DNA of 52,078 bases, counting the filler, from Bipalium vagum (lineage: Eukaryota), in NCBI GenBank assembly GCA_037834085.1. It is 3 parts of 3 records of this genome, joined end to end, with 100 filler letters (N's around TTAATTAATTAA, not from the genome) between each part and the next. Parts side by side here need not be neighbours in the genome. Positions count along the whole stretch, not along the records: positions 16,230 to 35,297 come from JBBMKC010011778.1; 2 more parts are not named here. One strand, given 5' to 3'. Positions 1-52,078 of the stretch are shown in pieces (the stretch's first letter is position 1; each line of letters begins with the position of its first letter). Under the pieces are notes generated by a model. That model was not told where the DNA came from and did no database searches. It was given only the letters and a program-made list of their open reading frames with translations. Made by a program: the position numbers and the translations under genes.

Positions 1-44
1 TTATTGAATATATATATTTGGTTAATTAGTTGTTTATTTTTTTG

Positions 45-77
45 AAAAACGGCGGGAACTTAGTTGCCAACCTAATA
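45..77. mobile_element. Mariner-type terminal inverted repeat (element end only)
   Basis: aaaaacggcgggaacttagttgccaacctaa followed by TA resembles a DD34D mariner terminus; no transposase visible in the window. Confidence 0.45.
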
Positions 78-1138
78 ATTATATTTGTTCATATTTCTTA
101 TAAAATAATATAACTTCAGAAAATTCAAACACATTCCTGTTTTATTCAGCAGAAAAATAAACGCTATACTATTGGATAATTCTTTATTAATAAAAATTAT
201 TTTTCTTAAGACAATGGAACTTATGCAAACCCCTAATAATATAATTAAGAACAATATATTAAAACAAATTTATCTTTTGATTTCCCAATTATACAAATTT
301 TTCTTATGTCAATAAGTAAAGTGATAATCTAATGAAAAGCGCTAAATGAGTTTCTGTTATCTTCATTTATTATTATCTGTGGTTTCAGAAAATTCTGGTA
401 AGAATTTTCTATATGACAACGATCAATTGGAAAATTAATTTTTCAACAATCTGTGAGAAATTGTGAATTCAAAGATTTAAATTCGTCATTTAATTTTATC
501 TTTTGCACAACAAAAATGAATTATTTTTCGATCGGATTGTGAAATAAATTGAGAAATGAATCTTATACAACAACCGAGGACTGTGGGTTAGACGTCTGTT
601 CTCAACTAACTGGAAGAGGTTTGTACATACTGACGTTTACTATTTCGATTAATAAATATGTCTCATTGAAAGATATAAAACATCCTTTATTTATTTCTTC
701 TAGCTTATAAATTGAAATTAAATTACCATAATAATTTTATTGAATTTTCAAGAAATAATTAATTGTCCTGAGAGCACGGGCGTAATTAATTATTTTTGAA
801 ATGTCTACTATCTAAATATATAAATATAGAGATATTATCATTTTACTATTATCGGTTATTGGTGATCTTTGGATGGAATAATAAAATTATTTAATCATTG
901 CCTCTTTCATATGATTATAATCTCGGATTTTTTTCTTTTCATATTTGAAAATATATTTTTAATGGTTCTATTTCGTCGCTTTATCAGTTGAAATATCATT
1001 AGAAACTAATTGAGAGTAAAGATATATTCACTAAAATGTCAAACAATTATTTTTTATTTATAAAATTTATATTCTTAAAAAAATTATTTTTATTTTTCAT
1101 GAATGTAATTATTAATAAATACATATATAGATAATTTA

Positions 1139-1410
1139 CTACTATGTTCAAAAAGTACAATGACTGTCAAAATAAAGCAAAATATTTATTTAATCATCCA
1201 TATTTATTTTGTCTCTTTCAAAGTACTGTCCTCTCGCCCCAATATACATGCGTCAAAGTTTAGTCCAGTTCAGAAAGCACTTTTCAAAATCAATTTTCGA
1301 AATGTTCATAGGTTCGTCTTTTAAATTTAGTTTTATTGATTCAAATGAATCAAATCTGGTACCTCGCAGTGGTTTCTTTAATCGATTAGACAGATAGAAG
1401 TTACAAAATA
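1139..1410 (-). mobile_element. Mariner 3' fragment
   Basis: Minus frame LKKPLRGTRFDSFESIK...FEKCFLNWTKL*...GQYFE is a mariner C-terminus. TA + TIR ctactatgttcaaaaagt; same family as 51250-51799. Confidence 0.75.
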
Positions 1411-1417
1411 ATATATA

Positions 1418-1612
1418 CAGTCGGTGCTCAGTTATTTGAACTCGTGGGGATTTCAAAAAAGTTCAAATAACTCAATTACAAATAAAATTTATTTTAAAAA
1501 AAATCCATGATCTTCCAGCTTTGTTTGAATAGACATGTCTTCATTTTCAAAACATTATTCAAATAACTGAAAGTTCAAATAACTAAGCGTTCAAATAACT
1601 GAGCGCCGACTG
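1418..1612. mobile_element. 195-bp MITE with pogo/Tigger-like CAGT termini
   Basis: 24-bp TIRs CAGTCGGTGCTCAGTTATTTGAAC / GTTCAAATAACTGAGCGCCGACTG (1 mismatch), TA on both sides, internal copies of TTCAAATAACT. Confidence 0.9.
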
Positions 1613-1659
1613 TATATACATATATATACATAAATTATTTTAACTTACAAGACTCAATG

Positions 1660-2172
1660 TGAAGTATATATAGTGGATCAAAAAGTAAGATGCTACCCTG
1701 TGAAAAGGACAACAAAACGATCACTGCTTGGTGTCTTTCATAACATGATCTATATCAGCGGATGAATACTGATATTATTTTGAACCAATTATGTAAAGAG
1801 AAAACATAACAACTTAATCGGAGTAAACTTTTAATCAACTTGACCATGTAGGGGATTCTATATATATATATATATATATCAAATTAAAGAAGAACATGAT
1901 AAATTTGACATAGGAACACCTAAAGAAGAAGTTTTATATTCCCGCATTATTTGGATCGAAAAAAAAATAGTGTGCAAAATTTGCAACCAAAATATTTGTC
2001 CTGAGCATCATGTAAAATCTGTGCACAATGTCTAAAAAAATAAATACTGTTTTGCTTTATTATTATTATTATTATTATCACTAAACTTAAAATTTTAATT
2101 TTTCATTTTAGGAACCTGAGAGGTCCCGCCAGTATTTATTGTACATAAAAATTTTGGTAAGGTTAGGATTAA
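1660..2172 (+). mobile_element. piggyBac transposase 3' relic
   Basis: YPVKRTTKRSLLGVFHNMIYISG resembles the piggyBac YS..RRTxRWP..FYxMxDI motif. Frameshifted Cys-rich tail VCKICNQNICPEHH...CAQC; ends ...gttagga-TTAA. Confidence 0.7.
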
Positions 2173-2869
2173 TGATGTAAATTATTTTTAATAGAAACTT
2201 TTCTTTAACTTTCTCAATATCTCTGTTGGAGATATCCTTGTACACCTTATGATCTTGATTAGTATTTTTTATTTCAATATTTCCGGTTACAAAAAAATTA
2301 ACAGATTAGTTTTATTTTAACATAATTCATAAAATTTTAATAAAACTAACGCGTTTTTGTTTATTAAAAATAATTTAAAGGTTTCTTAAGAAACAAACTT
2401 TTTCATCTAATTAAATTTCTGATTGACAAATGTGGAATAAAATCTGGAACTGGTGTACTTAAAAAATAAATAAACAAATTTTTTTCTTAATCTTGTTTAA
2501 TATCAACGAAGACATATGCATATCCATCCATTCATGCAAAAATCTTACAAGCACTCTCTTACAATGTCTCTCTCTCCTTAAAGAATGTTTTATATTATTT
2601 TGATCATTAATTTGGAAAATTAAAATAGTGGTTAATGTATTATTTTTAACTACGCTCAACTTATTATAATAAAAATCAATTGTAAAGGTTTTCTTTCTAT
2701 GGTATCAAATAATTAATAATATTATACGTATGGTAATTAGCTCTAATCGTGTATTTTTCATTGTAAATAAAACTAAAAAGTACTCGTAATATTGTAATAT
2801 ATATGTAAGATATCAATAGTTAGTACTTGTTTTAACTGATAAAATATCCTATTTATTTTTAGAAAATAT

Positions 2870-3907
2870 AAAATCATAGACTAGAAAAAACCATTTGCAG
2901 GAATCATTATGATTTGGCTAAAAATTAAAGAAATCAGCAGTCAAAGCTTAGTGATTAATGACAAAATTTACGGTGAATATATCCTGTCTGAACTAACATG
3001 GCGAGAATGGTATCGACGATTTGAAACAGATGACTTTGGAGTCGAAGACAAAGAAACTTCAGGACAACCAAAAACGTTCGAAGATGATGATTTACGATGA
3101 AATATCAAAGAAGACCCATGCTAAACTGAATTAAATATTGACAGATCAACTGCTAGTTAACAGATGTATGCAGTTGGAATGATCCAAAAGTATGGAAAAT
3201 GGGTACCATATTATTTGACCGAAAGGTAGCTTGAAAATCGCAAAACTATTTGCAAAATTTTACTTACAAGGCATTCATTTTTGCATTAAAATATAACTGG
3301 TATTGGAAAATGGGTGTGGTAAAGAATCTCATGCGCAGAAAATCATGGACAATTCCTGGAGAATCATTGACAGTACAAAGATGGACAAACAGAAGTTAAG
3401 CGACACTATGTGTCTGATGGGACAAAATCGGAGTATTGTAACATGAGCTTCTAAAACCATCCGAAAATATAACTGGTGATCGATAACAGTCGATTTAAGT
3501 ACCAAAAGACCATAATATGACCTAAGATATGATCAAATCATTTTGCAACACGATAATACCAGATCATATCTTCCAAAACCAGTTAAAGAAACATAAAACA
3601 GACTTGGCTACCTCAACTCCGTAATAACAAGATACAGCGCCATACCAATTCCACTTGTTTTGATCCATGCAGTATTCTCTTGCTTGACAGGCCTTCAATT
3701 CCTATGAAGATGTCAATAAATGGATGGAACAATAGACTGCGTTAAAGGATCAAGATTTCTTTTATCGCGGAATCCATTTTTTGCCGGAAAGGTGGTTAAA
3801 CGTTGTAGCTGCCAAAGGAGAATATTTTGATTGAGATAAATGTTTTGTTACTTTAAAATAAACGGCTTTATTTTCAAAAAACGATGGGAATTAATTCCCA
3901 TACCTGT
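2870..3907 (+). mobile_element. Degenerate Mos1-like DD34D mariner
   Basis: REWYRRFETDDFGVEDKETSGQPKTFEDDDL, GKWVPYYL, ILQHDNTRS and LPERWLNVVAAKGEYFD across stops and frameshifts; TIR-like gggaattaattcccatacctg at the right end. Confidence 0.85.
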
Positions 3908-4449
3908 CATTAAAATTTCCATAGTATAATGTCATTCTTAAAAGAATTAAATAGACCAAAAATAAAATTTTCTAAAAATTACTAATTAATCTATATTTAT
4001 AATTAGTCAATTCCTAAGTTGAAAAAAAGTTTCTCCTATCTAAAATATTTCATTTTCCTATAAATATACTTATCTGTATTTTATATTAATCAAAATGTTT
4101 TTCAAGGTCTGCTTCTGGTTATTAAAGATTTTTAGTTCTAGATTGTTTTATTAATAGCATTTCGTGTATATTTTTGGACCCTGTATTCCAAATGCGACAT
4201 CGTACCACACTTCAAAGTTCGAAGTTTTTGTAAGTGTACCTGTGTTCTATTTGGATTATGGAAACAAAAATTGAGTTTCCAAAAACTCTGGTTCTTTTTC
4301 AGAATCTGTAAGTTGCACTGTCATCTTCAATAATATCATCAAGCATAACAAAATAATCTTATATCTATTATAGATGATGCAATCTACTTTAAGTTATTTT
4401 ACAATAATGTTTTAACTTTTCTAAAATTTATAAGGATTTTAGATTTTTT

Positions 4450-4976
4450 TGCGTGCTCTCAGGCAAACCTCATTTTTTAACAAAAAGGTAAGGCATTCCT
4501 TCGCAATATCATCACGCAAAATGAAACCCCTCTCAGTCTGCATCTACCAGAATCTAAACGGGAAACAAGTGAAAGAAAATTTTCTGGAGAATCAAGTTGC
4601 AAAAAGATGAGACCTGGTAACTCCCACAGAAAATGTCTGATGCTACGCATTTTCGTTGTGTTATCATTGTTAATTTTGATGGGAAAAAACCAGGGTCAAT
4701 TTCACATACTACTCTGCTCGACGAAAAGAACGGAAAATTCCAATATGATTTCTCCAGGACAATGGACCAATCCATAAAAGTGCAGCTACCATGAGAGTTC
4801 TGTAGGAAAGTTGATTTGAACTATTGGACCATCCTCCCTACAGTCCAAACCTTGCCCCCAGTGATTTTTCTTCAGGCTTTTATGCTGAAAAATGATGTCT
4901 ATACATGTTTTAAAGTTGATTGTTTCCATTAAATTTCCTTTTTATTTGTTCCACGGACTTATTGGGCGCACCACGT
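4450..4976 (+). mobile_element. Mariner 3' relic (irritans-like)
   Basis: FLQDNGPIHKSAATMRVL*ES*FELLDHPPYSPNLAPSDF; terminus ggacttattgggcgcaccacg-TA. Confidence 0.8.
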
Positions 4977-5791
4977 ACGTATCGATATAAAATTTTAAAA
5001 TTAATTTTTCAATATTTATATTTTTTAGCAACATGCTTTTTTTCATGTTTTGAACATGTATCATAATAATAAATGTTTACACTGATTTCGTCGTCAATTG
5101 GCAACAAGCGTCTACTTGAAAAACAAATCGATTATGTTCATAAAGTTAAAAGTAATTTTTTAATTTATAAAATTATTAAAAATTAAATTAAAAATATTTA
5201 ATTTTTAGAAAATACAATTTTTATATGATTCTTAAAAAAAAATAGGATTATCATTAAAAAAATATTTTTGATATTCACTTATTAATGTGTAAGTATAAAA
5301 AATAATCAAAAAATCAATAATAAGAAATTAAAATTCCTAATTTATGGAAGCGTCCTTTGAGTATATACATTTTATTGTAAATAAGAACACTTAATCCCAT
5401 TGTTAAATATTATGCATTGTGGTTCAGACTAATGTATAATATAAATACAGACTATAAATATAATAATAATATAAATATAAATAATAAAATAAATATAAAT
5501 ATTATACATTTACTATCTTAATTTTTGTTTAATCTATTTTTTCTAAATCCATTATATTTTAAACTTTTAAACAAACATTTGAACAGATAATGGAAATGAA
5601 AAATGACTTAAAATTAAATCTATAATTTTCCCACAAATAAACAGAGCTTGAAAGAATAAATAATTAGAACAAATAATTGTGAAACGTTATCTAAAATAAA
5701 ATGTTTAACAATAACAAAAAATAATTCAATATTTATTATCTTAATTTTCTTATTTATTCTTAAAAGATTAAAAATATCTTAAATTAGTAGT

Positions 5792-5929
5792 NNNNNNNNN
5801 NNNNNNNNNNNNNNNNNNNNNNNNNNNNNNNNNNNNNNNNNNNNNNNNNNNNNNNNNNNNNNNNNNNNNNNNNNNNNNNNNNNNNNNNNNNNNNNNNNNN
5901 NNNNNNNNNNNNNNNNNNNNNNNNNNNNN
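5792..5929. other. Assembly gap (138 N)
   Basis: Run of N. Confidence 1.
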
Positions 5930-6891
5930 ATTAATATTTCTTTCTGTAGTATAAAAAGTTTAGTATTTATATTCTGAAGAAATAAGAAAATATAGAAAGA
6001 ATATTCTGCCAATATATTATATATACACATAAGTATTATATTATAAATATGATGACAGTTGAAAAATGATGTGTTTTTAAAATAAAAATTTTCATAAAAT
6101 ATTAAATTTCTTCAATAAATAAATTCTCGCATTAATACATCACGAAATGTTACTGATATTAATTATTTATACAATATTAATTTTAATTTTATCTTACAAG
6201 CCATAGAGTTGATTAATGAACAAATGAAAATTATCTATATATTTTTATTTGGAAATTTATTTCTAAATAATTACTTTATGCACCATATAAACAAATAACT
6301 TAGTTATAATCAATATTATTTCTTCGCAATTAAAACATTGTTACGAAACGAACATACATTTATCGTTCCACTTCAGAAATTAATTGGAAACGTTTATTTA
6401 TAACTGGATACGTTTTAATTAAAACAATAATAAAAAAATATCTTCATATATATACGTTTATTATGAAACTGTTTAATAAAATATTGCGCAATATTTATAT
6501 AATATTTTTATTATATTATAATAAAATTTTTATTTTGTCTATGGATCCAAATGGTTAAATGAAAAATATATTCTTGGTAAAATTTTTAATCTGTTATCGA
6601 TCTCAGCTATCTATGTGAATGTATTTAGAATTAAATTGTCCTATCCTATACGGCTGAAATTATCTTTAATGATTTCTAATAAACATCAACGCTTTCTAGG
6701 AACACTGAAACTAGAAATGAGAATAAGTAAAAAAAGAAGAATTTAATAAATATTAATTTAAATTTAATAATATTTACTCCATTCCATAAAAAATCCCGAT
6801 TTTCTATTTCATAAAATAGTTAATCATTGATATTTGTTTATCTGTATTAAATTGATTTTAGAATTGATGGGTTCTTTCAAATGATCAAAAA

Positions 6892-7753
6892 ATGTTATTT
6901 CTTATCCATTATGAGAGGATCTTAATGAAAATGGGAAAGGTCCAGCCCGAATATGATACAGTTGAGCATTTATGCGAGACATTTCATGTCAATAAGGATT
7001 ATGGCTGCGATTTAAGTAAAACATTTTTTGAAAGAGGTACACCGGAGCGAAAGAGTGGATTTGGAAGAAGGAATTCGGAAGATTGTGTTGAGAAACGACA
7101 ACGAGTTGTCGAAGCCATTTGCAAGCGGTGATCCAGTAGTATTGCTTGTCTGTCTGAAGAGATGAATATTCCTTCAACGAGTGTTTTCAGAATTATCAAG
7201 GCAGAAGGAATGAAACTTGTCCCTCGAAGAACCTTTCTTCTTTTAAATGATAATCAGAAAATAAAGAGACTAAAATGGTGTAGAAAAAATCGCTGCAATA
7301 AACGGAATGCCTTTTTCGACATAGATGAAAAGTCTTTCGAATTGTATCAATTCTGTCGACAACGATATCATGAAAACAGTCCGAAGAAAAAGCACCCATT
7401 ACTTAGTAAATGTGATCCATAAAGAATTAGGATACTGTCAGCTATTGCTAAACCTGGCATCGCAAATGGCTTTAATGGGTTGATAGATATCTGGAGAATA
7501 GAAAAGGATGTGGAGGGTTAGCGTTCTTCCAAAAATCATAACAAGGTGATAAATAAAAAGTTGATTGCACAATGACAGCCGATTAGTTTTACATTTCATG
7601 ACTACTGAAATTATGTCAGGAATTTCTGAAAAAATACAGGGGTGTCCGAATGTTGCAATCCAAATGGATAATGCCCGCCCTCATGTGGGAAAGAAAAAAA
7701 ATGGAGAAAAAAATATCCAATTGAATAATCCAAATCCAATTGATTTTGATTAA
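6892..7753 (+). mobile_element. Pseudogenised DD39D-type (plant/oomycete-like) mariner transposase, 3'-truncated
   Basis: One frame with in-frame stops: ERKSGFGR, LNDNQKIKRLKWC, DIDEKSF, RILSAIAKP, FNGLIDIW, RSSKNH; after a frameshift IQMDNARPH. The third catalytic Asp region is absent. Confidence 0.7.
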
Positions 7754-7911
7754 TAAATGATTTTTCACAAATTAAAATTAAGTAAGTCTTTATTAAAGAA
7801 CAAAGAAATGTTTCATTATAATTGATTATGACAATCTCAATTTCAAAGTTATTATTACACATTTTTCACATTCACTAATATATCTATTATATCAACAATC
7901 AAAAGACATTA

Positions 7912-9066
7912 TTAAGGTTTCAATGTCAACCGAGACATGTTTGACTGCTGAGAAAAGTGATTACATCTTTGAGCGCTTTGGGTGTGAAAGAAAAAGCCAT
8001 AGAGCTGGTTCCGGAACTGTCGACAGGTACAGACATATATATAAAAGTTTGCACCATAATGCGTTATTGACAACAGGTCTATCTGAGTTTGAATGTTAAC
8101 TATTCGAAAGTATGCTTGCCAGTTTGGATCTTGTAAGATGTATTCATCAGACAAACACGGATCGACTTGGGAATCATTGAATTTAATCATCTGAAAAATG
8201 GAGGCTGGTAAAGACGTAAATATCAAATAAAATGAGACTGAAAGCAGGGAAATGGTGGCAGAAATCTGTCTTTCCTCACTTCTTTTCGAATGGTTTCGCG
8301 TGAGAACTCGTCGACATCTTTGGACTTGATTCAGCTTTGCAATCACTATGATATTCAGAAACAGAATTGCAAAGGGTACAAAAATGAAAAATAGACTTTC
8401 ACTCAGCACATTGAAAATATATAAAAATTGATATCTCCAACTTTGATAAACGATTTCTTTGTGTATCGTACCGGAAACATTTTTATTATGAAGGTTATTT
8501 AACCATGTTTCCATATCTTCACAATCCGAAGTTGAATTATTCTCAATATAATGATAGAAGTAAGTATGGGGCAATGAAATAATTACAGAGATAAATAGAA
8601 TAGCGAAAACAACATGTTTAGTTCTTTCAATTGTACAGATTTTTCTTCGGTATAACGGATAACAAACGGAAATGAAGCGTTCAACTGTAAATCCCAGGAT
8701 AAGCAGTGGTGGTAAGTACTGCAATATCATGCTGACATAAGGGAAAAATTGACACATAACTCGATTCTTAATGGTTTTGATATTATATGTAGACTGCAAA
8801 TACCAAACCATATGTCTGACAAAGAACAAACAGTCCGTGACTGCTAAAACTGCTAAATAGAGAGATGAGACCATTTGGTGCATGGAATACCTTGACCAAA
8901 TGTATACGCAAATCAAATTACCCGGAAATCCTAAAATGAACCACAACGGAACGAAAATCTCCTCCACTCTGCGCTTGATGGTAAAGTGATTATAAAATTC
9001 CATATAACCGTTATGTCGAATGATGGCATTTTTGTTTCCATTGTAACATGTCATGGAATCATTCAT
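7912..9066 (-). CDS. Intronless rhodopsin-class neuropeptide-type GPCR (FMRFamide/myosuppressin/sex-peptide receptor-like), 384 aa
   Basis: Seven hydrophobic segments with GFPGN (TM1), LYLAVLAVTD (TM2), TM3 Cys plus FTVERFISVCYP (ERF for DRY), ISLP (TM4), FVPF (TM5), SLPA (TM6), NFYIY..CRQFR (TM7/helix 8). Confidence 0.93.
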   Translation of the reverse strand: MNDSMTCYNGNKNAIIRHNGYMEFYNHFTIKRRVEEIFVPLWFILGFPGNLICVYIWSRYSMHQMVSSLYLAVLAVTDCLFFVRHMVWYLQSTYNIKTIKNRVMCQFFPYVSMILQYLPPLLILGFTVERFISVCYPLYRRKICTIERTKHVVFAILFISVIISLPHTYFYHYIENNSTSDCEDMETWLNNLHNKNVSGTIHKEIVYQSWRYQFLYIFNVLSESLFFIFVPFAILFLNIIVIAKLNQVQRCRRVLTRNHSKRSEERQISATISLLSVSFYLIFTSLPASIFQMIKFNDSQVDPCLSDEYILQDPNWQAYFRIVNIQTQIDLLSITHYGANFYIYVCTCRQFRNQLYGFFFHTQSAQRCNHFSQQSNMSRLTLKP

Positions 9067-9499
9067 TTCTTTTCGCTAAATTTAAGCCTATCTAAAACTG
9101 AAAATTGAGCACACATTTATCGATAATATTTTTATTTGTATAAAATCTATTAAACTTTCCGTTTTGGTCTATTCCCGAAAATAAAACAATGCTTTAATTA
9201 ACTCTCCGGTCTTAATTGAAGACTGACGACGAAATTACGTTATTTTTATTATTATAAAATTAATATTAAATAACAGATTTTTAAAATTAGGTTTTTTTAT
9301 TATCATATTTGGAGGGTGCATTAACTCTGGTCTGAAATGAAAATAAGCAGTTACGTTAATTATGTTTGTAAAAGTCCAAATAACAATTTATTTTAAATAT
9401 CTGAAGGTCTAATGTACGTCTATATATAGATGTAATAGGTTTAAAAATACTAATTGATTAAATAAACACTCTTATAAGGTGCACTAAATGGATAGTTCA

Positions 9500-10450
9500 A
9501 AATTATTACATTTCAGACATGTACTAATGTTTTTATTTGATATTCAGAAGTCAGTAGTGGAGGAGCATATACTGCTTGAGGAAACATATTCTGATGAGGC
9601 CCCATCGTTGTCAAACTGCAAATTCTTATTTACCAGATTTTAATTAGACAGCTTTGATTTGGATGATAAAGAATAGATCAGCGAAAAAGTTTAAAGATAG
9701 TGAATTGCAAAATTTGTTGAATGACAAACCCACTCAAATAGAGAAACAGTTGAATATGATATTAAACAAACGCAGCTTAACAATTTCTATACGACTACAA
9801 GCACTGAGAAAAATTCAAGAGGAGGCGAAATTAGTCTCTTATAATTTGAATGAAAGTCCTATCTATAATAACATATGCCTTTCAAAACCGGCAATTTTAC
9901 GCTTCCAAGAGATCTTGCCTTACTTAAAGTTTCTTTGAAACAATTGATTGCACTTCCAACTGTTCTGCTTCTAATTTTCAATTTCTTTTCAGTTGACCCT
10001 TATGATTCAGGGATTTTCTAAATATTTTCTAAATATTTAGAATTATTATTTTTCTTTTTGCATTTGCGCTGGAAATACTGAATAATATAACAAATGATAT
10101 TAGTTTTTAAAATTATGAATTAAAAACATAATTATTCATATATGATAACTTTTTAAAAAAAACCATTCCCATTGCAATAATTTCATCGTTTAGGAGCTTT
10201 AGTTTAAGTGTAACCACACACTATACTTGTCAGACAGAGAATACAGTTTTCCTGTTGTGAATTGTTACAGCCTATAAAACATGGATTTATTTCTGTAACC
10301 CTAAACGAAAGAAATCAGGGCTTGACCCAGAACATGTATCAAGAACCGCATTGGAGCAATAATTATGATAAGAAAGTTATGGTTTGTATTTGGTAGGATA
10401 TGAAAATGTCATGTACCATGAACTTTTGAAATCGAAAGAAGGTCATCAAT
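9500..10450 (+). mobile_element. Degenerate mariner interrupted by an inverted Tc1 N-terminal fragment (~9885-10030)
   Basis: HFRHVLMFLF, KFKDSELQNLL, TISIRLQAL; resumes IVTAYKTWIYFCNPKRKKS at ~10260. The insert reads KKLKIRSRTVGSAINCFKET on the minus strand (Tc1 HTH). Confidence 0.7.
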
Positions 10451-11504
10451 ATCAAAATAGCTCTCAATTGGTTAACTAATGAAAAATGTATACGCAGCTC
10501 ATAAAGATTAATTTGACACACAATGTTAACAATGAAATAATGATTTTCTCAATAATTTTCCTTATCTAAAATTAATTTTAAATGATTACGGTTAAATGGT
10601 ATTTAACTATTATTTTCACAAAAATGTATAAAATCAATTTTTAATAGACTTAAAAAACCAGTGAAGTGATAATATGGCAATATGTCAGTCACAGAATAAA
10701 GGTTTCAATTTATTAATAATTTTATAAATATCGTCATATTAATAAGAAGATTTTCCATTTCGTTTAAAATATATTTAGATCATTGTATAGTTTTTTTGAG
10801 GTCCACCAAGGGCACTAACGATTGATGGTCACTGAGGGTCCGACATTAAAGACCACCGAAAGAGTCAGATAATTAATGATAATTAATAATAACAAAGAAA
10901 TACTTATTGAAATAACATATTTCCCAATTAATAAAGATAAAAGAAAGTTTTTTCTGTTTTATCTTTTCCTAATTCGTGGACTAATTAATTTGTTTTTCTT
11001 TTTAAGTTTTCCCCTCGAGATAATTTTGACGTCTTGAAGGGAGATGATAAATTATCATTGGAACCTTTTCTCACTATTAAGCAGTGGACGACGAATTATT
11101 CGACCCACGGCAAAATCTGAAATTCAAGTGGAATAGCGACTGAGTCGAGTTTCCCAACAATATAAAACATATTTTTGAATAAAATGCATCAGAAAACTAT
11201 TACTTGATTATTTTTTCGGAAGATAGAAGACATTTTAGGCCAATAGAATTAAAGATATTTGTCAGAAAGTAAAGATGGTTAGAAGAAGATTTCCGGCCTA
11301 AATTCGAAGAAATTTTAGAATAATATTTTTCAAGATATTATCAATTATCATTTATACATTGAATGATAGATTGTAAACGGGTTCCCTGGCGTTTTTTGTC
11401 TTTTTGCGAACCAAATGAGTCTGACTCACAACATAAGGATCCCATACTCTCTCTTTGCTAAGAGTTTTATTTTTCTTGTCATTAGTCTCTTTACTTTTTT
11501 TTTC

Positions 11505-11507
<3 letters not shown>

Positions 11508-11535
<28 letters not shown>

Positions 11536-11565
11536 ATTTTTTATTATTGTTATTATTATTATTTT
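11508..11565. repeat. (TTA)n microsatellite
   Basis: Interrupted ttattatta run. Confidence 0.9.
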
Positions 11566-11849
11566 ATTCAATTTTTGAATAGGAAAGTAACTTATGGACC
11601 ACCCTGTATCAAGTATTATTCTCTATTTATTAATATTAATAATTTCTGATATTAATAATATATAAATATAGCAGATTAAAAGAAAAACAATTATTTTACT
11701 AATATCATTTCAAGAAGGGATCTGATACTGTTCTTATTCCTAAAAATCTGTAAAATAAATACTTGAATATTTAGATAATAAAAAGGTATTGGTGTTGATA
11801 GAAGGAAAAGTAATTTGATATATCACCTATTTATTGGTAAGAATAAATA

Positions 11850-12540
11850 TTTGAACTGTATTTTGTTCGGAAGGAGTCGTTGATTTAGTCATCAGGTAAC
11901 GTGCGTTTATATACCTAAATGGATTTATAATGTTTATGTCAAGACATTATATGTTTCGTATGCGGTGGTAAAATTAATGTCTGTCGAATCTTGGTTAGAA
12001 TAAATTTTCATTAAAAAGGACCTCCTGTGAATTTCGAAATGGTAGCACAAATCATTTGTACTTTATCTTTATCCTTTGTTTCGTAACTCCTATCTGTAAA
12101 CATAAATTGAAGAATTATTATTGTGAGATAGATTTATCATGGAATGTAGCTCAGCTGTCAGAGCAGTCCATCCCGTTATCTCCGATTAATTTTCAACTAA
12201 CAATTATTAAAAAGTTTGCAACCCGTAATTGGAATTCGAAAGAAAATTATAGTTGGCAAATAATTCAACTCAATTACCAAATTGCCAAAATTTCATACAG
12301 AGAAACAATGGAAAACACCACAGAGCTCAGATTTGAATCCAACTGAAAATCATTGATCCCGATGAAAGTATCATGTAAAAGACACTAGAATCATTTGTCG
12401 AATTGTGGGGTGTTTCCACAGACTATTAATCCTGAAATTGTACATAATTGTTCAATTATTTTACACTGTTAATCCCATTTTTTGTTAAAAATATATGTAT
12501 TTTTTAAAGTGTTCAAGTCTTTTTTTACCCATAGTGTATA
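11850..12540 (+). mobile_element. Highly degenerate Tc1-like relic
   Basis: WKTPQSSDLNPTENH* at ~12308-12355 (WPxxSPDLNPIEN motif); terminus ...ttttacccatagtg-TA. Confidence 0.6.
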
Positions 12541-13307
12541 AAATTTGATGTTTAGACTATACCTTTATCAGACAATAGTTCCAACATGCAATTTTTTCAA
12601 AAACCAATTATATAAATAATTGAAACTTGTTCTCATTTAATAATAAGTTACCCATAATACAGTATGAGATAAAAATTAACCAAGAAATAATAATAAAGAA
12701 GAAGCCTTACAAACTACATTTACAATATCAATTATGGACACGACAGGTCCAAAACGGGGTAAATGTAACCCAGTGCCATTTTATTTAACAAAAAAGCAGA
12801 AAATCAAATAAAATTTCAGTAAAGTTACCAAATTTAGTTTAATTTCTTAAACTCTGTACTTGTCACTATGTTATTGCTTGTATTCCAAGGAAACTCCCTT
12901 TTTATATTACTATATCTTTTATTATACTTAAAAGTATCGATTATTTAAAGATTTTAAAAAGATCTCAAGACCATAATTTCAACAAAAAATAATTGCTCTA
13001 AAGAAAACCTTCATGAGAATTAAATGACACTGGATTCAATATCTGTTTATGTACAATGAAAATCGTTAAATTCAAAAATGTAAAAGGGTTATGCTGTTAT
13101 CATTAACCATGGACGAATGTTTGAATATCTTTATTGATAATTTTTAAAAATTTTATTTTTCAAAGTATATCATTGATTTGAAAATCTACTTTTTTCATAA
13201 TGACCAATTTCACCTCGTAAATATTCCTGAGTTCGTAATTAAAATCGATTTAGAAAATAAATGGAAAATGATGGTGATTAATTTGACTAGGTAATTGATT
13301 TTATATA

Positions 13308-14569
13308 TTAGGAGTACCCATAAGTAATCAATTATTTAAATGGTAAAACAAAACAAGAATTTAAATACATTTCTTTCTATTTTTAATCGATTACATAATT
13401 TCCATCGTTATCTAGGACCTTTTGCCATCTTGTTGGTAGAATTCAAATTCCCCGGCCATAAAATTCTGTATCCTTTGAAGAGAAATATGATTCTAGGTGA
13501 GTTCGAACATCATCGGCGTTTTTGAAATTTTGATTCTTCAGGGAATGTTCCACGTACCGGAATATATGAAAATCCGATTGAGAATATGGGGGATGTGGTA
13601 AACCTCCCAGTCTAGCTACTTTATATTTTCTTGGGTTAATTTGGTTGCATGATGTCTTGCATTATCATGTTGCAATATTACCCCTTTTCTGTTAATCAAA
13701 CCTGGTAGTTTTACGAACAATTGGTTTCGTAATCTATCGAACTGTTGGCAATACAATTCAGCTGTAACTGTTTCTCCTGATCTCAATAGTTCAAAATGAA
13801 TTATGCCACCACTGTCCCACCAAACGCACAATAATATCTTCTTTAGAGTGAGGGATGGTTTTGGAATGGGTACGGGTAGTTGATTTTGAGAAAGCCATTG
13901 CTTGGTGCGCTTGTTGTTGTTGTACAAGACCTATTCTCATCACCTGTAACAATCCTTCTTAAAAACGGATCATTTCTTTGTCTGCACGAAAGAGATGTGC
14001 AAATTGTAAGTCGTTGATCTTTATTCATCTCCGTCAATAGATGTGGAGCCCATATACCCTGCCTGTCAACCTTCCCGATTTTTTAAAGATGTCTTTGAAC
14101 TGTTGACCAAGTAGTTTGAAGAGTTTTTGCTATTTCCTGGATACTCATTTTGGGATTCGTTTCCACCAGTGCTTTCAGAGCGTCTTTTTCAAACCCTACT
14201 GGGCGTCCTGTTCGAGTGCTATCAGATAAGCCAAAATCACCATTTGAAAGTTTTCGAAACCAATGTTGGCACTTATTGACTTTTAATACGTTTGTATACA
14301 CATCACAAATCTTCTTTGTTGCAACAGTTGCAATAACAACCGATCGAAAAGGAAACAGTTTACAATGACGTAAATGTTCCTCACTTAGTTGATTTTCTGC
14401 CATTTTATATCAGAATAATAAAAACGTTTGAATTTAATTATAATCAATATTCAAGGTCAATGATTGTAATTTAACGTAATAAAACAGGTATTTATATATT
14501 CAGGGTCTGAGCTAAAATGAAGCAAACATTGCATATTAAAAATAATTAATTATTAATGGGTACTCCTAA
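13308..14569 (-). mobile_element. Full-length (1262 bp) DD34D mariner with frameshifted transposase
   Basis: TIRs TTAGGAGTACCCAT.. / ..ATGGGTACTCCTAA with TA flanks. ORF pieces MAENQLSEEHLRHC, WAPH, RIVTGDE, LCVWWDSGGIIHFELL, LQHDNARHH, HPPYS, LPTRWQKVLDNDGNY. Confidence 0.95.
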
Positions 14570-15599
14570 TATTTTATTTATTTATTTAAAATATCGCCAA
14601 ATTTGTAAAAAAAAGAATTTTAAAGTTGAGATTTACTTTCCTTATGCCTCAATGAACCCGTCTCTTGTATTACGTATTGTCAAATAATGTAGAATAATAA
14701 AGTTAAATGAAACCTGAAAAATATTTTAAAAATAATAAAAATGTGTTGCGAAAAATATAAAATTAAAAAATGTTTCGGAAATCATCAATAATATTATTTA
14801 AATTCTTATTATTCATTTATATTTCGTGTGTTATTTCTTCACAGAGAGATAATCATTTGAAAATATTTGTGTGAAATTAAGAAATATTTAATGTTAAGAT
14901 CTCATTTTATTTTACTTTATTACATTCCTTATCCATGATTATTCAGTCTGAACTGGCACCGATTAAATATTCTGTTTCATCAAATAAATAATTCTATCTT
15001 ATTATTTATAATATTTATGCTCTAATTATATATTATATTATATAATATTATATATTTCTGTTAACCTAAATGGAAACCTATTAAATTTATTTTTAAATGA
15101 AATTAATGTTAAATATGAATGGATAATATAATATCAAATATTATATTAAATTAAATAAATATTTAATGAATAGCTTCCACCTTTTTACGTTGTAAAATAA
15201 AAATAATTATCATTACTTTTATCTTATTAATTAAAATAATTTTAAACTTTTTAAAAACAATTTTAATTGTTCGGTAGAATAAAACCGAATTAAAATCTTC
15301 AAATTTGGTTTTATAATAAGGTTATAAACAATAGATTATATATTATATATAAATTATTTGAAAAAAAACGTTCTGATAAATTTAAAAATCTCTAAATATA
15401 AATAAATAATTTTTACATTAACATTCTGCTAGTGATATAATTTTATAGGTTATCAACCTGGTTGAATCAACAACAAGTTTACTTTTCCTTACACAAGAGC
15501 AACGTCAAGTTATAAGTTATTTTAAAATATTATTTTTATCATCAAAATTATTAATAAATTTATTTTCCGATATTATTCTTTAATTACTACTGAATAATA

Positions 15600-15870
15600 T
15601 TTGGTTGTGCTGTATGAAATTTCCGATTTTATGATATTAAGCAATGAACCGCAGAATTATTTATTTAATTAAAGTAGTCACCATTTCATTCAATACATTT
15701 CTGCCGATGAGTCACCAGGTTTTGAATATTATTTATTTAAAAATCTGTTCTTTTAAAAGTATGAAAGTCCATACTTATTCCATATCCCTGATTTTTCAAG
15801 GTTTTTCTGTTCACAAAATTAGGATGATGCTTAAAGAAATGATAGTCCGTTGGTCCCAGGTTTGAGGAAT
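15600..15870 (-). mobile_element. Mariner 3' fragment
   Basis: SNLGPTDYHFFKH on the minus strand; TA + tttggttgtgctgtatgaaatttccg terminus. Confidence 0.7.
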
Positions 15871-15954
15871 GATCTATCTATCTCTTGTTAAGTTAGCTTT
15901 TGTTGGGTTTGCCAAAGTCACAAAAGGTGAATTGGTGAAATTGATTATAATGTT

Positions 15955-16002
15955 AATAATAATAATAATAATGATAATAATAATAATAATAATAATAATA
16001 AT
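15955..16002. repeat. (AAT)n microsatellite
   Basis: Near-perfect aat run with one gat interruption. Confidence 0.95.
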
Positions 16003-16129
16003 GTGGAGACTCCAGAGAAATTGAACTAATTAACATTTAAAAACAATTCTGACAATTTTTGATCTCGAAACTTTTTATTTTTGATTTGATTTTAATAAAA
16101 GTATTTTTATTTTTGTTCACTTGTAAAAA

Positions 16130-16229
16130 NNNNNNNNNNNNNNNNNNNNNNNNNNNNNNNNNNNNNNNNNNNNTTAATTAATTAANNNNNNNNNNNNNNN
16201 NNNNNNNNNNNNNNNNNNNNNNNNNNNNN
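16130..16229. other. Artificial 100-bp contig joiner N44-TTAATTAATTAA-N44
   Basis: Six-frame stop linker centred in Ns; identical structure at 35298-35397. Confidence 0.95.
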
Positions 16230-16369
16230 AAATTGTAATATTTAAAGGTAAATTGTTTAAATAGCCTAATAAATTAAACTTATTTACTGTTATTTTGAAA
16301 AGACAAATACCAAGTAATAGAAATAAAATATATTCATCTAATATTTTTTTCTTAGTATTACAGAATAAT

Positions 16370-17395
16370 ATGAAAATTGATAAAACCTACAATGTTCATT
16401 ATGCTTTTACGATATTTTTAGAAAAAAGGATTCAATGTCAGATCTGCTACATTTGAAATTTGAAAAGTTGAGGGACATAAATTTGTCAGTAAAAGCGCAA
16501 CTATCAAATAGTTTAAAATATTCAATTCGGGAAATATGGATCTTAATTATGAATCACGTTCTGGAAGACCCTCAACAGTTTATTCTTTGGATGAAAATTC
16601 CTGTACCAGTGTCAGAAGACTTTCAGATGAAGTTCAAATTTCGAAATCTTCAGTCCACAGCAAACTTCTGTGTCATTGCAAGAGAAATAGCAGATGCAAA
16701 TTTGTAACGCATGATCTAACAAGTAGAAAAACGTTTGCAAATATGTAAACTCCTATACTAACAAAATGAGTTACTTGCAATAGAAATGGGTGTACTTCCG
16801 GAATCCAGACTTGCGAGATCATTAATCAGACTCTCATACCGGGCCCAAGCACCAACGATTTGAAAACAAAGTTTTGTTCTGCGTTTGGTGGAATTAAGAG
16901 AGCCAAATCGTCCCAAATGGACATACAATAATACCCCGGTTTATGTTAAGAAGCTACAAAGTATGTATGTATTGCGGCCAAATACCCTGCTCTAATTAAC
17001 AGGAAACGTGCATTGTTACAGAAGAACAATACTCGTCAACATGTTGCTTGTCAAACCAAACTTAAAATAATGAAACTAGAAGGGATTGAGGTAATACCAC
17101 GCCTAGCATATAGTCCGGACCTTGCACAGTCGAATTATTACCTCTTTCGTTCCATGGCTTATTAACTGCAAGGAAAAGGTTTTCAGAATGTGGAAGAGGT
17201 GAGAACAAGTATCACTGATTTTTTAGTTATCAAAGGCCAAAGAGTGGTACATGAATGTTATAAAAGAATAAACTGGGAGATGGTTAAAGACAATTAAAAA
17301 CAACTTTTTGAAGACTGATTCATGTTGTAAATGTCATAATAAATATTTATTTTTATTTCATATTATAGTGATCACGAATTTTTGGGATACCCTAA
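16370..17395 (+). mobile_element. Degenerate DD34D mariner
   Basis: DLNYESRSGRP, KVLFCVWWN, QKNNTRQH, PRLAYSPDLAQSNYYLFRSM; terminus ...tttttgggataccctaa-TA. Confidence 0.85.
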
Positions 17396-19297
17396 TATTT
17401 TCTCGATTTTGTTAATAACATTTTATAAAAATTTTGTTTGTTTGACTTTTGTTTACATAAACCCTTCATATTTTTGAGAAAATGCTCGATTCAAGTGGTG
17501 CCAGGTTTCACTGTATTAATTTTTTAAGCCACATATAATAATATTTAAACAAATTATTAAACTATTGGATTTCCAATTTTAAAAGGTCAATTAATTTAAA
17601 TGTCAAAATGTAATTATTTATTTATTTAATTAAAATTGACTAATATATTAAAATTTCTTAGCGTAATAAAATGATATTAAAAATATTATCTGAATTTTAT
17701 GTTTTATAATTATGTCAATTAATTTAAACTTAAAAATCCCCGTTGTTTGATTAGATTCCTTATAAAAGTTTTTAAAAGAGATATTTTATTGATATTTTTT
17801 TATTTATAATATTATTGTGGTCTTGAAATCAGAATTAAGATACCTTATAAACTTTGTAATAGTTTTCGAATAATTTAGTCCGTTTGTTCTTACACAGATT
17901 ATATTTATGAAAGAAATAACACTTAAATTGAACCTAGTTAAAATTAATTCACAATCAATTATTTTCATGAAACAAACTATAAATTATGCGAAAAGAAAAG
18001 AAATAGTAGAACTAGTCGAGTGAATTTTCAAAAGAAATTTAATTAATATGTTAAGAAAAAATTAAAATATTTCCATAATAAAAAATTTCAACTAATTGAT
18101 GCAAGTTATTTGAAATTTTCATTAAATTAAGCACTGGTGGCAAAAACAAAAAGAATTAAATATATAATACATGACTAAAAAAATTATATAAACCTTTTAA
18201 ACGTAAAAGCTAAGCAAAGGTTTTTTTTATGTTTAGAATAAATAAAATATATTATTTTCAATAAAATTTCCAATTATTTCATAAATAATTAAAATACTTT
18301 CGTCTCCTCAATAATCTAAATTATTTTTTTAAGATAGTAAAACTTAAATTCAATTAAGTACACTAGTTAATATATATTTTCATTATTTATCATAATTTGA
18401 CTATTGTTAGTATTTTTTAATAATAATTTAATAAAAGGAAATTAGTTTTAAAAAGACTTTCAATTTTATTAAAAATTGATATCATACTTCAAATTTGAGA
18501 TTACAAATAAATAGTTCATTTTAAATAAAATTTAAAAAATAAATTAAGTTTAAAGAAAGAATTCAAAGTAAATTTTACATAGAAATATTAATACTTAAGG
18601 AATGGTGTTTCAATTAGCGAAGTTCTTCTTGTGCTTTATAAAAATTTGATTATATTTAATAATAAAAAGAAACATAACGGGATAAGAATTTTAAAAAATT
18701 TTCAAATTTATTAGGAAAATAACTTTGAAATTTTTTTGAAAGAACTTTGAATGTACCTGAAATATTTTGTAAATTAATCAAACATTTTAATATAAAAAGA
18801 TAAATATTTAGAATTTTAGAAGCAAATGAAATTTGAGATTTTTCCAGTGCTCAAAAATATAAATTGAGTAGAAAATGCGTTATAATTAAAATTTGTATTA
18901 TAAAATTCAGACAATAATCTTGGAACTGAGTTTTCGAAGTGAAGAGTTTGTGAATTCAATAATAATATCATTAATAATAATGATAATTCATTAAACAAAA
19001 AAAGTTTATTGATTAAATACTGAAATTATATAATTTTCATCAGAACAAATATTATTGTGAAAATTTTCCGTTTATAATTTTATATAAAATAATCAATATT
19101 GATATTGAATTTTTTAAAAAATGGATCAAATATGTGTGAAATTTTAAAATTCTTACCTGTCAAATTAAAATAAAAATAAATTGACTTTTCCAGGTATACT
19201 TAAACCATTGATCGTTATTTTCTTATTATTATTTTAATTATTTAATTATTTTTATTATTATTATTTTAAAATTTACTTTTAAAAATCATTCAATTAC

Positions 19298-19444
19298 CTG
19301 ATAACATTTTCCGTATCCAGATTCTGTAACGACCATAATTAATATATTTTTTGCGTTGAGACGAAACTTTTGTGCTATATTTGCACGGACATATTGCACA
19401 AGACTAACTGTATTGACCCACATTGCTGCACAGATTTGAGATCC
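19298..19444 (-). CDS. USP31: USP31/USP43-like deubiquitinase, coding exon 2 (49 codons, phase 0-0)
   Basis: Acceptor ttgatag|GGA and donor CAG|gtaatt; open frame GSQICAAMWVNTVSLVQYVRANIAQKFRLNAKNILIMVVTESGYGKCYQ continues exon 1 and resembles the UBL-like insert that follows SLPxP in USP31/43. Confidence 0.75.
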
Positions 19445-19563
19445 CTATCAAGAGAACAGCAGATTGGTAAAATATTGATACTTTATTACAGCTATATTTA
19501 TTATGATAATGGTATAGAGAAATTTATCCAATTATTTGAAAATTATTTATAGTTTTGTGTTGC

Positions 19564-20105
19564 TAACGAAAAATTAATACATAAAAATGACACTGTTCAC
19601 CATTTCTGAATGGCACATCAACTTATTAAAACCATGAGCATTAAGAATATTAAACAAGAGTGAGAAAAAATTGAGAAGAGCACAATAAAATTTGTGCCAT
19701 AAATATATTTGTTTATTTTTTAAAATACTCACATTATTTATATACTACTATAGAGTTGATAATTAAGAGATTTCCTTCAACTTAAATTTTGTTGTTTGAA
19801 TATGTAACTATTACATGCATAATCGATTATTGAATTTTATGAATAATAAGTAACTGTTGTAGATAAAAAAGTCTATATTTAATACTTTTAAAAATGATTT
19901 AATAAAATTTTCTACGAAAATTTACGTTTTTAATATTAATATTTAGTACTTATATTAATAGTAATTATTTTATTATTATTATTATAAACTTATAAAATTA
20001 AGACAATTAGAAATTAAATTAAATTAATAATAATAATTATTATGGTGATAACGAAAAATTAATACATAAAAATGACAGTGTTCACCATTTCTGAATGGCA
20101 CATCA
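19564..20105. repeat. 57-bp direct repeat pair (19564-19620 and 20049-20105) in USP intron 1
   Basis: taacgaaaaattaatacataaaaatgaca(c/g)tgttcaccatttctgaatggcacatca, 1 mismatch. Confidence 0.9.
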
Positions 20106-20160
20106 CCTAAAATAATAATAATAATAATAAATATCAAACAGAAAAATAATTAGCACTCAC

Positions 20161-21270
20161 GTCCTTTTCCACAAAACAATAATACAATGGTTCCATTGAT
20201 TTCGCTGGCACTGGAAGACTGAGGCACAAATGTGGTTCCAGTTTATATTGACGCGTGTTACAGCCCGGACAAGTGATGGTCAACTGTTGGTAAGTGGCAA
20301 ACAATTGGTGAATCTTTGAACAGTTCTGGTACGATATTTTCTGAGCTTCATAAGAGATATTGTACTTGCGATCTCTGTGGTTCATTTTGTTATCGATTAG
20401 TTCGTAAGGCAACTTCAACGTCTCATGACAATAATTCAAGAGGAACAATAAAAACTCTTGGGCATCTTGCTGATCGTTGCTATAGAAATTTTTATCGACC
20501 ACTGATAATTTGGCCTTAAAATCACTAGAAATCGATTCGCACTTCAAATTGGGCATCCACAGGCTTTTGAGAAACAGGGCGAAACTGAACAGAAATGAGG
20601 TTGTTTCTTTCCATTTGAGATTAGAATCGGAACTTTGAAATTTATTCAGACGACTAAGGTCGTCCTTGAACTTATTCAAAACGAAATATTTAGCCAGAGA
20701 ATCGATGGAGTTGATGCATTGCAAAATGGAATTTATATAACACGTGTTTCCGTGGTTTACGATTCCGTAATATGAGATGCTGTGGTTTTGAGCGAACTTG
20801 TTGTTATTTTTTGGTGTTTGGGTTGAATTCAATTTTGAATCGAACTCTGCGTTTGTCAAGCTGGAAAAACGACTTGATGTGCTCAAATTACCAGTTTCTC
20901 GACAATCGTTGGTGTTTAAGTCCAGTGTCAGTGATATACTCATGGATTTGTACTTTCTCGAAGTAAACATTCGATATAATGATAATTTGTTTGATTTCAA
21001 TGACTTTACTGGTGCCTTGGAGCTCAATATTTCATTGGAACACTTTAAGGATGCTCTGGTTTTGTTCGAAGGAGACTGGCTTTGATCAAAAGATTTGGCT
21101 TTAACAAAATAAGTACGGAGTTTTGAAAAAATATTTACATTTCTCTCAAATAATTTTGATTTTTTATTTTTCTTCGCTTGAATAATGAAATCATCTGAAT
21201 TTTCTTGATTTTTAATATAAGATTTTTTGTCAGACAAACTGTTTCTTGACCAAAATCGATTACCAAACAT
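20161..21270 (-). CDS. USP31: USP31/USP43-like ubiquitin carboxyl-terminal hydrolase (C19), coding exon 1
   Basis: Cys box GIVNHGNTCYINSILQC (GxxNHGNTC is typical of USP31/43), QQDAQEFLLFLL, TCPGC, EPHLCLSLPVP..PLY; donor GAC|gtgagt at 20160. K/S-rich N-terminal extension. Confidence 0.85.
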
Positions 21271-22099
21271 TGATGAATCAACATAGAATGTGGATTGCTT
21301 TAAATAAAATATTGTTCATTCTAAAATGATTCGTTGAAATTACATATATTCATTTTTTAAATTATTTTCTAAAACATGTTATTTAATAAAATTACTGTAC
21401 AATCTTCAATTTAAATTTGAAATAGCAACATTTTTATATTTACAAATTTCCCAACTAACGTAATTCACATTTTTAAACAAAACAAATTCAAGGTCAATCT
21501 ATATATTTTTTTCGTGCTTCGAAAATCAATTTCAAAATAAAAAAAAATAATGAACACAATTGTATTAAATTCGAAGTTTAAAATGAGTGTTTTAATTTAT
21601 CAACCAATTCTAAGGATAAGTTACTTTCAATTTGTCACCTGCCTAGTACTAGACATCATTTTGGTTCTTTTTATGTAATGAAAAAGCAACTCCCTACATG
21701 TCTTAACGGTTCAGGTAACTTAAAGCTGATCACTCAGATTAAGTCCAGATTTTTCCAAAAGGATTCTACATGATTCTTTAACTAATAATCTCTTCAGCTA
21801 CCATTATCTACAATCATCAAAAACTTGATAATCCTACAAAAGTTGCTTATATATGTTAATAATAAATAACATAGTTATTAAAGGAATTATGTTATTCTTA
21901 AATCATTGTACGTTTTTTGTATCCTTATGAACTCTCATCTGTTAAATTTTTTATATATATGAATCCAAAATCTTTTATTATGGATAGGATTTATTTAACC
22001 CTATGGATGAAATAAAATGACGAATGATAGCATTAAATTTGATTAATTAAAACAGAAAACATCTAAAAGTTCAGTTCTAAATCACAAACCGTTTAAAAA

Positions 22100-23850
22100 A
22101 ATAATAGTTAACGTCTCTGAATCTCACCCACAGCGATTGCATTGGTTTCCTCTGTCTTTCCGCGCTACTCATCTGGCTAATGTATCTAGTCTTCGGATTT
22201 TCAACTTTTGCCTGCTCATGTTTTGTCTGACACTGAGCACATACGATATCGGTGATTCTGGACAATCCATTGACATTGCTGTGCTCTTCGCCTTTCCGGT
22301 ATCTCAAATCAAAGTTGAATTCAGACAGATTTGTCAGCCAGGTTTGAAACTATGGGCTGATTGGATTTTTGTAGTGTTCAGGAATACTAGAGCTTTGTGA
22401 TCCGTTCTTGCAATGAATCCTTCGCGATATATGTATTGCTTGAAGTTCAAAACGAATTCGTACAGATCTAATAACTTCTTCCTTGTGATGCAATAGCCAA
22501 ATTCGTGATTCGCAAATGCCTGGAACAATAAATAATCACGGTCCTCGATCCATCTTCTTTGATCTGGCTTAACACGGCACCGATAGCCCTGAAACTAGCG
22601 TCAGTATCCAACATGAAAGTAGAGTCCTTTCACGGGAAATTAAAAATGGGGGCTTTTGCATAGTCTGTCCTTGAGATTTTGGAACCGTTAACTGCAGACC
22701 TTTGTCTTCTCTTGAAATAACCGCATATAAGGAAGCTGCAACTTCGGCATACATATTGATGATAATAGTTTGTCAATCCTAGGAAAGACAGCAAATGCGA
22801 CACACAACCAAGTGGTTTTGCCCTAGATATTTCCTCTATCTTCTTTTCTTTGGTGCGAATGTCATCCGAATACACGGTATGACCAAGAAAAACAAGCTCT
22901 TTCTGAAGGTACTGGCACTTGTTGGGATTTAATTTCAAGCCTACCTTTGAGATTATGTAAACGAGATATATTATGTAATCATGATATACCAGAACACCAT
23001 AAAAAAATTAGACCATCCAACAGTTCGTGCATCAGATTTTGAAACGTCTCCAGATCCGTTGACAACTCAAAAGGCATGCAATTGACGTAGAATTTACCTT
23101 GTACGGTGCTGAACGCCGTTATCAATCGCGACTTTTCTGATTGATCCAGATCGATTGAGGAAAAATATTTTGACCCAGCCAGGAAATCGAGTAACATCTG
23201 CATATCAGGAATGGGAAAAGTATACTTCTCTATAATGGCATTGACTCTCATAAAATCTACGCACATTCGAATCGAGCCGTCTTTTTTCCTCACTACCATC
23301 ATTGGGGAATTCTATGGGCTCTTGTACTTGGACACGACTCCAGCGGCCATCAGTTGGAATACCATCACATCCACCATTGATTTCAGATGCATCGGCTGCC
23401 TTCTTGGTTGTTGTAAGATTGTTGTGCCTGTTACGTCAATGTTATATTGAACTAACTTCGTTGCCAATTGTCAAAGGTTGAACCCATGAAAATATTACCA
23501 TGCCCTCTCATCATGTTATGCAATCGCACACTGCTCACTTCTTTAAAAATCTCCATTACATAATTAATTCTGTCGAAACTTGAAAACTTCTTTTGTAGAT
23601 CTGTCTATTCAATGTATTAATTATTATTATTATTAATTTGGATGAACTGGATTCCAAACTCATTCATCAAATTAACGCTACCAAGAAAATCTGGCTGCAA
23701 TATCCGTACGACCATAATCTCCACTTGTTTAGTTTTCCCACTCCAACCGATATCTGACAATGGTCGCTCGCATCCAACTGAAAATACACAAATTAAGATA
23801 GCTTTGCTATTACTCAACTTAGGCTACTCAGCTATCTGTCCTTTTTTCCG
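22100..23850 (-). mobile_element. Ty3/gypsy pol relic (protease-RT-RNase H; integrase not seen)
   Basis: VVRKKDGSIRMCVDF, FPIPDM, YFSSIDL, MPFELS, KLNPNKCQYLQKELVFLGH, SFLGLTNYY, LDTDAS, TDHKAL, YRKGEEHSNVNGLSR across frameshifts. Confidence 0.92.
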
Positions 23851-24399
23851 TTTTCTTTTTTGTTTTTAACTCACAGGCTAAGTAGGGCGGTGACTTAAAT
23901 TGTTTTTCTTATTCGAGGACCTCTGAGATTAAGAGCGAGAGGATTTTTTAACTCCAAACTAAAGAGCCCTAAATTAAATATTCATCAAGGACGATCATCA
24001 CCAACTTTTGTAAAAGCCCCTATTTTTAATAAAAATATAATTTTTGAAAAATTCAATTTGATTTTATCATTTGCATTCGATTTTATTTGAACTTTAATAA
24101 TCAAAGCAACCTTCGCCGCTAAGTTCTAATAATCAACATTCTTAGCTCTACCTTTTATAAATTAGGAACTGAACATATTTGATATTTGATATATTTTTAT
24201 CTTTATTAAATTTTTATTTTTAGTGTATTTATCTTTAATAAATTTTATCAAATTTATATTTTTATCTTAGATAAATTCATAATTTTAGTATTTTTATATA
24301 GATGTTATTTTTAAGCAAAAAATATTTTTAGGCTGAATTTTTAAGGTCTAATTTTTTTTAAAAATGAAGGAATATTTATGGTTCACTTTATGTGGCGTT

Positions 24400-24950
24400 G
24401 ATGCGTAGTAGCTGAAATTAACAACGGGCTGTGTCCACGCTGGTCATAAATCAAACATGTATTCTGCAGTGGACAGTGAGAACACAAATGATTGTTTGAC
24501 CCGCAGAAATAACATTGAACCGATCTCAGCTGTTCGTCCTTTGATGGTGGTAAACAGCGGGATCATTAAATACCTTGTTGGTTCTCTTCTATGGACATCG
24601 GCTTGACTGTGATGCGTGTCCCGATATTCATTCGAGACTCTTTTCGTTGGTTTGTTCCATAAGACTTTCTGTTAATGGAAAAGGCTTCATTCCTGATCTA
24701 AGACTCAATCTTTCAAACATGTAGTTATGTCCCGGTCGAAAAAAATTAGTATTTGGTTGTACTCCTTGTACAGATAACTGCACTGACTTGAACCATCTCT
24801 TGAGCTTGTTCTCAATTCTCATATAACTTGGTCAGATCCATAATTTCCTTTACTTCAATCTTCAGCTTTGTTATTAAAGCTTCTTTAACACCTGTGCTCT
24901 TGGATCTTTTCGCTAAGAAATCATATAAAATTATGATCCGTTCGAAAAAA
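24400..24950 (-). mobile_element. LTR-retrotransposon gag relic with CCHC zinc knuckle
   Basis: CYFCGSNNHLCSHC (CX2CX4HX4C) at 24514-24473 plus a decayed second knuckle CLIYDQRGH. Confidence 0.7.
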
Positions 24951-25890
24951 GAATATCGTAATAGAAATCAATTAATTCACAACAAAAATCACATAATAAT
25001 AGTAATGTTCAATTCAATCCTTCGTTTGTCTTTTCTTTTCGTCGTCACCGTCTCTCTGTCGCTTTGTTTCTCCTCATTTAACTCTAATTTTTATTCTGCT
25101 TATGAAGAATCGGGTAGTTGCTTATGTGAAGATCCTAAGAGGGTGGTTAAAGTGATGTTAAAATACGGGGCTAAGTTTGGCTTAGGTCTCAACGGTTGAA
25201 GGTTGCAATAGGTTTTGTAGGATAAAATTATTTAAATAAACTGAGATGAAGATATAGATTTAATACTTTTATTAAAATCGAATTAAAATTGAATATTACA
25301 AATGAGTGATACCAATTCTGACCTAATAATTTAAGTTTATTAATTATAGTTATTATTTATAAAAACCCTCTCGCTCTTACGGTGGCCAAGACAAAGAATT
25401 GGTGGAACCTGGTGGCAAAGGAGAGTAAAGTTTGTCTTCTTGCAAATATACAGACAAGAAAATATTGTTGACCTTGAAGGTTTTCTGATTGAATATTTGA
25501 CGACAGTCCTTTTCGAGACTAAAAATTTCTCCAAAATAGATTCACAACAAAAATGTGTATATTATCGTTAAAATTAATATTTTTGTTGCGATTGTTTTAA
25601 TGTTGTTGAGGTCGCACTATAATCCTTAAACAAATATCAAAAATAAAAATGCCATTCCAACCATATTCCTCAAATGAAAACGACCTCGAACTCAATAACC
25701 AGCTTGAAGTTACTGATCCATCCACGGATCATTGAGGTTGTATCTCTATAATTCTGTTAAATATTTTAATGTAATTAATAATTATAATAAATATTATTAG
25801 TTTTTAAATAAGATACAATGCATCTTCATGTATTTGAAACTGAAATAAAACTTTCTCGTAAAAAATATGTAAAAATAAAATATGTTATAT

Positions 25891-26320
25891 TGTTACGATA
25901 TTAACTCACTTTGAACCCTATCGTAACACTTAGCTCGCAAAGTTACTGACCCCTTCACTTACCCTATACGTGTACGCTATTAAATGAATCAAACAATTAT
26001 GAACAACACTTTATTGTAAAATAACAATACAAACGAAAAGTGTCAAATAATCAGTGAATGTCTGAAATTAAATGTTTTTACACAAAAAGAAAAATTACAT
26101 ATTATCCTACTAAAAATAATAATAATCAATAATCAAATAATTAAAAGTTAAGGTCAAATAAGTGTTGAAAAAGAAAGAACAAAACTGAATAAAATTTAAA
26201 CATTCTCACCACTGGTGAACGATAGGTCCAAAGGATGGTTATCTGAGCCCAATCCGGTCCACTCAGAAACCCCCTAACCGTACAGGACCCGTCGTGTGCT
26301 CCTGTCGCATAGAGGGCATC
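25891..26320 (-). mobile_element. LTR-like repeat, copy 1 (only the part shared with copy 2 is delimited)
   Basis: Starts TGTTACG and is colinear with 30449-30862 up to tcctgtcgcatagagggcat. 10-bp terminal hairpin at 25891-25928; AATAAA on the minus strand at 26015-26010. Confidence 0.7.
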
Positions 26321-28072
26321 AATATAAATTACTATTTCAAAAGTAATCTTCGGATAATAGCGGGTTCTCTTCTGACAGCTCTTGATCCTTCTGACAATAG
26401 TGTTAAGTTTTGTGAGAGTTTGTACAACTTATCTTAATCTGACTCCTTAAGGTAGTGTACCGATCACAAATAAGGCAAACAAAACGATTTTTAACTTTTA
26501 TTTTTAATACACTTTTTACAACTTTTTAAAAGGTTTATCTTTTACTAAAATCAAAATGACAATATATTTTTAATTAAAGAAGATACTCAATCTACACCAG
26601 GAAATGTGTAGATGCCCTGAAGTAAAATAAGGAATCTGATAACTAGTTTAACAGATCGTAATTGCTAGAATAAAACACAAAAAGAAGAATCCGGAAATTT
26701 AAATTGAACAAAAACTAAAACGTGAAATTATATTCGCGTTCTGTAAAGTTAATTTATTTATTAAAGTGAATATAATAATTCACTTACACTTTAATTAGTA
26801 TACTTTTTCCTGTCCAAAATGAGTTATGATAAACTCTATATATAGTTATAATAAACTATTATTAGCTTTCAATTTTTATTTCATAGTTATAATAAACTAA
26901 GAATTTTTATGATTTTTCTTTGGGTATTTATACTAATTTTTATTATGTGTGCCAGCATTCCTACAATTATCATTGGTTTATTTCCAAATCACTCCGGCGC
27001 TCACGCCCCAGTCAATTTTCATCACTACTTATTTCATCCATCCATCTCCGATCCCGATTTTACCCAAGTATTATTTTTATTTTGTTTTATTTTTTTTTAA
27101 TTTATTTTAATTTATTATTATCATTTAATTTATTATTATTAAGTTTCAGACCTCACACGCTGCTCCGACCCCGCAGCCATTTTGATCCTGCTACACAGCC
27201 TTGTGGACATGTTTTTAGGTTAGATTATTTTATTCTTTTATATTATTATTTACTTTATTATTATAATATATTGTCGGTTGCTGTGTCATTTATCAGTTTT
27301 GATAATTTTTAAAACTCTATATGGGTCTGTCTATCAAATTTACTTTTTATTGATTTATTGATAGTGAAATCCATACTTAAAAATTTGAAGTTCCAAAAAT
27401 ATTGAAAAGAGAAATTATTATTGTTATCGATTAGTTTTTATTACCACTGTTCATCATTGTCCTTCACCATTATTAATCTATATTATTTTGTTTATTTAAA
27501 AAAAAATAATTAAATTGAATCACTAATACAATATTTAATGACAAATATTTAATATTTAAATATTTAAATTTGAATTTTAAAGATTATCTTCATTTTTGCC
27601 AATTCTAAAAATTTTAAGTTTGTAAGCCTTTTATTATTATTCGGATATGGGGTTAAGTAAAATCTTATTATTTAAACGGTGATTTTAAATTAAAAATTAA
27701 CAATCACCTTAAAAGTGAAAAATATTTTTAGTAACTGTCTTAGTTTTTTAAATTTATTAATTTTAATTGAAAATTTAATCTTTTACCCTAAAAATAATAT
27801 ACTTATGCGTTGTTCTGGACGAAATAAAAATTTATTTTTAATTCAAATCAATAACCTATACGAGATTAAATAGCTAACAATTCAAGCCACATGTAAAATC
27901 AATCACAATTACTAAAATATTTAGAAATTAAAATTAAAAACTAAATAAATCTATTTTAACACATTTTGAATAAAATTTTTAATAAACTTAAAAATTAAAT
28001 TTCAAAAATCCACAAATAATCAATTTTCACTTTTTATTAAAACTAATAAATACAATTTTGTTAAGTGATGCA

Positions 28073-29805
28073 CTAATTAGAATCAACATTGTCCTTAGCC
28101 ACTTCCGATCTTTCAACACCGGCGGAACCTTCTCGGTCACTGCAAGCCGATTTTACAGATTCTCGATCACAAGAGGAAGCTGATCTGCTTTTGGTATTTG
28201 ATCGACTAACGGAAACACTACGATTACGTTCCTTGGACCTGTAATTCGTAGACTCCTTTTTTTCAACTGATCGTGAACGAGACATTGACCGACTCACCGA
28301 TTTGGACTTTTCATCGTCTTCGCCAACCCATTTCTGAGAAAATTGAAAAATTAAAATTATCAACAAAAAAAATAATCCAATATTTTTAAAAATTAACCTA
28401 ATATCAATTTATATTCGACAATTCTAAAAATTTACCTGAGCGGGACTTTTGGATTTTGAGAACGACTTCGCACCACTTCTCGATTTTTTGCTAGTAGATC
28501 GCTTGCGACTAGAAGAACGTCTTCGACTGCGGGATCTTCGCTTGCTTGATTTACTTCGGGATCGACTTCTCGACTTGGAACGACTGCTGCTTCGTCTCCT
28601 GGAAGACCGGGATCGACTTCTTGACTTTCTCTTGGAACCACCACCTCGATCTTCGTAGACTTTCAATTTGTAACCATAAAGTTCGTAGCCATCGTACTTT
28701 TCTATTGCTGCTCTCATATCTGAACTATTGGAAAATTCGACCACTCTTGATTTTTATTAAAAACTGATAGCTATTGAAATCTTTAAAATTACCCCTGATT
28801 TGGTCTCAATTTGTGAGCATCTGCGAAAGTTACTTCACCAACCTTTCGCATCAGATCTTTCAAGTCCTGAACAACAAATAAAAGATAAAATTGGCAGCGA
28901 AGTTCCCCAGTGCTCTCTCTCTGTCTCAGTTTCAATTTAGCCAATCTTTAAAAGTCCACACACAAGCGAGACCATTAGAGAGAGCGTCAGTTAAGTAATG
29001 GATACATCTGGACGCAAATAAAGCTAATCTTTAGGCGACTGAAATCTTACTGGATCCCAAGTTCATCCCAAAATCCAGGTTCACTCTAAGGATCACATCA
29101 ATGGGCGCCCTCCACTTTTACAAACAAGGCAATAACAACACCACATCACATCACATTTAAGCTTCAACAGGTGTGCCACCCACTAATTATCAGACTGAGA
29201 TGATGCGACCACAGATTTGATGCTAATTTAGAAAATTTGTTTACAAAATTATTATTTCGTAGTATACATTTTTATTTATTTAAAAATTGATATTAATTTC
29301 GATGTCTTAACTGAACCCTATGTTTTATTGACATGACAAAAAAATTTTTACAGAAAACTTCACTCACTTGCCAGCTCACTCTTGACGATAAGTCGTCTAC
29401 AATGATTCTGTGTTCTGATCGAATAGGCTTTCTGGAGTTATATCTAAAACCAGAAATCAGAAAATTATTAGGAACCTAAAAAAATTACCTATCGCGTGAT
29501 TCTCTGTTGTCATAACGATTATTTCGATAATCTTGGCCTCTAAACCCACGATCCCCTCCGCTACCTCTGTCACCACCAAATCGTGCATTGGATCTTGCCA
29601 TTTCAACGGTCACCCGTTCTCCCAGTAATTTAGATCCATCCAAATCATGGATTGCGTCTTCAGCATCACGGCGATCATCGATTTCAATGAAGCCATATCC
29701 GCTTTTCAAATCAACACTTCGTATACGTCCATATTCGCGGAAGAATTTCTTAATATCTCGTTCTTCAACCCTTCGCGGTAAATTTCCGATATATAAACGT
29801 GGCAT
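28073..29805 (-). CDS. SRSF4/5/6: SRSF4/5/6-family (B52/SRp55) SR splicing factor, 345 aa; exons 29805-29489, 29443-29368, 28866-28793, 28745-28436, 28333-28073
   Basis: RRM1 [24 protein letters not shown]; pseudo-RRM [14 protein letters not shown]^[19 protein letters not shown]^VVEFS; long RS domain. All four introns (45, 501, 47, 102 nt) are GT-AG and the exons sum to 1038 nt in frame. Confidence 0.96.
29051..29222 (-). promoter_or_regulatory. Candidate poison exon / alternative 3' splice-site extension of the SR gene
   Basis: Acceptor ttttctaaattag|CAT at 29223/29222; in-frame [10 protein letters not shown] then TGA TAA; candidate donor CCA|gtaaga at 29050; GC content steps up at the acceptor. 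Confidence 0.7.
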
Positions 29806-29852
29806 CTGGCTTTCAAAGATTAAAGTTAAATCATTATTAAAAAAATGTCTAC
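29806..29852 (-). other. Probable 47-nt 5'-UTR intron of the SR gene
   Basis: AAG|gtagac...gaaagccag|ATG; same length class as the 45- and 47-nt coding introns. Confidence 0.55.
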
Positions 29853-30448
29853 CTTAAAATGGCTGCTTTCAATGAATTGGTTTCACTAAATATAAACAAA
29901 TTTCATTCCACATCATTAATGAAAATTTATTTTCCTTTAAAAATAAGAATCTTATTTAATTATTAATTTCATATTTTTAGTTATAATTTTTAAGATTAAA
30001 GTTTAAATAAGTTTTTATTTTAAGTATATTTCAAGATTAAATAGATTTCTAAATCGTATTAGATAACTTCAAAAGTATAAATGAAGTACAAAAAGTATTT
30101 AATTGTTGAAACTTATTAAATAACATTGAAAATTATACTTTTCAATATATTAATTTAATTAAATTGGTATTAATTAATCTTTAATTAAGTAACTACGGCA
30201 GATGAAATAAATAAAAATTCAAGATAATGTTAGGATAGCATCAATTATTCTAATTATCAAATAATTCCACGATAAGTCATTCTTCAGATTTCAAAAAATA
30301 TCGTTATAAAAAACTTAATTTATAATAATCATGGGTTTATAACTAATAATCAATATATAGAGTTTTATTTTTTATATAAATGTTCTGATTTTAAAAGTTA
30401 ATTTTAAAGATTACACTTTTCAATTTTATAAGTTTGGATTTTTATATA

Positions 30449-31357
30449 TGTTACGCTATTATTTCACTATGAACACTGTCGTAACACTTAGCTTGCAAAG
30501 TTTACTGACCCCTTCACTTTTGCTTATACTTGTACGCAAATAAATGAATCAAACAACTACGAACAACACTATTGCTAAAAAACAATAACAAAATGTTTCA
30601 AATGATCAAGAAAATGTCTTCAATCAATCACACTGAAAATCAACGACAATAATAATCAATTAAATTAAAATCAGATAATTAAATCTCAATATCAATTAAA
30701 AGTCAGTAAGAATTAATTTAAAAAGTAAAAAAACAAAATCAAGATATTCTCATCACTTGTGACGACAGGTCCAACTGGTGGTTTGCTCAGCCCAATCTGG
30801 TCCGCTCAGAAACCCCCTAACAGCACAGAACCCGCCGTGAGATCCTGTCGCATAGAGGGCATAAAGAATGACGAAAAACCTTTTGATGAATATCTCGAAT
30901 ATTTCGTAGTCGAATGTCTCGTGGTCAAGTATCTCGTATCCTTTTTCTGACGAAAATCTTAGATGTCTCGTAGTTGAAACCTCGTGGTCACGAAAATTTC
31001 TTTCGGAGAATTTTATGGCAATCCACTGCGGCTTCAGTATCCTTATATACTATTCTGATCAGACGATCAATCAATCGTAGACCAGATTTATCAATGGGGA
31101 ATGTCAATTCCCTTTTTAGCTTGTTAATTCTAAATCGTTCCCTCCTTGAGGACCCTGATCTAATCTTGACAATTTAGGTTCGCCATTGTCAAGATTAGAT
31201 CCCTTTTGGAAATAATTAATTGCTCTCTTTTTGTTTGAATGTAATTTTTAATTAATTAATTAATTATTATTATTATTATTATTTTATTTCTGACCCTTTT
31301 GCGGTCTTAATAATTAATTGATAATAACCAATCTAAACCCTATTATGGTCTCTAACA
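30449..31357 (-). mobile_element. Solo LTR (909 bp), copy 2
   Basis: TGTTA...TAACA inverted ends; TATA/TATG flanks (4-bp TSD with 1 mismatch); TATATAA on the minus strand at 31049-31043; shares ~420 bp with 25891-26320. Confidence 0.75.
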
Positions 31358-32479
31358 TATGCTTTTACAAGGGTTTACAGGGATGTGTCCTTGGCTAACC
31401 CAATATATATATTTTTAAAATATATTTAAATGTTATAGTCTAAGTCATGCTTTGGTGCAACAACTTTGAAATCTTTTCAACCCTAGGATTACAGTTGCCA
31501 TATATCTTTAGATCTTGCTACAGGAAAACAACGATGACCAGTTATTTTCTTAAATATCAAAGCAAAGCTTAACACCCTTCACAAATAATCACTTAGAACC
31601 TTAATATGTTTTCTCCCTAATGATGTGTAAACTAATACACTTGATCAGTCACAAAATAGAAATTATTATTAACTCTTCTCTTTATCTTTCTTTCTCTCTT
31701 CTCTACTACCTTCTCCTCTCTATTAATACATTCAGGGCATATCCAAGTGAGCGGGGAAGGCAGACAACCAAACTGACAAAGCCATTTAACAAATACACAA
31801 AACCAAAAAGAAGAAAATTGTGTACGAAGCACATTTTCCTCGAAAGAGGCGTTTATTTTCATAACTAAATTTTTGTTGATGCCGATAAACAGAAAACTAA
31901 CCTTGTTTATCTTTGACAATTTTTGACTGAAAAATAAAAATTGTACATTTTTTGAGTATATTCGAATTTAAATTACCGTCTATGATTGGAATGTTAGATG
32001 TAAAACTTTAAGTAGATCGTAGGCTGTATATATTTTATTTAGGACCTGTTGAACTGATTCAAAAAAGTTACCAAAAAATCAACATAATTTTAAAATAAAT
32101 TAACCTTTTTAGAGTCGTCGAGTTTTAAATTTGTATGTTCACATAAATTCTGAAAAATAATAAATTCTGTATTCTGACCAAGATGTGATCGACGAGTGAA
32201 AAGCTCATTTAATATACTTATGAGAAAAATGAGAGATCAATTAAAGTAACCATATAATTTTTTGACCATAGTGCTCAGATATTTTTCGAAAATGCTCAAA
32301 TGCTGCAAAATGTACTTCACTGCAAACAAAATACTAGTTAGTTGATCAGACAAAGTCGTCCAAATTGACGAATCTCTATTTAGGTAATTTTTATTTTTAT
32401 ATATTTAATTTATTATTACATCTTTTTAAGAATACAAACCGGGAAAGAATACTAGATTATGAATTGTGGGTATTTCGGA

Positions 32480-33200
32480 TTGTCAATTAATCAACACCGA
32501 AGTCAATTTACATAAAATTAATGGACAATAAAGCCGCCTCAATATTAATACTGATCATGCAATCGGTATGCAAAAAGGTTCTGTAATTATGGGTTACTAA
32601 TTGAAGGGCTATTCCAAATTGTCTAAAGAAAATGATTATGTTCGTGTTTCTTATCCTTACAAGGAGCTTCGTATGCAATTTACAATAGCGTATCATCTAC
32701 ATTTTTTTATTAGTACTTGAATATGATAATATATCAAAATTGGAAAATAAATTTGTATTGGTCGTATATTTTGTTGCACATCACGTTCAGTTTGCAATAA
32801 CAGATCAATTATTTCTACTTCCTGATTTTCCTATGCTATTTTTAAGGCAGTTTTGCCATATTCATTTTTATAATAGATATTAATATTTGGATTCTACAAT
32901 AGTAGTCGATTGATGGATGTATCTGTTCTAAAACAAATGCAAAATGTAATTTTTTTTCGTCGTGTAATTGCTCCGTTTCCTTTTATATTAGCTGTATATT
33001 TATTATCAAGACCTACAATGTCGATTATCATGCGAACAACTGGAAAGAAAACGGCTACATATTCGATCAAATAAAAATCTTTTCCTTTGCTCTTGTTTTT
33101 ATTTAAAATGCAAGTTAATTGTGCTAAATAGAAAATTTGTCGAACCGATACTGTTTTTATTGCACTTTTCCTCATTATTACTGTTCTAGGTGATCCTGAA
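32480..33200 (-). pseudogene. Ankyrin-repeat pseudogene fragment
   Basis: Frame continuing ORF 32894-33223 reads LLL*NPNINIYYKNEYGKTALKIA*ENQEVEIIDLLLQTERDV (ANK consensus GxTALxxA..IxxLLL); weaker NYRTFLHTDC further on. Confidence 0.55.
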
Positions 33201-34879
33201 AAATTATGACAAAAACCTTCCAAATATCACTTACAAAATGACACCCAGAATCATCTTACGACATCTTAAAATCTCCAAGCATTATTATATCATTATTTTT
33301 ATTCCTAATTTTTCCGTTGACAAAGGTTGTTAACTGATCTTGTTAAATTGCCTTTCAAAATCTCTTCAGATAAAATAACATGGAACTACACTACACATGT
33401 TGTTTGTTCAACATGTAAATAAAAATTATAAATTCAAAATGATGATAAAATCTTGCTTCATGGTTCTCGATTTACTACCTCTATTGCACTCATAACTATA
33501 CTTTGTTTTATATCGATTTTAATCTTTTTACTTTTTTTATCTGATAAAATATTTAATTAATAAAAAATACTGTTGACATAAAATATAATCAAACCCATAT
33601 TGTTGACTCAGTGATGGTCGAAATGACAACATTATAGCAATCACAGCTTGGAGCAAGGATTTTAATGATATTTTATTGCTTCAACTAATGCAGTCACTCA
33701 GTAACACATCCATGCCTCATTTTTAAACAGAGTTGTGTCCAGGTCTTTTATATTTTCAGGATTGATCATGATTCCTCTGCGCCACAATTTTTATTCGCCG
33801 CAGAAAAACCCAAAGTCAATCCAATCCAAGTGTTCTAGTCAAATACCTCGCTTACCTATGCTAATCCATGTAATTTCATTATCTTCCTCAGTTAATATTT
33901 TTCAGACATAAAAAACACAATGTAGCTATTTATATAACCGTATTTAATAAATTTCCATATCAATAGTGGTTGAGGTTTTTAGAAGCTCAAAGCGAACTAA
34001 TCCACGTACTTTATTAATATATATTAATAGATAATAAGTATTTTAGATACCTATTAATATTTTCCCAAAATTTAGTTAAAATTCTAAGTAATTTTTCATT
34101 TTACTTACATTTATTTTTTGTTAAAATTGTTTTATTACTCGTATTGTCGCGAAGTGTTCACATAACACGACGCTAATTTACAGTATGGAGATTTCCACAG
34201 TTCGGTTTACCCTTCTTAAACATATCGGTACTCTCCTTTGGGATGACGTAAACTGTTCTCATTCAAAGTTCTTCAGACATTACAAGTTTATTGGTTTCCT
34301 TCCAAATTAAGGCAATTACATGTGACTAGAATTCTTAATAAACCTGCCAACATAAAATTCAATTCTTCTATTAAATTAATATCCAACGATGTTCATATTT
34401 TATTTATTTTTAACTACATTCTGCTCATTACTATTATGATTATAGAATTCTTCCTAGATTTTCCAACCTAATTACCACCTCTCCCCCAGGGCTCACAACT
34501 CAACTTTAGTAATTTATAATTTAATAAATGCATTTCAAATTTTAATATCTCCAATTCGGTTGTTTAATTGTCAACCTGACTCTAAAATCCTTAGTGATTG
34601 TGTTTGCTAATGCCCGACAAAGATTTATAAATCAACGAAAGGGAAGTTTAAAACTTTTATTTGATGTTAATAAAAAGTGTTAATAAAAAGGTTATCAGTA
34701 GTCTAGATCTGATATCTCAAGATCGTTTTAAAACCGTCGAAATAAAATAGAACAATAACGGTCTAACCATATAATCGATTCAATTAAATGGCATATAAAA
34801 GCTGTTTCATAAGTCACTTCAAAATAAAAATAATTTATTATCAATAAAAATAGGTAAGTTATAGTACAATTTAATGTAA

Positions 34880-35100
34880 TTTTATAATCAAGTCAGGAAC
34901 ATTTTTTCAGCCACTACAGGTTCCAATTGAGCAACCAAGTTTTCAATGGGTGCTGTAGTTGTCAGACGAGAAATGCTTGCCACTGCTATTATTTTTTAAG
35001 GGAAATCAATTCTTTTTTAGTTTTAGGCTGATTCTCATGATAAACTACTGGTTGTATATGACTCCATAGTCAGTAATTGCATGGACTTAAGTCTTTGCCA
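34880..35100 (-). mobile_element. DD37D/DD41D-type transposase C-terminal relic
   Basis: DLSPCNY*LWSHIQPVVYHENQPKT resembles DLxPxDYxLWG..VY..P.T. Confidence 0.55.
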
Positions 35101-35297
35101 AATTCTTCTTTTTCTACTTCGATATTGATCTGTTTTCATATCATAATGATGTTAAGTCTCTTAAATTTGGAGCTAACACTAAGAGCTTAACGGTAGAAGG
35201 TTGACTTTTATGCGTGTTCTTAAATATGATTTTTAATCGACTAAATGAATTTGAATTAACTGAGAAAACTAATTACTTTTCAAAACTTTATTGACAC

Positions 35298-35397
35298 NNN
35301 NNNNNNNNNNNNNNNNNNNNNNNNNNNNNNNNNNNNNNNNNTTAATTAATTAANNNNNNNNNNNNNNNNNNNNNNNNNNNNNNNNNNNNNNNNNNNN
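35298..35397. other. Artificial 100-bp contig joiner N44-TTAATTAATTAA-N44
   Basis: Identical structure to 16130-16229. Confidence 0.95.
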
Positions 35398-36957
35398 GTT
35401 AGTTTTATTTTTATATTTTAATTGTTTCCTTTTTTAATTTTGTACTTAAAATTATTCCTATATTTAAATTTTTAATATACTTTTTTGCTAGGTTTCTATT
35501 TTTAAAAACCTTGTAATTTCTATTTTTAATTTTTATATATTTTCTTTGTTTTAATATTTATTTTAATAATAATAATAATGATAATGATAATAGTAATAAT
35601 AATAATTATTCGTTAAGGCTCAAATTTATTTACTTTATTTAAAGATTCTCATTTTTACAATTTACAACAATAAAAAAAATTTTAAATATTTTTATTAAAA
35701 TAACAAATTGAATGGTTTAATAATCAATAAGTCGATAAATGAGTCAATTTCTCTTGAGTCTCCACAATACAAATAATAATAATACCAATAATAATAATTC
35801 TATTTTTATTTTTAATGATTTTAATAATTTTAATAAATAATTTCTCATTAATCAATTAAGAAGTAATCATTCAAAGATAGTGAGATTCAAAACTTGAGAG
35901 AAAGAAACTGGAAAATGTATAACTGAAGATATATACGCGGTGAAAAGTGAATTTCTTGGTGTAATGATGAAAATTCAACGTGAATGATAAAAGGTACCGA
36001 CTAACAAATTTAAAAGTTATTCCATGAATATTCCCATATAGAAACAGAGTTAAGAAAAGTTGTTTTAATCTTCAATAAATTATTAATTAGAGCATTTTTA
36101 GAGAAGATTAAAGGCGCTAGTCAAAATTTCAATAGTTCTTTCAGCACTGAGAAAAATTAATTACACTCAAAGTTCCATTTATCCACGATTTACAGGGATT
36201 GATTTTCGTCTCGAATTATCATTTGAAAGACAAACTTCATTTACGAAGACCAAAAGGATAATAAATGAAAACGAAGATGTCAATTTTTATTTTTAGTTTA
36301 CAATTACTAATTAGAAAAGATAACAAATATCTCTTACATCATCGTTGTCCGAGGTTTTTTCTTGGGAATATCATTACTAAAAGTCATTTTCCCTTTGAAA
36401 ATATGTATCTGTTTCTCATTCGTACCACATCTTTACGGGAAATAAATTTAATTATAATGAAACAAGTCTTACGAAGCTTTCAGTATTTTTAATATTTCTA
36501 AAAGCTGTCTACATTCATTATATATGGTAATTTATTTTCAATTTGATTAAACAAAATTCTATTTAAATCTCCGTGGATATGTTCAGAGAACAAAAATTAA
36601 TTAATGATATTTAAATTACCAATTACCGTGGCATTATTTCTGATGATGCACCTTGCTTTATCACTATCAATTATTATTTTGTAAGTAAAAATGAATTAAT
36701 TAATAAAAAGATGAATTATTAATTATTTATTAATTATAAAATAAATTGATTTTTAAAATTTGTCATAAAATTTTAATGATTTTATTGACAAAAATATTAG
36801 TTTAGAAAATATGAAAAATAGATAAAACTTATTGATTTAAGGTTTTTAATTAATATTAAAATTACCCATAAAGGAAATTTTATTTAATTTTCTCGTCAAC
36901 ATTAATTCTAAAGATTAAAACAAAGAATTTTAAACATAAAATTTATACTTTCTTGTA

Positions 36958-37545
36958 TCAGGTTGAGGAATAATTCATGAACGTTTTTTAAATAACTTTA
37001 TTTGAACACAAATTAAAGAAATAATACACAATTTTTTGTAAACGAAATTACAATAAATTATTCAACAATAAAGTTTCAGTTGTTGTTGATAACTTGCTCC
37101 CATCGTTCAATAAATTTGTCAATGCCTTGACGATAAAATTCTTTCGATTTGGATTCAAATAATTCGTCCAACCAAAGGCCGCGCCATTATTGAATGATAT
37201 GCCACGCAACACCTTCGAAAGCGATCGAAAGAGATAAAAATCCGATTGTGCCAAGTCTAGAGAATTTGGGGGATGAGGTAACACTTCCAATTGGAGTTGT
37301 TGAATCGCTGCTATTAATCATATTGGCGATGTGAGTACGAACGTTATCGTGCTCCAGTAGAACTGTTTTGACCAAGCAATTCATGATGGATCCCGGTTCC
37401 ACCATACACTCAACATAATCTTCCGAGGATCTTGTTTTGCTCGAGTAGTTGCATTTTTGTCGGGGCTGAGTCATTCCTTATGCCGCTTCATATTGATGTA
37501 TACGCACCATTTTTTATCTCTAGTAAAGAAAACGATCCTCGTGAC
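36958..37545 (-). mobile_element. Mariner 3' half
   Basis: WCVYINMKR, LLEHDNVRTH, EVLPHPPNSLDLAQSDFYLFRSL; TA + tcaggttgaggaataattcatg terminus. Confidence 0.85.
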
Positions 37546-38068
37546 TCTGTGTTATTATTATTATAATTATATTTATTATTATACATTAGAATTTTTTGTG
37601 AAAAGAAAATTTTTTATTGATTTACCTAAAAATTATTATTGAAATTATTGTTAAAATTAGAAGATTAATTAATAAAAATGTGATCAATTTTGCTACATTA
37701 CCTGGTAAAAGAGTAAAACAAAATATTAAGAAATAAATGCAGTCATTTTTATCATTTTTTCTGAATATTTTTTCAATTAATGTTACAATTAAATTAAAAA
37801 TAAAATTCATTTCGGAAAGTGAATTAATTAAAACAAATTTTTATTATGTTATCGATCAGAAAATTCGTGTAAAATCATTTTCTAATACTTCGAAAGAAAG
37901 CTTAGTGCTATTAATTCTCTTCAAGAAATAATAAGATTTTATAATTCCTATCTTATCTGATATTTCACCCTTTCTGGTCATTTTTCAAACAAGTCATAGT
38001 CCTTAATGATAAAAGGCTGACAAGTTTAGTTTTAGAGAACACTAACCTTAACACATTTATCTTTTATA

Positions 38069-38470
38069 TTAGATTGAAGCACAAGTTCGTTCGTTTTTAA
38101 AATCATTTATTAGTCAATAATATTTAAGCAAAAAGAAAAACATTTATTTCATGATAAACAAAAAGATCCACCATTATTTACACCTTTTTCCCATCGTTAT
38201 ACCAATTTGCTGATCCCGATTTTGCCAAAATTGCACTGGTCTGGAATCAAAGTAATTTTCAATCAATTCTTCATATCCTCATCATTGTTGAATGCTAAGT
38301 TGCGCATTTGGTTAGAAAGCGAAAGAACAATATTGAAATCTGACGGAATCAGGTCCAGATTGTACTGAGGATGAGCTAAAACCCCTCAACCGAGTGCCTG
38401 CATGGTCGTCTTTGTGAGCTGTGCTGTGAGTGGTCGGGCGTTATTGTACTGCAAAATTACTGGTCCTTAG
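38069..38470 (-). mobile_element. Mariner 3' fragment
   Basis: QYNNARPLTA..VLAHPQYNLDLIPSDF; TA + ttagattgaagcacaagttcg terminus. Confidence 0.8.
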
Positions 38471-39367
38471 GATGTTCTCATTCAAGTGCTTAAAAATAGT
38501 ACTTAGATCAAAAGGAAGAAGTAATATAGATGTCTTTTAAGTCGTTGTAGAATAAATAATTCAACTTTTCTAATATTTTATTGATTTTTCGAAGACTTCT
38601 TTTTCATATTTGCTGTAAATTGTTTTAATAAAAATTCAGTGCCGAAACGAGGTCGAAGGTTAATATCAGTAAATCAGCATATATCTTCAATTCTTTTTCA
38701 ACACTATTATCCATGTTGACATAAATAAAATTCAAAAACGGTTACGATACTTATATTAATTAAACTGCAACACATTACAATGGTCCATTACTGATATATT
38801 TTTTTAATACAATAAAATAAGGTTTTACATGCTCAGTCAGCAATGGATAGAGTATTCTGAAGTAAGGAACCTTATATGAGATAAGTACAGCAGAAGCTGA
38901 TAAAAGCTAATGGTACAATATAAAAATATATTCAATATTCACTCTGGAGGGTGAATTTGACTTAAATGATTGTTTGTACAGTCAAATTTCTTTTGTTGCT
39001 TGGACAGATAAATGGAATGACAATTATCAAAATAGGGCTATCAATTAGGGTGAAGATTTTGATCTTTCTGTCAAAAATTATTAAACAGAATTATTAAACT
39101 AAAGAATCGGTGAATAAAGGTACTATGAAGATATCAGAACAGATAAAATGTATTTTAGATAAAGTTTTTGAGACTTCAGACTTTTGATTTAAAATCGGAC
39201 ATTTCATCTTATACTGGAATGATATAAACAAATCTTAACGTTTGTGCACAGTGCTCTACCGAAATACAATTGGATAATCATCTTTCAAACATTATTATTT
39301 ATTAAATTATTCATTGAAAGTGAGTCTTTTTAACAATAGTTTCTTTCTTTAATAATTAGTATAAATA

Positions 39368-40600
39368 CAGGATCTTCCAAAAGAAGCTTTACTACTTTAA
39401 GTCCCTATTCCTTCGTACATAAAAATTAAAAAGCCAAGTATTTTTATTTATACCTTTATTTAAACACAGATATTACAAAAATTATATTTTAAATATGATA
39501 TCATTAAAATGACCGTCTCTGACAGCCTTACAAGTTTGGGTTATTTTTCTGGAATTTTGCATCTTTGAGTTGTGTAATAGATTTTGGTTGATTAATATAA
39601 ACTTTATCTTTTAGATATCCCCATAAGAAATAGTCTGGAGCCGTCAAATCGGAAGGTCTGGGAGGCTAATCAACATCACCGAAACGTGAGATCACACCAG
39701 ATGGAAAAGTTTCGTGTAATAATGCAATTGTTTTTCTATTCATATGAGATGTGGTACCATCTTGCTGAAAGTAAATATTCTCCACATTAAACTCAGTCAG
39801 GCTTAAAGATTTTTTCTATCATATGTCAATATCTCTCTCCCGTTAATGTAACTGTTTTACCTGCAGCATTTTCGAAAAAGTATTTAATTACAAAAGTATT
39901 TAATTACACCTCTTGCCCATATTCCACACCATTCAGTAACTTTTGGCGAATGTAATGGTTCTTTCTTCAAAACACAGGGTTGCTTTGTTGCCCAAATTCA
40001 ACAATTTTGTGTATTAAAAACACCTTCACTCAAGTGAAAATGACTTTCAGTAGTCATAATGATTTTTTTCCAAAAATGAGGATCTGCAATTGATCTTTCT
40101 AAAAACCAATTACAATAATTCAGGCGACTTTGATGGTCTGATTCTTTAAGCTTCTGAACTACGGTAAGTTTATAGGCTTTCATATGCAAATCTTCATGCA
40201 TTATCCGCGACAATCTGGATTTTGAGAGATTTAATTCCTGTGCTCCATGACTGATTGAGGTTCATTTATTGTCTTCAGTGCTTTCTTGTGTACTTGCAAT
40301 ATTTTCAGGTATAAGTGCAGATCGAGGTCGTTCAGATTTTGGTCTATCTGCTACCGAGCCAAATGCTTCAAAAGCATTAACCAGACTGTAAATTGCTGGT
40401 TTTAATGGACATTTGCTTTTTTTGCATTTAATTTTTTAACGGTTACTGAAATTGAACTACCGCTTTGATAAAATATTTTGACTATTCATATTTCATTTTC
40501 AAATGTTTAGTTAGAATATGTTAATATTAAATTTACTTAAACAAAAATTATTTAGTATTTAATATGTTAAAAGTAGTAAAGCTTCTTTTGGAAGACCCTG
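39368..40600 (-). mobile_element. rosa/DD41D element with both TIRs (1233 bp), transposase disrupted
   Basis: ~30-bp TIRs CAGG(A/G)TCTTCCAAAAGAAGCTTTACTACTTT with TA flanks. 41 residues counted between QQD and APD(YFLWGYLK); KAYKLTVVQKL..RLNYCNW..ESHFHL. Confidence 0.92.
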
Positions 40601-41365
40601 TATTAAGTAAAGATAAACCGAAAAAAATAATTTATTCAAAATATTTTTCGGCAAAGATTAAATTAGTCCACATTTATAGTTATCACTCGTTATAAGTTTG
40701 AAATATATTCTTTGTAGGTTTGGTTGGGCTTTATTAAATGTCATTTTTATTACTTGGTAAAATGTATTTTATTAATTCGACACCCGTGCATTACGCAGAA
40801 TATCAGATTAACAGGATCAAGAAGCTGGCTACTCAACTGAAATACATTAAAGCTTCAATTGCTCAACATTGTCTCAAATTATAATGATAGCTGAGAAGGA
40901 TAATTGTTTCCATGTTTTCGTTCCAAGTTATTTGATATTTTTATTTTGATATTTTTACTTTTATTTAATTAAATTAATTAATTTAATAATTAACTTTTCA
41001 TATCTATAGAAAAGTAAATTTTTATAGTATCATAGTAACGTGATCCCATTCCCTTTTCCGAATTTTCATTAATATTATTAAATTTTTTTAATTAAAATCT
41101 CATTTTATATTAATATATAAAAATAATTTTATTTTTATTAGTACTCTGATATTTATTTAATATATCCATTCACTCATTTAATTTGCAATTTAGTGTCTTT
41201 TAATGATTTTTCCTTTCATAAATCAATGCCGCTATAAATTACAAAGAAATTAATTTAAATTATTTAACAAAATTAGATAATTTAATTTAATGATAAAAGA
41301 GAGAGAGAATTCATTAGAAATATAGAAAAAAATAAAATAACTGTTTGAAGTAATTAAAATATATA

Positions 41366-41609
41366 CCGTGTTTTAACCGGATTAACATATGGGTTCTTTA
41401 CTTTCCAGATTTAGTGAACGTGTGGTCAACGCTTTTCACCTATTTGTTCCATTGTTTCCATAACAAATTATTTAAATGGATGCTTAACAGAGAATAACCG
41501 AGAGGCTGTGGTTTCGATGTTTAATAGAGTTATTTAAACAAATTTCATTTCTTATTTTATTATATAAACGGACAATTATGTGATGCGGGTTATACACGCG
41601 GAAATACGG
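41366..41609. mobile_element. Degenerate Tc2/pogo-like MITE
   Basis: Ends ta-ccgtgttt and ttatacacgcggaaatacgg (CCGTATTT-type termini); imperfect match. Confidence 0.4.
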
Positions 41610-41729
41610 TTTTTTTAAACTTCATTTCACACTATTACTGAACTCTAGGGTTACTTTTAAAAATTATATGAATAAAATATTATGATTATAATAAAAAATA
41701 ATCTTTTTTTTTAAAAATGCTTGATAGCA

Positions 41730-42209
41730 TCGTTTACAGAAAGAATGCGGTGCCTATTTCTTTGATTGTTCCTGTTATTTTTACTTTAAATGTTAGATGG
41801 TAAGCTTTTCCTAATGCTGTTGATATATTTCTGCCATATTTTTGGGACTGAACAAGCCCCATATAACAGAACAAATTTGCGCTTTTATTGCATGACCGTT
41901 TGGAATTATATTTTTTTAGCATTATAATCTACAATAGAAAAGATTTGATAATATTTAAATGCATTGAAGACATAGACTGTTAGTTAAATAATTATAGAAG
42001 TTAAACACAAGTATACAATCTTATAGTACGATTTATTAAGGAATGTGAATTTGACGTAAATTCAATATATCGATTTTGATAGTTTTTGGTCTATATCTAG
42101 TAAATAAGAATAGATATGAAAGATAGGACTGCAGATTCGTAATCAGTGTATAATTTTCACTTATACAATGTTTATTTTATGTAAGTGATTTTCCCCATGT
42201 CGGGTAGTG
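41730..42209 (-). mobile_element. Chapaev3-like (CMC) transposon 5' relic
   Basis: RSCNKSANLFCYMG..RNISTALGKAYHLTFKVKI resembles the CxNxPxxFCYICG..KAY..YF N-terminus; CAC terminus at 42209. Confidence 0.55.
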
Positions 42210-44899
42210 TTGTTAGTCGGAAATGACGTCATAATTTCAGCTTTGAATATTAGAAGAATTGTGAAGGAAGTATGGTTTGCCTTTTCAGTTATATTTCTCA
42301 GTGTTTTCGAGATAGATCAGCTTTTTGGAGATTCTGTAGAGATGTGATAGTATTATTATATCAAGTTATTATATCATTATATATATATTCATTGTACAAC
42401 TTACAGTTTCATGTTTGATAAAGCTGTATTTTGACCAACCATTTGCTTTAACTTTTACAGTGATATTTTTTATTTTTTCATTTTTTGAAAATGAAAATAA
42501 ATCGTTGGTTGGAAGGTGAAAGAAGATGAAAGACTTTAGCCACATCCGGAACTAGTTCTCGAAATGCAGCTGGTAATTACTTTACTCACATCTTCTTCGA
42601 GAACATCTTTCCTATTACTAATAATCCTTGTTTCCTCCAAAAATATCATTAATATTGTTAGTTGCGTTATGAACAAAACCAGTTATAGTTTCAAAGACAT
42701 ATTTTTGAATGTTTTTCAAAACAATAATACTTAAACAAATTCCCCATTCTTAATAATTAATATTTATTGTGCCATTAAAGTTTTATAAAAATCAAACTTT
42801 TATCAGACTTTTATATAACAGAATTCATTTCAATAAAATTATTTTAAAATAAATATTAACATAAATTTCTAACTAATAAAATGTAAATTAGGAACAATAT
42901 ATATAAAAATTCAAAAATTAGAAATCCGTTTAAATACACACAAATGTAACAATTCACAGTATGTTCAAAAAGTTACGGGACAGCGCTGAAAAATTATTGT
43001 TAAAAACTTTAAATGTGAAATATAACGTTAAGAATTGTTAACACATAATTTCAACGAAATGCCCTAAAAATGTCGTGTAATTCACTTAAGTTATTGATTA
43101 AATGCATCAATTCTAATTTATAATCAATATATAATATACTATAATATAAAATAATAAATAACAAACAAAAAAATCAATTTTTTAGACTTCGAAAATTAAA
43201 AAAAATTCTTTTAGCAGATTTTTTTTATTTAATTATATTTTTTATTTAATCTTTTAGAGGAATTCTGCTGATTAAAATCCAAACTTTGTCGACATCATCA
43301 ATCTTTTACAAATTTAATGGATCCAATTATATTAATTATATTTAACATGACTTCGGACATTAAAAGCTGATTTGTCATTGATAAAAATTCAATAAAATTA
43401 AAGATAACCTTTTCCAGACATATCAGGAATTGAAATGATTGTCAGAAACGAAAAATATGTTAACTGGAAAAATAATCAAAACATAATATTTTATTATTAT
43501 CATTTTTACAGGGTTTACACCTTAATTTAAATTCATTAAACTTTAATTTAACTTTTTAAAATTTTCATATTTAAGGTTGATACATTTTTAAAGTATATTT
43601 AAATTTTGCACAATGTATTTCGATGACTAAATTGGACAACTCCATACGAGAAATTATAATTTAAAAATAAAGTGATAATAAGCACCAGAAGCAAATATCC
43701 GAGGAATTAGAGATTAATAAAAATACAGTAGCATCTGTTATTAATCTTTATAAAAAAGAAGATAGGAAACCTAAACAAAAAAACGGGTGAAATATGAAAA
43801 TTTATACAGGATTGCATTGAGGAAGACCTTGAAAAGTATAGCTCAGAGAATCAAAGACAAATTCGGAATTACGGCGACAATTACACCAATTAACAAATCT
43901 ATCAATAATATGCACTACTAATTTAAGAGAGCGGTTTTAATACCATAATAACTATACTTATTATTTTTATTATTGATATTACTATTACTTAATATTTTAT
44001 TATTTAATACTTTTTTTGGATTTTATACGTCAGAAACGTTAATTAATATTCACAACTCCGAAAATTAATTTAATAAAAATTTTATAAAATGTCATCACCA
44101 CTAATACACCTGGTCACATTTATCTAACACCTAAAATCACCGTGCCACAAACCATTAACAAAAGATTTATAAATTAGATATATAAAGACCACATTGTGGA
44201 TCTTAATCAAATCTTTGTAGCAAAGGTTACAATTAAATTAATACAGCAAAAGGTCAGTGTTACAACCGATGTCGAATTCGATTAAAGGATTGTCAAGTAT
44301 TTTTACAGTATCAAGAGAGTTGATTAAAACAACTTTGGCAAAAGAGATTCTTGTGCTATGGATGCCAATAATTTATCAAAAAGGGGTGGTTAAAGAATCA
44401 TGAGAATCCACTGAGACATTCATAAATCATTGTACAATTATTATTCAGGATCAGTCTTGTGCTGTAACAAATAAGATTAGATTGTTAAAATATTATTCGG
44501 TTTTAAAGAACCTTTCACCTTTAGAAGATCAATATTTAATTTATGATCTTGTGTAAGGGTTTTAATAAATAAATTTATTAATTATTTATTTAAAATAGAC
44601 ATTTCAACAATTTGTTGGACAAATTAATCAATAATGTAATATCCACCTGTATTTATAACAAATTTAAGTTATTTTTCGAACTTGAATTGACCTTCGGAAT
44701 ATAGTAATAAAAATAACCAAACATGTGTCAGTCTTCAGTTAAGGGGTAAAAAATAGATTTTTGAAATTTTGTTCTTTGGTATTGAATTTTGAAGACTTTT
44801 TGACTTCAGAAAAATTACTGAGATTTCATAGAAAACTGGTGGATCTTTCAAATAAAAAGCTTTTTTGAATAATAAAAATAGTATGGTAAAATAAACTAA

Positions 44900-45578
44900 T
44901 ACGGTGCGACAAAAAATTACTTCCGCACTTACAAATACGATGATATATCGTGTTAAATGTATATAATATACAGTCTACAGTTCGAAGACTAATATGAAAA
45001 TGTCAGGAAACTTGATCAGTTGCAAATCTCATGAAATCATGGAGGAAACGTTCCAGTCGGACAGACCAAGAAGTCATTTCTGTGGAAAATAATGTAAATG
45101 CGAATCCTACAAATTTGATTAGCCAGTGTTGTCAAGACTACATATTTCGGCAACTTCCTTATTTCGAATTTTAATGGAAAATCTACATAAGCATGTCTAC
45201 AAGACTCACCTCATGGAAAAGATTAAAGCATTAGATACTAAGAAGCGAATGAGATTTGCTGACTGGCTTTCACAATGATATCTTTCTATTCGTTTGTGAA
45301 ATCAAATGTGTACCCCTGTAAACCAGTCACAATTATGTAACTCACAAACGAAATCATACTTGTGATCGGAGATATTGAACCAAATATCTGCGAATCTGTT
45401 ATTAACAATTTTGAGAAACGTATAACCACCTGTAAGCTTAGGGTGATCATGTGCCCGATATTGTTTTTCATATATAAATGTTCCTGATTATGCTTTTGTA
45501 ACAATGTATTTGTTTTTATGGATTTTTGATTTATATGTTAACTTTTTAAATTCGGCTTTACTTATAGAACACCGTGTA
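44900..45578 (+). mobile_element. Internally deleted rosa-like element
   Basis: HISATSLFRILMENLHKHVYKTHLMEKIKALDTKKRMRFADW joined to C-terminal KSNVYPCKP..NFEKRITTC; terminus ..tagaacaccgtg-TA. Confidence 0.65.
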
Positions 45579-45949
45579 TAGCTAGAGTTGGTAACTAACA
45601 GGAATATGTAAGCTCATACCACATAAGTACGGAATATTATTGAATTAACACTTAAAATTTATAATACAAACGATTTAATGACAGAGAAAATAAAAACTGA
45701 AGTAAGTGACGTGAACATTATTTCTTGACACACTTCGAAAAAGGGATTTTAAACAGGGAAAGTGAAAAAATTTACCAAATGTCAATTGCTATTAATTAAT
45801 GGTACATTTGTGATTATTTGTAACTTGAGACATTTTTCGATGTAGAACTCATCTCGTTTTCCATGTCTTTCTCAAAATGAAGAGTCGCAGATTTCAGTTC
45901 TTCTGTGAACTGGAATTGTCTTCTGCTTTGATAAACTTTACTGACAAGT

Positions 45950-46660
45950 AGTCCCCATAGTTTCTTTTCGATTAATGCTTAGTAAATATATGGATTTTTT
46001 TTCTTGGAAAAAGTGAATCTGACCAGGTATTCTGCTAAAAATATAATTATCACCGTTGTATTTCTTCGGAAAAAGAACAATGAAACAAAGATTAGAGTTG
46101 ACTTTCAATAGAAAAAGAAACATGCACAGATCATTAAGAAAGCAGCTTTAGTATACCTTTGCTATTAAACCAATTCTATTTTCTCAAATCGTTACAATAG
46201 TACTCAAAATCATTTGGTCCGTCTGGATGAAATTTCTTCTCGTCAATTCATATCATATTTTTCCAATGATTATCCCAATCGATTTTGTCTTTAACCCAAA
46301 ACAATCTCTGCTTTTAGTTTTACGATTTAATTTGAGGTTTTACTTTCATTTTTTAAAACCCAATGATATCACAGTTACTTTAAATCTGTTTAATGGTTTC
46401 TGGAACATTAAAATCCAAATTGCTTTTCATACTTTCAATACTGGCTGCTTTATTACTTGGTTCACGGATAATTAAACTCCTTGTTTCAAAAGAGACCTTT
46501 TATATTTCGGAAGACGCTTCTTCAGTCGACCTCCAATACTCTTGAAAAAAAATATCCGATGGAGCTTTCATTCTTTCCTATCTCATTTCCTACACATCTT
46601 AGTAGGTTCCAGCTATACATCTCTCTTTTTCTGTCATCTTGTTACTTATTGACATTCTCT
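45950..46660 (-). mobile_element. Tc3-like DD34E transposase relic
   Basis: WKNMI*IDEKKFHPDGPNDFEYYCNDLRK matches the Tc3 motif DEKKFNLDGPDG..YYWxDLRK. Confidence 0.75.
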
Positions 46661-46738
46661 ACAATGTAAATTACAAAATATACTTTAAACATTTTACACA
46701 CTTTCTGTAAGAGCAAATCAAAAACTACTTTACAATTA

Positions 46739-47139
46739 CAGTGCAACTTCTATTTTTGGACCACCTTTGAAATTTTGTGGTCCAATATTAGAAGTTAAGA
46801 TATAAAAGGGCTATAAAACATGTTTTATATGAACTTGCGTGGATGTAATAATAGAAATAGGAAGATTCTTTATTGCGAAGTTGCTTGGCAATATTATATT
46901 TATCTTCATATGATAAATTTTTACTCATTCCCCATTTTGAAAATGTTATACCAAAATATTATTAAAACAAATTATTCAATTTTTAAACAAATTATTGAAT
47001 TTTTGGACCAGGAATTTTATTTTTTATTTGAAAATATCGAGAAATATGATAAGTACAAATTATTGGTCCAAATTTGGAGTTTGGTCCGATTAGAGAAGTG
47101 GTCCATTTCAGAAATTGGTCCAAAATAGAAGTTGCGCTG
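46739..47139. mobile_element. 401-bp pogo/Tigger-like MITE
   Basis: TIRs CAGTGCAACTTCTATTTTTGGACCA / TGGTCCAAAATAGAAGTTGCGCTG; TA at left; repeated internal TGGTCC motifs. Confidence 0.85.
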
Positions 47140-48172
47140 AAAATATTCTTTTATTTACTAATTATTTAATAAATTTAGCTTGAAATTGGTGCGAAAATAA
47201 ATTTGAATTATTTAAACAAATATGATTTTAAATATGAGTCATTGATATCATCAACAGAAATTGGTATAAAAGTTGCTTACGCTCTAGGGACATCATAAAA
47301 ATTTTTAAAAATTAAAAAAATAATTTTATAATTAAGTCTAACATTTCATTTGATTCGACATTTTATCATATTATTCTGTGCGCACATCTGATCAATTTTA
47401 TGATAGTGACTTTTCAGGTGTTTGATCCTTTGGTATATTGAACGGGATTTTATTGTACGACGTTTGAATTTTTAATAAAGTTTTTTTGTGATTACTTTGA
47501 TTCAATTAGGGTGCGGATAAAGTTTTATTGTGGGGTTTTGATTCAAATTGAGTTTTAATTTGTGCAGCTACAATAGTAAAACGAACACAACTTTGTGTAG
47601 TGAGGAGTTATTGATTTACGAGTGAAAGCTACTTTGTTAAAGTATAATAGTAACATGGTGTTAAAATTTTTATCGCATTGTATTTAAGATTATGTTATAA
47701 AACCAGCGAGAATTATATTCCAACCAAATATGTTTACATTATGATGAGTGTTTAAAAGTAATGAGAACTAATACACCCCCTAGAAAATTTCAGGAAAAGT
47801 CAACAAAAACCCTCCCTTTCAGCTGCCAATTGTTTCCTCTTTCTTTTATCTGTTACAGACAGATAATTCGTCCCATTCTTTTTCAAAGTGAACCCTTTAA
47901 TTGTGTCAATGATCAAATTAAATTAGTGGTATATAAAATAAAAAATTGATTATTATAAATTTTTTTCATTTTATTTTTTGAAATTATTTAGTTTTTTTTA
48001 TTATGACTATTTATTGATTGTTTTCCTTGGACAAATAATTTTTCTATAATAATAATTATCAAACTTCCTGTAATATTTAAACGATATTAAGCCTTTCCAT
48101 CCATTATGATATTTGTTTTAATATTTATTTCTATAAATTTCTAATAATTAAAGTATTCCTTTTATTTTAGAT

Positions 48173-48184
48173 TTATTATTATTA

Positions 48185-48223
<39 letters not shown>

Positions 48224-48240
48224 TTTATTTTTATTATTTA
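48173..48240. repeat. (TTA)n microsatellite
   Basis: tta runs with T tracts. Confidence 0.9.
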
Positions 48241-50870
48241 AAAATTTTTTTTCCTCGATATGACATAGAAATTATGTCGTTATAACTTATTTATTATTTA
48301 TTAATTATATATATTATTAATCATGTAATATAAGTATAACAATTTAATTTAGTTTTCTAAAAGAGGATAGAAAAATCTATCTTTTTGTTTCATATTTTTG
48401 TTTTATATATACAATATAACTTATTAATTGTTTGATATTAATATATCTATCATTTGTTTTAATTATATAATTTGATAATTTAAACAAACTATCATTTTCA
48501 ATTTTTATTATGATTATTATTATATTACTACACTATTATATTATATCATTAATAAATTATCATTTCTCTTTCATCAAATTACTTACAACACCAAATCATA
48601 TTATAATTTTATAGAAATTATTATATAATGAATAAAAATAAAATCTGTCTTCCTGAAGAATGCTGAACCATCAACCTTCCTGTTATATTTGCTATTTATT
48701 AATTGTTGTGTGACATTAAATCAGGTGTATTATATTATTTATCGTAATTAATTTTTTATTCAATTAAATGAATAATTTCATCTTTCCCCAAAGTGGCTTC
48801 ATGAAATGTGCCTTACCATTAAACATTGAAAATATCTATTGTCGATTTCGGTAAAAAGAAAATGGAAAAAATCGCTGTTATTTTTCATTTCCGGAAATTA
48901 AAAGCCAAAGAGATGGTGGAGAAATTCGTCGGAATCCTTTCAGGTCGGTGAAACAGGTCTCGGTTATTTGTGGGCAAAGTCTAAATGTATGATAAACAAA
49001 TAATTGAATAATATTCAGTGAATAGTCACTTGGGCAATTTTGTTAATAATTATTATTATTTATTATTATTTAGTGGAGATAATTATAATTTTTCCTGGCG
49101 ATGATCTTCTTTAGGAAAAATAATCTCATTCTCTGAGCATCTGATTTCAGCTCTTCGGAATAGACTCGGGAAAGAATGGAAGAATTGTAAAAGAAGGTAT
49201 TTATCAATTTAGGAATTGAAACGGATATTGATATTCAATATCATCTACTTTCCTAAATGAATATTTGGTCATCTTTCTTTTTTTGTAATGGAATATTAAT
49301 TAATAAATTCTTTAATTCTAATGGGAACGTTTTCAAGCAAAATGGCAGAAAGGATTTCAATTAATGTGGTTACTTAAAATTTAATTAATTTTTCTTATTT
49401 AATATTGTTATAATGAAAACCAGGTTTATTAATAAGCCTAAATATAATTAAATAAAAAATAATAATAATATTATTATTATTATTCCTTTCTATATTGTGT
49501 AATTATAGTTGTAAAGTCAATATCATTATATTATCATCAAGCAAAATAATAGCAGGAAAATATCGTGACATAAAATTAATTAAAAATATTTTTGTTTATA
49601 TTATTAAACTGGTGACAGATAGGTCCGTAGTTCTCATTTTCATTAATAAAATAAAATTGGAAGTGAATAAAATAAATAATATTTTTTTATATAATAAAAA
49701 ATATTTTTTTATATTATTAAATTACCGTTTACTATAATTGTGTAAACCGTAATTTATTAATAATAATTCCCCTGTGACCTGTTTTGATACTAAAATTAAA
49801 ATATTTAAATTAACTGAATAAATAAATATATTATATAATTGAATAAAAGATGAAAATCACAAAAAAATCGATTTTAAATTAATGTCAAATCTATTTTTTT
49901 ATTCAATATGACAGGTTTGTCATTTGATAATAAATCGTTAAATAAATCGTAATTTTATATTATTTTTTTAAAAGCATTTTTTATTTTTTTTATATTAAAA
50001 ATAATATAAATAAATATATTTATCGGGTAAAATATTGAAGAAAATTATATAAAATAAACGATATAAATTTAAAATCATTAATTTTGTTTTAATGAAATGT
50101 TTAAATGAGAAAAACTGGATATTGTCGAAGTCATATTCTTGGAATAACCATTGACGATTCAGACCTCACCTTTTGATCTGTGATTTGTATGAAGCCTTGA
50201 CAACGTGATTCTTGATACAACCAAAACCAACCTCACCATGAACCTCTTACGATATAATTTTGCATTTTTCAACGAACATTTGCATTAAAATCGATTTTTG
50301 ATTTGTGTTAATCTTTTTATTGTTTTAGTTCATTGTGACTTACAATGAGTTAAAACTGAATCAACATTTTATTAAACAAAGATATTTAACTATAACAATG
50401 TAGGCAAACCAATTTCTGAAGACGTTTTATTTTAAAATAAATAATAAATCAACTTTTATATATTGCCATAAAATCATTAAAAAATATTATTCCAAATTTT
50501 GAGCTCTTTTTTATTTTACTCCAATTCTAAAATCGATAATAGTTGGTTCGACATCCTCATAATAAAATAAATGAAATGATCAATACGAATTTATTAATCG
50601 ATAATAAATCAAATCAAATTCAATTGTTACTCGATTCCAATATTGTCTTTTTTATTTTGGAATTCGTAATTTCAATCGGTTGGGAATTTGATCCTCAAAG
50701 CTTGTTTTCTACTCACTGAATTTTCAGTTTTCTTAATTTTCTTAATTCTCAGAATTGAGAACATTTTATTAATTTCCTCAGCTTACTAAATTTTTAATTC
50801 TCGCTCAGTTCCTTTTTACTCAGGCACCTTTGTTAACTTAAACTTCGTTAGCCCTTGAATTTCATATCTA

Positions 50871-51240
50871 TACTCACGAAAAAAAATAAAAAGCACCCTA
50901 AAATCAAAAAACATTTATTATGAATACAAACATGCAATACATATCTATACATAAAAATTAGTAATGAGTATGGCCACCTTTATTTGGTGACACATTCACT
51001 TGGTCTGTTTGGCATTGATAAAATCAGTTTGTCAAGCTCTTCAGTATTAATCAAATCCCACTGCCCAAGAAGTCTATTTTGAAGCTGTTGTAACGTAGCG
51101 GGAGGAAATTCATAAGCCGATGATATTCGGCGACCTAGAATATACCACACATGTTCGATTGGGTTAAGGTCAGGAGATCTGGCTGGCCAAGGTAGTAAAT
51201 CAACTCCAGCGGATTTCAAGTGTTGCATGGTAACGGAGGC
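50871..51240 (-). mobile_element. Tc1 DD34E transposase 3' fragment
   Basis: LLPWPARSPDLNPIEHVW..LILSMPNR; TIR-like tactcacgaaaaaaaataaaagcaccc. Confidence 0.88.
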
Positions 51241-51249
51241 TACAATTAT

Positions 51250-51799
51250 GATGAATCAAGACCTAAGGGAATTGAACAAATTTAATCGAAAACCAAGATT
51301 CTGTTAACAGTTTTTATGGCTTATCTTGTAGTAGTTCATCATAAATTTCTTCCAAAAAGTTGTACCGTAAATATAAATTTGCATTTATATGTTACGCATC
51401 TTCTACCTGAGGCGATTCGTCAAAAAAGACCAAATTTTCGACTGTCAATTCATTGGTTTTACAACATGACAACACCTCTTCTCATAATGCAATCATTATC
51501 TGTGAGCTTTTTGCCAACAATTCAAAAAATGTTATTTTGCATGTACGATATTCTTCAGATATATCACCTTGTGACTTTTTTCTGTTCAATCAATTACAGA
51601 AACTACTTTGAGGAAACAGATTTGATTCAGTTTATTCAATAAAACAAAAATAAAATGACGAACTTTCTGAATTGGATTAAATGTTGGCACACGTTTAATG
51701 CGACGGGAGGAGAGTACTTTGAAGGATACAAAATAAATTTTGTCGATTAAATAAATATTGTTTTATTTTGACAGTCACCTTACTTTTTGAACATAGTAG
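51250..51799 (+). mobile_element. Mariner 3' half (same family as 1139-1410)
   Basis: VVHHKFLP, EAIRQKRP, LQHDNT, YSSDISPCDFFLF, GEYFEGYKIN; terminus tactttttgaacatagtag-TA. Confidence 0.85.
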
Positions 51800-52078
51800 T
51801 ATATGTAGGATTCCTCAGCACGTTGACAGAAACGATTTGTTTTAATATATATTATTTATTCGACTGGCAAAAAAATCAATCATAATATTTGATGTTGCAA
51901 TATTTAATTAATAATTTTTATTTTAGAAATGGGCTTTTTTTTGAAAATATCAAAATTCTTATTTTCCTTTAATTTTTTAAGAATTGAACAAATTATGATA
52001 GTTTATCAAATAACTTTGTAATCTGTTATCATTATCTTCGATTGTCATCTTCTATGTATTACAATCAGTACTAATTCT

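Follow-up and report, generated by a model that had tools for sequence, protein, structure and literature searches.

The locus described here raises the question of whether an unusually long intron in a splicing-factor gene of Bipalium vagum holds a switch by which the gene's transcripts could be diverted into nonsense-mediated decay (NMD). The gene encodes an SR protein of the SRSF5/B52 type with two RNA recognition motifs (RRMs) and is complete on the minus strand of the part derived from record JBBMKC010011778.1, where it was read in positions 28000 to 30600 of the window (the whole analyzed stretch of 52,078 nucleotides, from assembly GCA_037834085.1). A first-pass annotation had proposed an autoregulatory poison exon in the intron that separates the SWQ and DLKD codons of the second RRM. 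On the evidence assembled below, we consider it fairly probable, with considerable room for doubt, that this 501-nt intron is a copy of the ancestral SRSF5/B52 intron-5 unproductive-splicing module.

The gene contains introns of, from 5′ to 3′, 47 (in the 5′ untranslated region [5′UTR]), 45, 501, 47, and 102 nt (Table 1), and the protein has a length of 345 residues, taken as the sum of the exon spans and not from a joined model. A canonical N-terminal RRM is present in exon 1 and is followed by a second, pseudo-RRM whose SWQDLKD heptapeptide is split across exons 2 and 3. Translation of the open reading frames (ORFs) of exons 4 and 5 gave runs of RS/SR dipeptides, constituting a C-terminal Arg/Ser-rich domain. 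The exons were searched separately, while the cDNA contig of a relative, L001, served as the full-length query.

L001 was found in a metagenome scan with the exon-1 peptide and is a polyadenylated, intron-free metatranscriptome contig of 1215 nt that encodes a 370-residue protein. It is 93% identical to coding exon 1 in protein, as is the product of a further relative, P0001, and 79% identical in DNA. The L001 alignment spans every proposed junction, including SWQ/DLKD, NQG/VVEF, and SP[AV]Q/KW; as judged from this alignment, L001 is a spliced mRNA from a close relative, and the productive junctions are all confirmed by it. The additional intron in the 5′UTR was deduced from the match between the start of L001 and the stretch from 29864 to 29853. 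The best named homologues of the full-length L001 protein were animal B52/SRSF5/4/6 proteins with 48 to 58% identity. Only two relatives, from metatranscriptomes or metagenomes, were closer than 58%, at 83% and 93%, and this search gave no match between 83% and 58% identity. These homologues, the RRM_1 matches of exons 1 and 4, and the contiguous SWQDLKD of L001 identify the gene as SRSF5/B52 type and place it, by sequence criteria, in the SRSF4/5/6 (B52, SRp40/55/75) subfamily.

Table 1. Features of the SR gene and of its 501-nt intron (positions in the window)
Feature	Position	Strand	Basis or remark
Non-coding first exon, 3′ end	29853-29864	-	12 of 12 bases equal to the first bases of L001 cDNA, shortly ahead of its start-codon region
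5′UTR intron, 47 nt, GTAGAC..GCCAG	29806-29852	-	Missing from L001 cDNA; GT..AG borders
Coding exon 1: ATG (29805), whole RRM1, Gly/Arg linker	29489-29805	-	Pfam RRM_1, E=1.1e-16
Intron 1, 45 nt	29444-29488	-	Exact gap in L001 cDNA alignment
Coding exon 2: pseudo-RRM start, ends ..SRVSWQ	29368-29443	-	Joined to DLKD in L001
SWQ-DLKD intron, 501 nt	28867-29367	-	Donor CAA/GTGAGT, acceptor ..GTTCAG/GAC, phase 0
AT-rich 5′ part of the 501-nt intron, 21% GC	29223-29367	-	Upstream intron if cassette used
Candidate poison cassette exon, 172 nt, 44% GC	29051-29222	-	AG 29224-29223, GTAAGA 29050-29045; single copy
First in-frame stops, TGA TAA, on splicing to 29222	29187-29192	-	Translation
12-bp hairpin, 5-nt loop	29050-29078	-	-12.0 kcal/mol (local fold); also in whole-intron fold
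Downstream part of the 501-nt intron, 40% GC, with inverted repeat and pyrimidine tract of the constitutive acceptor	28867-29050	-	Composition, local folds
Coding exon 3, DLKD..PNQG, starts DLKDLMRK	28793-28866	-	26 residues 100% identical to L001 protein
Intron 3, 47 nt, conserved NQG/VVEF position	28746-28792	-	Sequence reading, L001, orthologue mapping
Coding exon 4: RRM2 end and RS domain start	28436-28745	-	Pfam RRM_1, C-terminal part, E=7.5e-4
Intron 4, 102 nt	28334-28435	-	Sequence reading and L001 (SP[AV]Q/KW junction)
Coding exon 5: remaining RS-rich tail, TAG 28075-28073	28073-28333	-	Sequence reading, translation, L001

The location of the 501-nt intron was compared with that of introns in orthologous genes. 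In goldfish srsf5a (L005), ..ISWQ closes the fourth coding exon and DLKD opens the next, and the intron between them, at 1131 nt, is the longest in the gene. The SWQ/DLKD intron is also the longest in B52 of the house dust mite (L003), with 1771 nt versus about 57 to 190 nt for the others, and extends over about 4.3 kb in the sea cucumber orthologue (L004). As the first exon of vertebrate SRSF5 is non-coding, the fourth coding exon is exon 5 and SWQ/DLKD is intron 5. By this mapping, the 501-nt intron sits at the position of SRSF5 intron 5. The B. vagum gene has kept the ancestral positions ../[RK]Y.. before the pseudo-RRM, SWQ/DLKD, and N[EQM]G/[VIN]V[ED]F, which are the same in mite, sea cucumber, and goldfish. 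RRM1 lies within one exon, unlike in these three orthologues, which have two RRM1 introns (after GFGFV or GFAFV and after GER); judged by this comparison, two ancestral RRM1 introns have been lost and the SWQ/DLKD intron has been kept.

Unproductive splicing of SRSF5 intron 5 was reported for essentially all animals by Lareau and Brenner in 2015, and the SRSF4/5/6 subfamily was described as descending from an SRSF5-like ancestor (PMC4379411). The earlier statement that SRSF5/B52 genes show unproductive splicing at the RRM2 intron is, thus, correct, both by that report and by the orthologue mapping. In fungi, the same intron is subject to NMD-sensitive retention, is unusually long for the genome, and resists shortening (PMC4379411). 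A Neurospora reverse primer from the same paper crosses the next downstream junction, and its reverse complement reads GEGFVEF; the retained fungal intron is, therefore, also at SWQ/DLKD.

The length and composition of the 501-nt intron set it apart. With the introns of the SR gene as the only baseline, it is about 5 to 10 times as long as the others, and the lengths given in the first-pass annotation (501 nt versus 45, 47, and 102 nt for the other coding introns) were exact. Recounting reproduced the GC values of 24/120 at positions 29221 to 29340 and 126/300 at positions 28921 to 29220. The step between the two parts is sharp, with 100-nt windows moving from 19% to 44 to 46% GC, and the non-coding DNA of the genome, including the intergenic DNA of this piece, has a GC content of 11 to 20%. 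Both the length excess and the sharp GC step exceed chance. A similar but milder pattern was observed in the mite intron (L003, 2222 to 3992), where a middle portion of 39 to 43% GC (about 2400 to 3250) is flanked by portions of 27 to 34%.

Potential splice sites within the intron were then considered together with the reading frames that they would generate. The internal AG and the GTAAGA claimed in the first pass were both present. The donor, CCA/GTAAGA at 29051/29050, is the only one of consensus quality in the 501-nt intron and equals the four real donors of the gene in this respect. Splicing from SWQ to the acceptor at 29223/29222 would produce the 172-nt candidate exon and a frameshift, with ten codons preceding TGA TAA, as had been claimed, and hence a stop at codon 11. 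A second candidate acceptor, at 29195/29194, offers a better pyrimidine tract, with a branch-like TTCTAAAT lying some 33 nt upstream; its use would produce a 144-nt candidate exon with TAG (29185-29183) at codon 4, and from these features it appears at least as plausible as the first. Full retention gives 24 codons and then a stop at codon 25, again in agreement with the earlier reading. Every inclusion route leads to an early in-frame stop, and the GC-rich block has stops in each of the three frames. Any non-coding DNA would be expected to contain such stops, and the numbers of stops per frame in the block (10, 14, and 14) were not in excess over chance. Similarly, the AG/GT sites and the single GTAAG in 356 nt match chance for the composition of the block. 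The GGA motifs noted previously are present, but a test for GGA as a binding motif of the gene's own RRMs in the block of the candidate exon detected no enrichment (4 seen versus 3.5 expected; p = 0.49). The sequence UGAUGUG occurs three times in the block (p about 0.001, for a motif chosen after looking), with two of the copies forming a small tandem repeat. The exact borders of a cassette exon are uncertain, and the proposal that precisely the exon from 29222 to 29051 is used as a poison exon is possible but doubtful.

The chance-level statistics for splice sites, stops, and GGA would also be expected if the block were an old, now unique insertion, such as a transposon fragment or foreign DNA, within a constitutively spliced intron; such a block would have no regulatory role and would not yet have decayed to the AT-rich equilibrium of the genome. 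Degraded ORFs of retroelement-like character that keep a GC content of 39 to 43% are present on the same piece at about 22.1 to 23.3 kb, as a broken row from 22080 to 23302 (minus strand). As these retroelement-like stretches also have a GC content of about 40%, GC richness alone is no proof of constraint or selection. One of the ORFs, 22979 to 23302 (minus strand), is by motif recognition presumably the reverse-transcriptase core of an LTR retrotransposon; Pfam searches (E up to 0.01) with separate pieces of 22080 to 23302 gave no match. A lack of regulatory function would likewise be in keeping with the absence of similarity below E=0.1 between the 501-nt intron and the same intron in mite, sea cucumber, and goldfish, although this dissimilarity is not decisive, since it is expected at cross-phylum distances.

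Copy number was assessed at a likeness of at least 80% in 376 Mb of DNA contigs, from the one sequencing run in which the locus is present. A single contig of 2959 nt covers positions 27517 to 30475 with zero differences. Depth over the GC-rich block was flat at 18.9 (one contig), and AT-rich stretches drew extra contigs. Apparent skips in the contig alignment had sides of 21 to 26 letters in AT-rich repeats and were rejected as joints without meaning. No second copy of the block was detected at this likeness in the 376 Mb, and the block is, hence, single copy at that level and not the multicopy transposon that the first-pass annotation had named as grounds for abandoning its proposal. An insertion origin is further opposed by the contrast with a neighboring element at 30429 to 30500, which reaches a summed depth of 35577, and by the failure of the block to resemble, in DNA or in translation, the retroelement-like remnants, the rest of the 19-kb piece, or the gene's own exons. 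It would, moreover, be a coincidence for such an insertion to land in the intron that holds the poison exon of animals and that is the longest in mite and goldfish. A functionless insertion is, on balance, an unlikely explanation of the block, if one to be taken seriously.

The block might instead host another kind of element, such as a lineage-specific snoRNA or miRNA, an antisense transcript, an internal promoter or enhancer, or an intronic polyadenylation site yielding an RRM1-only protein. Hosted RNA genes can appear as GC-rich islands in AT-rich introns, and individual mRNAs whose poly(A) addition falls within the alternative exon of SRSF5 have been reported for frog and zebrafish (PMC4379411). 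An imperfect inverted repeat, which could belong to such an element, was observed at 28985 to 28912 (minus strand), 45 to 120 nt upstream of the constitutive acceptor; its arms consist of 9 bp (CUCUCUCU/AGAGAGAG) and 6 bp (GGUCUC/GAGAC), and the z score of its local fold is about -2. Against this, Rfam searches of both strands with E up to 1 found no family match for the block, no tRNA was detected in it, and no hairpin of the size or significance of a pre-miRNA was found in the intron, the best windows having z scores of about -2. A canonical C box is absent (UGAUGU being present, not UGAUGA), as is AATAAA from the GC-rich block. No ORF above 51 codons is present on either strand, which speaks against a nested coding gene. 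The uniqueness of the block, the lack of an Rfam match, and the lack of likeness to the piece or to the exons go against both a transposon and a known RNA gene, and a hosted element of any of these types is considered very unlikely.

Regulated unproductive splicing is the best explanation of the 501-nt intron because of its position, its outlier length, the exon-like and unique composition of the block, the good internal donor, and the published universality of such splicing. Under this explanation, SWQ would be joined directly to DLKD in most pre-mRNAs, resulting in the 345-residue SR protein. In a regulated fraction, a cassette from the GC-rich block would be included, with 29222 or 29194 as its most likely start and the GTAAGA donor at 29050 as its most likely end; alternatively, the 501-nt intron would be retained. 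By either path, translation would stop 4 to 25 codons past SWQ, with three exon junctions and over 1.2 kb still separating it from the normal end, and the stop-bearing mRNA would be removed by NMD. By analogy with known systems, the SR protein itself when abundant, or other SR proteins, would promote the unproductive path and so create a negative feedback. We infer from these features that the internal sites are used, that the product decays, and that feedback operates, and autoregulation of this particular gene would be purely such an inference. No truncated isoform was present in the protein cluster of the relatives or among the short matches to exon 1.

The closest known system is the poison cassette in intron 5 of SRSF5 (SRp40), with orthologues in fly B52, Caenorhabditis elegans rsp-1/rsp-2, sea urchin, lancelet, and anemone (PMC4379411, which cites Lareau et al. 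2007). The B. vagum gene shares with it the subfamily, the phase 0 SWQ/DLKD position, a small DLKD..N[EQ]G exon immediately downstream, an intron that is a length outlier, and stops on inclusion or retention that lie far upstream of the normal stop. It differs in the size of the intron (501 nt versus 1.1 to 4.3 kb in mite, goldfish, and sea cucumber) and in that the cassette is here a candidate predicted from sequence. In comparison with the mite, sea cucumber, and goldfish orthologues, the host gene also lacks the RRM1 introns, and its SWQ/DLKD intron has no detectable similarity to theirs. The ultraconserved poison exon in intron 2 of vertebrate SRSF6/SRSF4 follows the same logic, alternative splicing coupled to NMD of an SR gene, but occupies another, vertebrate-specific intron position and is not homologous to the 501-nt intron (PMC4379411).

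The fungal srp2 intron (Neurospora crassa and Aspergillus) occupies the same position, gives in-frame stops on retention, and is among the longest 1 to 3% in its genomes, a likeness to the outlier length found here; it has neither a cassette exon nor notable sequence conservation (PMC4379411). A purely fungal mode can be envisaged for B. vagum, in which unproductive transcripts arise by full retention of the intron, splicing ignores the internal AG and GT, and the GC-rich block does no more than slow splicing or bind repressors. Intron definition in genomes with short introns would make a 501-nt intron an inefficiently spliced outlier, the retained intron does run into a stop after 24 codons, and retention accompanies the cassette in many animals. 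Animals examined so far, however, use a cassette exon in SRSF5 intron 5 (PMC4379411), and the B. vagum intron, unlike that of srp2, contains an exon-like block that carries a GTAAGA donor of consensus quality and two usable acceptors. Retention as the sole unproductive outcome is, hence, quite improbable, and it modifies the main explanation more than it truly competes with it.

The RNA fold of the whole intron was no better than that of shuffled sequences (z = -1.04). In the 12-bp hairpin (Table 1), the last base of the 3′ arm is the first G of GTAAGA, the candidate donor, and the 5′ arm contains AACCUGG, which is like the core of the fly B52 aptamer (PMC2685113, where the aptamer sequence is printed within a primer); this likeness, consisting of a single 7-mer picked post hoc, is a lead only. 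The hairpin might be imagined as a sensor that occludes the donor of the poison exon and is opened or closed by the gene's own SR protein, within a minimal 501-nt module in which the billion-year-old SRSF5 intron-5 switch would have survived in an unsampled animal lineage, where introns have shrunk to about 45 nt and the RRM1 introns of the gene have been lost. We regard this as a long shot, no likelier than a hosted element; if true, it would provide a compact and dissectable model for SR autoregulation.

If the unproductive-splicing module is real, the universality of the SRSF5 intron-5 mechanism would be extended to a lineage without an annotated genome in the collections searched. The module would have withstood strong pressure across the genome towards shorter and fewer introns, the same argument as that made for fungi. 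At 501 nt, it would be among the smallest animal examples and handy for minigene dissection. As the mechanism and the position have already been described, no new question is opened, and the switch is probably an ordinary further example of them.

Several other observations were made on the piece and on the relatives. The element at 30429 to 30500, which may extend to about 30520, is of very high copy number, lies about 0.6 kb upstream of the SR gene, and is matched by many contigs that are 85 to 90% alike (the unique depth being 18.9). An ORF of 378 codons at 20137 to 21270 (minus strand) encodes a ubiquitin carboxyl-terminal hydrolase domain (Pfam UCH, E=1.8e-22). The closest relatives of this protein among 5.8 billion proteins are only 33 to 34% identical, indicating that the lineage is poorly sampled. 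Of the relatives of the SR gene, L001 was represented as cDNA and P0004 as protein, while P0001 came from a contig of 531 bp. The last is an ENA contig from sample ERZ27256860 and encodes 107 residues, one of which differs from the L001 protein. Because its product ends precisely where exon 1 does (..SRDR), the contig probably represents the L001 species, either as genomic DNA or as a transcript still unspliced, and assembly ERZ27256860 may hold the orthologous SWQ-DLKD intron.
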